Assembly (NCBI GenBank): GCA_045651985.1
Contig: JAZRTK010000010.1
Location: 19,857 to 83,856, forward strand
Source: Eubacteriales bacterium
GTDB taxonomy: Bacteria > Bacillota > Clostridia > Oscillospirales > CAG-272
Direction: 5' to 3'
DNA: 64,000 bases
Shown: positions 1 through 64,000 of the stretch, in pieces
How the letters are laid out: each line of letters begins with the position of its first letter
How positions within the stretch are numbered: the first letter of the stretch is position 1
Notes under the pieces: generated by a model
Told to the model about the DNA's origin: nothing
The model's input: the letters and a program-made list of their open reading frames with translations, nothing else
Databases searched by the model: none
Position numbers and translations under genes: made by a program

Positions 1-978
1 TGCCGCCTGCATTTCGGCACCGTCAAGGTATGCGATATTGCAGCGGGGAATAGCCTTTTCAGCAAGAGGTGCCTTGGGGATAATTCCGTTTGCGGCGATT
101 ATCTGGGATGCCTCCTTGGGGTTGTCGTTTACGTATTGAATTGACGCTGCATAGTCTGCAAGGAACGCATCAAGCTCGTTCTTGTGAGCCTCTATAAATT
201 CTTTTCTGGCAACGAGACAGCCCTGTACCAGAGACTTGCCGCCGCTTACCTGAGACCAGATGTCCTCCAATGCAACTAAGATTCTGACCTTTTCGTTCTG
301 GGACGTAACTGCCGTAACCTTGGGCTCGGGAAGGATCGCAAATTCTACCATGTTGGTAGCGATAGCGGTTGCAAGCTCGTCGGGTGTATTGTAGGTAAAG
401 TCAAGGAAAATGTCCTGACCTACAACAAGACCGATTGCATCAAGCAGATATTTTGAAATGAACTCGGGGTTTGCGCCCTGATTGCAGCAGTAGATAGTCT
501 TGCCTGCGATGTCGTCGAGAGATGTTACTTCAGAGGTGGTGAGCATGTAGAGTACGCCCAGGGTGTTGACAGCAACTACCTGAACGCCGCCGTTTGTTTT
601 GTTGTAGAGAACAGCGGCTAAGTTTGTGGGTACTGCCGCCATATCGGCGGTTCCGCTGATGATAGCGCCCGAAGCCAGACTCGCGTCGGAGACGATATCA
701 AAATTGTACTTGAAAGTAGAAGTCCCCTTTGCGTTTTCGTCCATTATCTGAGCAAATCCCATGCCTGTCGTGCCCGCGATAACGGTCACGTTGATCTCAA
801 GATCATTATTTACGGGATCGTCTGTCTTTTCTGTGTCGGGGGTCTGTGTGTCGCCCGTGTCTACGGGTGTATTCTGTGTTTCGGGCAGGTTTGTTTCGTT
901 ATCCTTTGCACCGCCGCCGCATGCGACGAGGGCGAGAATAAGTAAAAGTACCAGTGTGCCGGCTAAAAGTCTTTTCAT
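1..978 (-). CDS. ABC-transporter substrate-binding lipoprotein (NMT1/SsuA/TauA-like binding fold); C-terminus lies beyond the window edge
   Basis: Own translation of the minus strand from ATG 978, with SD AAGGAAG upstream. MKRLLAGTLVLLLILALVACGGG is a signal peptide plus lipobox Cys. A T/P/D-rich linker follows, then a binding-protein-like body (VTVIAGTTGMGFAQIM...). It is absent from the ORF track because it is open at position 1. Confidence 0.6.
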   Translation of the reverse strand, partial: MKRLLAGTLVLLLILALVACGGGAKDNETNLPETQNTPVDTGDTQTPDTEKTDDPVNNDLEINVTVIAGTTGMGFAQIMDENAKGTSTFKYNFDIVSDASLASGAIISGTADMAAVPTNLAAVLYNKTNGGVQVVAVNTLGVLYMLTTSEVTSLDDIAGKTIYCCNQGANPEFISKYLLDAIGLVVGQDIFLDFTYNTPDELATAIATNMVEFAILPEPKVTAVTSQNEKVRILVALEDIWSQVSGGKSLVQGCLVARKEFIEAHKNELDAFLADYAASIQYVNDNPKEASQIIAANGIIPKAPLAEKAIPRCNIAYLDGAEMQAA

Positions 979-992
979 AATGATTTCTTCCT

Positions 993-1664
993 TTAATTGT
1001 ATTTTTTATTCAAAAACTCACGGTCTGTGATCGTGAGAAATTTACCGTTTTTGATTATGAGACCGTCGCTCTTCAGCTTTTCAAAAGCTCGGTAAAGGGA
1101 AGCACGGCCTATATTGAGAATGTCCGAGAGGGTGACTGCGGGGACGTCAAGCGTTATCTCATTTGAGTTTGCCTCGGAGCAGAGGGAATAAATGTAAAGA
1201 GCCAAACGCCGCTCGGCACTTCCTGCCGTGAAGCAGGCGATGCGTCCCGTGAGAAAGCGTATCCTGCCCGTTAGAAAGCCGATATAGTTATACATGGCGC
1301 GGCTGCTTGATTCAAAGAGCCGTCCCACCGCCTTTTCGGTGATGAACAGAACGGTGCAGGGGGTTTTTGCCTTTACGCGGCTGATGAAATCCTCGCTTCC
1401 GCCGAAAAGACTTGCAACGCCGAACATATTTCCTCGTCCCAGTGTGCGAAGAACTACCTGCCGTCCGCTGTCGGAGGAGTAGACCACGGCGCTGCCCGAA
1501 AGAATAACGCACAAGCGATTTTCACCGTTTTCGCAGGATTCTATTATCTGGTCCCGACGAAAGTTTTTCTCGGTCGAGCCGTCTGACAGCATCAGAGTCA
1601 GCTTATCCTCCTCAACGCCCGCAAAAAGTGGCAGCTCGGAGATCAACTTTATTTTTTCTTTCAT
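993..1664 (-). CDS. Crp/Fnr family transcriptional regulator
   Basis: 223 aa. The N-terminus is a cNMP-binding-like barrel (LPLFAGVEEDKL...GNMFGVASLFGG). The C-terminus is an HTH (TLSDILNIGRASLYRAFEKLKSDGLI). Confidence 0.8.
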   Translation of the reverse strand: MKEKIKLISELPLFAGVEEDKLTLMLSDGSTEKNFRRDQIIESCENGENRLCVILSGSAVVYSSDSGRQVVLRTLGRGNMFGVASLFGGSEDFISRVKAKTPCTVLFITEKAVGRLFESSSRAMYNYIGFLTGRIRFLTGRIACFTAGSAERRLALYIYSLCSEANSNEITLDVPAVTLSDILNIGRASLYRAFEKLKSDGLIIKNGKFLTITDREFLNKKYN

Positions 1665-1741
1665 TTCGACCTCCTTTAAAAGTGTATCAAATGAGACACT
1701 TATATTATACTCATTCTTTTGTACTTTGTCAACCCCAAAAA

Positions 1742-1768
1742 TAAAAAAAGTGCCAAATTTTTGGCACT
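1742..1768 (-). terminator. rho-independent terminator after queA (palindromic, usable both ways)
   Basis: The stem AGTGCCAA/TTGGCACT spans 1749-1768. It is flanked by an A-run (1743-1749) and a T-run (1768-1772). Confidence 0.7.
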
Positions 1769-1788
1769 TTTTTAATAATTATTCCTAT

Positions 1789-2865
1789 TTATTCAATAAA
1801 CATCGCATCGCCAAAAGAGAAGAAACGGTATTTTTTATCAACCGCTGTGCGGTATGCTTCCATGATGCCCTCTCGGTTGTAAAGCGCGGAGACAAGCATG
1901 AGCAGGGTGCTTTCGGGCAGGTGAAAATTGGTGATAAGTGCGTCAACAGCCTTAAATTTGTATCCGGGATAGATAAAAATTCCCGTGTCGCTTTCCATAG
2001 CTTGGATTTTTCCGTCGTCGGTGGCAACGCTTTCAAGCGTACGGCAAGAGGTGGTGCCCACCGCAATAATTCGTCCGCCGTCAGCACGGCGCTCATTGAT
2101 TATGCGCGCACTTTCCTCGGAGACGAGAATATGCTCAGAGTGCATGATGTGCTCGTCAATTTTGTCTGCTTTTACGGGGCGGAACGTTCCAAGACCCACG
2201 TGGAGCATAACGGGAACTACGCTTACGCCCTTTGCCCGAATGGCGTCAAGCAGCTCGGGAGTAAAGTGAAGACCCGCTGTGGGAGCTGCTGCCGAGCCTT
2301 CCGTCTTTGCGTATACTGTCTGATAGCGGTCGCGGTCGCGGAGCTGCTCGGTTATGTAAGGCGGCAAGGGCATAAGTCCTATTTCGCTCAAAATATTGTA
2401 GATATTTTCGTATTTTGCGCGGTCGTATTCGAAGCGAATGAGTCGGTTTCCTTCCTCAACTATATCCACGATCTCGCCGCGTAAGATCCCGCCGCCGAAA
2501 AACAAGCGGCTTCCTATTTTTGCACGCTTGCCCGGCTTTACGAGCGTTTCCCAGGTATCAAGACCGTGTGATTTGAGCAACAGAAGCTCGATCTTTGCGT
2601 CTTCTTTGCCCTCGGAATGGCCGTAAAGGCGGGCGGGAATGACCTTTGAGTCGTTTATTACAAGAACGTCGCCTGCGTTGAGATAGTCGATTATATTAAA
2701 GAATTTTTTGTGCTCGATCTCACCCGTTTTGCGGTGTACCACCATAAGAGAGGAGCAGTCACGCTTCTCGGCGGGGTGCTGAGCAATAAGCTCCTGCGGA
2801 AGATCGTAATAAAAATCGGAGGTTTTCAGCTCCGTAGGTTTTTTCTCGTTTACGATAACAGACAT
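1789..2865 (-). CDS. queA: S-adenosylmethionine:tRNA ribosyltransferase-isomerase
   Basis: 358 aa. [20 protein letters not shown] and [29 protein letters not shown] are typical QueA blocks. Confidence 0.92.
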
Positions 2866-2978
2866 AATAAAACCGCCCGTTTAGGGCGTCCTTTTCTTTG
2901 ATTTTTTATCTTTTCCGAAACTTACGGCTCATAGCGTCATAAACTGAAATGAGTATAATTTTCGGGGAGGACTTAATA

Positions 2979-3878
2979 ATGAAGAAAACAATATTTTGCG
3001 GCAGTGCCACCGCTGTGGTCACACCATTTACGGGCGGTGCTGTGGATTATTTTGCATTTGAGCGTTTGCTCTTGCGCCAGATCGAATCGGGGACTGACGG
3101 AATTGTGGTATGCGGCACTACGGGAGAGGCTTCGACACTTTCCAGCGAGGAGCAAGCAGAGGTAGTGCGCTTTGCACGGTCGGTTGTGGGCGGAAAAATT
3201 CCGCTTATTGCGGGAACGGGATCAAACGATACAGCCACCGCCTGCAAGAGAACGAAAAATGCCACCGATGCGGGTGCGGACGGTGTGCTCGTGGTCACGC
3301 CCTACTACAACAAAGCCACGCAAAAAGGGTTGGTCTACCATTATGAGGCGGTGGCAGCATCCACCGACCTGCCCGTAATTCTCTACAATGTCCCAACGCG
3401 TACCTGTGTTGACGTTTCGGTGGATACATACGAAAAGCTGTGTGCGGTAGAGAATATTGCGGGGGTAAAGGAAGCAAGCCCCGATATCGTCAAAATCGGG
3501 GACATTATCCGTCGGTGCGGTGACAGTCTGCCCGTGTATTCCGGCAACGACGACATGGCTCTGCCCATAATTTTTTTGGGCGGAAAGGGAGTGATCTCGG
3601 TGGCGGGAAACCTTATCCCAAGCGAGATGTACGCCCTTTGCCGTGCCGCACTTTCGGGGGATTACAGATTGGCAGTTGAGCTTCACATGAAGTATCTGCC
3701 GCTCATGCGCGGACTTTTCTGCACGGTCAATCCCATAGCGGTAAAGACCGCTCTGCACATGATGGGACTGTGTAGCGGGGAATTTCGCCTGCCTATGTGC
3801 GAGCCTGAGGGTGACGTGCTTGAAAAAATCAAGAATTTGCTTATACGTTACAGCTTGATTCAGCCCGCAAAGGGGTGA
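2979..3878 (+). CDS. dapA: 4-hydroxy-tetrahydrodipicolinate synthase
   Basis: VVCGTTGEASTLS, TPYYNK and GVKEAS blocks are present. SD GGAGG (2966-2970) lies 8 nt before ATG 2979. The track start at 2949 would contain the -10-like TATAAT (2954-2959), so I rejected it. Confidence 0.9.
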   Translation: MKKTIFCGSATAVVTPFTGGAVDYFAFERLLLRQIESGTDGIVVCGTTGEASTLSSEEQAEVVRFARSVVGGKIPLIAGTGSNDTATACKRTKNATDAGADGVLVVTPYYNKATQKGLVYHYEAVAASTDLPVILYNVPTRTCVDVSVDTYEKLCAVENIAGVKEASPDIVKIGDIIRRCGDSLPVYSGNDDMALPIIFLGGKGVISVAGNLIPSEMYALCRAALSGDYRLAVELHMKYLPLMRGLFCTVNPIAVKTALHMMGLCSGEFRLPMCEPEGDVLEKIKNLLIRYSLIQPAKG

Positions 3879-4531
3879 AGATCACATTCCGTGCGCATTT
3901 TTGCGATCACCGCGCGGGGCTTGGGTGAACGGAAGATGGCGGAGCCCGCAACGATAACGTTTGCGCCGTTTGCGGAAGCCAGCCATACGTTTTCGGCTGT
4001 GATCCCGCCGTCGACCTCGACGTTGGTTGCAAGTCCTCTCGCCGTTATCTCTCGGCGGAGCAGACGGCACTTGTCAAGGGTCTCGGGGATCATCTTCTGA
4101 CCGCCAAAACCGGGTTCTACCGTCATGACCAGCACCATGTCAAGTCGATCAAGGTAAGGGAGGAGAACCTCCGCAGGTGTTTTGGGCGAGACTGCCATGG
4201 CTACTTTCACGTCGTGGTCGTGAACGTATTCGATTATCTCGTCAGCCTTTTCGGTCGCTTCGTAGTGGAAGCAGATAATGTCTGCTCCCGCCTTTATGTA
4301 GTCGTCAATGTAGCGCTCGGGCTTTTCGATCATCAGGTGGACGTCGAAGAGCAGCTTGCTCTGCTTTCTCACCGAAGCGATGACCGCAGGACCGAAGCTG
4401 ATGTTGGGAACGAAAGCGCCGTCCATAACGTCAAGGTGCAGATAGTTTGCGCCGCAGGCTTCAATTTTCGTAACCTCCTCGCCAAGGCGAGAAAAATCGG
4501 CGGCGAGAACAGAGGGAGAAACGTAGATCAT
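3860..4531 (-). CDS. rpe: ribulose-phosphate 3-epimerase
   Basis: MIYVSPSVLAADFSRLGEEV...HLDVMDGAFVPNISFG...MTVEPGFGGQ. SD GGAAAGGAAACC precedes ATG 4531, so the 19-codon upstream extension in the track was rejected. Confidence 0.9.
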   Translation of the reverse strand: MIYVSPSVLAADFSRLGEEVTKIEACGANYLHLDVMDGAFVPNISFGPAVIASVRKQSKLLFDVHLMIEKPERYIDDYIKAGADIICFHYEATEKADEIIEYVHDHDVKVAMAVSPKTPAEVLLPYLDRLDMVLVMTVEPGFGGQKMIPETLDKCRLLRREITARGLATNVEVDGGITAENVWLASANGANVIVAGSAIFRSPKPRAVIAKMRTECDLHPFAG

Positions 4532-4731
4532 TTTGGTTTCCTTTCTTTGATGTGCCAAAGGTCGGGTCAAATCGACACCGCTCGGCATAAAATATGGAAA
4601 AGGGATTAATTTCCGTGGAAAATGAGCGTCTTTTTGCGGGGAAAGGCCGAAGAAAAGCAGGGAAGTGAGATTTTTTGCGTACTCCGCAAATAACGCAGGA
4701 CCGAGACCGCCTTATTTGAGGCGGTTTCGTT

Positions 4732-5208
4732 TTATTTTTTGGCAAGCAGACATACAGCGTGGGCGGCGATTCCTTTTTTTTCGCCCGTAAATCCCAGCTT
4801 TTCCTCGGTGGTGGCCTTTACACTGACACAGTCGGCGTCTACGCCTATAGCGTCGGCAATATTTTTTCTCATCTGTTCAATATAAGGAGCAAACTTTGGC
4901 GCCTGGGCAAGAATCGTTGAATCAATATTTGATACAGCGTAGCCGTGGTTGCCTATGATCTTTGCCACCTGTCGCAAAAGCTCAATGCTGTCAGCACCCT
5001 TGTAGTGCTCGTCGGTATCGGGGAAATGCTTTCCGATGTCGCCCAGTGCCAAAGCGCCGAGCATTGAGTCCATTATGGCGTGAACAAGTACGTCCGCGTC
5101 GCTGTGACCCAGAAGTCCGACCTCGTATGGAATATTGACTCCGCCGATGATAAGCGGACGACCCTCTGTCAGACGGTGAACGTCGTATCCGTGACCTATT
5201 CTGAACAT
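4732..5208 (-). CDS. ispF: 2-C-methyl-D-erythritol 2,4-cyclodiphosphate synthase
   Basis: 158 aa. [13 protein letters not shown]...[11 protein letters not shown]... is the canonical IspF signature. Confidence 0.93.
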
Positions 5209-5981
5209 TGGGAATTCACTTCCTTTCGTTCTGTCAAGATCCGCTCGGCGGTTTTAATGTCCCGTGCGGTGGTGATTTTGAGATTTTCGCCGGAACATTC
5301 TATCAGCTTGACCTTCTGGTTTATGCGCTCGCAAAGCATACAGTCGTCGGTGGCTTCAAAGCCCTCCTCACGGGCGGTGTAAGCGGCGGCGCAGTAAAGA
5401 GTACGTCGGAACACTTGGGGAGTTTGCGCCAAGCGCACCTTTGTACGGTCAACGGTCTCGGAGATAAATCCCTTGGAATCGGATATCTTTACCGTGTCGA
5501 AGGCGGAAACGGAAGCCGTTGCTGCTCCGTACTTGTAAGCGGCAAGAAGCACCTTTTCTATCTCCTCGGGGGTGACAAGACAGCGCGCGCCGTCGTGTAT
5601 AGCAACGAAATCCGCCTTTTCGTCCGTCGCGTTGAATCCGTTCAAGATCGATTCCTGGCGTGTGTCGCCGCCCTTTACGGCAACCTTAAACTTTGTGATC
5701 CCGTACTGTCGGGCAAAGTCCGCGTACCTGTCCACCTCGCCTTCCTTTGCCACCACCACGATCTCGGAGATCCTGGGACAGCTTTCAAAGGCAAGCAGGG
5801 TGTGGACGATAACGGGCAGACCGCAAATTGTCATCATTTGTTTTGTGACGTCACCGCCTAAGCGTGTTGAACTTCCGCCTGCGGCGATAATGGCAGAGAC
5901 AAAATAGCTGTCTCTTTTGTTGCCGCCCGCGGTGTGAAACAGATCGCCCAGGGTCGAGAAGAATTTGTTTATGTCAGCCAT
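5196..5981 (-). CDS. ispD: 2-C-methyl-D-erythritol 4-phosphate cytidylyltransferase (with a ~25-aa N-terminal extension if ATG 5981 is used)
   Basis: [13 protein letters not shown]...KQ glycine-rich loop, plus VAIHDGARC. It overlaps ispF by 13 nt and touches the rpiB stop (TAATG). The exact start is uncertain. Confidence 0.85.
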
Positions 5982-6442
5982 TATTTCAGCGCGTCGAAAT
6001 TGCCTTCTTCGGTGGCGGTGATGAGATCAACTCGAGCAGCGTGTCTGCCCCCCTCGAATTCTGCCTCAAGGAACGCGTTCACAAGGTCCATAGCCACGCC
6101 GTAGCCCACAACTCTCGCGCCAAAGCAGAGAACGTTTGCATCGTTGTGGTTTCTGGTCAGTCTTGCGCTGAATACGTCGGAGCAGCAAGCTGCGCGGATC
6201 CCCTTGTGCTTGTTTGCGCAGAGGGACATTCCGATGCCTGTGCCGCAGATGAGGATTCCAAGCTCACGCTCGCCGCTCTGTATTTTCGTGCAAAGCTCGT
6301 GAGCGACAGCGGGATAAGAGCAGCTTTCTTCGGAATATGTTCCTACGTCAAGGACGTCGTAGCCCGTATCCTTCAATGACGCGATCACTTGGTTCTTGAG
6401 CTGAAATCCTGCGTGGTCGCAGCCGATAACTATTTTTTTCAT
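5981..6442 (-). CDS. rpiB: ribose-5-phosphate isomerase B (RpiB/LacA/LacB family)
   Basis: 153 aa. MKKIVIGCDHAGFQLK...ILICGTGIGMS... Confidence 0.9.
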   Translation of the reverse strand: MKKIVIGCDHAGFQLKNQVIASLKDTGYDVLDVGTYSEESCSYPAVAHELCTKIQSGERELGILICGTGIGMSLCANKHKGIRAACCSDVFSARLTRNHNDANVLCFGARVVGYGVAMDLVNAFLEAEFEGGRHAARVDLITATEEGNFDALK

Positions 6443-6468
6443 TTTTGTTTTCTCCTTTATGCCGTTTG

Positions 6469-7155
6469 TTAATTTCCGTTTTCTTTTTCCGCTCTCGTCC
6501 TCTCGGCCTGCGATGGGCGGAGATAAGTGGGAGCGATCAGCTCATCGCTTGTGTACCTGCCCTCGCCGAACGCTTTGAGCGCGCACATGGCTACCGAATA
6601 GCCGTTCTGATGCATAAGAGGCTCGGGCACGTATTCGTACTTGCCCGTCAGCAGAAACGCGCCGTCACCGCAGATGCGGACAGGCTCGTTGTAGCTTTTT
6701 AGTTCTTCTTCAAGCTCTTCAACCCCCACAGCGCGGTCTGGACAAAGACGCTCAATGTTTCCCTTGCCGTCACAGCGGAATAGGGCGTTGTAGACCTGAT
6801 TTCGCCGAGCGTTCATACAGGGGCAGAGAATACCTTCAAAGGAGCAGAGATTATACGCCAGCGCTTCGAGCGTTGAAACGCCCACGCAGGGCTTTTCGCG
6901 ACCAAATGCAAGACCCTTTACCGTTGCCGCGCCGATTCGAACGCCCGTAAACGAGCCGGGACCCTCGGAAAGAGCGAAAAGCTCTACGTCGTCTACGGTC
7001 AGATTCGTTGCTTTGAGTGCCGATTCCACCATTGGGAGCAGGGTCTCGCTGTGGGTGTTTCCCGCGTTTACCGTGTAGCAGGAGAGCAGCTTTTTTCCGT
7101 CGCACACTGCCACAGACGCCACGACTGCCGTGCTGTCAAGTGCCAAAATTATCAT
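6469..7155 (-). CDS. tsaB: tRNA t6A37 threonylcarbamoyltransferase complex dimerisation subunit TsaB
   Basis: 228 aa. MIILALDSTAVVASVAV...GPGSFTGVRIG... Confidence 0.85.
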   Translation of the reverse strand: MIILALDSTAVVASVAVCDGKKLLSCYTVNAGNTHSETLLPMVESALKATNLTVDDVELFALSEGPGSFTGVRIGAATVKGLAFGREKPCVGVSTLEALAYNLCSFEGILCPCMNARRNQVYNALFRCDGKGNIERLCPDRAVGVEELEEELKSYNEPVRICGDGAFLLTGKYEYVPEPLMHQNGYSVAMCALKAFGEGRYTSDELIAPTYLRPSQAERTRAEKENGN

Positions 7156-7613
7156 ATGTCCGCACCTCTCATAAGCTCAATTATGACCTCCCGACTGTCG
7201 GGATCGTCAAGGTCATTTTTTCTGATCTCTACCCGATAATAAGCGTCGGGCAGGGCATATTCAATGTTTTCCGTCCATTCGGTTATGCATATCCCCGCGC
7301 GGTCGGCGTAGTCGTAAAAGCCGATAGAGTAAAGATCGTCCTCTCCCGTTATTCTGTAAAGGTCGAAATGAAAGACGGAAAGAGGCTTTGCCTTGTACTC
7401 GTTGACAAGCGCAAAGGTTGGAGAGCGCACGGTGCTCTGAGGAGCTATTTCACCCGTAAAACCGCGCACAAATGCGGTCTTGCCAACGCCCAGGTCTCCA
7501 TATAGTGCCACAAAGTGAGGTGCGCTTGCGTCTTCCTTTATAATTTTTGCCAACTCCGCACCCAGAGATTCGGTCTGGGTTGCGGAATCGGTGATTTTCC
7601 TGAAAATAAGCAT
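7152..7613 (-). CDS. tsaE: tRNA t6A37 ATPase subunit TsaE
   Basis: P-loop LYGDLGVGKT plus HFDLYR. The start was moved to ATG 7613 (MLIFRKI...) because the 40-codon extension in the track is AT-rich promoter sequence. It overlaps tsaB by 4 nt. Confidence 0.85.
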   Translation of the reverse strand: MLIFRKITDSATQTESLGAELAKIIKEDASAPHFVALYGDLGVGKTAFVRGFTGEIAPQSTVRSPTFALVNEYKAKPLSVFHFDLYRITGEDDLYSIGFYDYADRAGICITEWTENIEYALPDAYYRVEIRKNDLDDPDSREVIIELMRGADI

Positions 7614-7739
7614 TTTTTGCGTCCTTGTGAATATAGATAATATATTATAGCACATTTTTGCGCGGGTGTAAATACAAAATATGAAAATTCTGAAAATAAG
7701 GATTATTTCACCAAAGTGTGATTTTTTTGCCAAAACCTC

Positions 7740-7768
7740 TTGACAAAAGGGAAAAAGGATGGTAAAAT
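7740..7768 (+). promoter_or_regulatory. sigma-A type promoter of the T-box/leuA-like operon
   Basis: TTGACA (7740-7745), an exact 17-nt spacer, then TGgTAAAAT (extended -10, 7763-7768). Confidence 0.65.
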
Positions 7769-7785
7769 GTTCGTATATTTTTTAA

Positions 7786-8064
7786 AAGCGTTGAAGAAAT
7801 TATTCGCTTTCCCGAGGGCTACAGAGAGTCGGCGGTTGGTGTGAGCCGATGCGGTAGGTTAAGCGGAGTCTCGTTTCCGAGCTTGATGCCCGAATGAAAA
7901 GTAAGGTGTCACGGTCGCCCCGTTATCGGCTGAGAGCTTAAAGGATTTTACACAGCCGAGAGCTCAAGAGTGATTCCTTGCCGCAAGGCGGGGTTTTAAC
8001 AGGGTGGTACCGCGAAAAAGTATTTTCGTCCCTGAGGCTTTTAGCCTTGGGGACTTTTTGTTTT
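7786..8064 (+). promoter_or_regulatory. T-box riboswitch leader, probable Leu (CUC) specifier, with intrinsic terminator
   Basis: - Stem I base AAGC/GCUU with a K-turn-like GUUGA / CGA.
- AG bulge AGAGAG (7823-7828).
- Distal hairpin UCGGC-GGUUGGUGUGA-GCCGA.
- Specifier loop GAGU-CUC-G, with CUC at 7870-7872.
- T-box motif AACAGGGUGGUACCGCG (7998-8014), where UGGU would pair with tRNA ACCA.
- Terminator stem 8028-8054 followed by a U-run.
- CAGGG (8000-8004) can alternatively pair with CCCUG (8030-8034), which would form the antiterminator. Confidence 0.85.
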
Positions 8065-8105
8065 ACAATCCAAGAAAGGAACGCCTTTTTGGCAAGGTGG
8101 AAAAA

Positions 8106-9521
8106 ATGAAACAGATATCAATTACGGATGTAACGATCAAGCAGTCGGGCAGGGGAGCAGGCTATCAGCTGAGCTTTCGCGAAAAGATAGAGCTTGCAAA
8201 GCTTCTCGACCGACTTCACGTTGACACGATTGAATTGAATCCCGTTGAAAATATCAAGGTCGATAGCCTTCTTATAAAATCGGTTTGCTCGGCGGTAAAG
8301 GAAAGCGCGGTTGCTGTTCCCGTTGGCATGGACGAGGGCAATATCGACGCTATCTGGGCATCTATGGGCGAAGCAAAGCACCCGCGTCTTCAGGTACAGC
8401 TTCCCGTAAGTGCCGTTCAGATGGAATACATTGCGGGCAAGAAGCCGGCGGCGATGATAGAGCTTATCGGGGCGCTTGTTTCAAAGTGCAAGGCACTGTG
8501 TTCCGACGTTGAGTTTATCGCCGAGGACGCCACAAGAAGCGATATGCAGTTCCTTTCCGAGGCTATAAAAACGGCAATTTCGGCAGGTGCGGCCACCGTT
8601 ACAGTCTGCGACACCGCCGGAACCTCACTTCCTTCGGAATTTGAGGATTTTATTGAGAACATCACCGCAAACATTCCCGAGCTTTCGGGAGTTAGACTTG
8701 GCGTTTGCTGCTCTGACGCCCTGTCTATGGCAGACGGTTGCGCGGTTGCCTCTATCAAGGGCGGTGCGGTTGAGATCAAGGCGGCAGCTTACGGAGAAAC
8801 GACCGTAAGTCTTGCCAATATCGTAAAGATCCTCTCCGCGAAGGCTGACGTGCTTGACACGGCGACCACCGTCAACGCAACGCAAATAAAGCGTATCACC
8901 GACCAAATCGACTGGATGTGCCGCACCGACCGCTCAAAGAACTCTCCGTTCGACAGCGGAGTTCAGAGCGTGGGCGAGTCGTATCTGAGCGAGCATGACG
9001 ACCTTACCGCTGTTGCAAAAGCGGTGGCTCTTATGGGCTACGAGCTTTCCGACGAGGACAACGTGAAGGTCTTTGAGGCTTTCCAAAAGATCGCCGCAAA
9101 GAAAAAGACGGTAAGCGAAAAGGAGCTTGATGCAATCGTTGCGTCTGCCGCTTTGCAGGTTCCTCCCACATACAAGCTTGACGGATATATGATAAATACG
9201 GGCAACATCATCTCCGCCACCGCACATATAAAAATGGCGGAGGACGGTAAGATGACCGAGGGTATCAGCATCGGAGACGGTCCTATTGACGCGGCGTTCC
9301 TTGCCATTGAGCAGATCGTCGGACGCCACTTCGAGCTTGACGATTTCCAGATTCAGGCTGTTACCGAGGGCAGAGAGGCTATGGGCGAGTCTGTAGTAAA
9401 GCTTCGCAGCTCCGGAAAACTTTATTCGGGCAGAGGAATTTCCACCGACATTATCGGTGCAAGTATCAATGCTTACATCAACGCCTTAAATAAGATCGTT
9501 TACGAAGAAAAAGAGAACTGA
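8106..9521 (+). CDS. LeuA/CimA-family protein (HMGL-like TIM barrel plus LeuA dimerisation/regulatory domain) with degenerate catalytic motifs
   Basis: 471 aa from ATG 8106; the track start at 8004 lies inside the T-box terminator.
- Conserved with LeuA: EFIAEDATRSD, VTVCDTAGTSLP, and the C-terminal LeuA_dimer-like region GDGPIDAAFLAIEQIV...STDIIGASINAYINALNKI.
- LRDGEQ is replaced by VTIKQS.
- HxH(ND) is replaced by CCSD. Confidence 0.8.
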   Translation: MKQISITDVTIKQSGRGAGYQLSFREKIELAKLLDRLHVDTIELNPVENIKVDSLLIKSVCSAVKESAVAVPVGMDEGNIDAIWASMGEAKHPRLQVQLPVSAVQMEYIAGKKPAAMIELIGALVSKCKALCSDVEFIAEDATRSDMQFLSEAIKTAISAGAATVTVCDTAGTSLPSEFEDFIENITANIPELSGVRLGVCCSDALSMADGCAVASIKGGAVEIKAAAYGETTVSLANIVKILSAKADVLDTATTVNATQIKRITDQIDWMCRTDRSKNSPFDSGVQSVGESYLSEHDDLTAVAKAVALMGYELSDEDNVKVFEAFQKIAAKKKTVSEKELDAIVASAALQVPPTYKLDGYMINTGNIISATAHIKMAEDGKMTEGISIGDGPIDAAFLAIEQIVGRHFELDDFQIQAVTEGREAMGESVVKLRSSGKLYSGRGISTDIIGASINAYINALNKIVYEEKEN

Positions 9522-9536
9522 AAGGTGTCTTGAAAG

Positions 9537-12050
9537 ATGAATTTATCCTTTTCAACAAGAGGCTGGCAGGGCTTCAGCTTTGAAGAAAACATAGAGACCG
9601 CGACCCTCATGGGCTTTGGCGGAATTGAAATATATAACGTACAGAAAAGCCCCGAGCTTACCGACCGCGGCGGAGCGTTCCATAAGTATAACACGGCGGC
9701 GACCGTAAGACTTTTGCGCGAGAAAAAGCTCCGTATTCCTTGCTTTGACTCCTCCTGCGATATATCCATAAACGGTTGTATTGACGAAGCAAGAGCACTC
9801 ATGAGTATTGCCCGCGACGCTCAGACCGAGCAGGTGTCGGTGGTTGCGCTGTCCGATAATTTTGATAACATTTACAAAAATCTTGAAACGCTTCTTTCCG
9901 ACGCGGAAAAGCTCAAGATAACCATTCTGGTAAAGACCAGCGGAGTTTTCTCGGACACGGCAAGGTTGCGCGAGCTTCTTGACCGCTTTGCAAGCGATAA
10001 TCTGGCGGCACTTTGGGACCCCACCCATACCTATTTTGACAATAACGAGACCGCCGATACCACCATTAAAAATTTGGGCGCGTACGTGCGCCACGTGCAC
10101 CTGCGCGACTCGCAGGACGGAAAAAATTACACCCTCATCGGCGAGGGGACTCTGCCTACGGCCGAGGTTATGCAGGCACTTGGCTCGGTAGACTATGACG
10201 GATTTATCTCTGCCGAGTGGAAGCCCCAATGGATGGAAGATATTGACGACAGGGAGATAATTTTCCCCTATTTTGTCAACTACATGAACCGCTTCGATTC
10301 CCCTCGCGGAAAGAAAAAGACGCTTTATGACAACAAGACCCACACAGGCCAGTTCGTCTGGAAAAAGGACGAACTTATCACCGAGACCTTCCCACAGGTG
10401 CTTGATCGCATGGTTGAGGAATTCCCCGACCAGTACGCCTTCAAATACACGACACTTGACTATACCAGAACCTACAGCGAGTTCCGCGATGACGTTGACA
10501 ATTTTGCCCGCGCGCTGGTTTCTCTGGGCGTAAAGCGCGGAAGTAAGGTGGCGATTTGGGCTACAAACGTGCCCGCATGGTATATAACGTTCTGGGCGAC
10601 CACAAAGATCGGTGCGGTGTTGGTTACCGTGAACACGGCGTATAAAATTCACGAGGCAGAGTACCTGCTTCGTCAGTCGGATACTCATACTCTTGTAATG
10701 ATCGAAAACTGCCTTGATTCCGACTATCGCGGCATCATAAACGAGCTTTGCCCCGAACTTAAAGACACGAAGCCCGGTCAGCCTCTTCATTGCAGAAAGC
10801 TGCCTTTCCTGCGTAACGTAATTACCGTTGGATATAAGGAAAAGGGCTGCCTTGAATTCAATGAAGCTATGGACCGAGCGGACATGGTTCCCCTTGAGCA
10901 GGTGAACCGCATGGCATCTCAGGTACGCTCGGACGACGTGTGCAATATGCAGTACACGTCTGGAACGACCGGCTTTCCCAAGGGCGTAATGCTAACCCAC
11001 TATAACGTAGTAAACAACGGCAAATGTATCGGCGACCGCATGGACCTTTCCACAGCCGACCGCATGATGATACAGGTGCCTATGTTCCATTGCTTTGGAA
11101 TGGTGCTCTCCATGACCTCGTCTATGACACACGGTGCTACCATGTGCCCAATGCCTTATTTCTCGGCAAAGGTTTCCTTGGCTTGCATAAATCAGGAGAG
11201 GATCACCTGCTTTAACGGTGTTCCCACCATGTTTATCGCCATGTTCAACCACCCCGACTACAAGAACACCGATTTCTCACACATGAGAACGGGAATCATG
11301 GCAGGCTCGGGCTGCCCGCCTGAACTTATGAAGCGTGCGGCGCAGGACGATGAGATGCACATGACCGATATCGTCAGCGTTTACGGTCAGACCGAGTCTT
11401 CGCCTGGAAGTACCATGAGTGCCTGCGGTGACAGCCTTGAGCTTCGCACCGAGACCGTCGGCTACGCCTTCCCCCACGTTGAATGTAAGATAATCGATCC
11501 CGAAACGGGCGAGGAAGTGGGAGCGGGTGTCAACGGCGAGTTCTGCTCACGCGGTTACAATACGATGAAGGGCTATTATAAGATGCCACAGTCGACAGCG
11601 ACGACAATTGACAGCGAGGGCTGGCTCCATTCGGGCGACCTTGCCATGCGCGACGAGGACGGAAACTACCGTATCACGGGACGCTTAAAGGACATGATAA
11701 TACGCGGCGGCGAGAATATCTACCCCAAGGAAATAGAGGAATTTATCTATACCCATAAAGCTGTCCGCGACGTTCAGGTCATCGGCGTGCCCGACAAGAA
11801 GTACGGCGAGGAGGCAATGGCTTGTATTATCCTCAAGGATGGCGAGAGTTGCACCGTCGAGGAGATGAACGAGTATATCAAGAGCCACATGGCGCGCCAT
11901 AAAGTGCCCAAATATATTGAATTCGTTGACTCCTTCCCCATGAACGCGGCAGGAAAGATACAGAAATATAAGATGCGTGAGGCTGCCATCGAAAGATTGG
12001 GTCTTGCTAACGCGGCAGGCATCGACACTGCAAAAAATAATAATATTTAG
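9537..12050 (+). CDS. fusion protein: N-terminal sugar-phosphate isomerase/epimerase (xylose-isomerase-like TIM barrel) plus C-terminal AMP-forming acyl-CoA ligase
   Basis: 837 aa. Residues ~1-265 resemble AP_endonuc_2/XI-like barrels (GFGGIEIY...VRHVHLRDS...GFISAEW). Residues ~285-837 carry the AMP-binding motifs MQYTSGTTGFPKGVMLTH, YGQTE, GWLHSGDLA and GKIQKYK. The start lies 15 nt after the leuA-like stop. Confidence 0.8.
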   Translation: MNLSFSTRGWQGFSFEENIETATLMGFGGIEIYNVQKSPELTDRGGAFHKYNTAATVRLLREKKLRIPCFDSSCDISINGCIDEARALMSIARDAQTEQVSVVALSDNFDNIYKNLETLLSDAEKLKITILVKTSGVFSDTARLRELLDRFASDNLAALWDPTHTYFDNNETADTTIKNLGAYVRHVHLRDSQDGKNYTLIGEGTLPTAEVMQALGSVDYDGFISAEWKPQWMEDIDDREIIFPYFVNYMNRFDSPRGKKKTLYDNKTHTGQFVWKKDELITETFPQVLDRMVEEFPDQYAFKYTTLDYTRTYSEFRDDVDNFARALVSLGVKRGSKVAIWATNVPAWYITFWATTKIGAVLVTVNTAYKIHEAEYLLRQSDTHTLVMIENCLDSDYRGIINELCPELKDTKPGQPLHCRKLPFLRNVITVGYKEKGCLEFNEAMDRADMVPLEQVNRMASQVRSDDVCNMQYTSGTTGFPKGVMLTHYNVVNNGKCIGDRMDLSTADRMMIQVPMFHCFGMVLSMTSSMTHGATMCPMPYFSAKVSLACINQERITCFNGVPTMFIAMFNHPDYKNTDFSHMRTGIMAGSGCPPELMKRAAQDDEMHMTDIVSVYGQTESSPGSTMSACGDSLELRTETVGYAFPHVECKIIDPETGEEVGAGVNGEFCSRGYNTMKGYYKMPQSTATTIDSEGWLHSGDLAMRDEDGNYRITGRLKDMIIRGGENIYPKEIEEFIYTHKAVRDVQVIGVPDKKYGEEAMACIILKDGESCTVEEMNEYIKSHMARHKVPKYIEFVDSFPMNAAGKIQKYKMREAAIERLGLANAAGIDTAKNNNI

Positions 12051-12055
12051 TTTTA

Positions 12056-12086
12056 AGATCCCCGACCGACCCGTCGGGGATCTTTT
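12056..12086 (+). terminator. rho-independent terminator of the leuA-like/ligase operon
   Basis: An 11-bp stem AGATCCCCGAC/GTCGGGGATCT with a 6-nt loop, followed by TTTT. Confidence 0.8.
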
Positions 12087-12158
12087 CATTGTTTGTCTCC
12101 TTTGCGGTCATTGCTTTAATTATATTTGATGATCTTTGAGAAGTCGATAAAATATCTA

Positions 12159-12186
12159 TTGATTTTGTGAAAAAAACAGGTATAAT
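12159..12186 (+). promoter_or_regulatory. putative pepT promoter
   Basis: TTGATT, a 16-nt spacer, then TATAAT (12181-12186). Confidence 0.45.
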
Positions 12187-12216
12187 ATAAGTAACTTACC
12201 CGAAAGGACGGTTTTT

Positions 12217-13449
12217 ATGGAAAACGTAAAAGAAAGATTTTTAAGATATATAAAAATCGACACACAGTCGGAGGAGGGCATTGACCGCTTCCCGAGTACC
12301 GAAAAACAGCTTGACCTTGCAAGACTTCTAAAAAAAGAGCTTTCTGAAATGGGTGCGTCCGACGTTACCCTGGACGAAAACGGCTATCTTTTTGCCACAA
12401 TCCCGGCAACGAGCGACAAAAAGGTACCTACCGTGGGCTTTATTTCCCACATGGACACAGCGCCCGCGTATTCGGGTAAAGGAGTAAGCCCCAAATTCGC
12501 CCCCGATTACAACGGCGGTGAGCTTGTTCTTGACGAAGAAAAGGGGATTACCATGTCTCCCGCCACATTTCCGTCGCTTTTGCACTATGAAGGAAAAGAA
12601 CTGATCTATACAGACGGAAGTACACTTCTCGGTGCTGACGACAAGGCGGGTGTCGCGGAGATCATGACCTTTGCCGAGTACCTGCTGACCCATTCCGAAA
12701 TTGAGCACGGCGAGATAAATATAGGGTTTACTCCCGACGAGGAGGTGGGACGCGGCGCGGATTTCTTTGACGTCGCGCGTTTTGGTGCCGACGTGGCTTA
12801 CACGGTTGACGGCGGTGAGCTGGGCGAGATCGAATACGAGAATTTCAACGCCGCCGCAGGACTTGTGACCGTCCACGGCGCATCAATACACCCCGGCTCT
12901 GCCAAGGGCAAGATGAAGAACGCGATCCTCATCGGTGCGGAATTTGAGTCGCTCTTGCCCGCCTTCGACAAGCCTATGTACACCGAGGGCTACGAGGGAT
13001 TTTTCCACCTTGACAAAATAGAGGGCGACGTGGAAAACTGTCGCATGGAATACATTATCCGCGACCACGACGCAAAGAAATTTGACGAAAAATGCAGACT
13101 TTTTGCGCGTGCGGGCGCGTGGCTGAATGAAAAGTACGGCGAAGGCACACTTGAGATGACCGTCACCGAAAGCTACCGCAATATGCGCGAAATGGTCGAG
13201 CCTCATATGTATCTCATCGACATAGCGAAGAAGGCTATGTTAAATTGCGGTGCCGAGCCCAAGATCGTAGCTATCCGCGGGGGGACCGACGGTGCGAGAC
13301 TTTCGTATATGGGTCTGCCTTGCCCCAATCTTTCAACGGGTGGCGAGAACTTCCACGGAAAGTACGAGTTTATCTGTACACAGTCCATGGAGACAATGGT
13401 TGACGTTCTTGTTGATATTGCAAAGCAGTTCGTTGAAATTAAAAAATAA
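12217..13449 (+). CDS. pepT: peptidase T (tripeptide aminopeptidase, M20B)
   Basis: 410 aa. MENVKERFLRYIKIDTQS...GFISHMDT...LGADDKAGVAEIM...FTPDEEVG... Confidence 0.9.
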   Translation: MENVKERFLRYIKIDTQSEEGIDRFPSTEKQLDLARLLKKELSEMGASDVTLDENGYLFATIPATSDKKVPTVGFISHMDTAPAYSGKGVSPKFAPDYNGGELVLDEEKGITMSPATFPSLLHYEGKELIYTDGSTLLGADDKAGVAEIMTFAEYLLTHSEIEHGEINIGFTPDEEVGRGADFFDVARFGADVAYTVDGGELGEIEYENFNAAAGLVTVHGASIHPGSAKGKMKNAILIGAEFESLLPAFDKPMYTEGYEGFFHLDKIEGDVENCRMEYIIRDHDAKKFDEKCRLFARAGAWLNEKYGEGTLEMTVTESYRNMREMVEPHMYLIDIAKKAMLNCGAEPKIVAIRGGTDGARLSYMGLPCPNLSTGGENFHGKYEFICTQSMETMVDVLVDIAKQFVEIKK

Positions 13450-13559
13450 GTGAGTGAAAAAAACAAAATTGCATTTTCTCCCTGAACTTCTGTCATCTTT
13501 AACAGCCAAACGGGCGAAAAGGTGCTTTGAGGCAGAAAATATCGTCAAAAAACAGCAAA

Positions 13560-13592
13560 ATCTCCGTCTTTATTCAAAAGACGGAGATTTTT
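13560..13592 (+). terminator. rho-independent terminator ~110 nt downstream of pepT
   Basis: An 11-bp stem ATCTCCGTCTT/AAGACGGAGAT followed by TTTT. Confidence 0.75.
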
Positions 13593-13948
13593 ATTAACCT
13601 TTATTCCGCTATTTCTAAAAAAAGTCCATAAAATTTTTAGAAATTCGCGATTTGCCTTATTTTTGGTGCTTATAATTTCTATAATGTGTTTATAAATTAA
13701 CTTTTGGTGTTATGAATATGCATGAATAAAAATATTTATTTTTCATATGTGGAATTGTATGGTGGGGGATAAAATGTCGAATCTTGGTCAAAACTGTGGT
13801 AAATGTCAAAAAAACCTACAATTTTTCCCCTGTTTTTTCTGTTTTCGTGGGATTGTTTAAATATTCACAAAGATTGTATGAATCTCGGCTATTGCAGGCT
13901 GTGTTATAATATATGTAGCGGACACTTCATTTTTGAAAGGACGGAATT

Positions 13949-14215
13949 ATGGATTCGGAAAACGAAATGATCCTCGCCCGAAAGGAAAAGTCGCTTTTGG
14001 GCGAGGATATAAGATACATTTTATCTGTGCGGGACGGCACAAGTGTGATTTTTTATGTGACGGTTGAATACCGAAAGGATAGGGAAACGCTCCCTCTCGG
14101 TACCTCCTTTGATGAGGCGACGGAAATATTCTGCGCACTTTCAAAAGGCACCGTTACACCTTGCACCATGGCTGACGTGGTAGCCGACCTGCAATTTTTA
14201 CGCGCGATGCGTTGA
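13949..14215 (+). CDS. hypothetical small protein (88 aa)
   Basis: SD AAAGGACGG precedes the ATG, and a strong terminator follows directly. An extended -10 TGTTATAAT lies ~45 nt upstream. I recognise no family. Confidence 0.5.
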   Translation: MDSENEMILARKEKSLLGEDIRYILSVRDGTSVIFYVTVEYRKDRETLPLGTSFDEATEIFCALSKGTVTPCTMADVVADLQFLRAMR

Positions 14216-14234
14216 AAAAACTTTATTCGTAATT

Positions 14235-14281
14235 AAAAATCACCGAGGCGAGCCTGTGGAAGCTCGCCTCGGTGATTTTTG
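14235..14281 (+). terminator. rho-independent terminator
   Basis: A 19-bp stem AAAAATCACCGAGGCGAGC/GCTCGCCTCGGTGATTTTT. Confidence 0.85.
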
Positions 14282-14507
14282 TAAAGTCGTACCATGAAAA
14301 GATTCTTTTTACAAGGTTTTTTCGAGTAAAATGCGAGATCGGGGAGCAAAATATATTAACAGACTGTAAATATTCGAAAAAAGGCGTTTTTTAGCGAAAA
14401 TATTTGTCAAATTTCCTTGAAATATCGTTTAGATAATGATAAAATGAGTAGGATAAATAAATTTACGGCATTTTTTGTCGGTTTAATATAGATAGATTTG
14501 GTGAATA

Positions 14508-15791
14508 ATGTATCAGTACAACAACCACAATCAGCGCAGATCGGGGTTGCGTCTCGATGCGCACAAGAGAAGAAAAAAAAGACAACAACGCAAGAAGATC
14601 ATAATAATTGCTTTGATATCGGCGATCTTACTCGCCGTTTTTGCCATGCTTTCGGCAAATGGCGTCATAAACGTTCGCTCTGTGTTCGGAAAAGACGATG
14701 ATTTTAAACCTCCGTTTTACTCTGATTCTGATACGGAAAAGACCCCCGACATTCCGAAAGTGACCGACACGGACAGTGAAATTATTGATACAACGGAGAC
14801 AGAGAAGACACCTACGCAGACAACTGAAACAACTCCTCCACCTGTTACACAGCCTCCCGAAACGACACCTCAGGTGACCGAGCCGTCAACGAGCGAGCCT
14901 GACACAAGTCAGCCCGATACAACCGAAACGCTGCCTCCCGATACGGAGACAGCCGACACCTCAACGGGCGAGGATTCCCGATCTGACAGCTCGAGCGATT
15001 CGTCGTCCGATCCTTCTTCGGACAGTTCATTCGATAGCTCGACAGACTCATCCTCGGACGAGCTGTCTTTTGATTCCGAGAGCGGTGACGACGAGCTTTT
15101 AAGTCCGCCCGAAAATCGCTTTGAGTGGCCTTGCGTGCTGGGAGAGACCGAGCCTGCGGGTGACGATTATTTTGCTGATACCCTGTTTATCGGGGACTCC
15201 CGAATGCAGGGCGTCGAGCTTGCTTGCGCAAAGGACTCGTCTGCGACTTTCTATACCGCTGTTTCGGTGACCGCCTCTCAGATCGCGTCCCGTAAGGGCG
15301 TAAAAATGCTCGTGAACGGAGTTACTAAAACCGTTTCGATCATGGACGCCATAAGAATAGACGGCCGCCGGTTCAAGAGGATCTATATGATGTTCGGAAT
15401 AAACGAGCTCGGCTCCGGCGGAGGAACTCCCGCTATCATCAAAGGGTATAGATCGGCGGTGGAAAGGGTCAGAGAGCTCCAGCCCGAAGCTGAGATATGT
15501 ATTATCGGAGTAATGCCCGTGTTCAATTCACGCGGGTACGTTTCGGGTTATACAGGCTACGAGGCAAATCCCAGAATCCTTGATCTGAATATTGCTCTGA
15601 TCGAAATGGCAAACGAACTGAAGCTTCATTACCTTGACACCTATCATCTGTTTGCAACGGAGGATGGTCAGTTGAACAGCGAAGTATCAAAGGACGGTCT
15701 CCATTTGCTTGGAACGTACAGCAAGCAGCTAATGGAATACGTCAAGAACCATGCGATTTTAAAAAAACTTTCTGAAGGGGAAAAAAAGTGA
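14508..15791 (+). CDS. membrane-anchored SGNH/GDSL-family hydrolase with an acidic T/P/S/D-rich linker
   Basis: 427 aa. A basic N-terminus and one TM segment (IIIIALISAILLAVFAML) come first, then ~170 aa of low complexity. SGNH blocks follow: FIGDSR, MFGINE and DGLHL. Confidence 0.7.
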   Translation: MYQYNNHNQRRSGLRLDAHKRRKKRQQRKKIIIIALISAILLAVFAMLSANGVINVRSVFGKDDDFKPPFYSDSDTEKTPDIPKVTDTDSEIIDTTETEKTPTQTTETTPPPVTQPPETTPQVTEPSTSEPDTSQPDTTETLPPDTETADTSTGEDSRSDSSSDSSSDPSSDSSFDSSTDSSSDELSFDSESGDDELLSPPENRFEWPCVLGETEPAGDDYFADTLFIGDSRMQGVELACAKDSSATFYTAVSVTASQIASRKGVKMLVNGVTKTVSIMDAIRIDGRRFKRIYMMFGINELGSGGGTPAIIKGYRSAVERVRELQPEAEICIIGVMPVFNSRGYVSGYTGYEANPRILDLNIALIEMANELKLHYLDTYHLFATEDGQLNSEVSKDGLHLLGTYSKQLMEYVKNHAILKKLSEGEKK

Positions 15792-16321
15792 AAAGACTTT
15801 TTGTAATATTGCTTATACTTGCACTTGGCGTTGCCGCATTTTCCTGTGGTCCCAAGGATATACCCGAAGACACGGGAGAAGTTACGGATACGGCACAGCA
15901 GACCGAAAAGAAGGAAACGCCTTTTGAGCTTCCCGACCTGAAGGTTGCTACAGAATATATGGTAAACGGTCTTGAAATGACCGACATGACCGAGCTTGAC
16001 TCTGACAGCATTATGCTCAGATACGGTATTATTGATAAGTACTCGGACGTATTTGCCATAGTTTCCGCGTCTATTGCGTCTGACGAGTGCGTGATCTTCA
16101 AGGCGAACGACGATGCTGCTGCAAAGGAGATGATCCGGTTGCTCAAGACCTATCGCGACGAGCGTATCGAGCTTTACGAGGGCTATGCCCCCGAGGAAGC
16201 GCCCAGACTTGAGTCTGCTTATATCGGCGAGAAGAACGGCTACGTTATTTTCGCCGCAACCCTTGACAGCGCAAAAGCTCAATCCCTTTTCCTTGGTCTT
16301 CCCGAAGCTTTGGAGGGCTGA
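15788..16321 (+). CDS. lipoprotein, DUF4358-like
   Basis: 177 aa with a signal peptide and lipobox (LALGVAAFSCG). It overlaps the upstream gene by 4 nt. The body resembles clostridial DUF4358 proteins, judged from memory only. Confidence 0.55.
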   Translation: MKRLFVILLILALGVAAFSCGPKDIPEDTGEVTDTAQQTEKKETPFELPDLKVATEYMVNGLEMTDMTELDSDSIMLRYGIIDKYSDVFAIVSASIASDECVIFKANDDAAAKEMIRLLKTYRDERIELYEGYAPEEAPRLESAYIGEKNGYVIFAATLDSAKAQSLFLGLPEALEG

Positions 16322-16322
16322 C

Positions 16323-16529
16323 ATGGAAAAGAGTAAGATAGACAGAATAAACTTTCTCGCCCGTAAGTCAAAGAACGAGCCATTAAGCGTTGCGGAGCTT
16401 GCGGAGCAAGCGGACCTGCGACGCGAATATCTGGCAGAGTTCCGCGCGTCCTTTGGAGCGCAGCTTGAAAACACGGTGATCGAACGTCCCGACGGCACGA
16501 GAGAAAAGTTGCCAAACAAAAAACAATAA
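16323..16529 (+). CDS. DUF896/UPF0291 family small protein
   Basis: 68 aa from ATG 16323 (MEKSKIDRINFLARKSKNEPLSVAELAEQADLRREYL). The track start at 16185 overlaps the previous gene and was rejected. Confidence 0.7.
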   Translation: MEKSKIDRINFLARKSKNEPLSVAELAEQADLRREYLAEFRASFGAQLENTVIERPDGTREKLPNKKQ

Positions 16530-16531
16530 AG

Positions 16532-16558
16532 AAGAGGGAAGACATTCCCTCTTTTTTT
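16532..16558 (+). terminator. rho-independent terminator
   Basis: Stem AAGAGGGAA/TTCCCTCTT followed by TTTTTT. Confidence 0.8.
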
Positions 16559-16569
16559 GATCTCCCCTC

Positions 16570-16598
16570 TTGACAAGTGGATATTCTCGTGATATCAT
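16570..16598 (+). promoter_or_regulatory. promoter of the SPFH-RHH operon
   Basis: TTGACA (16570-16575), a 17-nt spacer, then TATCAT (16593-16598). Confidence 0.55.
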
Positions 16599-16608
16599 TA
16601 TGATATCA
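16590..16608 (+). promoter_or_regulatory. candidate operator: two copies of the palindromic octamer TGATATCA separated by TTA, overlapping the -10
   Basis: TGATATCA-TTA-TGATATCA is read directly from the sequence. Each octamer is its own reverse complement. Confidence 0.35.
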
Positions 16609-16668
16609 GGTGCGAATCCAAGTGTTTCCTGAACTTATTTAGCCCGACAGGGCAGAACGGAGTCAATT

Positions 16669-17688
16669 ATGAAAGAAAAGATTTTGTCGGTGAAGAAAAA
16701 CGGCTTTGGTATGCTGGTCCTTTGGGGTCTTATTTACATCGCATCTATTGCCGCCGTGGCATTTGGCGGCATGCAGATGGATGTAGAAAACTACACACTC
16801 GGTATTCCGCTTTTTGCGGTGGGCATCGTGTGGGTGTGCATTGGCTGGATCCCCTTCCTCGGTCTTAAGGTCCTCAACCCTCAGGAAGCGCTGGTCCTGA
16901 CACTTTTCGGTAAATACATAGGAACGCTCAAGGATGCGGGATTTTATTGGGTAAACCCTTTCTGCGTGGCGGTAAACCCCGCGGCAAAGACCAAGCTCAA
17001 TCAGAGCGGTGACGTAAAATCTGCCCCCGTGACCATTGGTGCAAACGGCACCAATATTGCAGTTGAGCAGGTGAACAAAAAGCTGTCCTTGAAGCTCATG
17101 ACATTAAACAACAACCGTCAGAAGATAAACGACTGTCTCGGCAATCCCATCGAGATCGCTATTGCTGTGACCTGGAGAGTGGTCGATACCGCGAAGGCGG
17201 TGTTTAACGTAGACAATTATAAGGAATATCTGTCGCTCCAGTGCGACGGTGCACTTAGAAATATCGTTCGTATCTATCCCTACGACGTAGCCCCCGACGT
17301 TGATACCACGGGCGATGGAATCGCCGACGAGGGAAGTCTTAGAGGCTCCAGCGAGGTTGTGGCCGAGCGCATTAAGGAAGAGATCCAGAGAAAGGTCGAG
17401 GAAGCGGGTATTGAGATAGTCGAGGCGAGAATCACTTACCTTGCTTACGCAACGGAAATTGCGGCAGTAATGCTTCAGCGCCAGCAGGCGTCCGCCATAA
17501 TCGACGCGAGAAAGATGATAGTTGACGGTGCGGTAGGCATGGTCGAAATGGCACTTGAGCGCCTTGAAGAAGGCGGAAAGGTGACGCTTGACGACGAAAG
17601 AAAGGCGGCAATGGTGTCAAATCTTCTGGTCGTTCTTTGCGGCAACAACGACGCCCAGCCTATCGTGAACACGGGTAGCCTTTACTGA
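16669..17688 (+). CDS. SPFH/Band-7 (stomatin/prohibitin-like) domain membrane protein
   Basis: 339 aa. Two N-terminal TM segments are followed by [33 protein letters not shown] and a coiled C-terminal region ([21 protein letters not shown]). Confidence 0.8.
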
Positions 17689-17888
17689 TGAGCGATAATT
17701 CCAAGAAACAGCTTCCGCTTCGCTTGTCAGCCGAACTTTACAACGCCCTTGCCGCATGGGCGGAGGATGATTTTCGTTCTGTGAACGGGCAGATAGAATA
17801 TCTGCTCACTCTTTGCTTAAAGCAGAGAAAAAAGGACGGCAAATACGTGTCCGAGGAGCAAGATAAGCATCCGGAGTTTGATGTTTAA
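17688..17888 (+). CDS. Arc/MetJ-type ribbon-helix-helix DNA-binding protein
   Basis: 66 aa. [35 protein letters not shown] fits a beta-strand followed by two helices. The start overlaps the SPFH stop (TGATG). Confidence 0.6.
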
Positions 17889-17891
17889 AAA

Positions 17892-17926
17892 AATAACAGC
17901 AGGCAATTGCCTGCTGTTATTTTTTG
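17892..17926. terminator. bidirectional terminator between the RHH gene and uxaC
   Basis: A perfect palindrome AATAACAGCAGGCAA|TTGCCTGCTGTTATT, with an A-run on one side and a T-run on the other. Confidence 0.85.
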
Positions 17927-19324
17927 TCAAAACGCGAAATACTTTTCCGCGTTGTAGTAGCTTATGCCCTCGATGATCTTCTTGAGGGTAGCTTCATCTT
18001 CGGGGTATTCGCCGTCCTCGACCCACTGTCCGATCACGTTGCAGAGAATTCTGCGGAAGTACTCGTGACGTGTGTAAGAGAGGAAAGAGCGGGAGTCTGT
18101 GAGCATGCCCACAAAATTGCCCAGAAGCGAGAGGTTTGCCAAGGACTTGATCTGCTCCTCCATGCCGCATTTTGTGTCGTTAAACCACCAAGCGGAGCCG
18201 TGCTGGATTTTACCACGCGCCTCAGTGCCCTGGAAGCAGCCGAGAATGGTGTCGAGCATCTGGTTGTCGGCGGGGTTGAGGGAGTAGAGAATAGTCTTGG
18301 GAAGCTTTCCGTCAACTTCGAGTGCGTTGAGGAAACGGGTGATGTTCTTTGAACAATCGAAGGTGGAGATGCAGTCGTAGCCCGTGTCGGGACCGAGACG
18401 ATCAAACATTCTTGTATTTGTGTTTCTGATAGCGCCGTAGTGGAGCTGCATAACAACGTCACGCGCGTGGTACTCTCGACCGAGATGAAGGAGGATAGCG
18501 GTCTTGTAAGCGTCAGCTTCTTGCTGGGAAACTGCTTCACCCGCTATTGCGCGGCTGAAAATACTCTCGATCTCATCGTCTGTCGCTTCGGAGTAAACCA
18601 CGTAGTCAAGACCGTGGTCGGAAGCCTTGCAGCCAAGGGAGCAGAAGAAGTCAAGACGGTCAGTAAGCGCTGCCTTGACGTCTGCGGCGCTCTTTATCTC
18701 GATGCCCGAAGCTTCGGAGAGCTGTGCGATATATTCAACAAATCCCGCCTTTTCAATGTTTACTGCCTTGTCGGGACGGAAAGAGGGGACTACCTTTGTC
18801 TTAAAGCTTTCGTCGGCAGCTATCTTTATGTGCCATTCAAGAGAGTCGATAGGGTCGTCCGTGGTGCCGATGACAGCCACGTTAGACTGCTCAATAAGAC
18901 CTCTTACGGTCATTGAATCCTCCTGCAACTTTGCGTTGCAGAGATTCCAGACCTCCTCGGCGGTGTCGCCGTTTAAGAGACCGTCGTAGCCGAAGTATCT
19001 TTTCAGCTCAAGCATGGTCCAGTGGAACATGGGGTTTCCGATAGCCATGGGAAGAGCCTCTGCGAACATCTGGAACTTGGTTCTGTCGTCTGCGTCGCCC
19101 GTTATCTTGGACTCCTCCACGCCGTTTGAGCGGATAACTCTCCACTTGTAGTGGTCGCCGCCAAGCCATACCTGCGCAATGTTCTCAAACTTGCGGTTTT
19201 CATAGATCTCGCGGGGGTTTATGTGGCAGTGATAGTCGATAATGGGAAGGTCCTTTGAGTAATTTTCGTAGAGCCTTTTTGCTGTTTCGGTCTTCAAAAT
19301 GAAGGTGTCGTTTATGATACCCAT
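17927..19324 (-). CDS. uxaC: glucuronate (uronate) isomerase
   Basis: 465 aa from ATG 19324, with SD AAAGGAGAC. LPIIDYHCHI, GDHYKWR and WWFND blocks are present. Confidence 0.9.
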   Translation of the reverse strand: MGIINDTFILKTETAKRLYENYSKDLPIIDYHCHINPREIYENRKFENIAQVWLGGDHYKWRVIRSNGVEESKITGDADDRTKFQMFAEALPMAIGNPMFHWTMLELKRYFGYDGLLNGDTAEEVWNLCNAKLQEDSMTVRGLIEQSNVAVIGTTDDPIDSLEWHIKIAADESFKTKVVPSFRPDKAVNIEKAGFVEYIAQLSEASGIEIKSAADVKAALTDRLDFFCSLGCKASDHGLDYVVYSEATDDEIESIFSRAIAGEAVSQQEADAYKTAILLHLGREYHARDVVMQLHYGAIRNTNTRMFDRLGPDTGYDCISTFDCSKNITRFLNALEVDGKLPKTILYSLNPADNQMLDTILGCFQGTEARGKIQHGSAWWFNDTKCGMEEQIKSLANLSLLGNFVGMLTDSRSFLSYTRHEYFRRILCNVIGQWVEDGEYPEDEATLKKIIEGISYYNAEKYFAF

Positions 19325-19478
19325 AAGGTTTTGTCTCCTTTTTGCGATAGTTATTAAGATAATCATACCTTTTTTTTGAAAAAATGTCAACTAGTACTTG
19401 CAATAATGTCAAAAATTGATATAATTATATTGTTAAAAGAGCACTAAAAAGCCACTAACCCACAAAAGGAGAAAAAAT

Positions 19479-20948
19479 ATGGAATCCATAGTAAGTAAGA
19501 TTCAAAACAGAAAAGCGCTTCCCATAAGACTCGTGCAGTTCGGTGAGGGAAATTTTTTACGCGCGTTCGTTGACTACATGGTAGACCGCGCAAACGAGGC
19601 GGGTATCATGGACTGCGGTATCGCTGTCGTAAAGCCCATTGAGTTCGGGTCTCTTGAACGCTTTGAAAAGCAAGATAATCTTTACACGGTAAATCTCAGA
19701 GGAAAGCTGGACGGAGAGGTTATAAATTCCTCTCATGTCGTCACGAGCATTGAAAAGACCGTGGATATATACAGCGATCCGGATTCCTATATGGAACTCT
19801 CCAGACTTGAAACCCTTCGTTTCGTAGTATCGAATACTACCGAGGCGGGTATCGTACTTGATCTGAACGATAAAATTGACGGTATTCCGTCCACATACCC
19901 AGGCAAGCTCACGAAATTCCTTTTTGAGAGATTCAACTGCTTTGGGGGCGACAAGTCGAAGGGGCTTATTCTTCTGCCCGTTGAGCTTATTGAAAACAAC
20001 GGCGGAAAGCTGAAGGAATGTGTTCTTGCGCTGGCAAATGCTTGGGGGCTTGGCGCGCAATTTTCGTCGTGGATCGAGGAAGCCTGCATCTTCTGCTCAA
20101 CGCTCGTTGACCGCATCGTTACGGGTTATCCCCGCGACGAGGCAGAGCAGATCTGCGAAGGGCTGGGATACAGCGACGAGCTTCTTGACGTTGGTGAGCC
20201 CTTTGGACTTTGGGTAATTGAAAGCGAGCGCGATATTTCCTCCGAGCTTCCCCTTGACCGCGCGGGCATGCCCGTTGTGTTTACCGACGATCAGAGACCT
20301 TACCGCGAGAGAAAGGTAAGGATCCTCAATGGCGCGCACACTTCCACAGTACTTTTGGGTTGGCTCTCCGGACTTCCCATCGTTCGCGAATGTATGGAGG
20401 ATAAGGTCATACGCGCATTTATGGAAAAGGCTGTTGGCGAGGAGATCGCGCCGCAGGTAAAGCTCCCCGCAGACGAGGTCGCGGCTTTCGCTGAGGCGGT
20501 GTACGAGAGATTTGAAAATCCCTTTATCCGCCACAGCGTTCTTGATATTTCCCTCAATTCCGTTTCCAAATGGAAGAGCAGGATACTGCCTTCCTTTAAG
20601 GACTATTTTGAAAAGAACGGCAAAATCGCGCCTGCTTTGACTATGTCTATGGCAGGTCTCCTTGCGTTCTACGGTGCAGGTGAGTACATAGACGGTAAGA
20701 TCGAAGCAAAGCGTCCTTGCGACGGCACACCTTACACGGTGCGCGACGATGCGGAGGCTCTCGCGTTCATCGCCGAGAACAGCCAAAAACCTTCTGCACA
20801 GTATGCAAAGGCGGTTCTTTCAAACGAAAAGTTCTGGGGCGAGGACCTTTGCTCCTATCCTCGGTTCTGCGAGACGGTTGCATCTTACCTTGACGCGTTC
20901 AAGGCAGACGGCGTAAAGGAAACTGTTGCAAAGCTTGTTGAGGCTTGA
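19479..20948 (+). CDS. uxaB: tagaturonate reductase (altronate oxidoreductase)
   Basis: 489 aa, mannitol-dehydrogenase family. VQFGEGNFLRAFVDYMVD, VSNTTEAGI and ILNGAHT are present. Confidence 0.85.
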   Translation: MESIVSKIQNRKALPIRLVQFGEGNFLRAFVDYMVDRANEAGIMDCGIAVVKPIEFGSLERFEKQDNLYTVNLRGKLDGEVINSSHVVTSIEKTVDIYSDPDSYMELSRLETLRFVVSNTTEAGIVLDLNDKIDGIPSTYPGKLTKFLFERFNCFGGDKSKGLILLPVELIENNGGKLKECVLALANAWGLGAQFSSWIEEACIFCSTLVDRIVTGYPRDEAEQICEGLGYSDELLDVGEPFGLWVIESERDISSELPLDRAGMPVVFTDDQRPYRERKVRILNGAHTSTVLLGWLSGLPIVRECMEDKVIRAFMEKAVGEEIAPQVKLPADEVAAFAEAVYERFENPFIRHSVLDISLNSVSKWKSRILPSFKDYFEKNGKIAPALTMSMAGLLAFYGAGEYIDGKIEAKRPCDGTPYTVRDDAEALAFIAENSQKPSAQYAKAVLSNEKFWGEDLCSYPRFCETVASYLDAFKADGVKETVAKLVEA

Positions 20949-20963
20949 TTTTTGGAGATTAAA

Positions 20964-22442
20964 ATGAACGTATTAAAGATACATGAAAAGGATAACGTTG
21001 CCGTTGCGTTGACGGCGGCAGCCGCAGGCGAAAAGATTGCCGTTAACGGCGTTGAAATAACGCTTTTTGAGGATATCCCGGCAGGTCACAAGGTGGCTCT
21101 GCGGGCGATCAACGCGGGCGAGAACGTAATAAAATACGGCTTTCCCATCGGACATGCAAAGGAAAATATCGAGGCGGGACACCACGTCCATTGCCACAAC
21201 CTTGCGTCCAACCTTTCGGGACTGCTTTCCTACGAATATACCCCCGATTACACGGAATTGAAGAAGACCACACCGGGCACATTCATGGGCTACAAGAGAA
21301 AGGACGGCCGCGTTGGAATCCGCAACGAGGTCTGGATAATCCCCACCGTCGGCTGCGTAAACGCCATTGCCAAGGAGATCGAGGACCGTTCAAAGGAGTT
21401 TGCGGCAGGCTCGGTGGAGGGAGTTTTCTCCTACGCTCACCCCTACGGCTGTTCACAGCTTGGCGACGACCACGAAAACACTCAAAAGGCTCTTTGCGGA
21501 CTTATAAATCATCCCAACGCAGGCGCGGTTTTGGTGCTTTGCCTTGGTTGCGAGAACAACACCGCAGAGCAGATGAAAGCTATGCTTGGTGACTACGACA
21601 CAGAGCGTATCCGCTTCCTCGTTTGCCAGGAGGTCGAGGACGAAATTTCGGAGGGCACGAAGATGGTTTCCGAGCTTTGTCAGTACGCTTCTCAATTTGA
21701 AAGGGAAGAGTGCGGCGCGGATAAGCTGATAATCGGTCTGAAATGCGGCGGCTCAGACGGTTTTTCGGGAATTACCGCAAATCCTCTTGTGGGCTCGTTC
21801 TCGGACCATCTGATTTCGGGCGGCGGCTCGACTATCTTGACCGAAGTTCCCGAAATGTTCGGCGCGGGGACCATCTTGATGAACCGTTGCCGTACACGGG
21901 AGGTTTTTGAGGAATGTGTAAGTCTTATCAACAACTTCAAAGAATATTTCCGCCGTCACGGAGAGAAGATAAATGAAAATCCCTCTCCCGGAAACAAGGC
22001 GGGCGGTATTTCAACACTTGAGGACAAGTCGCTCGGTTGCACACAGAAGGGCGGAACGGCAGTGGTCGAGGACGTGCTCACTTACGGCGAGCCCGTAAAG
22101 AAAAACGGACTCTCTCTCCTGCAAGCTCCCGGAAACGACCTGGTGGCATCGTTGGCGTTAGCGGTATCGGGCGCTCACATGGTGCTATTTACTACGGGTC
22201 GCGGAACACCATTCGGCTGTCCCGTTCCTACCGTTAAAATATCCAGCAACACAAGTCTTTTCGAACACAAAAGCGGCTGGATAGATTTTGACGCAGGCGA
22301 ATTGGCTCGCGGCAAAAGTATGGACAAGGTAACCAAGGAATTTTACGATTTCGTTTTGTCGGTAGCATCCGGCGAGAAGACCAAGAGTGAGCGCATGGAC
22401 AAGCGCGACCTTGCGATCTTCAAGGACGGAGTAACACTTTAA
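20964..22442 (+). CDS. uxaA: altronate dehydratase
   Basis: SAF N-domain (KIHEKDNVAVAL...IPAGHKVAL) plus the GD_AH_C region. ATG 20964 lies 6 nt after GGAG. The track start is a TTG inside the SD. Confidence 0.88.
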   Translation: MNVLKIHEKDNVAVALTAAAAGEKIAVNGVEITLFEDIPAGHKVALRAINAGENVIKYGFPIGHAKENIEAGHHVHCHNLASNLSGLLSYEYTPDYTELKKTTPGTFMGYKRKDGRVGIRNEVWIIPTVGCVNAIAKEIEDRSKEFAAGSVEGVFSYAHPYGCSQLGDDHENTQKALCGLINHPNAGAVLVLCLGCENNTAEQMKAMLGDYDTERIRFLVCQEVEDEISEGTKMVSELCQYASQFEREECGADKLIIGLKCGGSDGFSGITANPLVGSFSDHLISGGGSTILTEVPEMFGAGTILMNRCRTREVFEECVSLINNFKEYFRRHGEKINENPSPGNKAGGISTLEDKSLGCTQKGGTAVVEDVLTYGEPVKKNGLSLLQAPGNDLVASLALAVSGAHMVLFTTGRGTPFGCPVPTVKISSNTSLFEHKSGWIDFDAGELARGKSMDKVTKEFYDFVLSVASGEKTKSERMDKRDLAIFKDGVTL

Positions 22443-22447
22443 AAAAC

Positions 22448-22481
22448 AAGGGAGATGCTTTTGCATCTCCCTTATTTTTTT
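22448..22481. terminator. bidirectional terminator (uxaA / convergent small gene)
   Basis: Stem AAGGGAGATGC/GCATCTCCCTT, flanked by A6 and T7 runs. Confidence 0.8.
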
Positions 22482-22837
22482 GTGAGATTTTCGTAGTGTG
22501 ACAGCATTCGGTCGTAAATTTTTTTAGCTTCGGTCAGCCGTCGGTAGACGGTGCGGTCGTCCATAAAATTTGCGGCGGCAAAGCAACGTATACGCGAACT
22601 TATCTGCGAAGCCTTTATCGGTATGCAAGGCGCGCCGCCGTATACGGCACGCGCCGCCTCGGCGCACTCGCTCTTTCCCGATATTTCAAGATGACGATAG
22701 GTGTCCCGCACGGCAAGCATCGAGCTTGCGGTATCGGAGCCCAGCCTTGAAACAACTAAAAGGAAACTCAACGGTGTTTTTTTATGCAGCTCCAGCGCGC
22801 CGTAAACAGCAAACGCCGCAGATGCGGACAGTTTCAT
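22472..22837 (-). CDS. hypothetical protein with a sigma-70-region-4-like C-terminal HTH
   Basis: 121 aa from ATG 22837, with SD GGAGGTG. The C-terminus FMDDRTVYRRLTEAKKIYDRML resembles r4/ArpU-type HTH proteins. The assignment is weak. Confidence 0.45.
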   Translation of the reverse strand: MKLSASAAFAVYGALELHKKTPLSFLLVVSRLGSDTASSMLAVRDTYRHLEISGKSECAEAARAVYGGAPCIPIKASQISSRIRCFAAANFMDDRTVYRRLTEAKKIYDRMLSHYENLTKK

Positions 22838-22962
22838 TTCATCACCTCCCCGCATATCATATCAAATGAATGTTTCGCGGGCTTTTTGGAAAGGTAAAAA
22901 AACAAAAAATTCGGTTACTGTGTGACTTGTTTTTAACGAAGTGATAAAAATCGTTCTTTGCC

Positions 22963-22991
22963 TTGACAAGAAAGGGTTTATGAGGTATAAT
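22963..22991 (+). promoter_or_regulatory. consensus sigma-A promoter of the HPr-like gene
   Basis: TTGACA (22963-22968), a 17-nt spacer, then TATAAT (22986-22991). Confidence 0.65.
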
Positions 22992-23021
22992 TAGAAAAAT
23001 CGATTTAGGAGGTCTTATTAA

Positions 23022-23252
23022 ATGACAACAGTAAATATTCGTCTCACGACACTTGAGGACGTCCGCCGTTTCGTGAATACGGTTACAAAGTACGATATCG
23101 AAATAGACCTTTGCTCGGGACGTTACGTGGTCGATGCAAAGTCCATTATGGGAATCTTCTCTCTTGACCTGCTTTCTCCTATTAAACTGACTGCTCACAC
23201 AGACGACACCTCGGCTCTGTTTGCAGATCTGAAAGATTTCATCATAGAATAA
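23022..23252 (+). CDS. HPr-fold protein lacking the phosphorylatable His15
   Basis: 76 aa. VDAKSIMGIFSLDL matches the HPr KSIMGVMSLG (Ser46) region. No His is present in the N-terminal active-site loop (LTTLEDVRRFV). Confidence 0.65.
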   Translation: MTTVNIRLTTLEDVRRFVNTVTKYDIEIDLCSGRYVVDAKSIMGIFSLDLLSPIKLTAHTDDTSALFADLKDFIIE

Positions 23253-23258
23253 AATAGG

Positions 23259-23281
23259 AAGGGCGGGCAACCGCCCTTTTT
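23259..23281 (+). terminator. short GC hairpin plus T-run after the HPr-like gene
   Basis: AAGGGCGG-GCAA-CCGCCCTT followed by TTT. Confidence 0.6.
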
Positions 23282-23306
23282 ACAAAAACGAAGGGAAAAA
23301 GAGAGC

Positions 23307-24194
23307 ATGAAAACGTCACTTGTGATACTTGCCGCGGGGATCGGATTGAGATTTGGCGGCGGAGTGAAGCAAATAGCGCCCGTAGGACCAAACGGAGAAA
23401 TAATCATTGATTATTCTATCCGCGATGCTCTTGAAGCGGGCTTTAATAAGGTGGTTTTCGTTATCAGACGGGATATTGAGCAGGATTTCCGTGAGGTGAT
23501 CGGCAACAAGACCGAAAAGCTGTGCGAGGTCGAGTACGTTTTTCAGGACAAGACCGATTTGCCGTACACACCCGTGTGCGCCTCAAACCGTCAAAAGCCC
23601 TGGGGCACGACTCACGCGCTTTACAGCTGCCGCGACGTCCTAAAAGAGCCTTTTCTCATCATAAATGCTGACGATTATTACGGCAAGAGCGCTTATAGAA
23701 AGGCTCATGATTTTCTTGTTTCCGAGAGAGGTTGGAATGACTACGGAATGGTCGCTTTCCGACTTGGAAATACCCTCAGCGATAACGGAGGCGTGACCCG
23801 CGGTGTATGCTATGCTGACAGTCGGGGCTGGCTTGCCGAAGTAAAAGAGACTTACGGCATCGAGAAAAAGGACGAAGGTGCGGTGGCAGACGGAAAGATA
23901 GTTCCCGGCGACACGCTCGTTTCCATGAACATGTGGTGCTTTACTCCCTCGATCTTTTCCGAGGTGGAGGCGCAGTTGACCGAGTTCCTGCGCAGATTGC
24001 CCGACGAGGATATAAAGAGTGAGCACGTTCTGCCTACCATGGTGGGAGAAATGCTGTCTGGCGGCCGAGGTCGTGTCAAGGTGCTTGAATCCGAGGACAC
24101 GTGGGTTGGCGTGACTTACGCCGAAGACAAGCCCTACGTTCAAAGTTATTTTAAAGATCTTATCGCTCGCGGAGTTTATCCCCATAAGCTGTAA
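23307..24194 (+). CDS. sugar-phosphate nucleotidyltransferase family protein
   Basis: 295 aa. The N-terminal LVILAAGIGLRFGG-VKQ glycine-rich NTP-transferase loop is present. Confidence 0.7.
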   Translation: MKTSLVILAAGIGLRFGGGVKQIAPVGPNGEIIIDYSIRDALEAGFNKVVFVIRRDIEQDFREVIGNKTEKLCEVEYVFQDKTDLPYTPVCASNRQKPWGTTHALYSCRDVLKEPFLIINADDYYGKSAYRKAHDFLVSERGWNDYGMVAFRLGNTLSDNGGVTRGVCYADSRGWLAEVKETYGIEKKDEGAVADGKIVPGDTLVSMNMWCFTPSIFSEVEAQLTEFLRRLPDEDIKSEHVLPTMVGEMLSGGRGRVKVLESEDTWVGVTYAEDKPYVQSYFKDLIARGVYPHKL

Positions 24195-24219
24195 AAAAGC
24201 CCGCCAGAGACGGGCTTTG
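24195..24219. terminator. bidirectional hairpin between the nucleotidyltransferase and FkbM genes
   Basis: AAAGCCCG-CCAGAGA-CGGGCTTT. The A6 run on the left gives the U-tract for the minus-strand gene. Confidence 0.6.
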
Positions 24220-24224
24220 GATAG

Positions 24225-25298
24225 TTATTTTATTGCGTAAAGATTCAAGTCCCACGCGGGAAGGTAGGAAAAACGGCGAAGATAAAGCTTGTAGCAGGGG
24301 TTCATTGCGTGTATCGTCAGAGGAAGCTCAAAAATATCCTCGCTTCGGTGGTACATGGATACCAGCAGGTCGGGAGCAAATCGGGAGATCGTTTGAGCCG
24401 AGCCGAAAAGAGCTTGGCGTTCCGAGCCTTCAACGTCGTATTTGATATAGTCTACGGCGCGGACGCCGAGAATATTGTCAAGTGCGTCGACCTTGACTTC
24501 CTTTGTTTTCTTGCCCGTCTGAGAAATATTTGCGTTGCGGTTCCCGCTTCCGTCAAAGAAAAGTGTGTCGGTATGGCTCCAAGCCCCGACGTTATGAAGT
24601 TCAAGCTGCAAACGGTCTTCACCTTGCGCGTATTCGGACAGCTTGCGAAAATTTCGTGAGTCAGGCTCAAGAGCCACGGCAAGCTCAAGATTGGGAGCGT
24701 ACTGAAGAAGCTCTCGCACAGTATCCCCGTTGTACGCGCCAAGGTCGGCGTAAGTGCGGTATTCGTTAGGACGCAATATTTCGCGGTAAACGGTTTGGCG
24801 GTCGGTCTCGCTTGCGCGGAGGTGGGAGATCTTTCCCGTGAGCTTTGCATTTATGACGCTCTCGTATACGCGAACAGACTCCTCGTCTGCAAAAAGGGAA
24901 GCGCACCGCTCGATCTTGTCCATATTTTCATCAACAAACTCCCGTGTAAAAAGAGTTTCGCCGAAAACGGGCACGTCGGGCACGTAAAGCTCGGTCTCCT
25001 GTGATATAGTGTAGATTCGGTCGAGCACATCGGTAAGGGAAGTGGCAAATGACACAAGGACGATAAACTCCTTGTATTTTGCCTTGATCTCGCTGTAGGA
25101 CAAGACTTTTTTGCTGTGAAAAGCGTGACCTCGGACAAATCCGTCGCTGGCAAAGAAGTCGCAGACCTCGATCCCGTATTTTTCACATACGGACAGGATC
25201 TTGTCGGCACCGTTTCCCATTCCGTACATGACCACGGGCTTGTCGGTTTTTTTCAGATACGTCCAAATATCATTTTTTTCAATATATAAATTTTTCAT
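24225..25298 (-). CDS. FkbM-family SAM-dependent methyltransferase
   Basis: 357 aa. YADLGAYNGDTV and IDYIKYDVEGSERQAL are typical of Methyltransf_21/FkbM. Confidence 0.75.
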   Translation of the reverse strand: MKNLYIEKNDIWTYLKKTDKPVVMYGMGNGADKILSVCEKYGIEVCDFFASDGFVRGHAFHSKKVLSYSEIKAKYKEFIVLVSFATSLTDVLDRIYTISQETELYVPDVPVFGETLFTREFVDENMDKIERCASLFADEESVRVYESVINAKLTGKISHLRASETDRQTVYREILRPNEYRTYADLGAYNGDTVRELLQYAPNLELAVALEPDSRNFRKLSEYAQGEDRLQLELHNVGAWSHTDTLFFDGSGNRNANISQTGKKTKEVKVDALDNILGVRAVDYIKYDVEGSERQALFGSAQTISRFAPDLLVSMYHRSEDIFELPLTIHAMNPCYKLYLRRFSYLPAWDLNLYAIK

Positions 25299-25345
25299 TT
25301 AGCACCCTAATTTTTGAGCCGCTGTGCGGCAGAATGGAGATAAAA

Positions 25346-25684
25346 ATGGATTGCTTGTTTTGTAAAATAGTAGCGGGGGACATTCCCTCGTCTAAAGTCT
25401 ACGAGGACGATTACGCTTACGCCTTCCGCGATATCAACCCTCAAGCGCCCGTGCATATCCTCATCGTTCCAAAGGAGCATATTCCTTCTGTAGACGGTAT
25501 CACAGAGGAGAACAGCACAGTCATTGCAAAGATCTTTGAGGCTATTCCAAAGATCGCGTCACAGGAAAAACTTGGCGGCGGCTACCGCGTCATTTCAAAC
25601 TGCGGCGACCACGCCTGTCAGAGCGTAAAGCATCTGCATTTCCACATTGTTGGCGGTGCTCAGCTTTCCGAGCAAATGGCATAA
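25346..25684 (+). CDS. HIT (histidine triad) family protein
   Basis: CLFCKIVAGDIPS...HLHFHIVGG. ATG 25346 lies 6 nt after GGAG; the track ATG at 25334 lies within the SD. Confidence 0.88.
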   Translation: MDCLFCKIVAGDIPSSKVYEDDYAYAFRDINPQAPVHILIVPKEHIPSVDGITEENSTVIAKIFEAIPKIASQEKLGGGYRVISNCGDHACQSVKHLHFHIVGGAQLSEQMA

Positions 25685-25695
25685 AAGATAATTTT

Positions 25696-25735
25696 TAACC
25701 CGAGAAGCATCTCGCTTCTCGGGTTAATTTTTTTA
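25696..25735. terminator. bidirectional terminator (HIT / aspartate kinase)
   Basis: A 13-bp stem TAACCCGAGAAGC/GCTTCTCGGGTTA followed by a T-run. Confidence 0.85.
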
Positions 25736-27049
25736 TTTTACGAATTCGTTGTAGATAGCTACGTGAGCCTTTTTGAGGTCTGCCTCGTCGATACCGATGA
25801 TGATGTTAAGCTCGCTTGAGCCCTGGTCGATCATGCGAATATTGACGCCTGCTTTTGAGGCGGCGTTCAGCACTCTTGCGGCAGTACCCTTAGCCTTGAC
25901 CATACCGCGGCCAACCACTGCCAGAAGCGCAATACCGTCCGTGATAGTGATAGTGTCGGGACGAACGCGTCTCTGCATGGTTGCAAGGAGCTTTTCCTTC
26001 TTGTCGGCGATAGCGGCGGTGGAAACGACCACGCACATGGTGTCAATGCCCGAAGGAAGATGTTCAAAGGATATTTCGTTGTCCTCAAGCACTTCAAGTA
26101 CCTTGCGTCCAAAGCCCAGCTCTGCGTTCATCATATCCTTTTCGATAGTAATAACAGAGAATCCTGCCTTTCCTGCGATACCTGTGATGACCTTGTCGGC
26201 ATTGTAATCGGCGGTTGAAGGAACTATCATTGTACCCCTCTTTGAGGGATCGTTTGTATTTTTGATGTTGATCGGAATGTTAGCGAAGCGAACGGGGAAG
26301 ATAGCGTCCTCGTGAAGAACGGTGGCACCCATGTAGGAAAGCTCGCGAAGCTCACGGTAGGTGATGGTATCAATGGTGCAGGGGTTCTCGATAACTCTGG
26401 GGTCTGCCATCTTGAAGCCGTCAACGTCTGTCCAGTTCTCGTAGAGATCTGCACTGCAGGCGCGGGCAACGATAGAGCCCGTGATATCGGAGCCACCGCG
26501 GGAGAAGGTCTTGATGGTGCCGTTGGGCATTACGCCGTAAAAGCCGGGAATGACCGCTCTCTTGTGCTGAGCAAGCTCCTCGCGCAAGACCTCGTTTGTC
26601 TTGTCCGCGTCGAAGGAACCGTTGTCACGGAAAAGAATAACATTCTCCGCATCGATAAAATCAAATCCAAGATACTTTGCAAGAATAAGACCGTTTAAGT
26701 ATTCGCCGCGGCTTGCCGCAAAGTCACGGCCCGAACGATGGCGGAGCGCGTTCTTTACGTAAGTCAGCTCGCCGCTGATGTCAAAATCAAGTCCTAAGTC
26801 GGAAATGATCTCGCAGTATCTCTTTTCGATAAGTCCGAAGTATTCATCGATATTCTCGCCGCGCTTTACCATTTCATAGCAATTGTAAAGCATATCGGTG
26901 ACCTTCACGTCATCGGAAAAACGCTTTCCCGGCGCGGAAGGGATAACGTAACGTCTTGCGGGGTCGGCTTTGATAATGCCTGCCACCTTACGGAACTGCT
27001 CTGCATCTGCAAGCGAGCTTCCGCCGAATTTTACGACTTTAAGCTGCAT
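25733..27049 (-). CDS. aspartate kinase
   Basis: 438 aa from ATG 27049. VVKFGGSSLADAEQF, SRGGSD and C-terminal ACT repeats are present. Confidence 0.88.
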   Translation of the reverse strand: MQLKVVKFGGSSLADAEQFRKVAGIIKADPARRYVIPSAPGKRFSDDVKVTDMLYNCYEMVKRGENIDEYFGLIEKRYCEIISDLGLDFDISGELTYVKNALRHRSGRDFAASRGEYLNGLILAKYLGFDFIDAENVILFRDNGSFDADKTNEVLREELAQHKRAVIPGFYGVMPNGTIKTFSRGGSDITGSIVARACSADLYENWTDVDGFKMADPRVIENPCTIDTITYRELRELSYMGATVLHEDAIFPVRFANIPINIKNTNDPSKRGTMIVPSTADYNADKVITGIAGKAGFSVITIEKDMMNAELGFGRKVLEVLEDNEISFEHLPSGIDTMCVVVSTAAIADKKEKLLATMQRRVRPDTITITDGIALLAVVGRGMVKAKGTAARVLNAASKAGVNIRMIDQGSSELNIIIGIDEADLKKAHVAIYNEFVK

Positions 27050-27108
27050 AGTGGTATAAACTCCAATCTGCCGCAAAATGCGGCTTCAAATAAAAAATAG
27101 ACTATTAT

Positions 27109-27137
27109 ATTATATTTTATAATGCGGGCAAAGTCAA
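27109..27137 (-). promoter_or_regulatory. putative aspartate-kinase promoter
   Basis: On the minus strand: TTGACT (27137-27132), a 17-nt spacer, then TATAAT (27114-27109). Confidence 0.55.
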
Positions 27138-27202
27138 GTGATTTTTTGCAGTTTTCGTATATTTTTTGCGGTTTTCTGCATAAAACCGAGGTTTTTAAAA
27201 AC

Positions 27203-27231
27203 TTGACAAAAAAAAGAGGGCATGGTATAAT
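27203..27231 (+). promoter_or_regulatory. perfect-consensus sigma-A promoter of the TerB/ATPase operon
   Basis: TTGACA (27203-27208), exactly 17 nt of spacer with TG at -15/-14, then TATAAT (27226-27231). Confidence 0.7.
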
Positions 27232-27268
27232 ACTATAATACCCAATTTTGATATGAGGAGGTGTCGAA

Positions 27269-28861
27269 ATGAAGGGCGACGACAAGTTCTGGTCACTTGA
27301 CGAGTTTGCTCCAAGGAAAACTATCTCGCGCCCCCAAAATCGTGACGTTGAAGCGGTTGAGATAAGCTTTGAGAGCGAAGAAAAAATAATTTCAAGTGTC
27401 CGCGAAATGACGTCCGACGGAATTTCAAAGGAAGAAATCCGGATGCGCCCCGACACCACCCTGACAGAACGGATAATTACCGCGATGCCAAGCAAAATCG
27501 TGGAAAGTGCGACACCGGATGAGGAATACGAAAGCGAGCTGCGCTTTATAGGACACGTGAAATTGTTCCACAGGAAGGATTACGGCTATTACGAGAGCTT
27601 CCTTGCAGACGGCAAACGGCTTTTTGATGAGAGCCGAGAGGGCGTTCCTTACTATTCTTATTTTTCCTACGTCCCTCAGTATTCTCAGCTGTCGCTTGGA
27701 CAGCTCGACTGCTATTTTGACCTGCGCCGTCAGATAAGGGCAGGGGGTGCGCCAAAAGCTGAATACAGCTATATTCTGCTCTATATAAGCGAGCTGATAA
27801 ATATTGACCCCGATACTCGGTCCGTGCCGAGAAAGCTTGCCCATCTGTGGCAAAGCTACCGCCGTATATATCCCAAGCTTGACGCGCTTATCCCCGAATG
27901 GATAACGGATTACTGTCTTCTTACCCGCACCATGCCGCCAAAGGGACTGAATAGCGAGCTTGAAGAATATATTTTCACCCATGCGTCACTTCGCGAGCTG
28001 TTCTTTTCGGGCAAGGACGATGACGTGAAAAAGCTGGTGGATTCAGGGGCTTACACCACCTACGATTACAGAAAAAGCAAGTTTGCAACCCAAGAAAACC
28101 TGCCTATTTTTGAGCAGATAATCCCCGCTGTTGTTGCCGTTACCTTGCGCCGTCTGGGAAGTGAGGGTAAGCTTCGATACGGCACGGGTAAGCTGAACCG
28201 CGATATGTTTACGGGTCTGCTCTGTACTCCTGCCAGAAAGTGCCGCGTTGAGGTGGACTATATTTCACTTTCCCGCTCCCACGAGGTGCGATATATCGTC
28301 ACCGACGCAGTAAAGCACGCGGAGAACAGGATACGCGCTTATCTTGGAATAAAATCCCGCCTGACTGTTTACAGCCTGCCCGCAGAGGATAGAAAAATAA
28401 TAGATTCTATGGTCACGGAAATGCTTGGCGGTGAGAAAAAGCCAAAGGCGGAGGAAGAAAAAACGGAATATTCTCACCTTTACGAGCTTCCAAAGCACGA
28501 ATTTTCGCTTGATATGGCAAAGAAGATAGAGGAGGAATCCTGGCAGACCACCGAACGCCTCATCGAAGCATTTGAGGAGAAAACGATTGAGGTTGCTCCC
28601 GCCGTGATATTCGAGACGACGGCGGAGGAAGGAGACCTTACTGTCGCCCTTTCCGAATATATTGATTTCGTCCGAGCAGCTCGGGATGGAGACTTTTACT
28701 CGCAACGCGCATTTGCCGACGCACGGGGACTGCTCGTGGGCTCTGTCGCCGACCGAATAAACGAAATTTCCGCCGACATTCTCGGAGATATTCTGCTTGA
28801 GGAATGTCCCTCGGGCTACAAAATAATTGATGATTACGCACAGGAGTTAAAAGATGTCTGA
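27269..28861 (+). CDS. TerB-N / TerB-C domain protein (Shango SngA-like)
   Basis: 530 aa with SD GAGGAGGTG. Residues ~125-180, YYSYFSYVPQYSQLSLGQLDCYFDLRRQIRAGGAPKAEYSYILLYISELINI, match the TerB_N signature as I remember it (aromatic-rich, YxxM/LxxxQ, Y/W-R, SYxFLYxYELIN). The C-terminal ~120 aa (LDMAKKIEEESWQTTERL...INEISADILGDILLEE...IIDDY) is TerB_C-like. No TM segment or signal peptide is present. Confidence 0.7.
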   Translation: MKGDDKFWSLDEFAPRKTISRPQNRDVEAVEISFESEEKIISSVREMTSDGISKEEIRMRPDTTLTERIITAMPSKIVESATPDEEYESELRFIGHVKLFHRKDYGYYESFLADGKRLFDESREGVPYYSYFSYVPQYSQLSLGQLDCYFDLRRQIRAGGAPKAEYSYILLYISELINIDPDTRSVPRKLAHLWQSYRRIYPKLDALIPEWITDYCLLTRTMPPKGLNSELEEYIFTHASLRELFFSGKDDDVKKLVDSGAYTTYDYRKSKFATQENLPIFEQIIPAVVAVTLRRLGSEGKLRYGTGKLNRDMFTGLLCTPARKCRVEVDYISLSRSHEVRYIVTDAVKHAENRIRAYLGIKSRLTVYSLPAEDRKIIDSMVTEMLGGEKKPKAEEEKTEYSHLYELPKHEFSLDMAKKIEEESWQTTERLIEAFEEKTIEVAPAVIFETTAEEGDLTVALSEYIDFVRAARDGDFYSQRAFADARGLLVGSVADRINEISADILGDILLEECPSGYKIIDDYAQELKDV

Positions 28862-30221
28862 CATCATTTCGCAAAAGATACCCAAAAGAATACTTTCATC
28901 TCTGCTTGCGTCGGTCTCGGCGGGAGTAGTGCCGCGAAGCGGTGCGCCATATATTGCTATCGGCCGCCGAGACGAGATAGAAGCGTTGCTCTCCGACCTT
29001 GAGGAAACGGGCGAGGGCGGCTCAAGAATGAGATTTCTCATTGGACGATACGGAAGTGGTAAGAGCTTTCTTATCCAGCTTATCCGAGGCTACGCTCTGG
29101 AGCGCAATTTTATTACCGCCGATGCGGACCTGTCCCCCGAGCGCCGTCTGTACGGCAGTAACGGGTCTGGAATTGCCACCTACCGTGAGCTTATAAAAAA
29201 TCTTGCCTCGAAGACCTCGCCCGACGGCGGAGCTTTGTCAAAGCTTGTCACCCGTTGGATAGACGATATCCGTGCAGCTCTCGTAAGGGAGGGATATTCG
29301 CTGTCCGACCCCGCGCTTGATACGGCGCTTGAAGCTCGTGTTTATGAGGAGATGCGCAGTATTGAAGGACTTGTGGGCGGTTTTGATTTCGCGCGTATCA
29401 TGGTTGAATTCTACCGAGCTTACGTCTTGGGTGACGAGGACAAAAAGTCTGCTTGTATGCGTTGGCTGAGAGGTGAGTACGCCACAAAGACTGAGGCACA
29501 GTGTGCCCTACGTTTCCGCGTTTCACTTATTATAGATGATGATAACTGGTACGATTTTATAAAGATCTGGGCGTCTCTTGTGCGCAAAATGGGATACCGC
29601 GGACTAGTTGTCTTTATAGACGAGTGCGTTAACCTTTATAAGATAACCCACCGCGTGTCCCGCGAAAACAACTACGAAAAGATACTTTCAATGTTCAATG
29701 ACACCCTGCAGGGACGTGCCGAGGGACTTGACATCATCATGGGCGGTACTCCTCAATTTCTGGAGGACACCCGCCGAGGACTGTTTTCATACGAGGCGCT
29801 GAAAAGCCGTCTTTGCGACAGCAGATTTGCAGGAAGTGAATTTAAAAATCTTATCGGTCCCGTCATCCGACTGCGACGACTGTCCGACGAGGAGCTTTTT
29901 GCGCTCATAGGCAGGATAACGAAGCTTTACGCGCAAAATTACGGATGTGAGCCGAGGATTTCCGAGGAGCAGATGCAGAAGTTTTTGTCAATTTGCCTTG
30001 ACCGCGCGGGCGCGGATATGATGATAACCCCCCGTGAGATGCTCCGAGACTACATGACGGTGCTCAATATCCTTATGCAGAACGAGAACGCTACATTTGA
30101 GCAGATTATCGGCGAGACCGCGGTGGGGGGAGCAAGCCCTGCACCGACGCAGGAAAAGAAAGAAGAAACGGTGCCTGCGCCCCGCACCCCCGATTTCAAC
30201 CCCGAAGATATAGAATTTTAA
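28854..30221 (+). CDS. DUF2791 / BrxC-BrxD-family P-loop ATPase (Shango SngB-like)
   Basis: 455 aa. Walker A is GRYGSGKS (aa 64-71) and Walker B is LVVFIDE (aa 251-257). The N-terminal LSSLLASVSAGVVPRSGAPYIAIGRRDEIEAL and the TPREMLRDYMTVLNIL tail are typical of DUF2791 proteins. The ATG overlaps the upstream stop by 8 nt. Confidence 0.72.
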   Translation: MSDIISQKIPKRILSSLLASVSAGVVPRSGAPYIAIGRRDEIEALLSDLEETGEGGSRMRFLIGRYGSGKSFLIQLIRGYALERNFITADADLSPERRLYGSNGSGIATYRELIKNLASKTSPDGGALSKLVTRWIDDIRAALVREGYSLSDPALDTALEARVYEEMRSIEGLVGGFDFARIMVEFYRAYVLGDEDKKSACMRWLRGEYATKTEAQCALRFRVSLIIDDDNWYDFIKIWASLVRKMGYRGLVVFIDECVNLYKITHRVSRENNYEKILSMFNDTLQGRAEGLDIIMGGTPQFLEDTRRGLFSYEALKSRLCDSRFAGSEFKNLIGPVIRLRRLSDEELFALIGRITKLYAQNYGCEPRISEEQMQKFLSICLDRAGADMMITPREMLRDYMTVLNILMQNENATFEQIIGETAVGGASPAPTQEKKEETVPAPRTPDFNPEDIEF

Positions 30222-30236
30222 AAGATGGAGATCAAT

Positions 30237-31262
30237 ATGTTATATTTTTCAAGTGATTACCAGCAGGCGTGCCACCCCGAGATACTTCGCCGTATAGCGG
30301 AGACCAATTACGAGGGTAATTCGGGCTATGGCACCGACGAACACTGTAAGATTGCAAAGGAGAAGATAAAGGCGGCTTGCGGTACTCCCGATGCTGAGAT
30401 TTTCTTTATTCCCGGCGGCACCCAGACCAATATGCTGGTGCTCAATACCATCCTTGCGCCTTATGAGGGTGTGATCTCTGCCGAAACGGGACACATTCAG
30501 GGGCACGAGGCGGGTGCGGTTGAGTTTACGGGACATAAAATTCTGACGATTCCCGGCTACGAGGGCAAAATAAAAGCCGCCGACCTGCGTGCAAGACTGC
30601 GTGCTTATGCCGACGACGATAACCGAGAGCATACCACGCCCGCAGGTGCTCTTTATATCTCGTTCCCCACCGAATATGGAACTATTTATTCAAAGTCCGA
30701 GCTGACCGAAATTTACTCAATCTGCCGCGAGTACGCTATACCCCTGTTCATCGACGGCGCGCGCCTTGGATACGGTCTTATGAGTCCTGAGTGCGACCTG
30801 ACATTGCCTGAGCTTGCACACCTGTGCGACGTTTTCTATATCGGAGGCACGAAGATGGGGGCGCTTATGGGCGAGGCGGTGGTATTCACACATGCAAATA
30901 TGCCAAAGCATTTTTTCACCTCGGTAAAACAGCACGGCGCGCTTCTTGCGAAAGGTTGGCTGCTTGGGCTCCAGTTTGAAACGCTTTTCACCGACGACCT
31001 TTATTTTAAGCTCGGCAAAAACGCAATTGATTGCGCCATGAAGCTGAAAAAGCTGCTTGTTGAAAAGGGCTATAAACTTCACCTTGATTCTCCCACAAAT
31101 CAGCAGTTTGCGTTGGTTGAGGACAGCCTGCTTCCAAAGCTGGCAGAGAACGTCAGCTATGGCTTCTGGGAAAAGCCCGACGAGACCCACACGGTCATTC
31201 GCTTTGCAACGGGCTGGGCAACACGTCCGGAAGACGTGGAGGAGCTGGGAAAGTATCTGTAA
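30237..31262 (+). CDS. threonine-aldolase family PLP-dependent enzyme (Beta_elim_lyase fold)
   Basis: 341 aa. GGTQTN, DGARL and the IGGTKMG Lys region align by eye with E. coli LtaE (TGTQAN, DGARI, LSKGLG). The start lies 15 nt after the ATPase stop, with no terminator between them. Confidence 0.75.
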   Translation: MLYFSSDYQQACHPEILRRIAETNYEGNSGYGTDEHCKIAKEKIKAACGTPDAEIFFIPGGTQTNMLVLNTILAPYEGVISAETGHIQGHEAGAVEFTGHKILTIPGYEGKIKAADLRARLRAYADDDNREHTTPAGALYISFPTEYGTIYSKSELTEIYSICREYAIPLFIDGARLGYGLMSPECDLTLPELAHLCDVFYIGGTKMGALMGEAVVFTHANMPKHFFTSVKQHGALLAKGWLLGLQFETLFTDDLYFKLGKNAIDCAMKLKKLLVEKGYKLHLDSPTNQQFALVEDSLLPKLAENVSYGFWEKPDETHTVIRFATGWATRPEDVEELGKYL

Positions 31263-31263
31263 T

Positions 31264-31296
31264 AAAAAAACGGACTGCAACGCAGTCCGTTTTTTA
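31264..31296. terminator. bidirectional terminator (aldolase gene / ispE)
   Basis: Stem AAACGGACTGC/GCAGTCCGTTT, flanked by A- and T-runs. Confidence 0.85.
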
Positions 31297-32166
31297 TTAC
31301 ATTGTTTCACATACAAACGCTCTTGCACCACTTTGACGGATAATTTTAGCCGCCTTTTGCGCCGATTCGGCTGAGTCAAAAAGACCGTAGACCGAGGGAC
31401 CGCTGCCGCTCATCATAGCAGAGAGGGCGCCGTTTTGCATCATTTTCCCTTTGAGAACATCGACCATAGGTCGTACGGGTGGCACTGCCGATTCAAAAAT
31501 ATTGAATGTTTTACCCGCGACGTCTCGTTCGTCCGAGTGCTCAAGAGCGGAGATCAGCGAGTCGAATTTTTCGGAATTTTGGTTGCCTTCTTTAAAATCT
31601 CCGAACATTCGGTCAAGCTCGCCGTATGCCCAAGGGGTTGACACACCCTCGCCGTCAATAGCGATCATCACGTGGAGCTTTGGACAAGCAGGGCAGAGTT
31701 CAAGAACGTCACCTATACCGCGAGTTATCTTCGTTCCTCCGAAAAGGCAGAAGGGTACGTCCGCGCCAACTTTTGAGGCTATTTTTATAAGCTCGGAGTC
31801 GGACAAATCTGCGCCCGTCAGCTCGTTTAAACTCATTATGACCGCCGCTCCGTCGGTGCTTCCTCCCGCAAGACCTGCCGCCATTGGAATGCGCTTTTCT
31901 ATATGTATCTTTGCGCCCGCGCTGATGCCTGTAAACTCAAAGAATTTGTGGGCAGCCCGAACGGCAATATTGCTGTTATCACATGGCACGCCCTCAACGT
32001 TTGATGAGACGGAAAAAGTGCCGTCTGTCAGCTCGGTCGTCACCGTGTCCGAGAGTGACACCGACTGCATCACGCTCAAAATGTCGTGGTAACCGTCCCT
32101 GCGCTTTTGTGTGACGTCAAGAAAAAGATTTATTTTTGCATACGCCTCTCGGCTTTGTGTTTTCAT
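31297..32166 (-). CDS. ispE: 4-diphosphocytidyl-2-C-methyl-D-erythritol kinase
   Basis: 289 aa from ATG 32166. AYAKINLFLDV...KRIPMAAGLAGGSTDGAA (GHMP motif). Confidence 0.9.
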   Translation of the reverse strand: MKTQSREAYAKINLFLDVTQKRRDGYHDILSVMQSVSLSDTVTTELTDGTFSVSSNVEGVPCDNSNIAVRAAHKFFEFTGISAGAKIHIEKRIPMAAGLAGGSTDGAAVIMSLNELTGADLSDSELIKIASKVGADVPFCLFGGTKITRGIGDVLELCPACPKLHVMIAIDGEGVSTPWAYGELDRMFGDFKEGNQNSEKFDSLISALEHSDERDVAGKTFNIFESAVPPVRPMVDVLKGKMMQNGALSAMMSGSGPSVYGLFDSAESAQKAAKIIRQSGARAFVCETM

Positions 32167-32316
32167 TCTGTATCTCACTTTCGCCGTCGTTTTTATAATT
32201 CTACCATATTGCCACCGAATTATCAACATTTTCTTGAAAATATACCTTTTTACTTGATTTTGTTCTGAAAAAGGAGTATAATTAAAGAGCAAATTTTATT
32301 TGAAAGAGGTACAAAA

Positions 32317-33120
32317 ATGAAAGAATTTCTCATGGACCTTGCTGCTTGGGCCACCACCAAGGGCATATCTATCGTTGCCGCGCTTCTTATCCTCGGAATC
32401 GGTTGGGGGATCGTTTCCTCTATATCGAAGAAGCTCAAGACGGGTAAGTACGGAAAGAAAATGGACCCCACAGTACGCAACTTCGTGGCAAACTTCTGCA
32501 ATATCGGATTGAAGATTGTTCTCGTGGTGACTGTTGTCGTTATCATGGGTGTGCCTGAGGCTTCAATTGCGGCAGTACTTGCATCTGCGGGTGTTACTAT
32601 CGGTCTTGCTTTGCAGGGCGGTCTTTCCAATATCGCCAGCGGAATCATTCTGCTTATCACTCGTCCGTTCTCCATCGGTGATTTCGTAACCGTTGCGGGC
32701 GAAAGCGGAACGGTTACAGACATCAACATATACTACACCACCATTCTTACCCCCGACAACAAGACTATCACCGTTCCCAACTCTGCGGCGTCCACGTCCA
32801 ACATCACCAATTTCTCGATCGAGAACAAGAGACGTATTGCCATTGACGTGCTTGTGGCTTACGGGACAGATACCGAGCTTGTAAAATCTACTCTGCTTGA
32901 AATTGCGAATTCCAACGATAAGGTCCTGCGCGACCCTGCACCCGAGGCTGTTCTTACAACCCTGGGCGACAGAGGAATCAGCTTCTCTCTGAGAATGTGG
33001 GTAGATAACTCCGACTTCTGGAACGTTACCTTTGCGGCAAACGAGGCAGTCAAGGCTTCCTTTGAGGAGAAGGGAATATCCGTTCCCAAGACACAGATAA
33101 ATCTTCACCAGGCAAAGTGA
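32317..33120 (+). CDS. small-conductance mechanosensitive channel (MscS family)
   Basis: 267 aa with three TM segments, then ITRPFSIGDFVTVAGESGTVTDINIYYTTILTPDNKTITVPNS. Confidence 0.85.
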   Translation: MKEFLMDLAAWATTKGISIVAALLILGIGWGIVSSISKKLKTGKYGKKMDPTVRNFVANFCNIGLKIVLVVTVVVIMGVPEASIAAVLASAGVTIGLALQGGLSNIASGIILLITRPFSIGDFVTVAGESGTVTDINIYYTTILTPDNKTITVPNSAASTSNITNFSIENKRRIAIDVLVAYGTDTELVKSTLLEIANSNDKVLRDPAPEAVLTTLGDRGISFSLRMWVDNSDFWNVTFAANEAVKASFEEKGISVPKTQINLHQAK

Positions 33121-33133
33121 TTTTATAAAACAC

Positions 33134-33164
33134 AAACAACGGCGCTGTGCGCCGTTGTTTTTTG
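33134..33164 (+). terminator. rho-independent terminator
   Basis: Stem CAACGGCGC/GCGCCGTTG followed by TTTTTT. Confidence 0.8.
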
Positions 33165-33186
33165 CTTGGGTAAAATTCAGGAGAGA

Positions 33187-33495
33187 TCATCTCTCCTCGC
33201 TCAGCTCGTCGGCAAATATAAATGCTACCGCGCCGAAAAGAACGAGGCAGATAAGAGCACCCGCAATAATGGACAGAGCTCCGCTTACCACCATTCCCAC
33301 GGTGAGTGCAAAGAATCCAACGCAAGCAATTCCGCCTGCAACCTTCATTGTGGACAGGATCGTGGAATTTGAAAAGATCGCTTCTATTATAGAAATAAGA
33401 AGCTGGAAAAATCCTGCACTTCTTCTTGTGGCGGGGCGAGTCTCCTTTCTTGCGGGATAATTATATACGTTTCTTCTGTTGTAACAAGCATTCAT
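33187..33495 (-). CDS. small hypothetical membrane protein (102 aa, 2 predicted TM)
   Basis: SD AAAGGAG lies 8 nt before ATG 33495. The N-terminus is basic and two hydrophobic helices follow. I recognise no family. Confidence 0.5.
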   Translation of the reverse strand: MNACYNRRNVYNYPARKETRPATRRSAGFFQLLISIIEAIFSNSTILSTMKVAGGIACVGFFALTVGMVVSGALSIIAGALICLVLFGAVAFIFADELSEER

Positions 33496-33603
33496 TTTAT
33501 TATCTCCTTTCCGATTTCGGAACTTTTGTAAGCTTATTATAACACAAAAAATCGATTTGTCAATAGGTTTTTTCCAAAAAACGAAAATATTTTTAAAAAA
33601 CTC

Positions 33604-33632
33604 TTTACAAAACGGAAAAATGGTGCTATAAT
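33604..33632 (+). promoter_or_regulatory. putative promoter of the XRE-S24 repressor gene
   Basis: TTTACA, a 17-nt spacer, then TATAAT (33627-33632), preceded by TGc. Confidence 0.5.
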
Positions 33633-33674
33633 GATATCGTAAAAGAAATAAAAAGCGCGAGGGGAGTGCCTAAA

Positions 33675-34481
33675 ATGGAATACATCGATAGAATTAAAAA
33701 GATCAAAAGCGAAAAGAAGATCACAAACGAGAAGCTGTCCGAGATGACCGGAATACCGCTGGGTACGCTGAGCAAGATCATGGCGGAGATAAGCGACTCG
33801 CCGAAGTTCGTCAATATCCTCTCTATCTGCGAGGCGCTGGGTTGCTCGGTTAACTACATCGTGACAGGAGAGCCCGATAACAACAATAACTGCTACCTTG
33901 AGGTGGGTGAGATGAACCTTATCGACAGCTACCGCCGTCTGGATACCCACGGTCGTGAGCTGGTCGCCCTCGTATTAAATAAGGAAGCGGAGCGCATCAC
34001 AAAGGCAGATTACGGAATCGGAGCAGAGCCTCAGAGGAAGTCCGCAAAGATCCTTACTCCCAAGAAGCCCGCGTCAAAGCCCGCATCGCAGAAGAGCGCG
34101 GCAGAGTATGGCAGACGCGTTATCTCGCTTTTCGAGATGCCCGTCTCCGCAGGTCGCGGCGTTTACCTTGACGGAGGAGCTGCCGACGAGATCAACATTC
34201 CCGATACGGTCAAGACCCGCAGCGCGGATTACGCTCTGCGCATCAGCGGAAACAGTATGGAGCCCAAGTATCACAACGGCGATATTCTGCTTATCCAGAA
34301 CTGCGACAGCGTCGAAATAGGAGAGCTTGGAATTTTCGTTCTCGACGGCGAGGGATACTTCAAGCAGTTCGGCGGCGACCGCCTAATTTCCCTCAATCCC
34401 GAATACCCCGATATTCCTCTCAGCGATTTTTCCGACGCGGAATGCTGCGGCAGAGTTGTTGGACGGCTTAAAAAGAAATAA
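33675..34481 (+). CDS. XRE-family HTH plus S24 (LexA/CI-like) self-cleaving repressor
   Basis: 268 aa. The N-terminal HTH is KITNEKLSEMTGIPLGTLSKIM. A basic linker follows, then the S24 core ISGNSMEPKYHNGDILLIQ...GRVVGRLKK. Confidence 0.8.
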   Translation: MEYIDRIKKIKSEKKITNEKLSEMTGIPLGTLSKIMAEISDSPKFVNILSICEALGCSVNYIVTGEPDNNNNCYLEVGEMNLIDSYRRLDTHGRELVALVLNKEAERITKADYGIGAEPQRKSAKILTPKKPASKPASQKSAAEYGRRVISLFEMPVSAGRGVYLDGGAADEINIPDTVKTRSADYALRISGNSMEPKYHNGDILLIQNCDSVEIGELGIFVLDGEGYFKQFGGDRLISLNPEYPDIPLSDFSDAECCGRVVGRLKKK

Positions 34482-34483
34482 GA

Positions 34484-34511
34484 AAAAGGTCTGCTCAGAG
34501 CAGACCTTTTT
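34484..34511 (+). terminator. rho-independent terminator
   Basis: GGTCTGC-TCAGA-GCAGACC followed by TTTTT. Confidence 0.8.
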
Positions 34512-34571
34512 CTTGACTTTCATGTTTTTTCATGGTACAATCCTGTTTGAATATGTTGAAAGGTAAATACC

Positions 34572-35747
34572 ATGGGAACAAAGTACTCAAAAACTATCAG
34601 CTGTTGTCTTTTGGGCTACGTGGTCCAGGCTATCATCAATAACTACGTGCCCCTGCTTTTTGTTACGTTCAACCGAGATTTCGGCGTGTCTCTTGAAAAG
34701 ATATCACTGATAATAACTATAAATTTCATAGTTCAGATAACTGCCGACCTGATCTCGTCGAAATTCATTGACAAGATAGGCTACCGAGTTACGGTGGTGG
34801 TGGCCCACGGATTATCTTTTGCGGGAATGTTGGCACTCGCCGTCCTGCCTAACGTCATGGACCCCTACGTCGGACTTGTTATCGCTACTGTTGTCTGCGC
34901 CCTTGGAGGTGGGCTTATCGAGGTCATAATCAGTCCGATAGTTGAGGCGTGTCCCAGCGAAAACAAGGCGGCACACATGAGTCTGCTTCATTCCTTTTAC
35001 TGCTGGGGACACGTGGCGGTGGTGCTTATCTCTACTCTGTTCTTTGCGGCTGTGGGAACGGAAAAATGGTACATTCTGGCCTCTGTCTGGTCGCTGTTGC
35101 CTCTTGCAAACGGTATTGCATTTTGCTATGTGCCGATACTAACACTCACCGAGAAAGGGAAGTCCACTCCGATTTTTCGGCTTATGCGTACCAAGACCTT
35201 TTGGTCATTTATCGTTATCATGGTCTGCGCGGGAGCCTGCGAGCTTAGTATTGCCCAGTGGGCATCAGCCTTTGCGGAAGCGGGACTTGGTGTTGGCAAG
35301 ACCGTTGGCGACCTTTTAGGTCCTATGGCGTTTGCTATCCTTATGGGCGGATCGCGAATCTTCTATTCCCGCATGGGAAATAAAATAAAGATAGAAAAAT
35401 ATCTTGTTGTCTGCTCGGCTGTTTGCCTTTTCAGCTATCTGCTTATCGCTCTGTCACCCTATAAGTTCCTCTCCCTTGTGGGCTGCGGGATCTGCGGCTT
35501 TGCGGTGGGCGTTATGTGGCCCGGCTCGTACAGCATGGCGGCGGAAAAGATGCCCGGCGGCGGTGCGGCGATGTTTGCCATGCTTGCTTTGGCAGGTGAC
35601 ACGGGCTGTGCCTTGGGCCCCGGACTTGTGGGAGCGGTCTCCGAGCGCTTTTCGGGTGACCTGAAGACGGGTATCCTTGCGGTGACTGTTTTCCCCGTAG
35701 TCTTGCTGTTTTCTGCTATCGCTTACGAAAGAAAAGCAAGAAAATAA
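34572..35747 (+). CDS. MFS transporter
   Basis: 391 aa with ~12 hydrophobic segments and a typical MFS layout. Confidence 0.75.
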   Translation: MGTKYSKTISCCLLGYVVQAIINNYVPLLFVTFNRDFGVSLEKISLIITINFIVQITADLISSKFIDKIGYRVTVVVAHGLSFAGMLALAVLPNVMDPYVGLVIATVVCALGGGLIEVIISPIVEACPSENKAAHMSLLHSFYCWGHVAVVLISTLFFAAVGTEKWYILASVWSLLPLANGIAFCYVPILTLTEKGKSTPIFRLMRTKTFWSFIVIMVCAGACELSIAQWASAFAEAGLGVGKTVGDLLGPMAFAILMGGSRIFYSRMGNKIKIEKYLVVCSAVCLFSYLLIALSPYKFLSLVGCGICGFAVGVMWPGSYSMAAEKMPGGGAAMFAMLALAGDTGCALGPGLVGAVSERFSGDLKTGILAVTVFPVVLLFSAIAYERKARK

Positions 35748-35750
35748 CGA

Positions 35751-35782
35751 AAAAAGCACTTGCTGAACGCAAGTGCTTTTTT
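35751..35782. terminator. bidirectional terminator shared by the MFS gene and tRNA-Lys
   Basis: Stem AGCACTTGC/GCAAGTGCT, flanked by A5 and T6 runs. It abuts the tRNA 3' end. Confidence 0.8.
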
Positions 35783-35783
35783 C

Positions 35784-35859
35784 TGGTGCTCCATTGCGGA
35801 ATCGAACCGCAGACACCTTGATTAAAAGTCAAGTGCTCTACCGGCTGAGCTAATGGGGC
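35784..35859 (-). tRNA. tRNA-Lys (anticodon UUU), CCA encoded
   Basis: Reverse complement: GCCCCAT-TA-GCTC-AGCCGGTA-GAGC-A-CTTGA-CTTTTAA-TCAAG-GTGTC-TGCGG-TTCGATT-CCGCA-ATGGAGC-A-CCA. The cloverleaf was folded by hand. There is one C3:A70 mismatch in the acceptor stem. Confidence 0.9.
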
Positions 35860-35899
35860 ATGGTCCACGGAAAGAGCTTCTTTCCGTGCAACGCATAAT

Positions 35900-35929
35900 A
35901 TGATACCATATTTTGTTTAAAATGTCAAC
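35900..35929 (-). promoter_or_regulatory. putative tRNA-Lys promoter
   Basis: On the minus strand: TTGACA (35929-35924), an 18-nt spacer, then TATCAT (35905-35900). Confidence 0.5.
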
Positions 35930-35973
35930 ACTTTTTTACAAAATTGTTTGCAAAATTCCAAGGGCAAAAAGAC

Positions 35974-36957
35974 TCAAAGCTGTGCCGTGTCGTATTTGTC
36001 CCAGAAATCAAAGACGGCCTTTTTATATGCCTCCTCGTCCTTCCAGAAGCTCATTCCGTGCTCGGCGTCGGATACGATAAGCATGTGCTTGGGGGCAGTG
36101 CAAGCCTCGTAGTTCTCGTAAGTCATTTCTACCGGTACAAATGAGTCCTTTTCTCCGTGTATAAAGAGAACGGGGACGGTACAATTCTTCATAGCCTCGA
36201 CAGTGGAATAGCTGTCTGCACCGAAATTGATGCGTTTTTTGCAGATCGCGTTTGCCATAACACCCTTGATGCCAAAGCCCATGTGGAGGTTGTTTTCGCT
36301 TACGTGCTTCCAGATAGCGTAGGGCGAGGTGAAACCGCAGTCGGCGATTATCCCGCGGACACAGGGGGGAAGGTCAAGTCCTGCCGCCATAAGGACTGTT
36401 GACGCGCCCATGGAAATGCCCGTCAGATACAGAGGAACGTCACCTTCTCGTTCGGCAATAAAATTAGCCCAATCAAGGCAGTCGTATCGCTCGATAAGAC
36501 CGAACCCCATGTGGTCTCCTCCGCTGTTGTTCTGACCTCTCTGCTCAGGGATAAGCAGGCTGCACCCATTTTCTATCCAATGAGGCGCGGACATTCCAAA
36601 ATCCGTGTGCCAGGCGGAACGCCAACCGTGCATGCAAATGACGGTGCGCTTAGCCCCGGGGGTCTTGAAGTAGTGCCCCACTAAGCGAGTGCCGTCAAAG
36701 GCTGTTATTTCCACCTGCTCGTGTTCGGTATTTTCAAGCAACTGCGAGTATTTGCCTACGTCGTCAATGAACTCCTTGTTGTCAAATGCGGAGCCTGAAA
36801 TTGCGCCCTTTGCCTTGCTCGGTAATTTGGGCGGATTGCGGTCAAGTGCAACCATGACGAGTATTTTTGTGGCGATGTAAGAAGCCGCCGCGGCAACAGC
36901 TGCAACAGCCACGCCTGCGCCTGCTGCTTTCAGTATGGTCTTGTGTGATTTCTTCAA
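35974..36957 (-). CDS. membrane-anchored alpha/beta hydrolase
   Basis: Nucleophile elbow GISMGAS, HGWRS and HGEKD blocks, plus an N-terminal TM segment. The start is probably TTG 36957, 9 nt after AAGGAGAG. The track start at 36981 is a GTG without an SD. The start remains uncertain. Confidence 0.7.
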   Translation of the reverse strand: MKKSHKTILKAAGAGVAVAAVAAAASYIATKILVMVALDRNPPKLPSKAKGAISGSAFDNKEFIDDVGKYSQLLENTEHEQVEITAFDGTRLVGHYFKTPGAKRTVICMHGWRSAWHTDFGMSAPHWIENGCSLLIPEQRGQNNSGGDHMGFGLIERYDCLDWANFIAEREGDVPLYLTGISMGASTVLMAAGLDLPPCVRGIIADCGFTSPYAIWKHVSENNLHMGFGIKGVMANAICKKRINFGADSYSTVEAMKNCTVPVLFIHGEKDSFVPVEMTYENYEACTAPKHMLIVSDAEHGMSFWKDEEAYKKAVFDFWDKYDTAQL

Positions 36958-37019
36958 AATTATCACTCTCCTTGCTTTCACAAGAATATTATCTGCTCAA
37001 AAAGGAGCATTTAAACGAA

Positions 37020-37061
37020 ATCCCATGCTTTTAACGGCAAAAATGCCAAAAAGCATGGGAT
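37020..37061 (-). terminator. terminator after the DUF1385 gene
   Basis: A 13-bp outer stem ATCCCATGCTTTT/AAAAGCATGGGAT encloses a small GGCA/TGCC hairpin. Confidence 0.65.
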
Positions 37062-37066
37062 CATTT

Positions 37067-38164
37067 TTACCAGTTGTCCCGATCGTCCTCAGGAATTACT
37101 TCCTTGAAGGCGAGTATCGCGCATTCGATCATTGAGTCGTCGGGCTCGATAGTGGTCAGATGCTGGAGCCATACACCGGGCTTAGAGATGATTCTCGTAA
37201 ATACATTGTCAACTCTGCCCGCCAGACGGATAAGCTCGTATCCGATGCCCATGGTCAGAGGAAGCATTGCCAGCTTTATTACCGTTCTCAAAATTGGGTG
37301 AATGGTGGCGGGGATAAGCATTCCAAGGAACACGCCCACGATAAGCATAAGTATCATAAAGGACGTGCCGCATCGGGGGTGAAATCTGATCTGAGCACGG
37401 ACGTTTTCTACCGTCAGAGGCAATCCCTTTTCGTAGCAGAAGATGGTCTTGTGCTCCGCACCGTGGTACATGTACGTGCGTCGAATGTCCTTCATCAAGG
37501 ACACCAGAGCCATGTATGCGATGAAAATAGCGATCCTTAAAACACCCTCAAAGAGGGAGCGCAGGAATCTGTTCCCCACCAGCTTGGGGAAGGGAATGGA
37601 AAGCCAGCTGTAAAGCTGAGCGGGCAGGTAAATAAAGAGCCCAACCGACAAAACAATGCCTAAAACCAGGCTCAAAACAGAAATGACAGCCATAAGCGCG
37701 CCCGAGGATTTTTTCTCCTCTTTTTCGGTCTTCTCAATCTGTTCGGCGGTCTCTGAACCTATCGTCTTCGTTACGGTCTCTTGAGCTGTATCCTCCGTCT
37801 GCTCACATTCTGTGACGGCAGCGGGGGTTTCGACGGCAATCTCCTCGAGCTTTTTGGTCTTTTTGGGCTTTTCTTCGACCTCGTCCTCAAGCCCTGCGAT
37901 CTCGGCAGAACGCATGAGGCACTTGTATCCCGATACCATGGAATCTATAAAATTAAACGCGCCGCGAATAAAGGGGAGCTTGAAGAACTTGCCTTTAAAG
38001 CGTGCCTGAGTCTGCCATTTTTCAAGAACGATCTGACCGTCGGGGTCGCGCACAGCCATGGCTGAGACCTCGGGACCTCTCATCATGATGCCCTCGATAA
38101 GCGCCTGACCGCCGATAGACGTTTTCTTTGCGCAGGGTGCGCAATTCTTTTCCTTCTTTTTCAA
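37067..38164 (-). CDS. DUF1385 family membrane protein
   Basis: SIGGQALIEGIMMRGP...YHGAEHK...RCGTSF are DUF1385 hallmarks. The start was assigned to TTG 38164, 7 nt after AAAGGAG. The 41-codon extension in the track has no SD. An acidic ~60-aa insertion is present. Confidence 0.75.
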   Translation of the reverse strand: MKKKEKNCAPCAKKTSIGGQALIEGIMMRGPEVSAMAVRDPDGQIVLEKWQTQARFKGKFFKLPFIRGAFNFIDSMVSGYKCLMRSAEIAGLEDEVEEKPKKTKKLEEIAVETPAAVTECEQTEDTAQETVTKTIGSETAEQIEKTEKEEKKSSGALMAVISVLSLVLGIVLSVGLFIYLPAQLYSWLSIPFPKLVGNRFLRSLFEGVLRIAIFIAYMALVSLMKDIRRTYMYHGAEHKTIFCYEKGLPLTVENVRAQIRFHPRCGTSFMILMLIVGVFLGMLIPATIHPILRTVIKLAMLPLTMGIGYELIRLAGRVDNVFTRIISKPGVWLQHLTTIEPDDSMIECAILAFKEVIPEDDRDNW

Positions 38165-38255
38165 AATATCACTCCTTTGCGTATATATGATACGCGCTGA
38201 ACATAAACTGAAAGTTAACTTTCGGGGGCGTTTTGAAACGCCCCCGAGAAGGTTA

Positions 38256-39521
38256 TCAGTCGTTTTCGATTCTGATGTCCGCACCAAGCTTTGTGAGCTT
38301 TCCGACGATGTCGTCGTAACCGCGCTCGATCGACATAATGTCGGTTATTACCGTCTCACCCTTTGCCGCCAGCGCCGCGATTATCATAGCAGCACCGCCT
38401 CGAAGGTCAACTGCCTTGACGGTTGCGCCCACAAGAGAGCCTACGCCTATAATTCTTGCGCTTGAGCCCTCCACGCGAATATCCGCGCCCATTTTAAGAA
38501 GCTCGTCGACGTATCTGAAGCGGTTCTCCCAAACGCCCTCGGATACCTTGCTCTCGCCCCTGGCGCACACGAGTACAGCCGTCAGCTGGGGGTGCATATC
38601 GGTGGGGAATCCGGGATAGGGAAGGGTCTTTATGTGGATCTTCTTCAGTTCCTTGGTCTTGGCTATTGTAATGCTGTCGTCGTATTCGGTGACGGTCATT
38701 CCCATTTCCGCAAGCTTGGCTGAGACAGATTCCATGTGCTTGGGAATAATGCCCTTTACGTTGATCTTTCCGCCTGCCGCGGCAACCGCCGCCATGTAGG
38801 TGCCCGCCTCGATCATGTCGGGGATAATGGCGTAGGTGCAGCCGTGGAGCTTCTCGACACCTTGTATTTTAATAACGCTGGTTCCCGCGCCTGTAATTTT
38901 TGCACCGCAGGTGTTAAAGAAGTTGGCAAGGTCAACTATGTGCGGCTCTCTTGCCGCATTGTCGATGACTGTTTTGCCCTTGGCAAGAACAGCGGCTATC
39001 ATTACGTTGATAGTCGCTCCAACCGAGACAACGTCAAAATAGACGGAGCTTCCGTGAAGCCCGTTGTCGGCGTCCGCATAGATAAATCCCTCGTCGGTGT
39101 CTATCTCAACGGTAGCGCCAAGCGCTTCAAAGCCCTTGATGTGCTGGTCGATGGGTCTTTGACCGAAGTCGCAGCCGCCGGGCCAGCCCACCTTCGCGTG
39201 TCCAAAGCGGGCAAGCTCCGCGCCGATAAGGTAGGTAGAGCCGCGCATTTTGCTGACGAGGGAGTAGGGGGATATTCCGCCGCGAACGTTTGCGGAGTCT
39301 ATCTCCACAGAACCGTCTCCAACTTCTCTGACCACAGCGCCCATGGCTGTGAGAATGTCGAGAGTCTTCTTTACGTCGCTGATCTTGGGCAGGTTTTCTA
39401 TTACGCACTTCTCGCGGGTGAGAATACTTGCGACAAGTATAGGAAGTGCGGCGTTTTTCATTCCGCTTATCTCCACGTCGCCGTAGAGGGGATTTCCGCC
39501 GTTAACTATGTATTTTTTCAT
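38256..39521 (-). CDS. murA: UDP-N-acetylglucosamine 1-carboxyvinyltransferase
   Basis: 421 aa. GGNPLYGDVEISGMKNAALPI...WPGGCDFGQRPID... contains the catalytic Cys loop. Confidence 0.92.
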   Translation of the reverse strand: MKKYIVNGGNPLYGDVEISGMKNAALPILVASILTREKCVIENLPKISDVKKTLDILTAMGAVVREVGDGSVEIDSANVRGGISPYSLVSKMRGSTYLIGAELARFGHAKVGWPGGCDFGQRPIDQHIKGFEALGATVEIDTDEGFIYADADNGLHGSSVYFDVVSVGATINVMIAAVLAKGKTVIDNAAREPHIVDLANFFNTCGAKITGAGTSVIKIQGVEKLHGCTYAIIPDMIEAGTYMAAVAAAGGKINVKGIIPKHMESVSAKLAEMGMTVTEYDDSITIAKTKELKKIHIKTLPYPGFPTDMHPQLTAVLVCARGESKVSEGVWENRFRYVDELLKMGADIRVEGSSARIIGVGSLVGATVKAVDLRGGAAMIIAALAAKGETVITDIMSIERGYDDIVGKLTKLGADIRIEND

Positions 39522-39733
39522 CAGGTAACCTCTGCTTTTTCGGTTATATATAAAAGATAATACTCAGATTTAAAATTGCGGGTCAAATTGCGCTTGCGGC
39601 ACAATTACCCTCTTTATATTATATCATATTTTAAGCCTAAATGAAAACGAAATGTTAAACAAAATTTGTATATTTGCCTATTTATTGATAAAAAAATATC
39701 AATTGCAACCGAATAAATTCATAATTGATTTTG

Positions 39734-40552
39734 TTAACCCGCTACGGCAGAGTGAATGGATCGCTCGCCTTCCTTGTAAATGATGTTGAGGGAGGGAACG
39801 AGAACGAAGGCGGTCTTGCTTTCGGTGCTTTCGATTCCGTAGCATTTTTCAAGCTTTTTAACCGTAAGATCTTTTTTGCTTGACACGTCGGCTGAAACTC
39901 TTTCTCTCTCAGTAAACATTATATTGAGATAGTCGCGAAGATGTGCCGAAAAAGTGCTGCATTTGTCGGGAAAGCACCACTTTCCCTCGAACGATGAAAG
40001 CTTTCCGTCGACGAAATTGCACGTGATCTCGTTTTCGGGAATGGGGAGTGAGCCAAGGGTCTGTATAAATACCGGCATTTCCGAGCTTTGTTCGGACTCA
40101 ATGCGCTGAACGCCGAATTCAGGGGATTGGCATAGGGGAACGAGAAGGGCTTCAATTTCGTCTTCTGAGATACTTTCGTTTGCGAAAGAACAACTATAGC
40201 TTACGGTAAAATCGCTGCCAACAAACAGGATTTCGCCCGCGTCGGTCCGCATCTCGACACCGTTGGGAACGGTGAAAACGTCGGTGACCTTGCCAACTGT
40301 CAGCGTTTCAGCCACCTTTTCCGGATAATCCTGGGGCAGAGTAAAACGGTAGAGCCTCATGCCTTCAAAGTCGCCGAGCAGCTGTTCGCTGTCTACCGTG
40401 ATACCGCTTTTTGCCATAAGCTCTGCGGCTTTTTCAAGGGATTCCCGAGTATAGGGCTCGTTGTCTCCGTTGAGCCAAAGCATAGCGCCCACTACGATGC
40501 AAGCGAGCAAAAGGAGTATTATCATAAAAGTTTTTATGTTTTTCCAGCTCAT
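39734..40552 (-). CDS. yycI: YycI-like two-component regulatory protein (N-terminal TM plus extracytoplasmic domain)
   Basis: 272 aa. MSWKNIKTFMIILLLLACIVV resembles the YycI N-terminus. It is the last gene of the walRK-yycH-yycI-type operon. The assignment rests partly on position. Confidence 0.45.
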   Translation of the reverse strand: MSWKNIKTFMIILLLLACIVVGAMLWLNGDNEPYTRESLEKAAELMAKSGITVDSEQLLGDFEGMRLYRFTLPQDYPEKVAETLTVGKVTDVFTVPNGVEMRTDAGEILFVGSDFTVSYSCSFANESISEDEIEALLVPLCQSPEFGVQRIESEQSSEMPVFIQTLGSLPIPENEITCNFVDGKLSSFEGKWCFPDKCSTFSAHLRDYLNIMFTERERVSADVSSKKDLTVKKLEKCYGIESTESKTAFVLVPSLNIIYKEGERSIHSAVAG

Positions 40553-40600
40553 TTATAAAACTCCGTCTGATCTGCCGAAAATGTCGGCAAGAACTGTGAT

Positions 40601-42004
40601 TTATTTAACCTTAACTGCACTCCATTCGGCAAACATATCCGACGCGCGGTAACGGTATTTCAGGGTGTAAAGTCCGTCTTTGTCCTCTGGCAGAGTCATG
40701 CTCAAGATCCATTCAGGCAACAGGCTCTGACGGCGCTCACCGCCCTCCGAGAGTCTGTAAATATTACTTGACGCTTCAAATCCGACGATCCTGCCGTCCT
40801 TGAGAGTCAATCGGCAGGCGGATCCCGAGTTCTCTATCTCGACGTTTGAATAGCAATAGATATATTCAAGCGTGACTCTTCCGCTGTCCGAATATACGGC
40901 AGAGAGCACAGGGTGTGCGTCGCCTCCCGAGAATCTGCGGTCAAGGGTGGTGTAGCCCGAAAGGAACGACTGGGAAAGAATGATTGCCTCAGCGGTCGTT
41001 ATTCCGTTTTTTGAGAATGCATCGGAATAGAATGAAAGGGGGATACCTCCCGTGTCTCCGGCGGCGGAATAGCCGACCCCGTTTTCGCCTACGTGCAGGC
41101 TTCCGTGGGTGGCAACGTAGACGGTGCTTTGTGTCTTTTCGTCATAATAATTTCCGCTCTTGTCGGGGTTGATGTCAAAGAACGCAGCCACCGAATTGCT
41201 CAGTGCCGTATCTTCGACTATTCCCGTATATCCTTTGGAAAGTACGAGCTTTTGGGAGTTGAGTCCGTGGGAATGCAGGATCGTGCTGCAAAGAACGTTT
41301 TTATTTTCCGACGTGTGGCAGAAAAGGTCGGCTAACGTCATGGCGGAGGCGTTGATATAGATGTCAAAATCCTCTGCCGTTACCGTGTTATTGGCGCTTA
41401 CGGGATCGTTTAAGATCAGGTTGAATATCCTGCCGTCCCGACCTCTCGTTACGGCACATGTTTCACCTTTTTTTGTGTTGTTGGGAAAAACAAACATCTG
41501 ATCTATCGCGCCTATATCGATTTCAAGCCCGTTTTGGAGGGCTGATTCTCCAAGATTACTTGCAGAATCTGTGTATATTACCGTGTGACTGAGGGGAGCG
41601 TGGTATTTTATCAGAATAAATTCGTCTGCCGAGCAGGCTTCGGTCCAAGCTGCCTCCTCTGCTTCCTTTGCCGTGCACTCACGGCTCAGCGCCACCGAGA
41701 TATTTTGGCATACGAGGCGGTAAATGAGGCGCATATAGCCCTCGCCCTGCGTTATGGCGTAGGTATGCTTTCCTTCAAATTTCACAGCAATGCTTTCGGG
41801 TAGTATCAGTCCGTCAAACTGACGGCTTATAACGCCCTGATCTTGGTCGGCATCTGCGTTTCCCGCACCCGCATTTCCCCTTGAGAAGATGAAACCCGAG
41901 CGGTAGAAATAAAGCGCGGACAGAGCTATGGCACAAAGAAAAAGCAAGCATATAGCAACGGTCTTAAAGCTTTCAAGAGCCGTATCCGATTTTTTTGCTT
42001 TCAT
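40601..42004 (-). CDS. yycH: YycH-like two-component activity regulator (N-terminal TM plus large extracytoplasmic domain)
   Basis: 467 aa with a single N-terminal TM segment. It lies directly downstream of the WalK-like kinase. The call is based on position and size. Confidence 0.45.
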   Translation of the reverse strand: MKAKKSDTALESFKTVAICLLFLCAIALSALYFYRSGFIFSRGNAGAGNADADQDQGVISRQFDGLILPESIAVKFEGKHTYAITQGEGYMRLIYRLVCQNISVALSRECTAKEAEEAAWTEACSADEFILIKYHAPLSHTVIYTDSASNLGESALQNGLEIDIGAIDQMFVFPNNTKKGETCAVTRGRDGRIFNLILNDPVSANNTVTAEDFDIYINASAMTLADLFCHTSENKNVLCSTILHSHGLNSQKLVLSKGYTGIVEDTALSNSVAAFFDINPDKSGNYYDEKTQSTVYVATHGSLHVGENGVGYSAAGDTGGIPLSFYSDAFSKNGITTAEAIILSQSFLSGYTTLDRRFSGGDAHPVLSAVYSDSGRVTLEYIYCYSNVEIENSGSACRLTLKDGRIVGFEASSNIYRLSEGGERRQSLLPEWILSMTLPEDKDGLYTLKYRYRASDMFAEWSAVKVK

Positions 42005-42033
42005 TATCTTACCTCCTTGTGCATTTTTGAGGA

Positions 42034-43842
42034 TCAGTCCTCTTCGTTTCTGAGCTTGGTGTGGACAGGGAGAACTATCTCGACCATGGTTCCTACGCCC
42101 AATTTACTGGAAATTTCAATATTACCGCCGTGAGCCTCAATAAGCTCCTTTGCGATAGCAAGTCCCAGACCCGTTCCGCCCGTGTCGGTAGTTCTCGCTT
42201 TTTCTACGCGGTAGAATCGCTCGAAAATTCTTGGCAGGTCTTCTTCGGGAATACCCAGACCGTTGTCGATCACCTTGACGGAAACCTTTTCACCCGGAAG
42301 CAAAGAGGTACTGACGGCGATAGTTCCGTTGTCCGGGGTGTACTTTATTGCGTTTGAGATTATGTTTACGATTACCTGGTCTATTCTGTCCTTGTCTGCC
42401 GTAATAAGGGGCAGATCCTTTTCGGTCTTGAGCAGAAGCTGGTGACCGTGAGTGGTGGCGTCTACCGTCATAACGTGGCAAAGGTGGGACAGGGATTCGT
42501 TTAAGTTGTATTCGCTTATTTGCCACTTGGTCCTCTTATTGTCAAGGCGCGAGAGGGTCAGCAGGTCTTTTACGATGCCCGTCATACGGGTGCTTTCGCT
42601 GTCGATCATTTCAAGGAATTTTATCTTAATGTCCTCGGGCAGCTCGGGGTGCTGGAGAATGGTCTCGCAGGAGCCCTTGATGGAAGTCAGAGGGGTACGG
42701 AGCTCGTGAGATACGTTTGCCACGAACTCGCGTCTTGCGCGGTCAAGCTCGTAGCGCGATGTGACGTCGTGGATGACGGTGATAACGCCGTCGCTCATGT
42801 TTCCTTTGTCGCTGTATCGAATACCGCCGAAGTTTACCTCAATGACCTTGCCGTTAAATACGACCTCGTCAAAAATTATGTTTCCGTCCTCGCCGTTCTC
42901 ATCTGACAAAGCGTCGCCCGTGGGGCTGTCGCTTCTAATGTCAAATATAGAGAGCAGGGTGGTCAGATCGAATTTTTCGTTGTATTTATCGCCCAAAAGC
43001 TCAAGTGCAAAATTGTTTATGTTGAGGACCTTTCCCGTGTCCGAGAAGGTGATGACGCCTGCCTGGAGCTGTGAGAATACAGTTTCAAGCTTCTCCCGCT
43101 CTCCCGAAACCTCGGCGATAGTGTTTTTGAGCATTCTTCTCATGTGGTTGAAGGTGCCCGTCAGTACGCCGATCTCGTCGTTTGAGTGTGTCTCTATGTT
43201 GTATTCAAAATTTCCCGATGCTACCAGCTGTGCACCCTTTGTCAGATTCTGAATGGGTGCCGTGATCGCTTTTGACAGAAAGAAAGCCATGATAATGGCT
43301 ATGATCAGACCGATGAGCAGGGATTGGAGAATGATGGTAAAAAGTATCCAGCTGAGATCTCTTGTGTCCTCCTGAGTGTCCTTTACGTAGATTATGCAGG
43401 AGGTGGTCTCGCCGCGGATAACCGTGGCAAAGTCAAGATAATCAACGCCGCTCAGTTGCTTTCCCGACGATTCGCCGCCCATAGCGGAGATAATGTTGGG
43501 GGTCTTGTCAAGGGACTTTCCAAGGGAGGCGTCCGAGCCCTCAAGGAAATTACCGTTCATGTCAAGAATGAAATAGTTTCGGCTCTCGTCTATGCCTAAC
43601 AGACCGCTGTAAGAGAGCAGCGTCTCCTTTTGGCGTTGAACGTAATTTTCGCCGTCGATAGACTCCTGCAAGGATAGGTAAAGGGGACTGCCCTGGCTGA
43701 AGTTTTCTTTCATGGTTGAAGAAAAGTCGCCCGAATAATATGTGTAGGTGTTGTTTAAGATAACCACGCCCACCACGCACATTACGGTGATGATGAACAC
43801 CACCAAAATAAGGACGATCTTTGAATAAAGACTTTTATTCAT
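42034..43842 (-). CDS. walK: WalK-like sensor histidine kinase (TM - extracellular domain - TM - HAMP - PAS - HisKA - HATPase)
   Basis: 602 aa. H-box FVANVSHELRTPLTSI, the N/G boxes DNGLGIP and GGTGLGLAIAKE, and a HAMP region after TM2 are present. Confidence 0.65.
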   Translation of the reverse strand: MNKSLYSKIVLILVVFIITVMCVVGVVILNNTYTYYSGDFSSTMKENFSQGSPLYLSLQESIDGENYVQRQKETLLSYSGLLGIDESRNYFILDMNGNFLEGSDASLGKSLDKTPNIISAMGGESSGKQLSGVDYLDFATVIRGETTSCIIYVKDTQEDTRDLSWILFTIILQSLLIGLIIAIIMAFFLSKAITAPIQNLTKGAQLVASGNFEYNIETHSNDEIGVLTGTFNHMRRMLKNTIAEVSGEREKLETVFSQLQAGVITFSDTGKVLNINNFALELLGDKYNEKFDLTTLLSIFDIRSDSPTGDALSDENGEDGNIIFDEVVFNGKVIEVNFGGIRYSDKGNMSDGVITVIHDVTSRYELDRARREFVANVSHELRTPLTSIKGSCETILQHPELPEDIKIKFLEMIDSESTRMTGIVKDLLTLSRLDNKRTKWQISEYNLNESLSHLCHVMTVDATTHGHQLLLKTEKDLPLITADKDRIDQVIVNIISNAIKYTPDNGTIAVSTSLLPGEKVSVKVIDNGLGIPEEDLPRIFERFYRVEKARTTDTGGTGLGLAIAKELIEAHGGNIEISSKLGVGTMVEIVLPVHTKLRNEED

Positions 43843-43863
43843 GCAGAAATATCCTCTTCGCTC

Positions 43864-44583
43864 TTACTTTAAATAGTATCCGATGCCGCGCTTTGTCAGC
43901 AGGTATTCGGGGTTTGATGGATCGCGCTCGATCTTGGCTCTGAGCCGTGACACAGTAACGTCAACGGCACGGATGTCGCCAAGGAAGCCCTCGTAGCCCC
44001 AGACCTTTTCAAGCAGCTGCTCGCGGGTGTAGGGCTGACCCAGATTTTTTGCCAGAAATGATATGAGCTCGTATTCCTGTTTTGAAAGCGAGACGGGCTC
44101 GCCTGCGAGTGTAACGTCGTACTTTCCCAAGTCTATTGAAAGGTCGCGTACTTTTATTACGTCGCCAAAGGGGACTGCGTTTCCGGCTTCCTTTATGACC
44201 GTTTCGGTCGCGGAGCGGCGGATGTTCGCCTTGATGCGCGACATGAGCTCACCCACGGAAAAGGGCTTTGTAACGTAGTCGTCGGCGCCCGTGTCAAGTC
44301 CCAGAATTTTGTCCTTCTCCTCCTCGCGGGCGGTGACCATGATAATGGGCGTGTTCAGCTTTTCACGTACCCGCGCACAAACCTCGTATCCGTTGAGCTT
44401 GGGAAGCATCAGATCGAGGAGGATAAGGTCGAATTGACCCGTCAGAGCCTTTTCAAGTCCCGACTCTCCGTCGTATGCTATATCGTAGTCGTAGCCCCCC
44501 AGCATGAGATTTACCGCCAGAAGTTGTGCTATGTTATTTTCGTCCTCGACTATGAGTATCTTCTTCTTTTCACTTGCACTCAT
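43864..44583 (-). CDS. walR: WalR-like OmpR-family response regulator
   Basis: 239 aa from ATG 44583. ILIVEDE...LILLDLMLP...GADDYVTKPFSVGELMSRIKANIRR closely parallels B. subtilis WalR. Confidence 0.7.
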   Translation of the reverse strand: MSASEKKKILIVEDENNIAQLLAVNLMLGGYDYDIAYDGESGLEKALTGQFDLILLDLMLPKLNGYEVCARVREKLNTPIIMVTAREEEKDKILGLDTGADDYVTKPFSVGELMSRIKANIRRSATETVIKEAGNAVPFGDVIKVRDLSIDLGKYDVTLAGEPVSLSKQEYELISFLAKNLGQPYTREQLLEKVWGYEGFLGDIRAVDVTVSRLRAKIERDPSNPEYLLTKRGIGYYLK

Positions 44584-44597
44584 GTGATAAAGTCCTT

Positions 44598-45647
44598 TCA
44601 GTTTCCTGTTTGTTGGTTGAGCGGGGCTATGAAAACTCCGTTTTCCTTGGCTGCCGCCGTCCATTTTTCGATGCTTGCTTTTGTCCTAACGGTAAGATCG
44701 GTGATCTCTACCGTTGTAAGTGATTGGAATTTATGGTTGTTCGGATTTTCCGACACCTTCGCGTTTGCTTTTCCCCAGGCTATATATCCGATAGCTTCAA
44801 GAGGTGATCTTAAAGAGTCGGGACCTGCGACCAATCTTGTAACCCTTTGCAATAGCGTGCGCAAAATGGCGTTACATTCGCTGACCTCAAGTGTGTTCTT
44901 GGCGCGTATAATAAAGCTGCAGCCCTGAGCATGGGCGGAGATAAGATTTTTGATCAGAGCCGCGTCGGTCAGGTTTTTCTTTTCAATGATGACCGTTGCA
45001 CGAAGGCTCATTTCTGCCATGAAGGAAATGAGCTCCGACTGTTCTTCCGCACTCATCTTTGTAAAATCCGCGATGAACGCCAGAGTTTTTTCCTGTCGGT
45101 CTACCGTTACATGAGCTGAATCGGTCTTGTCGGGCGGTGTGCTGTCGGACACCTGATTTCTTTCTGCCAAGAGCTGAAGATCCAGCAGATCTTCTTCCGT
45201 TTTAAGCCTCAGAACTTTTTTTTCAATAAAGGTCGCTACTTCGACCTCAAACCCGAGAGTCTTTGCGCAAAGCTCGGAGTCGATAAAATATTCATCATTT
45301 ATATAAGAGACCGTCGTTTTCTTCACTTCACCCGTTGACAGGAGCGCGTTTTGCGTTTTGACGTTCAGGGAAATATAGTTTTCCCCGTATTGGACGAGCA
45401 AGCATGATCGGATTTGATCAAAGCTGATCTCAACGCCGTTTACCGCTTCAAAGAAGGAGGACGGAACGAGATAAGCTCCGTCTTTCTCTTTGAGTGAGAA
45501 AAGAGAGGACATATGCCATGCTCGGTTGTCGATGTAAAGGGTCGGAACGGAATATTCCTCGGCTTGCGGCTGTGAAAAGACAGCGAGCAGCACCGGCAGG
45601 GCGAGGACAAGGGACAGTATTTTCAAATATCTCTTGAATTTTTTCAC
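44598..45647 (-). CDS. secreted hypothetical protein with copper-amine-oxidase-N-like (stalk) repeats
   Basis: 349 aa. A signal peptide is followed by two repeats resembling Cu_amine_oxidN1 and an unassigned C-terminal domain. Confidence 0.45.
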   Translation of the reverse strand: MKKFKRYLKILSLVLALPVLLAVFSQPQAEEYSVPTLYIDNRAWHMSSLFSLKEKDGAYLVPSSFFEAVNGVEISFDQIRSCLLVQYGENYISLNVKTQNALLSTGEVKKTTVSYINDEYFIDSELCAKTLGFEVEVATFIEKKVLRLKTEEDLLDLQLLAERNQVSDSTPPDKTDSAHVTVDRQEKTLAFIADFTKMSAEEQSELISFMAEMSLRATVIIEKKNLTDAALIKNLISAHAQGCSFIIRAKNTLEVSECNAILRTLLQRVTRLVAGPDSLRSPLEAIGYIAWGKANAKVSENPNNHKFQSLTTVEITDLTVRTKASIEKWTAAAKENGVFIAPLNQQTGN

Positions 45648-45676
45648 GGTCTTTCCTTTCCGCGACTCGGTCGCAT

Positions 45677-46825
45677 TTATCTGTTTTCGCTGTTTTTGTA
45701 GTAAGCCACCGCGATGTCAACGACCAGCCCGTAGCTTACAGACCCTTCCGTGCCGTTGAGCTTTAGATAGGTGTCGTTTACCTTGTCGGTGACATCGCTT
45801 GCCACCGAGTCGCGGTATTTGTTGAAGAAATCGCTGTATGCGGCAAATTCACGGCGCACCGTGTTGTCAATCTTACGGTAGACCTCGGTGTACATTTTGC
45901 TGTCGGCGCGGTAGAGGGCGCTGAGTACGTATTCGAGCATGCTCGTGTAGCCGCTGTAACGAATGTAGGGGTCGTCCGATTCAAGGCATACAAGAAACGC
46001 TACAAAATTTGCCTCGTCCTCGGGCGCGATACCTCGCTGGTGTGCCATTTCGTGCGCCGCCGTGTAGGCGATAGTGTAGTCGGGGAAGGCAACGTTTATG
46101 TTCGCCTCGCCCGTAAAATACGAGTAAACTCCCGTGATGTGAGTGTAAGACCAGGGCTCACTTAAAATGACGGGCTTTAGGTTGCTGGTCAGAGGAGTGA
46201 TGAAGTCGTACTTTTTGTATGCTGACTCGTAAGCTTGGCAGAGCTTGCCGCTCAATTCTCCGATGTTGTAAGGCATTACCGAAAATCCCGATTTGCGGAA
46301 GGAGATATCCTGCGCTGCCTCGTTAGTCTTTTCAATAAGAATTTCTGCGGTCTCCCTAAGCTCCTGCGCACTGACCTCAACGGGCTCGATACCAAGCTTG
46401 TCCTCAAGCGGCGAGCCGTTGTAGCCAACGCCATAGCCCCAGAAGAAGATCGTGTAAAAAAGTGAGAGCAGGGACAGTGCTGTGAGCATGAAAATTATCA
46501 GATGACGTGTGGTGTCCGAATATTTTCTGACAGAATATACGCACAGCGCAACAAAAATTATGGGCAATCCGATAATAAGCATTTCCGCAAATGAAAACGG
46601 AATGAGATTGGTTGCGTGGGCAAGCAAAGATCTCACCCAACGGCTCACGTTAATATTGATAAAATCAGCCAACGGCTGAGAAAACGCCGTAATGGCGTGT
46701 ATTGCCGCTGTAACAGCAGCGATGACGTATAAAACTATCGAAAATTTCGGCAGCTTGTACTTTGGCTCTTCCATCCGGTCAAGGGTGAGAAGCTCCGAAA
46801 GTTCACTGTTCATATTTGAATCCAA
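45677..46825 (-). CDS. DUF3810-like membrane protein with an HExxH motif
   Basis: 382 aa with N-terminal TM segments and AHEMAHQRG. The family name is recalled from memory. Confidence 0.55.
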   Translation of the reverse strand: MDSNMNSELSELLTLDRMEEPKYKLPKFSIVLYVIAAVTAAIHAITAFSQPLADFININVSRWVRSLLAHATNLIPFSFAEMLIIGLPIIFVALCVYSVRKYSDTTRHLIIFMLTALSLLSLFYTIFFWGYGVGYNGSPLEDKLGIEPVEVSAQELRETAEILIEKTNEAAQDISFRKSGFSVMPYNIGELSGKLCQAYESAYKKYDFITPLTSNLKPVILSEPWSYTHITGVYSYFTGEANINVAFPDYTIAYTAAHEMAHQRGIAPEDEANFVAFLVCLESDDPYIRYSGYTSMLEYVLSALYRADSKMYTEVYRKIDNTVRREFAAYSDFFNKYRDSVASDVTDKVNDTYLKLNGTEGSVSYGLVVDIAVAYYKNSENR

Positions 46826-47708
46826 GTTTTAACAAAGCCTCCTTAAAATCGTCGGGCAGAGGTGCCCGAACGTGTCTTTCCTCGCCTGAATTGGGGCAGG
46901 GAAAGGTGAGTGAATAAGCGTGAAGCGCTTGACGTCCGATCATGTCCGACTCACGCCCGTATAGGTCGTCACCTAAAATCGGACAACCCAAGTGCGCGAA
47001 ATGGAGCCTTAGCTGGTGTGTTCTTCCCGTTATTGGAGACGCTGACACGAGCGCATGACCGTTTGCAACTTCTATGACCTCGTATTCGGTCAGCGCAAGG
47101 TCCGCGTTGGGACTTTTTTCGCATACCTCGCGGTAGATCAAGCTCTCTTGGCGGCGGCGAATGTAAGTTTCAACCCTTCCGCTTTTTTCTGCGGGGACAC
47201 CTTCAAGTATCGCCAAATATTTTTTAAGTACAGACCCGCTTTGCAGACTTTTTGAAAGGGACGCGGCGGAAACTCGGTCCTTTGCCACAAGGACTACTCC
47301 GCTTGTGTTTCTGTCAAGCCTGTTCACGGAGCGGAAAACAAATGGCTCGCCGTCCTTTTGCATATAGTGGCAGAGCGCGTTGGCTAAAGTATCGCCGTAA
47401 TGCCCGTGAGAGGGATGGGTCGGCATGAATGGCGGTTTGTTTGAAGCGATAAGCGATTGGTCTTCAAAAAGGATTTCAATGGGCAGGTCAGTGGGAACTA
47501 TGTTTTTGCTTGATTGCCCGTCCGAGATATTAAGGCGAAGCACTTCGCCCTCACACAGAACGTGACGCACGGTGACGTGCCGACCGTCCACGGTTATACC
47601 GTCGGGCTTTTTCTTTAGTGCCGTGACGGTTCTTGCCGAAATTTTCAACTCTGAAAGCAGGGTTTTGACAGTCCTGCCGTTAAATTCCTTGCCGCAAATT
47701 ATCTCCAT
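46803..47708 (-). CDS. RluA-family pseudouridine synthase
   Basis: 301 aa. An S4-like N-terminus is followed by VNRLDRNTSGVVLVAKD (catalytic Asp) and GRTHQLRLH. Confidence 0.85.
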   Translation of the reverse strand: MEIICGKEFNGRTVKTLLSELKISARTVTALKKKPDGITVDGRHVTVRHVLCEGEVLRLNISDGQSSKNIVPTDLPIEILFEDQSLIASNKPPFMPTHPSHGHYGDTLANALCHYMQKDGEPFVFRSVNRLDRNTSGVVLVAKDRVSAASLSKSLQSGSVLKKYLAILEGVPAEKSGRVETYIRRRQESLIYREVCEKSPNADLALTEYEVIEVANGHALVSASPITGRTHQLRLHFAHLGCPILGDDLYGRESDMIGRQALHAYSLTFPCPNSGEERHVRAPLPDDFKEALLKLGFKYEQ

Positions 47709-47940
47709 GTCAACCTCGCCATATATTCATATTATTTTACCACAAAAAAGAGAAATTAGCAAGTAGTATTTAACTTAAATGAAGATAATAATAATTCAAT
47801 CTCTTGTATGCACAAAAAAAGCAGCACTTATTTGTGCATACTGCCAATATGTGGCGGAAATTTAAAAAAACATCTTGAAATCGGGACGGAAAAAGTGTAT
47901 CATATATACAGCGAAATTTATTTGAAAGGAATATTGTATT

Positions 47941-48909
47941 ATGAAACTTAGTGTTTTAGCTAATCTTTACGGCGCAAAGACTCTGGACGAGACCTTGAAG
48001 ATCCTCTCAGGCCTTGGCGTACATACAGCCGAGATCGGCGCGGGCGGATATCCCGGAAAGGCTCATTGCAATCCTGCGGAGCTTCTGGCTGATCAGGCGA
48101 AGTACGACGAGTTCGTAGCGACCTTCAAGAAGTATGACGTTGAGATCTGCGCTCTTGCATGTCACGGAAACCCCCTTCACCCCAAGAAGGACGTGGCTAA
48201 AATGTACGATGAGGACTTCCGCAATGCAATTCTGCTTGCAGAGAAGTTGGGTGTTGATACGGTTATCGGATTTTCCGGCTGTCCCGGCGACTCCGATGCT
48301 TCCACTAACCCCAACTGGGTAACCTGCGCATGGCCTCCGGATTACATTGAGATCCTTGATTGGCAGTGGAACGAAAAGCTCATTCCTTACTGGAAGGAAA
48401 TGGGCAAGTTCGCCCTTGATCATAAGGTGACTCACATCGCATTCGAGATGCACCCCGGTTTCTGTGTTTATAACCCCGAGACGCTTCTTAAGCTCCGTGC
48501 GGCAGTGGGTGACGTTATCGGCGCAAACTTTGACCCCTCCCACCTTATCTGGCAAGGAATGGACCCCGTTGCGGCTATCCGTGAGCTGAAGGGCGCGATC
48601 TACCACGTTCACGCAAAGGATACCAAGATCGACAAGTACAACACCGCAAAGAACGGCGTTCTCGATACAAAGCACTACGGCGACGAGCTGAACCGCGCAT
48701 GGGTGTTCAGAACCGTTGGCTACGGTAACAACGAGACTTACTGGAGAGACCTTGTAAGTAACCTCCGCCTTTGCGGCTATGACAAGGTGCTCAGCATCGA
48801 GCACGAGGATAGTGTTATGACTATCGACGAGGGACTGCGTAAGGCAGTTAACTTCCTCAACGATATTATCATCGTAGAGGAAAAGCCCACCACGATGAGC
48901 TGGGCATAA
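47941..48909 (+). CDS. sugar-phosphate isomerase/epimerase (xylose-isomerase-like TIM barrel)
   Basis: 322 aa. IAFEMHPG...HVHAKD...LSIEHED are metal-ligand-type blocks. Confidence 0.75.
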   Translation: MKLSVLANLYGAKTLDETLKILSGLGVHTAEIGAGGYPGKAHCNPAELLADQAKYDEFVATFKKYDVEICALACHGNPLHPKKDVAKMYDEDFRNAILLAEKLGVDTVIGFSGCPGDSDASTNPNWVTCAWPPDYIEILDWQWNEKLIPYWKEMGKFALDHKVTHIAFEMHPGFCVYNPETLLKLRAAVGDVIGANFDPSHLIWQGMDPVAAIRELKGAIYHVHAKDTKIDKYNTAKNGVLDTKHYGDELNRAWVFRTVGYGNNETYWRDLVSNLRLCGYDKVLSIEHEDSVMTIDEGLRKAVNFLNDIIIVEEKPTTMSWA

Positions 48910-48921
48910 TTTGAAAAACTG

Positions 48922-48955
48922 ACCGCCCCGACACCGTCGGGGCGGTTTCCTATTT
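48922..48955. terminator. bidirectional terminator
   Basis: An 11-bp stem ACCGCCCCGAC/GTCGGGGCGGT. Confidence 0.8.
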
Positions 48956-50254
48956 TAGCTCACTCCTGATTTCTTTTCGCATCAAAAACAGAACGCACAG
49001 ATTTATAAGTGCCATAAGCCCTAAAGCAAGGTCGGAGATCTGCCAGACAAAGCGCCCTACGTTGAAGCCGCCTGCAAAGGTGCAGATGAGAAATGCCGCC
49101 CGAAAGCAAGCGTGCGCGGTCTTGTTTTTTGTCACATAAGACAGGCTCTCCGAGCCGTAAAACCCCCAGCAGATGACGGTGGCAAATGCGAAGAAAAAGA
49201 GTGCCAAGGACAGTGCGATCCCCGCGCCGCGACCAAGCACGGCACAAAATGCTGAATTGACCAGTGCGGCTTCGCTTTCCGCAAACCCCGCAAGACTTTC
49301 TCCATTGAAGACGAGCCCTATGGAGAGGGCTGTGAGAGTGCAGAGCAAGATGGTGTCGATAAAGACCTCCACCGCGCCCAAAAGTCCTTGATCAAAGGGG
49401 CTTTGAGCGTCGGCGGTGCTGTGCGCCGTGGGCGCGGTTCCGCACCCCGCTTCGTTCGAGATAAGGCCGCGCACTGCACCGTACCGTACGGCTTTGGCAA
49501 AGGTAAATCCCGCCACTCCCGCACCGCTGCTTTTTAGAGAAAAAGCCCCCTTAAATATCTCGGAAAAAACGCTTCCAAGCTGTCCACGACCGAGCCAGAT
49601 GACCGCCAGACACATGACCGTATAGAGCAGAGTCATAAGCGGGATTATCACCCGCGTAAGTGGTGAAATGTCACGCTTCCCAAGCAAAATAACTACACCT
49701 GCGGCAGCGGAAATAAGAGCTGCTATGGGGAGTGCGGGAAACCCCGAAATTTCGCTGAACGCAAAGCCCGCCGCATTTGTCTGAAGCATACTTCCCATTG
49801 AAAGGGCGCTCAGAACGCAGAGCAGGGAAAAGAGCGCGGGGATAACACGCGCCAGGAACGGATGCCCCTTTTCCGAAAAGAAATCTTCCATGTAGTATTG
49901 CGCGCCGCCGTAAAACTCCGTGCCGTTTCGCCGTCTGTGACGTATGCCAAGCAGAATTTCGGCGAATTTCAGCACCATGGCGGCGAGGGCGCAGACCCAC
50001 ATCCAGAACACCGACCCAAGTCCGCCCAAAAGCAGGGCGCCCGCAACTCCCGTAATGTTTCCAACGCCCAACGTTCCCGCCAACGCCACCGACAGCGCCG
50101 ACATGGGACTGACCGCCCCCACCCTGCTTCTTTTTTGCTTTCTTTTCTTTCTGAAGATGCAAAATCGCAAATAAAAGAGGAAAAACACCCCCATAGAGAT
50201 CAAAAGCGCGGGCAAAGCCGTGCCCGTCACGTATTTGCAGAGAAATTCAAGCAT
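48950..50254 (-). CDS. alanine/glycine:cation symporter (AGCS) family transporter
   Basis: 434 aa from ATG 50254. It is polytopic, with LGVGNITGVAGAL and GLISNEAGCGTAP blocks. Confidence 0.75.
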   Translation of the reverse strand: MLEFLCKYVTGTALPALLISMGVFFLFYLRFCIFRKKRKQKRSRVGAVSPMSALSVALAGTLGVGNITGVAGALLLGGLGSVFWMWVCALAAMVLKFAEILLGIRHRRRNGTEFYGGAQYYMEDFFSEKGHPFLARVIPALFSLLCVLSALSMGSMLQTNAAGFAFSEISGFPALPIAALISAAAGVVILLGKRDISPLTRVIIPLMTLLYTVMCLAVIWLGRGQLGSVFSEIFKGAFSLKSSGAGVAGFTFAKAVRYGAVRGLISNEAGCGTAPTAHSTADAQSPFDQGLLGAVEVFIDTILLCTLTALSIGLVFNGESLAGFAESEAALVNSAFCAVLGRGAGIALSLALFFFAFATVICWGFYGSESLSYVTKNKTAHACFRAAFLICTFAGGFNVGRFVWQISDLALGLMALINLCVLFLMRKEIRSELK

Positions 50255-50396
50255 TTTTATACCTCGAAAATAAGGGAATTTTACTGAAGTATACTTGAGG
50301 ACCCCTGCATTTATGACAAATTCCGCTTTTAGCAGACGAGTTTTGGGTCTGTTAGAAGACAAAATGTGAATTATATGTTAATTATGAGAAAAACAC

Positions 50397-50424
50397 TTGA
50401 TTTTTCCTTATTTTGGTGTAGAAT
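50397..50424 (+). promoter_or_regulatory. groESL promoter
   Basis: TTGATT (50397-50402), a 16-nt spacer, then TGtTAGAAT (-10 at 50419-50424). Confidence 0.55.
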
Positions 50425-50436
50425 ATGTTTTGGAAG

Positions 50437-50463
50437 TTGGCAGTCGCGCGTTGCGAGTGCTAA
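50437..50463 (+). promoter_or_regulatory. CIRCE (HrcA operator) inverted repeat
   Basis: TTGGCAGTC-N9-GAGTGCTAA versus the consensus TTAGCACTC-N9-GAGTGCTAA. The left arm has 2 mismatches. It sits between the promoter and groES. Confidence 0.75.
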
Positions 50464-50518
50464 AAAACAAGAAATATCGGAAATCAAGTCGATTTTCGTT
50501 TTTAGGAGGTTTTATAAT

Positions 50519-52452
<1,934 letters not shown>

Positions 52453-52469
52453 TAAAGTCAGAAAAGAAG

Positions 52470-52501
52470 ACCCCGACGGCTTTTTGCTGTCGGGGTTTTT
52501 G
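52470..52501 (+). terminator. rho-independent terminator after groEL
   Basis: CCCCGACGGC-TTTTT-GCTGTCGGGG followed by TTTTT. Confidence 0.8.
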
Positions 52502-52626
52502 ATTTTCTTCTTGAAATTTGTTTTTTTGCTTGCAAGAGCAACAAATAAGGAAAAATGTTGTCGAAACTGCACAAAAACGAGATAAAAATTTTTATGTTCG
52601 GTGGCACTTAAATACAAAAAAACCTC

Positions 52627-52655
52627 TTGAAAAATGAAAAAAAACCATGTATAAT
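52627..52655 (+). promoter_or_regulatory. promoter of the EF-G2 gene
   Basis: TTGAAA (52627-52632), a 17-nt spacer, then TGTATAAT (-10 at 52650-52655). This leaves a ~90-nt 5' UTR. Confidence 0.6.
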
Positions 52656-52748
52656 AAAAAAGAACTCGGCAAAATACAGACCGAGAAGTCAATACTACAG
52701 GAAGGAATTGTTTTTCGTTACCCCCGAATTACACTATGGTGACACAAA

Positions 52749-54809
52749 ATGGCTACTATCGAAACCAAAAAGATCAGAAATATCGCGTTGCTGGGACACG
52801 GAAGTTCCGGTAAGACGTCGCTGGCGGAGGCTATGATCTACGCTTGCGGCGCGTCAGACAGAATGGGAAAGACTCCCGACGGAAATACTGTCTGCGACTA
52901 TGACGACGAAGAGATCACGCGCGGTTATTCAATAAATGCCGCCGTTGCCAACGTTATGTGGGACGGCGTTAAAGTAAACATTATAGATGCTCCCGGTTAT
53001 CTGGGCTTTGTAGGCGAGGAAATGGAGGCTATCCGTGTTGCGGACAGCGGAATTATCGTAGTTGACGCAAAGAGCGGCATTGAGGTCGGCACCGAACTTG
53101 CATGGGAATATGCAACGGGCGCAGGTATCCCCAAGGCGTTCTTTATTACAAAGTGCGATGATCCGGATGCCGATTTTGGTAAATTGTTTGGCGAGCTTCA
53201 CGAGGAATTCGGCCACGCTCTGTGTCCCGTATTTATACCCGTAAAGTTTGCTGACGACATGGCAATGGTTGACCTGATGGATATGAAGGCGTTTACATAC
53301 GACGCGCTGGGCCGTAAGGTAGAGATACCCATGAAGGACGAATACGTTCAGTTGACCGAGGAATATAAGGAAGCGTTCAACGAGGCTATTGCCCAAACTG
53401 ACGAGGCGCTTCTTGAAAAATACTTCGGCGGCGAGGAGATCACTCACGACGAGGCGGTTGAAGCGCTTCACCAGGGTATTATCAACGGCACTATCGTCCC
53501 CGTTTACTGCGGCGCATCCTCCAAGATGTGGGGCGTAAGAAGCCTGCTTGACGCTATCAACGCATCCTTCCCCCGCCACACCGCAAAGCATACCGAAAAG
53601 GATACGGCGGGCGAGCCCGTTGCCATTGATCCCGAAGGAAAGACCTCTATTTTCGTATTCAAGACGGTTGTTGACCCGTTCGTTGGAAAGATGTCCTTCT
53701 TCAAGGTAATGAACGGTACTCTCAAGACCGATATGGTATTAAAGAACGCAAGAACAGGTGCTTCGGAAAAGGCATCCAAGATCTATACTCTTGTGGGAAA
53801 GAAGCAGAACGTGGTTTCCGAGCTGGCTTGCGGAGATATCGGTATGCTCGCAAAGCTGTCGAACACGGCGACAAACGATACGCTCAATCTTGAGGGCTCG
53901 GTTCAATACGCTCCCGTTAAATTCCCCGTTCCCAATATGTCCATGGCTATCGTTCCCAACGCAAAGGGCGACGAGGATAAGATCTCCCAGGGTATCACCC
54001 GCCTGCTTGACGAGGACTTCACGGTTAAGTTCGAGAATAACGCAGAAACGAAGGAAATGCTTATCTACGGTATGGGCGACCTTCACCTTGACGTTATAGT
54101 TTCCAAGCTGAAGAACCGCTTCGGAACCTCCGTCAAGCTGAATACCCCCAAAATTCCCTACCGTGAGACTATCACAAAGCCGGTTGACGTTGAAGGTAAG
54201 TATAAGAAGCAGACAGGCGGTCACGGACAGTACGGTCACGTTAAGATCCGCTTTGCTCCCGGCGAGGGCGACGGTCTGACATTTACAGAGTCCACCGTTG
54301 GCGGTTCCGTTCCCAAGAATTTCCACCCCGCAGTTGAAAAGGGTCTTCTTGAGGCCATGACGAGCGGTGTATCGGGATATCCTGTAGTAGGTATCGCGGC
54401 TGACCTTTACGATGGCTCTTACCACGACGTAGACAGCTCGGAAATGTCTTTCAAGCTGGCGGCGGGTCTTGCTTTCAAGGAGGCTATGAAGACGGGTCGT
54501 CCCGTGCTTTTGGAGCCTGTCGGTAAGCTGCTCGTTACTGTTCCCGAGGACTTCGTGGGTGACGTTATGGGCGACCTTAACAAGAGACGCGGACGCGTTA
54601 TGGGTATGGAAGCTGCAGAGATCAAGGGCAAGACGGTCATCGAGGCTGAGGTTCCAAAGTCCGAGATGCTTGATTATACTATCGTTCTCCGTGCACTGAC
54701 ACAGGGTAGAGGATACTTCTCATTTGAGTTCATCAGATACGATGAGGTCCCCTCTGCAATAGCGCAGAAGCTCATCGACGCTTACAAGGCGGCAAACGGC
54801 GACAACTGA
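52749..54809 (+). CDS. elongation factor G paralogue (EF-G2 type translational GTPase)
   Basis: 686 aa. The G1 motif is GHGSSGKT, where canonical EF-G has AHIDAGKT. DAPGY and TKCD are present, and EF-G domains II-V are recognisable. Confidence 0.8.
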   Translation: MATIETKKIRNIALLGHGSSGKTSLAEAMIYACGASDRMGKTPDGNTVCDYDDEEITRGYSINAAVANVMWDGVKVNIIDAPGYLGFVGEEMEAIRVADSGIIVVDAKSGIEVGTELAWEYATGAGIPKAFFITKCDDPDADFGKLFGELHEEFGHALCPVFIPVKFADDMAMVDLMDMKAFTYDALGRKVEIPMKDEYVQLTEEYKEAFNEAIAQTDEALLEKYFGGEEITHDEAVEALHQGIINGTIVPVYCGASSKMWGVRSLLDAINASFPRHTAKHTEKDTAGEPVAIDPEGKTSIFVFKTVVDPFVGKMSFFKVMNGTLKTDMVLKNARTGASEKASKIYTLVGKKQNVVSELACGDIGMLAKLSNTATNDTLNLEGSVQYAPVKFPVPNMSMAIVPNAKGDEDKISQGITRLLDEDFTVKFENNAETKEMLIYGMGDLHLDVIVSKLKNRFGTSVKLNTPKIPYRETITKPVDVEGKYKKQTGGHGQYGHVKIRFAPGEGDGLTFTESTVGGSVPKNFHPAVEKGLLEAMTSGVSGYPVVGIAADLYDGSYHDVDSSEMSFKLAAGLAFKEAMKTGRPVLLEPVGKLLVTVPEDFVGDVMGDLNKRRGRVMGMEAAEIKGKTVIEAEVPKSEMLDYTIVLRALTQGRGYFSFEFIRYDEVPSAIAQKLIDAYKAANGDN

Positions 54810-54821
54810 TAAATAATAATT

Positions 54822-54856
54822 GCTCCGCTCGGCTTTGTCCGAGCGGAGCTTTGTTA
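54822..54856 (+). terminator. rho-independent terminator
   Basis: An 11-bp stem GCTCCGCTCGG/CCGAGCGGAGC followed by TTTGTT. Confidence 0.75.
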
Positions 54857-54909
54857 TTGTATTTTTATATTACCTTTTCTGTACCGTGGCGGTCATGCCG
54901 ACGGTGTTT

Positions 54910-55707
54910 TTATTTTGTGTTTTCTTCAAAGATGATTCCGTCGCACTTCGGCTTTGATTTTGCTATCTCGCCGTCGTTTCTCGGTGTCCACAGTAGCTTG
55001 CGGGCTCCAAGCATTACGCAAAGCTTGGCGGTGAGAGGGAATTTGTCCGAGAAATCGTAAGCCACGAAATCAACGCGGCACAAAAAATTCAAAAGCAGGT
55101 GCTTTAGGGCAAATCCGAGAGCTCCTTTTGTTTTTGTCAGATCAGCCGAAAGTATTCCGCGGGGGACGTCGGGACGGAGCTTTGCAAAGGAGCGGATAAG
55201 CAGGGGATTGAAGCTTTCGACGAGGATGTCGCCCTCATATGCTTCCAATTCCTCACAGACTTTGGGGCAAAGCGCGGTGTCTCCGCTTTCTCCTTTGAGT
55301 TCTATCAGGAGAGGCACCTTTCCGTCAACAAGCTCCAATACCTGCGAGAGCAGAGGGATCTTTTCCTCGGTCAGAGCAAGATTCAGCTCCTGAAGCTCTC
55401 CGTAGGTCATCTCGGAAACCTTTCCTTTTATGCCCGTCATTCTGTCGGTGGTGTAGTCGTGAAAGACGACAACACGCCCGTCGCGGCTCAGCTGAACGTC
55501 AAGTTCAATGCCGACGCCTGTTTGAACGGCTTTCCCAAACGCACAAAGCGAGTTTTCGGGCACGCCGTTTCCGTGAAGACCGCGGTGGGCGTAGTCGCGC
55601 AGATAAGGCTCCATTCTTTTCCTTGCTTCAAGGTTTGGCGCAATAGCAAAGATTGTCAGAAGAACCAGCGCGGCGGCGATGCCCACGGCAATATATACGG
55701 GAAACAT
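54910..55707 (-). CDS. glycerophosphodiester phosphodiesterase family protein (N-terminal TM)
   Basis: 265 aa. AHRGLHG...PENS...IELDV...HD are GDPD blocks. Confidence 0.8.
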   Translation of the reverse strand: MFPVYIAVGIAAALVLLTIFAIAPNLEARKRMEPYLRDYAHRGLHGNGVPENSLCAFGKAVQTGVGIELDVQLSRDGRVVVFHDYTTDRMTGIKGKVSEMTYGELQELNLALTEEKIPLLSQVLELVDGKVPLLIELKGESGDTALCPKVCEELEAYEGDILVESFNPLLIRSFAKLRPDVPRGILSADLTKTKGALGFALKHLLLNFLCRVDFVAYDFSDKFPLTAKLCVMLGARKLLWTPRNDGEIAKSKPKCDGIIFEENTK

Positions 55708-57242
55708 CAGTCGTTATCCCCCAAACTTTCAAGAACGCCCTTCGTGTCTTCAGGACGGCTGTCGCCGTGACGCACGAGAAGCATCGTGACAAATGCAAGT
55801 CCAACGCATACAGCCGAGTAGGGGAAGAGGACCTCCATGCCTAAGCTATCCATCAAAAAACCGCTGAAAACGGGTGTAAATGTTTGCGCCGCCATTGACG
55901 CGGTGTAGTAAAATCCGGTGTACTTTCCGACGTTTCCGCCGCGGGAAAGCTCAACGACCATGGGGAAGGAGTTTACGTTGATGGTTGCCCAGCCGATACC
56001 GCACATAACGAACAGAATATTCATGGCGATAGTGGGACTTGCGGCTGACATGAACCCTGCGATACCAAACGCAGCACCAAGCAGGATTACGCCCGCGAGA
56101 ATAGTTTTCTTGCGCCCGAACTTGGAGGCTACAATACCTGCGGGAAAGTAAGCTGCGATAGCCGCCGCCTGTGCTATTATCATTGTCAGATTGTAATCTT
56201 TTTCAAGAATTTTGGACGCGTAAATTGAGTACTTGCTGGTCACCGCGTTGTAGCCCAGATACCACAGCACCACGGAAGCCAATATCAAGAGAAGGGAAGC
56301 AAGCTCACCTCGCGAGAGAGGTCTGTTGCCGCCGTTGCCGTCCTCGGACTCGTCTATGCCGTTCTCCTCGCTGACTTTTTGCATATCTTCAACGAATTCG
56401 GGCTCACGTACCTTGCAGATGAAGATAACAAGAGAGATCAGCATGATAGCGCATACGATACCTACGTAAAGTGTGTAGTCCATAAGCTGATTTTCTATCT
56501 TCCCCGTGCCCACGACCATGCCCAGCACAAGCACCGCAACACCGCCCAATGAGCCCATGAGGTTAATTACCGCGTTGCCCTTTGAGCGCAGGGGCTTTGG
56601 GGTAACGTCGGGCATGAGAGCAACGGCGGGCGAACGAAAGGTTGCCATTGAAAGAAGTGCCGCCAGCAGTATCGCTATAAAGAGGATAAGAGGAGCGGGA
56701 TTCGATTCGGTTACGCTCCAAGCGTATGCCTCGCGGGCGGGGACAACGTAATTTTTATAGTTTTCGGTGCCGTTTTTTGCATCGTTCTCGGCAGTGAAGG
56801 ACAGCCATTCGTCCTTTTCAAAATCGGAAATTTCAAACTTTTCGCCGTTGGGGGCAGTCAACTCTCCACCGTCAAAATTGTAGAGCACCTCAAGTGTCTC
56901 GGGACTGTCAAAATCGGAGACGTCCTTAATGTTGCGAAGCTGCATGGTGTCTGCAAATGTCAGTGCAAGGAAAGAGATTATTGCAATTATCGTACCTATA
57001 ACGATAAACGGAGTTCGGCGTCCCTTTTTGCTCTTGCAGCGGTCGGAGATCGAGCCGAACAGCGGAAGCAGGAACAGGGCAAGCACGTTATCAAGCGCCA
57101 GAATGATGCCCGATAGTGTCTGGCTCATGCCGAATTTATTCGTCAAAATAATGGGAATAATATTGTCGTAAGCCTGCCAGAAGGCGCAGATGAGGAGAAA
57201 TGCAAACCCTACGTAGAGTGTTCGTTTGTAATTTAATTTCAT
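55707..57242 (-). CDS. MFS transporter with a ~100-aa hydrophilic insertion after TM3
   Basis: 511 aa with a 12-TM-type layout. Its stop overlaps the GDPD start (TGATG). Confidence 0.7.
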   Translation of the reverse strand: MKLNYKRTLYVGFAFLLICAFWQAYDNIIPIILTNKFGMSQTLSGIILALDNVLALFLLPLFGSISDRCKSKKGRRTPFIVIGTIIAIISFLALTFADTMQLRNIKDVSDFDSPETLEVLYNFDGGELTAPNGEKFEISDFEKDEWLSFTAENDAKNGTENYKNYVVPAREAYAWSVTESNPAPLILFIAILLAALLSMATFRSPAVALMPDVTPKPLRSKGNAVINLMGSLGGVAVLVLGMVVGTGKIENQLMDYTLYVGIVCAIMLISLVIFICKVREPEFVEDMQKVSEENGIDESEDGNGGNRPLSRGELASLLLILASVVLWYLGYNAVTSKYSIYASKILEKDYNLTMIIAQAAAIAAYFPAGIVASKFGRKKTILAGVILLGAAFGIAGFMSAASPTIAMNILFVMCGIGWATINVNSFPMVVELSRGGNVGKYTGFYYTASMAAQTFTPVFSGFLMDSLGMEVLFPYSAVCVGLAFVTMLLVRHGDSRPEDTKGVLESLGDND

Positions 57243-58648
57243 GTTTTTTGCTCCTTCGTGTTTTTATCGTCTACTATATTGTTCAGCCAGATGCCGCTCT
57301 TTATGAGGAAATAGCCGATGACACATTTTATTATTTGCAGGGCGTTGCAGAAGAAGTAAAGCAGTTCGATGGAAATGCCCGTAAAGTTTGCCAAAATAAA
57401 GGCGGCGGGGGATACGATGACCCAGGTGAAAATGCTGTCAAAGAGCACCGTAATAAATATTTTTCCCCCGCTACGCAAAGTAAAATACACGGCGTTTGCG
57501 TATGCTTGGATCGGCAAAAGTGCGGCGGAGATAATAATAAGACGCTGTGCCAGCTGACGGACGTGAGGTTCGGTGTCGTAAATTTTCGGGAACAGACCCG
57601 AAACGAGAATAAGTACGGTAAGCGAGAAAAGAGATACAAAAATTGAAAGGGCAATAAGCTTTTTGTCCTTTTCGATAGCCTCCTCGATCTTGCCCGCACC
57701 CAGCAGCTGACCGATGATGATTCCCGTGGAAACGCCCATTGCAAGGAAGGTGACGTTCAGCACGTTTACGAGCGTGGAGCTGATGTTGACCGATGCAAGG
57801 ACATAGTGACCTCTCAGGGAATAGCACTGGTTGAGCAGAGCGAGTCCAAGTGACCAGAAGGTCTCGTTGAGCATAAGCGGCAGACTCTTGAGAGTCACCG
57901 CGCCAAGAAGCTGAGAGGGAATGTAAAGCTTTTTGAGGAGTCCGCGAACAAATGGGAATCTTGCGGTGTGCCTGTGTGAATATATAATGATTATGGCTGC
58001 TTCCACGTATCTTGAAATGACCGTTGCGATAGCCGCGCCGTCGGTGCCAAGTGTCGGCGCACCAAGATATCCGAAAATAAGAATGGTGTTGAGAACGAGG
58101 TTCACGAAAACGGCGCAGATTCCTGCCGCCATGGGGACTACCGTTTCCCCCGATTCGCGCAGGGAGCTTGCATAGCATTGGCTTAGTGCAAATGCAGGGA
58201 TACCTGCCAGCATTATGAGCATATATCGTCTGCCGTACATGAGAGTGTTTGCAATGTCTGTGGCATCGCCCTCGCCCTTCAGATAAAGCATTATAAGCTC
58301 GTTGCCAAAGAAAACGAAAATTCCGCAGCCGATAATTGTCAGAATGGTTCCAACCAGCAGCTTGTATCGGAGCATAAAACGACAGCCGTCGTAGTCTTTT
58401 TTGCCAAAGAATTGGGCTCCGAAAATTCCCGCGCCCGAAAACGCGCCGAAAAACGCCAGATTCAGAACAAACAGCAGTGTGTTTGCCACCGCGACCCCCG
58501 ACATCTGTACGGTGCCAACACGGCCTACCATTATGTTGTCAAGCATGTTGACGAAATTTGTGATTCCGTTTTGTATCATTATAGGAACGGCGACGCCCAG
58601 CGCCATTCGGTAGAAGGCACGGTCGCCTATGTATTTTTTGAAATTCAT
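57239..58648 (-). CDS. MATE-family efflux transporter
   Basis: 469 aa. The N-terminus (PIMIQNGITNFVNMLDNIMVGRVG) and 12 TM segments are typical of the family. It overlaps the MFS start (ATGA). Confidence 0.8.
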   Translation of the reverse strand: MNFKKYIGDRAFYRMALGVAVPIMIQNGITNFVNMLDNIMVGRVGTVQMSGVAVANTLLFVLNLAFFGAFSGAGIFGAQFFGKKDYDGCRFMLRYKLLVGTILTIIGCGIFVFFGNELIMLYLKGEGDATDIANTLMYGRRYMLIMLAGIPAFALSQCYASSLRESGETVVPMAAGICAVFVNLVLNTILIFGYLGAPTLGTDGAAIATVISRYVEAAIIIIYSHRHTARFPFVRGLLKKLYIPSQLLGAVTLKSLPLMLNETFWSLGLALLNQCYSLRGHYVLASVNISSTLVNVLNVTFLAMGVSTGIIIGQLLGAGKIEEAIEKDKKLIALSIFVSLFSLTVLILVSGLFPKIYDTEPHVRQLAQRLIIISAALLPIQAYANAVYFTLRSGGKIFITVLFDSIFTWVIVSPAAFILANFTGISIELLYFFCNALQIIKCVIGYFLIKSGIWLNNIVDDKNTKEQKT

Positions 58649-58919
58649 TTTAAAATAATTCTCCTTTGCCTCGCATTTGCCGAAGCGAAATTTTACCGTT
58701 TAACATTTTAACACAAAGTGCTCAAAAATTCAAGTGAAAAGCAGTTTTTGTTTGTCATTTGTGAAAAAAGGTTCAAAATGCAATACTTTTTGTGCATGTA
58801 AAAATCAAAAACAGGAATTTTTGCCGTATATGGCCGTTTTTGCAAAAAAGTCTTTACTTTTTCTTTGAATTGTGATAGAATCAACTTGTTGAAAAAATAC
58901 TCAAAACAGGAGGAAAATT

Positions 58920-60143
58920 ATGAAAAAGACGGTTTTAAAAAAGTACGCGGAGCTGATAGCACGCCGCGGCGTTAACATTCAGAAGGGACAGGAAGTCATC
59001 GTTATGGCGGGTCTTGACCAGCCCGAATTCGTTTACATGGTAGTGGACGAGTGCTATAAGGCGGGCGCGGGAAAGGTGGTAGTTGAATTCGACTACCAGC
59101 CTCTGACAAAGCTCCACGTAAGACATCAGAAGCTGGCGACTCTCGGCAAGGTTGAAAAGTGGGTAGAGGAACGCTGGAAGCACTACACAGAGGTACTTCC
59201 CGCAAGGATCTACCTTGAATCCGACGATCCAGACGGATTGAACGGTATAAATCAGAGTAAGCTTGCAAAGGCGGGCGCGGCGAGAATGAAAGTTATCAAG
59301 CCCTACCGCGACGCTATCGACAATAAGCACACGTGGTGCATCGCAGCCGTTCCCGGCGAGAAGTGGGCAAAGAAGCTTTTCCCCAAGCTCTCGAAGAAGC
59401 AGGCTATTGAAAAGCTCTGGGAGGCTATCCTTTACACCGCGCGTGTTGACGACGATCCCATCGCTGCGTGGAACGCTCACAACGAGGATCTGGCAAAGCG
59501 TTGCAAGTACCTCAATGACCTTAATATTGAAACACTTCACTATAAGTCCTCAAACGGCACCGATTTCAAGGTAGGGCTTATGCCCGAAAGTAAGTTCGCG
59601 GGCGGTGGAGAATACACGCTTTCAGGTGTTTACTATAATCCCAACATTCCCTCCGAGGAATGCTTCACGTCCCCCGCAAAGGACACGGCAGAGGGTATCG
59701 TTTACTCCTCCAAGCCCCTGTCCTATAACGGTCAGCTTATTGAAAACTTCAGCATTCGCTTCGAAGCGGGAAAAGCCGTTGAGGTAAAGGCTGAAAAGAA
59801 CGAGAGCCTGCTCCGCGAGATGATCGGCATGGACGAGGGCGCATCTCGCCTTGGCGAATGTGCGCTCATTCCTTTCGATTCGCCTATCAATAACTACGGT
59901 CTCGTCTTCATGAATACACTTTTTGATGAGAACGCGTCCTGTCACCTGGCACTTGGCAGAGGATTCTCCGAGTGCATGAAGGACTATGATAAGTTCACCC
60001 TGAAGGAGCTTCAGGAGAAGGGTCTCAACGACTCGATTATCCACGTTGACTTCATGATAGGAACAGAGGACCTTGACATTACCGCCACGACCCGAGACGG
60101 CAAGAAAGTAAAGATCTTTGAGAAGGGTAACTGGGCATTCTGA
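58920..60143 (+). CDS. M29-family aminopeptidase (AmpS/PepS-like)
   Basis: 407 aa. LKKYAELIARRGVNIQKGQEV...NTLFDENASCHLALG...HVDFMIG. Confidence 0.85.
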   Translation: MKKTVLKKYAELIARRGVNIQKGQEVIVMAGLDQPEFVYMVVDECYKAGAGKVVVEFDYQPLTKLHVRHQKLATLGKVEKWVEERWKHYTEVLPARIYLESDDPDGLNGINQSKLAKAGAARMKVIKPYRDAIDNKHTWCIAAVPGEKWAKKLFPKLSKKQAIEKLWEAILYTARVDDDPIAAWNAHNEDLAKRCKYLNDLNIETLHYKSSNGTDFKVGLMPESKFAGGGEYTLSGVYYNPNIPSEECFTSPAKDTAEGIVYSSKPLSYNGQLIENFSIRFEAGKAVEVKAEKNESLLREMIGMDEGASRLGECALIPFDSPINNYGLVFMNTLFDENASCHLALGRGFSECMKDYDKFTLKELQEKGLNDSIIHVDFMIGTEDLDITATTRDGKKVKIFEKGNWAF

Positions 60144-60145
60144 TC

Positions 60146-60787
60146 ATGACCCGATTTATCTTTATCAGACACGCTCAAAGTATTGCAAATGATAAAGGCG
60201 TGTTCATCGGACACATAGATTGGGACTTGTCCGAGCTTGGATTTCGTCAGGCAGAGGCGCTTGGACATTACTTGACAGAGCAGGGATTTAAGCCTGACGT
60301 CATCTATTCAAGCGATCTGCTACGCCCCTGCCATACCATTGAGCCCTTTGTGAGAGCAGTCGGTAAGGAAGTGATCAAAAACCGACAGCTCCGCGAGATT
60401 TACGCAGGTGATTGGGAAGGTAGAAAGTTTGATGACCTGCTTGAAAACGAGCCTGCCTATCAAATTTGGAAGCAGGACATCGGTCGCTCCCGAACGGGCG
60501 GCGGCGAGAGTGTTGCAGAGCTGTACGACCGTATAAACGCCGAGGTCGACCGCCTGACCGCGCTCCACGACGGACAGACCGTCATGATAGCCACTCACGC
60601 CACTCCTATCCGTTGCCTGACGGCACGGGCGCAGGGTGTTGGACTTGAAGGAATGAAGGATATTTCATGGGCATTCAACGCGTCGATCAATATTTTTGAC
60701 CACGACGGAGAGAATTTGGTTCCTGTTGAACTGAATTGCCACGATTTTCTGTTGAATATGAACTCCGAGCTTCCGAAATCATGTTAA
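60146..60787 (+). CDS. histidine phosphatase (phosphoglycerate-mutase-like) family protein
   Basis: 213 aa. FIFIRHAQS (RHG-type motif) and ATHATPIR are present. Confidence 0.8.
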   Translation: MTRFIFIRHAQSIANDKGVFIGHIDWDLSELGFRQAEALGHYLTEQGFKPDVIYSSDLLRPCHTIEPFVRAVGKEVIKNRQLREIYAGDWEGRKFDDLLENEPAYQIWKQDIGRSRTGGGESVAELYDRINAEVDRLTALHDGQTVMIATHATPIRCLTARAQGVGLEGMKDISWAFNASINIFDHDGENLVPVELNCHDFLLNMNSELPKSC

Positions 60788-60790
60788 AAT

Positions 60791-60821
60791 AAAAGCCGAC
60801 GGCATAGCCGTCGGCTTTTTT
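60791..60821. terminator. bidirectional terminator
   Basis: AAAAGCCGACGG-CATAG-CCGTCGGCTTTT. Confidence 0.85.
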
Positions 60822-60833
60822 ATAGGTATGGAT

Positions 60834-61775
60834 TTACGGAGCTTGTGTCTCCGCATTTTCAAAAAGCGGAGCAAAGGTTTCTTTGTTTGTGACGAGGTTG
60901 AAATATTCGTCAAGCTCGTCTATCGTCATTCCGTCGCGGAAAAGATTGTCGGTAAGACCAAGCTGTGTCAGCAGTCCGTTTGTATATTCGATCATGTCTG
61001 CCGTCCTGCTGATGTAATACTTATTGTTTGATCCGGATTGCTTTTGGTAAAAATCCTCGGGCAAGCAGATCTTATCGTCCTTAACCGGAACCAGATCCGG
61101 CTTGTTCATGTCACGGTCACCTAACGGCATCCAACCGTATGCGGTCTTACAATCGTACTCACCATAAAGAAGATGCGGATAATCTATATAACCAAAAAAC
61201 ATCGAAATGAAGTATTTTTCTCCAGAGACTATATCTGCGGCGAACTCGGATTCTATCAAAATAATATCATCGTACTCAGCCATTATTTCGTCCTTGTTAG
61301 GATAGTCCAACACGAAATTAAGATAAGTCTGTGTGCGGTCTATGCCCAACTCTTCTTCTTTTTCTATCATAGCCTGAGTGTTGAAGAAGCTTTCATCGGA
61401 ATAAGCCGTTGCCTCGAATTTTTTGTGTATCTTTGCCGGAAATATAGCAAATTCACTCTCCCTTGTTTCTCTTCCCCCTGTGAATGTGAGTACGGATTCA
61501 CCGCCCGCCGAATCAACCGTCAAAATCGGCTCTCCGAATTCAGCAATTACGGCAGACTTCCTATTGAAAGCCGAATATTCGGTCATAACCCATTCCGGTG
61601 GGCATACCGTATGAGTATCAATGTACTCGTAGGTATCTTGATTGGATGTTTCTCGCGTTTCCGATTGCACAGCTTCGGTATCGTTCTCGGTATGCCGTCC
61701 GTCGTTGACAGGAATATTGTTGCAGGAAGTCATAAGAAACAAGACACTCATACAAATTGCAAAAATTTTCTTCAT
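60834..61775 (-). CDS. hypothetical lipoprotein (313 aa)
   Basis: SD AGGAGG is present. The signal peptide and lipobox are MKKIFAICMSVLFLMTSC. GC is lower than the flanks. I recognise no family. Confidence 0.6.
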   Translation of the reverse strand: MKKIFAICMSVLFLMTSCNNIPVNDGRHTENDTEAVQSETRETSNQDTYEYIDTHTVCPPEWVMTEYSAFNRKSAVIAEFGEPILTVDSAGGESVLTFTGGRETRESEFAIFPAKIHKKFEATAYSDESFFNTQAMIEKEEELGIDRTQTYLNFVLDYPNKDEIMAEYDDIILIESEFAADIVSGEKYFISMFFGYIDYPHLLYGEYDCKTAYGWMPLGDRDMNKPDLVPVKDDKICLPEDFYQKQSGSNNKYYISRTADMIEYTNGLLTQLGLTDNLFRDGMTIDELDEYFNLVTNKETFAPLFENAETQAP

Positions 61776-61791
61776 TTATTTAACCTCCTTT

Positions 61792-63678
61792 TTATCGAGT
61801 CACCGAAATAGTGAAAGCTTTCGTAGAAGAAACAGAGAAATTGGTGACCATTAAAATAAATTTGTTGTTTGAATTATTTAATCCGAAATTGTCAATTTGA
61901 TAAACGATACGCGTCTCATCGCTTTTTGTGTGTTCTATACTAGATGATGAATTGATTCTGGTAAACAGATTGAAAAGACAATTTCCAGTTGATTCCGCCG
62001 TAATATAAACAGTCCCAATATTCTCGGTATATGAATAACTAAAATAGTGATTGGAAAGTGGAGCAATACTATTATTTGTAATGAATGACGGAATGTAGTT
62101 TTGCTGCGAACACTGAACTGCTGGCCAAAGGTCCTGAATATAATAATCTCGCGCAATCTCAAAACCTAAGTTTTGATTAGTCGGGAATAAAATAGCTATT
62201 GACATTTCGTCGAAAATAGCATCGAAATCAAATCTTTGCCCATTATATGTTCCGTATATCGATTCAAATTCTGGAGAAGTATTATCATAATTTTCAAATA
62301 TGTTTTTTATTGTTGACCAACCACCATGATTTTGATAAATACACAGCGGAAAAACAAACGCACCGTATTCACGTGTCGCTGTATCAGATGTCAAGGACAA
62401 GTTGGGCGTACCGACAAAATCTTCAAGGTAGCCGCGAAACTCGCTGAATCCAGCTGAGGAATTGAGATAATTAGGATTGGAATAATTTGAATAAATCAAA
62501 GATGCCATGGTTGCAAAAGATTCATTAAACCATAAGTCCGCACCGACAGTTAGGTATTTAATCATGATCGCATGCATAAACTCATGCGCCAAGGTGCGCT
62601 CTGCTGTTCCATTTTGGACAATCGGAGTATGGATAAGGATATCTGATCTTCCACCAGTATATGCACGTGTTCTACCAAGGGCTTGTTCAATTGGTGTGAT
62701 GTATAGATACAAGTAATTCCCCGAGCTTGTCGGACTGGCGAACCCATTAGTAATACAAAAGTATCTGTATATGTTTGTCAATTGTGACTTGAACGCATTA
62801 AGATTTGACAAATTATTGGTGAAGTCATTTGCGTTATACCTGATTTGCATTGTGTAACTTCCAAAACCAATGTCGTAAGTACTGTCATATTCAATGGCAG
62901 CCTCGTTAACAGCTCTACCTTCACCGTTCATAACTTGAACACAATTATGCTCGTATAACAGTTCGCCATTTTGCAAATATATATCGCTTTTTTCCTCCTC
63001 GGTAATTTTCCCGAGAGAGCAGAGCAAATCAGCTTTTTCTATTTCGCTGTAATCTGAAATATCAAAGCTCTTGGAATATCTGTAATTTCTGCCGTTCGTA
63101 ACGATGGTTCCGCTGAGTGTATAGCTGTTTATATCTTTGAAATTCTTCGAGGTGTCGAGCTTTCCCGTTTCTTTTAAAACAGAACTTTCGCTATCTTCAA
63201 CTATATCGTAGTCGGTGTAAACTTCCGTTCCGTCGGCAGCTCTAAAAACGGCGTAGAAGCTACCGCCGCTGTAATCTGCTTCTGCGGTTGCAATAGCCGA
63301 CAAGATAACGCTATCATTCGTTCTTGTGGGAATGATAAATTGTGTATGCTTGGATATGCCGTAATTAGCGGGAAGTGTCTCTACGCTTATAGTATATGAG
63401 CAATACAGCGAAGGCTTGACAAATTCAAAATCTCCGTCAGCATCGGCATATACCGATCTTTCGTAGGTCTCAACGTAATAAAGGAAATTACCTGTCTCGT
63501 CGTATTTGGGGGCTGACGAATAAATTTCTATCTCAATATCAGACAGGTCAATATTATCTCCGCTGACTACCTTTCCTGAAAAAACTTGGGTTAATCCTAA
63601 TGCACTCGTTGATACGATCAGACAGAAAAGCATCGAAATACATACTAATATTGATGTTATGCGGTATCTTTTTAACAT
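61792..63678 (-). CDS. secreted hypothetical protein with a gluzincin-like HEFMH...NESFA motif (putative zinc metalloprotease)
   Basis: 628 aa with SD AAAGGAG and a signal peptide. The HEFMH motif is encoded at 62572-62586. An N-terminal beta-rich region resembles a carboxypeptidase-regulatory or Cna-B-like domain. GC is very low. Confidence 0.6.
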   Translation of the reverse strand: MLKRYRITSILVCISMLFCLIVSTSALGLTQVFSGKVVSGDNIDLSDIEIEIYSSAPKYDETGNFLYYVETYERSVYADADGDFEFVKPSLYCSYTISVETLPANYGISKHTQFIIPTRTNDSVILSAIATAEADYSGGSFYAVFRAADGTEVYTDYDIVEDSESSVLKETGKLDTSKNFKDINSYTLSGTIVTNGRNYRYSKSFDISDYSEIEKADLLCSLGKITEEEKSDIYLQNGELLYEHNCVQVMNGEGRAVNEAAIEYDSTYDIGFGSYTMQIRYNANDFTNNLSNLNAFKSQLTNIYRYFCITNGFASPTSSGNYLYLYITPIEQALGRTRAYTGGRSDILIHTPIVQNGTAERTLAHEFMHAIMIKYLTVGADLWFNESFATMASLIYSNYSNPNYLNSSAGFSEFRGYLEDFVGTPNLSLTSDTATREYGAFVFPLCIYQNHGGWSTIKNIFENYDNTSPEFESIYGTYNGQRFDFDAIFDEMSIAILFPTNQNLGFEIARDYYIQDLWPAVQCSQQNYIPSFITNNSIAPLSNHYFSYSYTENIGTVYITAESTGNCLFNLFTRINSSSSIEHTKSDETRIVYQIDNFGLNNSNNKFILMVTNFSVSSTKAFTISVTR

Positions 63679-63777
63679 AGTTGGCTCCTTTCGGTGTTGA
63701 AAACCAAACGTCCTTACTGAAATTTTCGATTTCTGTCTGCATCGTTATCACTTCCTTTCTTTTCCATTTGCAACTAT

Positions 63778-63806
63778 ATTGTATCATAGACCTTGGTGAA
63801 AGTCAA
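63778..63806 (-). promoter_or_regulatory. putative promoter of the low-GC two-gene operon
   Basis: On the minus strand: TTGACT (63806-63801), a 17-nt spacer, then TACAAT (63783-63778). Confidence 0.5.
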
Positions 63807-63852
63807 TATAAAAAGTTTGTATGTGATCGTATTTTTTTGCAAAAAACACACA

Positions 63853-64000
63853 TTACTGCGCATAAATTCGTCTCGAACTTGTCTTTTTATCTTGCTGGTT
63901 TTCCTTCTTTTCTCCTTTGAAAATTCCGCGAAGCCACCTCATATCCTCGCGGTCGATAACGCCCGTAAGACGAACGAAAATAAGATAGATCAAAACCGCC
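63853..64000 (-). CDS. 3' end of a gene truncated by the window edge (hydrophobic then basic C-terminal tail, possibly a flippase/polysaccharide-biosynthesis-type membrane protein)
   Basis: Own translation of the minus strand: ...AVLIYLIFVRLTGVIDREDMRWLRGIFKGEKKENQQDKKTSSRRIYAQ*, with the stop codon at 63853-63855. The function is a guess. Confidence 0.35.
   Translation of the reverse strand, partial: AVLIYLIFVRLTGVIDREDMRWLRGIFKGEKKENQQDKKTSSRRIYAQ

Follow-up and report, generated by a model that had tools for sequence, protein, structure and literature searches.

A catalytically degenerate LeuA homologue encoded with a TIM-barrel–acyl-CoA ligase fusion behind a leucine T-box: a candidate leucine-sensing partner of a putative isovalerate-activating enzyme

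Introduction

What use could a gut bacterium have for a 2-isopropylmalate synthase (LeuA) homologue that appears to have lost its active site and is encoded immediately upstream of an acyl-CoA ligase? The question is raised by a two-gene operon in a stretch of 64,000 nucleotides of Oscillospirales DNA (hereafter the window), in which a LeuA-like gene (gene A) is followed by a gene for a ligase fusion (gene B). Rumen and gut anaerobes depend on isovalerate, isobutyrate and 2-methylbutyrate for amino acid synthesis, as labelling work established decades ago. Neither the genes behind that dependence nor their control has been well characterized, above all in uncultured Oscillospiraceae, Faecousia, Acutalibacteraceae and Christensenellales. 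A first-pass annotation of the window, made by eye, had described gene A as a probable non-synthase that keeps a leucine-sensing domain. Here we analyze gene A together with its relatives, its leader RNA and its neighbors. A full-text literature search returned no description of the gene A family, of the TIM-ligase fusion or of the T-box-controlled clusters of ligase and VOR genes considered below, which is weak evidence of novelty as most subscription papers lay outside its reach.

Results

Gene A retains the fold and the C-terminal domain of LeuA

The features of the locus are collected in Table 1. Translation of gene A was assigned to the ATG at 8106, which has the ribosome-binding site AAGGTGG on its 5' side, and the stop codon occupies 9519-9521. 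The mechanically longest open reading frame would begin at a GTG at 8004; this start was rejected, as it falls within the T-box leader.

Gene A retains the TIM-barrel fold of LeuA and, at its C-terminus, the LeuA_dimer domain, along with accessory subdomain II. Pfam places an HMGL-like domain (PF00682) at residues 4-265 with 100 bits, and LeuA_dimer (PF08502) scores 114.7 bits over profile positions 2-130 of 131. The AlphaFold model (pLDDT 89.5) has 6e1j as its top Foldseek match and includes the leucine-bound M. tuberculosis LeuA (3fig) among its full-length matches, and its barrel superposes on Listeria LeuA (3ewb) with an rmsd of 1.5 Å and a target-normalised TM-score of 0.94. The first-pass annotation had judged the barrel homologous and the C-terminal domain intact, both of which agree with these results, and the two conserved stretches that it quoted, EFIAEDATRSD and VTVCDTAGTSLP, are present as described. 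When the regulatory domain alone was searched by sequence against the PDB, the matches were marginal (6e1j, E=0.04; 3f6g, E=0.9), and its assignment is based on Pfam, Foldseek and motif conservation.

Among the NCBIfam models, gene A lies nearer to those for LeuA (304 and 272 bits) than to those for CimA and NifV (51 and 70 bits). It nevertheless scores below all LeuA, CimA and NifV equivalog cut-offs, at about half of the cut-off or less; the best equivalog, NF002086, has a cut-off of 532 for its 304 bits, and TIGR00973 one of 598.7 for its 272 bits.

Table 1. Features of the gene A-gene B locus (positions within the window)
Feature	Positions	Strand	Evidence
Sigma-70-type promoter of the two-gene operon, TTGACA-17 nt-TAAAAT, extended -10 TG	7740..7768	+	Consensus scan 11/12, pattern match only; adjoins the T-box leader on its upstream side
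T-box leader RNA (RF00230)	7782..8036	+	Infernal 104.4 bits (gathering score 93); full model 1-219
Leu specifier codon CUC, within the specifier loop of Stem I (GAGU-CUC-G)	7870..7872	+	Rfam alignment; five-T-box alignment
T-box sequence GGGUGGUACCGCG, with UGGU at 8005-8008	8002..8014	+	Sequence, Rfam alignment, motif search
Intrinsic terminator belonging to the leader; stem of 12 bp, 7 of them G-C, then T-run	8028..8064	+	Terminator scan; the Rfam match has its 3' end within it
Gene A, 471-aa LeuA-derived predicted pseudo-enzyme	8106..9521	+	Pfam, NCBIfam, PDB alignments, AlphaFold, family residue table
Degenerate DRE motif, residues 8-16, DVTIKQSGR (canonical DTTLRDGEQ)	8127..8153	+	PDB alignments, family residue table
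Degenerate metal-ligand motif, residues 201-205, CCSDA (canonical HCH(D/N)D)	8706..8720	+	PDB alignments, MAFFT, family residue table
Short disordered linker, residues 276-289, in place of accessory subdomain I (HESGIHQDG)	8931..8972	+	MAFFT deletion; AlphaFold pLDDT <50
LeuA_dimer allosteric domain, residues 336-464, with the G-D-G-P-I-D-A loop at residues 390-396	9111..9497	+	Pfam PF08502 and residue table
Gene B, 837 aa; xylose-isomerase-like TIM barrel (residues 24-230) fused to an AMP-forming acyl-CoA ligase (residues 290-807)	9537..12050	+	Pfam AP_endonuc_2, AMP-binding, AMP-binding_C
Intrinsic terminator closing the operon, 12-bp stem with 7 G-C pairs, T-rich tail	12055..12084	+	Terminator scan

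The catalytic elements of LeuA are lost throughout the family

The register of the motifs was fixed by four independent HMMER alignments to the solved LeuA catalytic domains 3ewb, 3rmj, 3eeg and 6e1j, which were concordant and had high posterior values. They set D8-V-T-I-K12-Q13-S-G15-R of gene A opposite D-T-T-L-R-D-G-E-Q, with the Arg replaced by Lys, the metal-binding Asp by Gln and the Glu by Gly. The first-pass annotation, which had written the change as DTTLRDGEQ to TDVTIKQS, was right about the loss of the Arg and the metal Asp, but its register was off by one and the first Asp is in fact kept. Its reading of HCH(N/D)D as CCSDA matches the alignments, in which C201-C-S203-D-A occupies the motif and both His ligands are gone. 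In a MAFFT alignment with two canonical LeuAs (P0257 and P0265), gene A has a 4-residue deletion at GIGERAGN and a second deletion of ~28 residues that spans the (F)xHESGIHQDG block, which had likewise been noted as absent. Subdomain I belongs to the accessory domain, which is essential for catalysis and carries His379 and Tyr410 (PMC9860122).

Intact relatives of gene A occur in at least 593 species genomes. The exact gene A protein is absent from the contig collection, where the orthologues P0014 and P0083 stood in for it. The search yielded 380 clusters at 50% identity with E<1e-30, and about 105 of the full-length ones among the matches listed belong to the gene A family. In representatives of the 50%-identity clusters, H-x-H is found in none of 107 at the aligned segment and the R-D pair of the N-terminal motif in only three. 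The position of the metal Asp is occupied by E (17), Q (14), K (10), a gap (9) or L, S, D or N (8 each), and the substrate-binding Glu140 has become L, I or V in 47 representatives. The degenerate motifs are thus a property of the family, a point on which the first-pass annotation had suggested a search of orthologues: the losses are common to all 107 representatives and extend to the relatives from the 593 or more species genomes. It had also raised the prospect that the catalytic residues might be present in shifted positions, and here all four alignments put non-catalytic residues at every catalytic site. Its view that gene A is not a synthase accords with the family-wide absence of every canonical catalytic element and with scores below all equivalog cut-offs.

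These observations strongly support a prediction that gene A is a pseudo-enzyme derived from bacterial (type I) 2-isopropylmalate synthase. Because the substrate Arg, the Asp and His-x-His ligands, the DRE Glu, the GIGERAGN loop and subdomain I have all been lost, the protein would be incapable of the Claisen condensation.

Conservation is concentrated in the regulatory domain

Within the gene A family, mean pairwise identity is 0.565 in the regulatory domain versus 0.327 in the barrel, and the regulatory domain is the more conserved of the two in 98% of 5671 family pairs; one pair of canonical LeuAs showed the opposite (0.33 in the regulatory domain versus 0.47 in the barrel). The G-[DN]-G-P-x-D-A loop is nearly invariant among the 107 representatives (G in 106, G in 106, P in 99, D in 100 and A in 99), although, since the same loop is conserved in ordinary LeuAs, its conservation is no proof of leucine specificity. 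In the barrel, F24, Y108, K113 and D141 are invariant and D8, T10, E26, R144 and D169 nearly so. At the positions lining the canonical active site, residues differ freely from one family member to another, and no alternative conserved polar constellation was found there in the 107 representatives.

A decaying pseudogene was rejected as an explanation, since reading frames are intact across hundreds of species and the C-terminal domain is strongly conserved. The family lacks the catalytic residues of LeuA yet, as judged by sequence conservation, is under purifying selection. The movement of constraint from the barrel to the regulatory domain is consistent with gene A serving as a leucine-responsive regulatory subunit. 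For the orthologues with accessible DNA, protein identity does not exceed 67%, and synonymous sites are saturated.

Gene A is invariably paired with a TIM-ligase fusion

Gene B starts 15 nt after gene A. Its best NCBIfam model is PRK12583, of the fatty-acid CoA ligase family (699 bits, cut-off 832), and it falls below every NCBIfam equivalog cut-off; its TIM domain keeps D161, H164, H188, D191 and E227. The linkage to the ligase fusion, to which the first-pass annotation had drawn attention, proved to be general, with gene A followed by gene B on the same strand and adjacent in 83/83 loci. Their stop and start codons overlap in 60 of these, as ATGA in 51, and leuBCD was never found beside gene A in the loci examined. 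Co-transcription of gene A with gene B, together with translational coupling in most species, is the best explanation of this arrangement as it appears in the sequences.

A leucine-specifier T-box precedes the operon

In the leader of the window, the specifier codon is followed by a purine (CUC-G at 7870-7873). Orthologous leaders read CUG, CUC or CUA at the specifier position, and the -1 and +1 registers are not conserved. The UGGU at 8005-8008 would pair with a tRNA 3' end ACCA, which implies A as the discriminator base; tRNA-Leu has A73.

Among 62 loci with a T-box, the automatic specifier pick was CUG, CUC or CUA in 48, and CUC or CUG was an alternative candidate in 9 of the 14 others (the window, L015, L017, L018, L028, L057, L063, L069 and L082). 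The automatic picker sometimes took a false upstream 'GAGC' site, giving GGT in the window, and such cases were settled through the Rfam alignment and the full list of candidates. No recognisable T-box lies directly upstream of gene A in about a quarter of loci, some A–B pairs standing at the end of a VOR-IlvE operon, and the Eggerthellaceae loci have no T-box at all. A leucine-specifier T-box precedes the operon in the window and in most orthologous loci, and a connection with leucine, in a form that the first-pass annotation had not seen, is strongly supported. As the T-box is predicted to read uncharged tRNA-Leu, the proteins of genes A and B would be made when leucine is short.

Related loci carry the enzymes of a branched-chain route

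Among the loci whose flanks each extend to 9 kb or more, a second ligase (ligase2), an Fe-S ferredoxin, VOR alpha, beta and gamma subunits and IlvE were found in 28/35. In these related loci VorB exceeds its NCBIfam cut-off of 399 with 557 bits and IlvE its cut-off of 307 with 487 bits, and the best NCBIfam model of ligase2, which is 25% identical to gene B, is MbcS (NF047394). Copies of ligase2 stand behind Ile T-boxes (AUC, 41 cases) and Val T-boxes (GUA/GUC, 14 cases); a few 'GGC' or 'GGT' picks for ligase2 T-boxes are probably the same picker artefact. With ligase2 under Ile and Val T-boxes and gene B under a Leu T-box, the pattern points to one ligase for each branched-chain amino acid. 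VOR, IlvE, ligase2 and a canonical leuA were not found within the 64-kb window, so that the neighborhood of ligase, VOR and IlvE belongs to the related loci and the window holds only the ligase, gene B.

Discussion

We favor, at somewhat better than even confidence, the view that gene A serves an isovalerate-CoA ligase as a non-catalytic partner that senses leucine, and that this ligase feeds the classical reductive-carboxylation route by which branched-chain amino acids, here leucine, are made from branched short-chain fatty acids. Under leucine shortage, the T-box would let both proteins be made, and gene B would activate isovalerate to isovaleryl-CoA. A VorB-type 2-oxoacid:ferredoxin oxidoreductase could then convert isovaleryl-CoA to 2-oxoisocaproate by reductive carboxylation, and IlvE could transaminate the latter to leucine. 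Gene A would bind gene B as a dimeric, non-catalytic subunit, and its retained allosteric domain may sense free leucine and throttle the ATP-consuming committed step, a form of control that would mirror the feedback of true LeuA on the isopropylmalate pathway. Isovalerate is suggested as the substrate of gene B by its regulation and by the pattern of its paralogues, and the TIM domain of gene B could itself be the real regulator. It is established that rumen microbes make leucine by carboxylating isovalerate and aminating the product (PMC7356843). Purified MbcS activates 2-methylbutyrate and isobutyrate and handles isovalerate poorly (PMC10026030), which leaves room for a dedicated isovalerate ligase.

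The other explanations agree in part with the same evidence. It is possible, though we consider it unlikely, that the ligase cannot do without gene A for structural support or activation, whether as a scaffold, assembly factor, MbtH-like activator or tether to VOR for channelling, and that gene A has no part in leucine sensing and keeps LeuA_dimer only for dimerisation. The strict A–B adjacency and translational coupling speak for partnership and not for sensing, LeuA_dimer is also a dimerisation domain according to its Pfam description, and expression is already under the control of leucine via the T-box. However, a regulatory domain so much more conserved than the barrel, and a nearly invariant loop whose counterpart in the alignment is the canonical G-x-G-P-x-D-A ligand loop, suggest a constraint above what a dimer interface alone usually needs.

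It is improbable, in our estimation, that genes A and B make isovaleryl-CoA mainly as a primer for iso-odd branched-chain fatty acids when leucine is scarce, with gene A still acting as a non-catalytic partner. The switch reads the charging of tRNA-Leu, and hence the demand of protein synthesis, and most related loci embed the A–B pair with VOR and IlvE, which lead from acyl-CoA to amino acids, and with Ile and Val T-boxes. Such a role would nonetheless suit the window itself, which has neither VOR nor IlvE, and it is the purpose that MbcS-type ligases serve in Staphylococcus aureus (PMC10026030).

Equally little probability attaches to the idea that gene A has become a new enzyme or ligand binder, its barrel handling 2-oxoisocaproate or isovaleryl-AMP/CoA in a metal-independent manner, alone or with the TIM domain of gene B. 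The kept fold, the four invariant barrel residues and the retained acidic and histidine residues of the gene B TIM domain would fit such a role, but the barrel is the least constrained part of gene A, the positions lining the active site are free to vary with no new polar constellation in their place, and subdomain I, the cap over acetyl-CoA and the active site, is deleted. To our knowledge, the established biochemistry of the route from isovalerate to leucine requires no additional enzyme, and the route would be complete without one. Finally, that gene A functions as a 2-isopropylmalate or citramalate synthase with shifted catalytic residues is extremely improbable, for despite its full-length homology to LeuA and an IMG record that names one family member '2-isopropylmalate synthase', the four concordant alignments, the missing H-x-H and R-D residues, the deleted subdomain and the low equivalog scores all oppose it.

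If gene A is indeed a leucine-sensing partner of gene B, the pair may belong to a larger arrangement, which we put forward tentatively and as rather short of an even chance. Genes A and B would form the leucine arm of a three-armed system partitioned by T-boxes, with separate Leu, Ile and Val ligases and a shared VOR and IlvE. Such a system would allow many Oscillospirales and Christensenellales of the gut and rumen, all uncultured, to turn the branched short-chain fatty acids of neighboring organisms into branched-chain amino acids, perhaps as a substitute for the isopropylmalate pathway. On this view the dead LeuA would be a fossil of the lost pathway, recycled as a leucine-gated, allosteric subunit of the ligase.

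Several known systems share elements with this proposal. LeuA itself (TIGR00973/PRK00915, DRE-TIM metallolyase superfamily) has in common with gene A the TIM-barrel fold, the subdomain II helices and LeuA_dimer, whereas gene A is ~45 residues shorter, is without the Arg/Asp/Glu motif, H-x-H, the GIGERAGN loop and subdomain I, shows the inverse pattern of conservation and has the TIM-ligase fusion rather than leuBCD as its neighbor. HisZ, a catalytically dead paralogue of histidyl-tRNA synthetase, serves short-form ATP phosphoribosyltransferase (HisG) as a regulatory subunit that senses histidine. By analogy, gene A may follow the same concept, in which a dead paralogue that keeps its recognition of an amino acid becomes the allosteric subunit of a committed-step enzyme, but the fold and family of HisZ are unrelated, the proposed partner of gene A is an acyl-CoA ligase, and its complex and ligand binding are inferred. 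Methylthioalkylmalate synthase (MAM) and the plant IPMS isoforms without a regulatory domain, a group to which the top Foldseek match 6e1j points, likewise derive from LeuA and discarded one module upon recruitment; MAM, which kept catalysis and lost the allosteric domain, is the mirror image of gene A.

The Bacillus ilv-leu operon is controlled by a T-box, and its LeuA is feedback-inhibited. The same two-tier logic, a tRNA-Leu T-box for expression and a LeuA-type allosteric domain for fast feedback, may operate at the A–B locus by analogy, except that here it would sit on a salvage or reductive-carboxylation route with the sensor detached from catalysis. S. aureus MbcS, the best model of the ligases under Ile and Val T-boxes, offers a functional analogy for gene B (PMC10026030), which differs in belonging to another AMP-ligase subfamily (PRK12583-like) and in having an N-terminal TIM barrel and a pseudo-LeuA partner.

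This type of locus provides a testable genetic definition of the route: VOR, IlvE and three ligases, each controlled by the T-box of its cognate amino acid. Its control element is unexpected as well, a LeuA that would be devoid of catalysis and has apparently kept leucine sensing. If our reading is true, the family would be a clear bacterial case of a pseudo-enzyme reused as a metabolite sensor for a different class of enzyme, and a leucine-gated dead LeuA acting on an acyl-CoA ligase would be a mode of control of adenylating enzymes without described precedent. It could further explain cross-feeding dependencies that may hinder cultivation of the taxa that carry the locus, and mis-annotations that inflate predicted leucine prototrophy in metagenome-based metabolic models would be corrected. 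The first-pass annotation had expected that automatic pipelines would mislabel gene A as 2-isopropylmalate synthase, and this holds in part: the JGI/IMG record mentioned above bears that name, but the NCBI names seen for the family are 'hypothetical protein' and 'alpha-isopropylmalate synthase regulatory domain-containing protein'. Downstream of the operon, pepT (12217-13449) lies beyond the closing terminator and has promoter-like sites of its own.

Gene A has lost the catalytic elements of LeuA

Gene A, the LeuA-derived gene that precedes the ligase fusion gene B (see table), encodes an HMGL-like barrel (residues 4-265) followed by a LeuA_dimer allosteric domain (residues 336-464). The latter matched its Pfam model over its full length at 114.7 bits, and the first-pass annotation was right to call it intact. 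Bacterial LeuA models ranked top in NCBIfam (304 and 272 bits), and the protein fell far under the curated cut-off of every LeuA, CimA, NifV and homocitrate synthase model (e.g., 304 vs. 532).

The motifs were mapped with HMMER against the catalytic domains of solved LeuAs, in four alignments that were concordant and of high posterior probability. The canonical DTTLRDGEQ corresponds to D8-V-T-I-K12-Q13-S-G15-R, in which Arg is replaced by Lys, the metal Asp by Gln and Glu by Gly; the earlier reading by eye (TDVTIKQS) was one residue out of register, the first Asp being retained, and correctly reported the loss of catalytic residues. As had also been proposed, HCH(D/N)D is replaced by CCSDA (C201-C-S203-D-A), with both His metal ligands gone, and no catalytic residue occupies the Arg, Asp, Glu or H-x-H sites. 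Two deletions, read against two canonical LeuAs from the same search (P0257 and P0265), remove the GIGERAGN loop (four residues) and, with about 28 residues, the HESGIHQDG block, noted before as missing, and accessory subdomain I. In M. tuberculosis numbering, subdomain I bears His379 and Tyr410, and catalysis by isopropylmalate synthase requires the accessory domain (PMC9860122). With these elements missing, a working synthase is effectively excluded.

The LeuA family, its fold and its domains are known, and what is new is the non-catalytic state and the partnership with the TIM-ligase fusion; no description of the pseudo-LeuA family or of the A-B operon was found in the full-text literature searched. 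Mislabeling as 2-isopropylmalate synthase, which had been anticipated, occurs in one IMG record; elsewhere family members are named 'hypothetical protein' or 'alpha-isopropylmalate synthase regulatory domain-containing protein'.

Features of the A-B operon and its surroundings (window coordinates)
Feature	Position	Strand	Details
Strong promoter-like site	7740-7768		Upstream of T-box leader
T-box leader	7782-8036		104.4 bits vs. gathering score 93
Specifier codon CUC (Leu)	7870-7872		Specifier loop GAGU-CUC-G
Terminator of T-box leader	8028-8054
Gene A	8106-9521	+	471 codons; ATG 8106; ribosome-binding site AAGGTGG upstream
Gene B	9537-12050		837 aa; starts 15 bases past gene A
TIM domain of gene B	9606-10226
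Terminator	12055-12084		3' of gene B
TerB_N/TerB_C gene and BrxC/BrxD-family ATPase gene	27269-30221		ATPase 513 bits to PF10923
tRNA-Lys(UUU)	35784-35859	-	Sole tRNA gene of the window

The regulatory domain is the most conserved part of the gene A family

Gene A was searched exhaustively with HMMER against 1.84 billion cluster representatives; 380 clusters matched at E<1e-30, about 105 of them full-length with the gene A architecture (453-497 aa, identity down to about 35%); canonical LeuAs appeared only at 31-34% identity. The catalytic motifs are degenerate family-wide. Among 107 family representatives of 50%-identity clusters, none has H-x-H and eight different states occur at the metal-Asp position; L, I or V replaces the substrate-contacting Glu of 'EDA' in 47, and 'PDTVG' is variable at its Thr. 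Essentially invariant across the same 107 are the G-[DN]-G-P-x-D-A loop of the regulatory domain and its residues T420, G422, G442, G444, D448, Y457 and N462. Pairwise identity averages 0.565 across the regulatory domain against 0.327 across the barrel, and in 98% of the 5671 pairs the regulatory domain is the better conserved of the two, whereas a canonical LeuA comparator, one pair only, shows the reverse (0.33 vs. 0.47).

The AlphaFold2 model of gene A (pLDDT 89.5, with low confidence confined to residues 276-289) keeps the LeuA fold: its barrel fits Listeria LeuA (3ewb) with an rmsd of 1.5 Å, and leucine-bound M. tuberculosis LeuA is among its full-length structural matches. The barrel is thus a retained structure with a freely drifting active site, and the allosteric domain is the most constrained part, a pattern characteristic of a pseudo-enzyme that works through what used to be its regulatory domain; on these comparative grounds, gene A is predicted to be such a pseudo-enzyme. 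A pure scaffold or activator that senses nothing is a less probable alternative, given how extremely the ligand loop is conserved. A neo-enzyme is disfavored, since residues at the active site drift and no part of the protein is less constrained than the barrel.

Four LeuA-like proteins of about 500 aa (P0240, P0255, P0261 and P0268) retain H-x-H-like or GIGERAGN segments and subdomain I, with partly degenerate N-terminal motifs (DTTLRDGGR, DSTLCEGER, DTTLCDGEQ), and may represent either intermediate stages or separate instances of LeuA degeneration.

Genes A and B form a predicted leucine-controlled operon

The promoter-like site, Leu T-box leader, A-B pair and closing terminator together predict a two-gene operon turned on by uncharged tRNA-Leu. 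The UGGU bulge of the leader implies discriminator A, which fits tRNA-Leu. The longest mechanical ORF for gene A, from GTG 8004 (extra stretch 8004-8105), was rejected because it crosses the RNA leader, its start sitting within the T-box leader. A 501-aa database protein from a close cluster (P0270, clustered with P0005) suggests that certain gene callers place the N-terminus too far upstream, within the riboswitch.

Gene B joins a xylose-isomerase-like TIM barrel (AP_endonuc_2, residues 24-230) to an acyl-CoA ligase of the AMP-forming type, and PRK12583 is the model it matches best (699 bits vs. cut-off 832). The TIM domain retains D161, H164, H188, D191 and E227, ligand positions that are conserved in 66 orthologues; Lys133 stands at the first metal and catalytic Glu position of tagatose-epimerase/MJ1311-type barrels, a site occupied in those orthologues by K (52), E (13) or Y (1). 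Like the barrel of gene A in the same operon, this one could be partly degenerate.

The operon is flanked by unrelated housekeeping genes: upstream on the opposite strand tsaE, tsaB, rpiB, ispD, ispF and rpe, and downstream pepT and others. No canonical leuA, ilv or VOR (2-oxoacid:ferredoxin oxidoreductase) gene was found within the 64-kb window. The TerB gene and its BrxC/BrxD-family neighbor look like a small defense-like module amid housekeeping genes.

When one genome per species was scanned, relatives of gene A turned up in at least 593 species genomes, and the counts below refer to the best 80 of these loci plus three on metagenome contigs. Nearly all of the best 80 are from uncultured gut or rumen MAGs; among them are Faecousia, other Oscillospiraceae, Acutalibacteraceae and Christensenellales, with some Lachnospiraceae and a few labeled Eggerthellaceae or Synergistaceae. 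In 83/83 loci the TIM-ligase fusion follows gene A directly on the same strand, and the stop codon of A overlaps the start codon of B in 60/83 (ATGA in 51), an arrangement typical of subunits produced in fixed proportion; genomic arrangement thus marks A and B as obligately coupled genes. A T-box lies immediately 5' of gene A in about 62 of the 83 and a recognizable one is absent in about a quarter; its specifier is CUG, CUC or CUA, conserved in that reading register only, which marks A-B as a predicted target of leucine T-box control.

MAGs assigned to lineages other than Firmicutes carry the pair as well: Eggerthellaceae/Senegalimassilia (L050, L066, L067, L083), Synergistaceae (L055), Abditibacteriota (L043) and Salinivirgaceae (L064). 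L055 has a Leu (CUC) T-box; no T-box motif was found upstream in L050, L066, L067, L083 and L064, nor in L043, where only about 70 nt of upstream sequence is present. These loci could reflect horizontal transfer with changed regulation, or binning errors.

Related loci point to a branched-chain carboxylation route

Of the best 80 loci plus three, 35 have 9 kb or more on each side, and 28 of these 35 carry a second gene set: one or two HTH-cupin-AMP-ligase fusions ('ligase2'; best NCBIfam model MbcS, a branched short-chain acyl-CoA synthetase), a P-loop ATPase with a 2x[4Fe-4S] ferredoxin, the alpha, beta and gamma subunits of VOR (VorB 557 bits vs. cut-off 399) and IlvE (487 bits vs. cut-off 307). 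Ligase2 T-box specifiers are AUC (Ile) in 41 cases and GUA/GUC (Val) in 14, and in five of the 83 loci A-B comes straight after IlvE in one operon. In these relatives of the window locus, gene content would spell out reductive carboxylation, a route long established by rumen labeling work (PMC7356843), in which a branched short-chain acid would be converted to acyl-CoA, 2-oxoacid and amino acid, with a dedicated ligase for each amino acid that would be switched on when this amino acid runs short. The purified MbcS enzyme accepts 2-methylbutyrate and isobutyrate, and isovalerate poorly (PMC10026030), in keeping with a need for another ligase under Leu control; isovalerate is the probable substrate of gene B. 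Supply of isovaleryl-CoA for iso-fatty-acid priming is disfavored, given a switch that reads tRNA-Leu and the linkage to VOR and IlvE.

Since the carboxylation route needs no further enzyme, gene A and the TIM domain of gene B would be accessories. The most economical role for gene A, given its anatomy, is a leucine-sensing, non-catalytic subunit of the ligase, and we infer a physical A-B complex, leucine binding by A and the sign of regulation. Gene A would provide fast feedback on an ATP-consuming committed step, the same kind of feedback that genuine LeuA exerts on the isopropylmalate pathway. HisZ with HisG is a conceptual analogue.

Ligase2 is a three-part fusion (HTH_19, Cupin_2 and MbcS-like AMP ligase; L001:3020-5284, with equivalents in most of L002-L082, e.g., L010, L019 and L022), often present twice, with an Ile (AUC) T-box ahead of one copy and a Val (GUA/GUC) T-box ahead of the other; its HTH-cupin module may serve it as a sensor, much as pseudo-LeuA would serve the Leu ligase. 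The CbiA/ParA/Mrp-like P-loop ATPase conserved between the ligase and ferredoxin/VOR genes (L001:5294-5953 and equivalents) may deliver Fe-S clusters to VOR. An Amidohydro_2 gene without an NCBIfam match lies directly 3' of the TIM-ligase gene, about 2.5 kb downstream of the end of gene A, in L001 (13942-14736), L026, L031, L070, L072, L079 and L081. In L001 the branched-chain cluster adjoins the purine-biosynthesis genes AIRC, GATase and AIRS, which lie downstream of a ZMP/ZTP riboswitch (L001:2444-2526, minus strand; 48.4 bits).

What the first reader, a model, noticed from the sequence alone, without database searches (positions are those of the whole stretch)
27203..30221. Helicase-less Shango-like pair: TerB-N/TerB-C protein translationally coupled to a DUF2791/BrxD-family ATPase
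**Seen in the sequence**
- A perfect TTGACA-17-TATAAT promoter (27203-27231) drives a 530-aa protein.
- The core of that protein (YYSYFSYVPQYSQLSLGQLDCYFDLRRQIRAGG..YSYILLYISELINI) and its tail (..INEISADILGDILLEE..) look like TerB_N plus TerB_C.
- Its last 8 nt overlap the ATG of a 455-aa P-loop protein (Walker A GRYGSGKS, Walker B VVFIDE) that looks like DUF2791 / BrxC-BrxD.

**Established knowledge, as I recall it**
- Aravind and colleagues noted TerB-N/C plus DUF2791 ATPase plus SF2 helicase as a mobile conflict-type operon.
- That trio was later shown to be the anti-phage system Shango (SngA/B/C).

**Inference**
- No helicase is encoded anywhere in the flanks. Aspartate kinase lies divergently upstream and a PLP enzyme lies downstream.
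- This is therefore either a minimal two-component variant with a different or absent effector, or a non-defence use of the sensor/ATPase pair.
- It is the clearest candidate system in the window and has no experimentally defined function.
Basis: partly seen in the sequence, partly recalled or inferred. Interest (0 to 1): 0.75.

Follow-up and report, generated by a model that had tools for sequence, protein, structure and literature searches.

The report
Shango defence pair that lost its helicase
Two coupled genes of the Shango anti-phage family (a TerB-type protein and an ATPase) sit here without the helicase that normally follows them; a whole group of related gut bacteria shares this loss yet keeps both genes under strong selection, so the pair probably works on its own.

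Summary
A perfect TTGACA-17-TATAAT promoter drives a 530-aa TerB_N/TerB_C protein. Its last 8 nt overlap the start of a 455-aa BrxC_BrxD-family ATPase. PADLOC calls them SngA (3.3e-39) and SngB (3.9e-167). No SngC helicase lies in the 64-kb window.

The pair is a derived state. In related gut and rumen Clostridia, 69 of 71 informative loci outside this lineage carry SngC directly after SngB. The window belongs to a clade (92% bootstrap, with a shared 3-residue deletion in SngA) in which 0 of 12 informative loci carry SngC.

Both genes are intact in every locus. Their dN/dS values (SngA about 0.10, SngB 0.03-0.05) match helicase-bearing lineages and flanking housekeeping genes. The promoter is identical in four species.

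The downstream PLP aldolase is co-transcribed only in the window's genus, so it is a passenger and not a replacement effector.

Best reading: a helicase-less, selectively maintained SngA-SngB variant of Shango. The mechanism is inferred, not shown. An sngC gene elsewhere in these genomes could not be excluded.

Verdict: new variant of a known kind, moderate interest.

The parts
27203..27231 (+). Sigma-70-type promoter of the operon: TTGACA, 17-nt spacer, TGgTATAAT (extended -10)
   Evidence: 12/12 match with TG. Perfect matches expected by chance: 0.00. The block is identical in the window, L001, L002 and L085, although coding dS is about 0.5-1.2.
27255..27261 (+). Ribosome-binding site GAGGAGG, 7 nt before the sngA ATG
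   Evidence: Read directly from the sequence.
27269..28861 (+). sngA-like gene, 530 aa. N-terminal about 80 residues are disordered and carry a conserved FW..L.P motif. TerB_N is aa 86-220, a helical/beta middle domain is aa 221-390, and TerB_C is aa 401-528.
   Evidence: Pfam TerB_N 2.1e-12 and TerB_C 4.8e-6. PADLOC SngA 3.3e-39, covering 48-525 of 528 profile positions. AlphaFold2 model with mean pLDDT 80.8. Invariant F7, W8 and P15. dN/dS 0.09-0.11.
27524..27928 (+). TerB_N domain of SngA. It is 136 residues here, with a 3-residue deletion shared by the helicase-less clade.
28469..28852 (+). TerB_C domain of SngA. The last roughly 75 residues have a helix-helix-helix-helix-hairpin-helix layout.
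   Evidence: Pfam. Secondary structure of the model. Foldseek gives only weak, non-significant matches to winged-helix DNA-binding domains (E about 1).
28842..28861 (+). Translational coupling junction: AGGAG, 7 nt, then the sngB ATG (28854), which overlaps the sngA stop (TGA 28859-28861)
28854..30221 (+). sngB-like gene, 455 aa: an ORC/Cdc6-type AAA+ ATPase of the BrxC_BrxD (DUF2791) family
   Evidence: Pfam BrxC_BrxD 7.8e-154. PADLOC SngB 3.9e-167 and BrxD 2.3e-45. NCBIfam BrxD scores 153.6 bits, below its cutoff of 350. The fold is closest to the BrxC N-terminal ATPase, HslU, RdrA and ORC/Cdc6. dN/dS 0.03-0.05.
29043..29066 (+). Walker A motif GRYGSGKS (aa 64-71)
   Evidence: G64 to S71 are invariant in 48 homologues.
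29607..29624 (+). Walker B motif VVFIDE (aa 252-257)
   Evidence: D256 and E257 are invariant.
30204..30218 (+). Conserved acidic/aromatic C-terminal tail of SngB (EDIEF; family consensus IDDIEF), after a variable disordered linker
   Evidence: I453 and F455 are nearly invariant across the family, including helicase-less members. The tail region has low pLDDT.
30225..31262 (+). PLP-dependent threonine-aldolase-like gene (Beta_elim_lyase). It is co-transcribed with the pair but is a passenger, not a conserved partner.
   Evidence: Pfam 8.9e-26. It starts 3-15 nt after the sngB stop, with no terminator between. It follows sngB only in L001, L002 and L085, not in the other clade members.
31264..31296 (.). 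Bidirectional intrinsic terminator that closes the operon: a 9-bp stem ACGGACTGC/GCAGTCCGT flanked by an A-run and a T-run
   Evidence: Read directly from the sequence. It lies between the aldolase stop (31260-31262) and the convergent ispE-like gene.
27109..27137 (-). Divergent promoter of the aspartate kinase gene (TTGACT-17-TATAAT). Context only, not part of the system.
   Evidence: 11/12 match.

Best explanation
This is a Shango-family locus reduced to its first two genes.

Shown:
- sngA (TerB_N/TerB_C protein) and sngB (BrxD-like ORC/Cdc6-type AAA+ ATPase) are translationally coupled.
- They are transcribed from a strong, conserved promoter, together with a passenger aldolase gene, up to a bidirectional terminator.
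- The third Shango gene, sngC (a BrxHI/Lhr-like SF2 helicase), follows sngB directly in almost all related Clostridia. It is missing here and in every informative member of the window's clade.
- Both remaining genes are intact and under purifying selection as strong as in helicase-bearing lineages.

Inferred:
- sngC was deleted once, in the common ancestor of this clade.
- SngA-SngB kept a function that does not need a linked SngC.
- Most likely mechanism: SngA is the sensor/adaptor, with conserved short motifs at its N-terminus. SngB assembles into an ATP-dependent oligomer, probably on DNA as its ORC/Cdc6 and BrxC relatives do, and interferes with invading DNA.
- In canonical Shango, SngB would load or activate SngC. 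Here that step is either dispensable or done by an unlinked host helicase.
For: Family assignment.

No helicase in 64 kb.

Canonical state in relatives: the gene after sngB in relatives is SngC (PADLOC 4.9e-239; DEAD + Helicase_C). It is present in 69 of 81 loci, mostly 3-60 nt after sngB.

Helicase-less clade:
- The SngB tree groups window+L001+L002 with L003+L006+L020+L027 at 92% NJ bootstrap.
- The clade shares a 3-residue deletion and four fixed substitutions in SngA.
- Further clade loci L081, L082, L085, L086, L089, L090 and L091 also lack SngC within 8-10 kb.
- Total: 0 of 12 informative loci in the clade, against 69 of 71 outside it.

Functional retention:
- All SngA and SngB reading frames are intact.
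- dN/dS is 0.09-0.11 for SngA and 0.03-0.05 for SngB at dS 0.5-1.2. Flanking genes give 0.02-0.09. Helicase-bearing lineages give 0.05-0.26 for SngA, 0.03-0.09 for SngB and 0.02-0.10 for SngC.
- The promoter is identical in four species.
- Walker motifs are invariant.

Fold and analogy:
- The SngB fold is nearest the BrxC ATPase and ORC/Cdc6.
- BrxD is described as a standalone ORC/Cdc6 AAA+ protein, tightly linked to the BrxHI helicase, and proposed as its loader (PMC12839542).

Independent losses with SngAB still intact: L031 and L070.
Against: - An sngC copy elsewhere in these genomes could not be searched for. Only 64 kb of the window and +/-8-10 kb of the other loci were available.
- All relatives are metagenome-assembled genomes.
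- No experiment exists on this pair, and the mechanism of Shango itself is unpublished. The sensor/loader roles are therefore analogies.
- If SngB is only a helicase loader, a loader kept without its helicase is hard to explain. That favours a helicase supplied in trans.
- The conserved C-terminal tail of SngB is retained. If it is the SngC docking site, it points the same way.
- The tree is neighbour-joining on one protein.
- Housekeeping neighbourhoods give no independent support for a defence role.
Confidence: 0.55

Rival explanations
1. Split system: the genomes of this clade still encode SngC at another locus. The pair is an ordinary three-component Shango whose helicase gene has moved.
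For: - BrxD-type ATPases are proposed to be helicase loaders and are normally tightly linked to their helicase.
- The SngB C-terminal tail and the SngA N-terminal motif, which are possible docking peptides, are fully retained in the helicase-less clade.
- Selection on SngAB is unchanged, as expected if the whole system still works.
- The rest of each genome could not be examined.
Against: - There is no SngC in 64 kb of the window or within 8-10 kb of 11 other clade loci.
- In relatives, sngC is nearly always within tens of nucleotides of sngB, so relocation with kept function would be unusual.
- SngC is also missing in two unrelated lineages, L031 and L070. Simple loss explains three events more easily than three relocations.
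Confidence: 0.2
2. Non-defence role: in these gut Clostridia the Shango-like genes are a resident chromosomal DNA-processing or stress-response module. The SngA-SngB pair carries out a housekeeping task, for example an ATP-dependent response to DNA or envelope stress, and not phage defence.
For: - Relatives were confirmed in 191 species genomes. SngB is about 70% identical across the 80 loci kept and is always next to SngA.
- Its neighbours are housekeeping genes: ilvA, ridA, ilvB, ribF, dacA-like, holB, nrdR, lysC, asd, a DAP dehydrogenase and sufCD.
- The window has no defence island.
- dN/dS equals that of housekeeping genes.
- Sub-clades share local synteny, which suggests vertical descent.
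Against: - The family is experimentally anti-phage in E. coli and P. aeruginosa.
- Elsewhere it is mobile. SngB homologues occur on 694 plasmids, 542 of them conjugative, as canonical trios in the two examples read.
- SngA evolves about 2-4 times faster than SngB, as sensors of variable targets often do.
- Genes are inserted between sngB and sngC in some relatives, and sngC has been lost repeatedly. That shows flexibility typical of accessory genes.
Confidence: 0.2
3. Decaying remnant: the helicase was deleted, and the two remaining genes are non-functional leftovers on their way to loss.
For: The effector-like component of a validated three-gene system is missing. PADLOC and DefenseFinder rules, as I recall them, would not call this a system.
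Against: - Frames are intact in all 12 clade loci.
- dN/dS is 0.03-0.11 at near-saturated dS.
- The promoter, ribosome-binding sites and gene overlap are conserved.
- Catalytic motifs are invariant.
- Within the clade, SngB identity is down to about 70-75%, which means long persistence after the loss.
Confidence: 0.03

Closest known systems
Shango anti-phage system (SngA TerB-domain protein, SngB ATPase, SngC DEAD/DEAH helicase; Millman et al. 2022, Johnson et al. 2023)
   Same: Both proteins are full-length matches to the PADLOC SngA and SngB models. The gene order and tight coupling are the same as in relatives and in plasmid-borne trios. The nearest relatives outside the clade carry the complete trio.
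   Different: There is no SngC at the locus, or anywhere in 64 kb. The loss is shared by a clade and is followed by continued purifying selection. The locus is chromosomal, among housekeeping genes, and not in a defence island or on a mobile element. Pfam detects TerB_N and TerB_C but no TerB core domain.
BrxD-BrxHI dyad of type 2 (Pgl) BREX
   Same: SngB matches BrxD (PADLOC 2.3e-45; NCBIfam 8.3e-45). The missing SngC matches BrxHI (2.2e-130). BrxD is a standalone ORC/Cdc6-type AAA+ ATPase that is tightly linked to its helicase.
   Different: The NCBIfam BrxD score (153.6 bits) is far below the equivalog cutoff of 350. The window contains no PglZ, BrxC, PglX or PglW. The partner here is a TerB_N/TerB_C protein, and the helicase is absent.
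BrxC ATPase of type 1 BREX (PDB 9zll, 9zdx) and ORC/Cdc6 initiators
   Same: These are the best structural matches of the SngB model (E 1.8e-4 to 1e-2). Walker A and B motifs are conserved, and an oligomeric, DNA-associated ATPase is expected.
   Different: TM-scores are low (about 0.3) and the model has moderate confidence (pLDDT 69). There is no sequence-level match to any solved structure. SngB lacks the extra domains of BrxC.
TerB-N/TerB-C + DUF2791 ATPase + SF2 helicase operons (Anantharaman, Iyer and Aravind 2012; recalled from memory, the paper was not held)
   Same: The same two domain families appear in the first two genes.
   Different: The helicase is missing. I could not check whether that paper already lists helicase-less versions.

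Membership tests
Shango (PADLOC/DefenseFinder definition) | SngA: TerB_N/TerB_C protein matching the SngA model | tested here: met
   PADLOC SngA 3.3e-39, profile positions 48-525 of 528. Pfam TerB_N and TerB_C both score above their gathering cutoffs.
Shango (PADLOC/DefenseFinder definition) | SngB: DUF2791/BrxD-like ATPase adjacent to SngA | tested here: met
   PADLOC SngB 3.9e-167. The genes overlap by 8 nt.
Shango (PADLOC/DefenseFinder definition) | SngC: DEAD/DEAH SF2 helicase in the same gene cluster | tested here: not met
   There is no SngC hit among 51 window ORFs and no tblastn hit. The aldolase gene starts 3-15 nt after sngB. In relatives, SngC is found at that position.
Shango (PADLOC/DefenseFinder definition) | Confers resistance to phage when expressed | not testable with these tools
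   Shown only for E. coli and P. aeruginosa trios in the literature.
BREX type 2/6 (BrxD-containing) | Core genes BrxC/PglY, PglX methyltransferase and PglZ in the cluster | tested here: not met
   The PADLOC scan of all window ORFs returns only SngA, SngB/BrxD and one PDC-M43B candidate hit.
BREX type 2/6 (BrxD-containing) | BrxD equivalog-level match | tested here: not met
   NCBIfam BREX_BrxD scores 153.6 bits against a cutoff of 350.
Tellurite-resistance Ter operon | TerB core domain with terC/terD/terZ-type neighbours | tested here: not met
   Pfam reports only TerB_N and TerB_C for SngA. The neighbours are lysC, HIT, an aldolase, ispE and MscS.
ORC/Cdc6-type AAA+ ATPases | AAA+ fold with Walker A/B and similarity to ORC/Cdc6/BrxC | tested here: met
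   AAA_16 scores 3.5e-8. Walker residues are invariant. Foldseek gives BrxC 1.8e-4 and ORC/Cdc6 at probability 0.97-1.0. The model has only moderate confidence.

The most novel reading that the evidence does not exclude
SngA-SngB is a self-sufficient two-gene module: a TerB_N/TerB_C sensor plus an ORC/Cdc6-type ATPase. It acts without any SngC-class helicase. That would mean the helicase is an accessory and not the effector of Shango. It would also mean a minimal 'Shango-II' exists as a long-lived, vertically inherited chromosomal system in gut Oscillospiraceae-like Clostridia, possibly with a role beyond phage defence.
Probability: 0.35. Interest if true: 0.7.

Novelty: new variant of a known kind. 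Interest (0 to 1): 0.5.

Why it matters
Shango is a validated anti-phage system, but no published mechanism turned up in the literature searched here. A natural lineage that deleted the helicase yet kept the other two genes under strong selection is a ready-made genetic dissection. It predicts that SngA and SngB form the functional core, and that the helicase is either dispensable or replaceable.

The pair is only 3 kb and is easy to clone and test. The data also show that in gut and rumen Clostridia the Shango genes behave like stable chromosomal residents among housekeeping genes, whereas in Enterobacteria homologues sit on conjugative plasmids. This bears on how defence systems become domesticated. 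Annotation tools that require all three genes will miss this clade.

Tried and rejected
- The PLP aldolase as a replacement effector: rejected. It follows sngB only in the window's genus. Other clade members have a dockerin protein, GH2, a Thi4-like protein, FeoB or ComEC there, often on the opposite strand.
- Remnants of sngC between sngB and the aldolase: none. The gap is 3-15 nt.
- A riboswitch or other RNA element in 25000-33000: no Rfam match at E <= 0.1.
- Compositional island: GC is 0.48-0.52 across the locus, like its surroundings.
- Solved structures by sequence for SngA or SngB: none.
- Foldseek of the SngA model: no significant match, only weak winged-helix hits at E about 1. I do not rely on this.
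- Domain gain in SngA that might compensate for the missing helicase: none. The architecture is the same, apart from a 3-residue deletion.
- Relaxed selection after the loss: not seen.
- Phage-borne homologues: none in 50,697 phage records.
- Source contig of the window, by exact-protein look-up: not on record.
- L095, a possible basal member of the clade: the contig ends at sngB, so it is uninformative.
- The Anantharaman/Aravind 2012 paper could not be read.
- Literature search for a Shango mechanism found none.
- My first gene-calling pass wrongly reported 'no SngB ORF' in 15 loci, because over-long upstream starts were rejected. Frame checks corrected this.
Full report
**1. The observation**

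The two ORFs are as described.
- The first is 27269-28861 (+, 530 aa) and the second is 28854-30221 (+, 455 aa).
- The second ATG sits inside the last codons of the first gene (ATGTCTGA, an 8-nt overlap). An AGGAG lies 7 nt upstream of it.
- Upstream there is TTGACA (27203-27208), 17 nt, then TGgTATAAT (27223-27231), followed by a GAGGAGG ribosome-binding site.
- Perfect TTGACA-N17-TATAAT sites occur three times in the window, against 0.00 expected from shuffles.
- The promoter block is identical in four species of the same genus, although synonymous divergence in the coding regions is 0.5-1.2.

The family assignments hold.
- Pfam gives TerB_N (2.1e-12) and TerB_C (4.8e-6) for the first protein, and BrxC_BrxD (7.8e-154) for the second.
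- PADLOC gives SngA (3.3e-39) and SngB (3.9e-167) over nearly the full profiles.
- The NCBIfam BrxD equivalog is matched only below its cutoff: 153.6 bits against 350.

No helicase is present.
- The ten largest ORFs have no helicase domains; one of them has no Pfam hit at all.
- None of the 51 window ORFs of at least 120 aa hits SngC or any other helicase-type defence model.
- tblastn with 57 SngC homologues finds nothing.
- GC content is unremarkable.

**2. What relatives show**

A scan of one genome per species with SngB confirmed relatives in 191 species. The 80 best loci are all gut or rumen Clostridia/Oscillospiraceae MAGs.
- SngA always precedes SngB.
- SngB is about 70% identical to the window protein, but SngA is only about 35% identical.
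- In most loci a protein of about 745 aa follows SngB. It is SngC: PADLOC 4.9e-239, next-best hit BrxHI, Pfam DEAD + Helicase_C.

The tblastn tabulation of 81 loci gives:

| State | Loci |
|---|---|
| SngC present, mostly 3-60 nt after sngB | 69 |
| No SngC, with at least 2.5 kb of downstream sequence | 7 (window, L001, L002, L020, L027, L031, L070) |
| Uninformative | 5 |

**3. The helicase-less state is a clade character**

- In an SngB tree, window+L001+L002 (100% bootstrap) is sister to L003+L006+L020+L027 (100%). The two groups join at 92%.
- The SngA proteins of this clade share a 3-residue deletion in TerB_N and four fixed substitutions. Their domain architecture is otherwise unchanged.
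- I fetched further members through exact-protein look-ups. They are L081, L082/83, L085, L086-88/92, L089, L090 and L091, from ruminant and human (Hadza) gut samples.
- None of them has SngC within 8-10 kb. tblastn confirms this, while the same queries detect the SngC genes of two plasmid trios as positive controls.
- The totals are 0 of 12 informative loci inside the clade and 69 of 71 outside it.
- L031 and L070 are two further, isolated losses.

**4. The pair is maintained, not decaying**

- Every SngA and SngB frame is intact.
- dN/dS values are as follows:

| Comparison | SngA | SngB | SngC | Flanking genes |
|---|---|---|---|---|
| Window, L001, L002, L085 (dS 0.5-1.2) | 0.09-0.11 | 0.03-0.05 | absent | 0.02-0.09 |
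| Helicase-bearing species pairs | 0.05-0.26 | 0.03-0.09 | 0.02-0.10 | not computed |

- There is therefore no sign of relaxed constraint after the loss.
- Walker A and B residues are invariant.

**5. Operon and neighbours**

- The aldolase-like PLP gene starts 3 nt after the sngB stop, or 15 nt if the second ATG with its GGAG is used. There is no terminator in between.
- A clean bidirectional terminator follows the aldolase gene at 31264-31296. In this genus the transcript is therefore sngA-sngB-aldolase.
- The aldolase follows sngB only in L001, L002 and L085. Elsewhere in the clade the next gene is a dockerin protein, GH2, a Thi4-like protein, FeoB or ComEC. The aldolase is thus a passenger that came to abut sngB.
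- Upstream genes in the clade are repeatedly lysine-pathway genes: lysC, asd and a DAP dehydrogenase. This hints at ancestral synteny.
- Neighbourhoods of complete trios are also housekeeping: ilvA, ridA, ilvB, ribF, holB and nrdR.
- By contrast, SngB homologues at 40-51% identity sit on 694 plasmids, 542 of them conjugative, mostly in Klebsiella and Salmonella. The two examples I read are canonical trios. None occurs in the phage collection.

**6. Structure and mechanism**

*SngA.* The model is confident (pLDDT 80.8).
- About 80 N-terminal residues are disordered and carry an invariant FW...P motif.
- A folded core spans aa 85-390.
- A helical C-terminal part follows.
- No solved structure resembles it significantly.

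*SngB.* The model is moderate (pLDDT 69).
- It is closest to the BrxC N-terminal ATPase, HslU, RdrA and ORC/Cdc6.
- It ends in a disordered linker and a conserved IDDIEF-type tail.

*Literature.*
- A 2026 survey describes BrxD as a standalone ORC/Cdc6 AAA+ ATPase that forms a tightly linked dyad with the BrxHI helicase, and proposes that it loads or activates that helicase (PMC12839542).
- No mechanism for Shango itself is published. The only proposals are 'membrane surveillance' ideas based on TerB.

*My inference.* SngA senses, and SngB assembles on DNA in an ATP-dependent way. In the trio, SngB hands over to SngC. In this clade that last step is either dispensable or done by another helicase. 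These steps are inferred.

**7. Rivals**

- An unlinked sngC is the main rival (0.2). I could not search whole genomes. The retained terminal motifs and the unchanged selection are what one would expect if the helicase were still present somewhere.
- A non-defence role is plausible (0.2), given the housekeeping contexts and the apparently vertical inheritance.
- A decaying remnant is effectively excluded (0.03).

**8. Verdict**

The locus fails the three-gene definition of Shango, so it should not be filed as a complete Shango system. It is a helicase-less derivative, conserved across a clade: a new variant of a known kind. Interest is moderate (0.5), because it offers a direct test of which Shango components are essential.

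Noticed in passing
L001-L080 (for example L021:8381-13588, L034, L041): In gut and rumen Clostridia the complete Shango trio sits among housekeeping genes (ilvA, ridA, ilvB, ribF, a D-Ala-D-Ala carboxypeptidase, holB, PSP1, nrdR). Sub-clades share local synteny, and SngB and SngC are 70-90% conserved. It looks like a vertically inherited chromosomal resident and not an island gene.
   Followed up: partly
window 28854-30221 and 27269-28861; alignments A1 and A2: Two conserved terminal short motifs flank disordered segments. SngA has an N-terminal D.FW.(L/I)..L.P motif, with F7, W8 and P15 invariant in 80 sequences. SngB has a C-terminal IDDIEF-type tail. They are candidate docking peptides, and both are retained in the helicase-less clade.
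   Followed up: partly
L018:4898-9584; L014:4240-5334; L019:11331-12203; L079:11579-12950: Some relatives have genes inserted between sngB and sngC: a NAGPA-domain gene in L018 (where SngC is also split over two frames), EutH in L014, a PHP-domain protein in L019, and three small ORFs in L079.
   Followed up: partly
window 25733-27076; L081:7185-8261; L090:4017-5093; L089:6855-7847: The genes immediately upstream of the helicase-less pair are repeatedly lysine/DAP-pathway genes: aspartate kinase, aspartate-semialdehyde dehydrogenase and a DAP dehydrogenase. This may be ancestral synteny or coincidence.
   Followed up: no
window 61000-64000 (ORF 61792-63678, minus strand): GC drops to 0.39, against about 0.50 elsewhere. 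The 628-aa ORF there has no Pfam hit. It may be foreign DNA.
   Followed up: no
window (member not identified): One window ORF of at least 120 aa hits the PADLOC candidate-system model PDC-M43B (3.8e-12). The output does not say which ORF.
   Followed up: no
window 33666-34481: An HTH + Peptidase_S24 (LexA/CI-like) gene is the most constrained gene in the neighbourhood (dN/dS 0.016-0.020; 96-98% identity to L001 and L002).
   Followed up: no
window 1704-1732 (minus strand) and 22963-22991 (plus strand): Two further perfect TTGACA-17-TATAAT promoters occur in the window. The second lies just before a 76-aa HPr-like ORF (23022-23252).
   Followed up: no
P0045, P0047 (SngB homologues): Some NCBI MAG records name SngB homologues 'biotin carboxylase'. 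This looks like a misannotation.
   Followed up: no
L084:2916-5672: One clade member has an MmeI-type restriction-modification gene two genes upstream of the pair. This is the only defence gene seen near any helicase-less locus.
   Followed up: no
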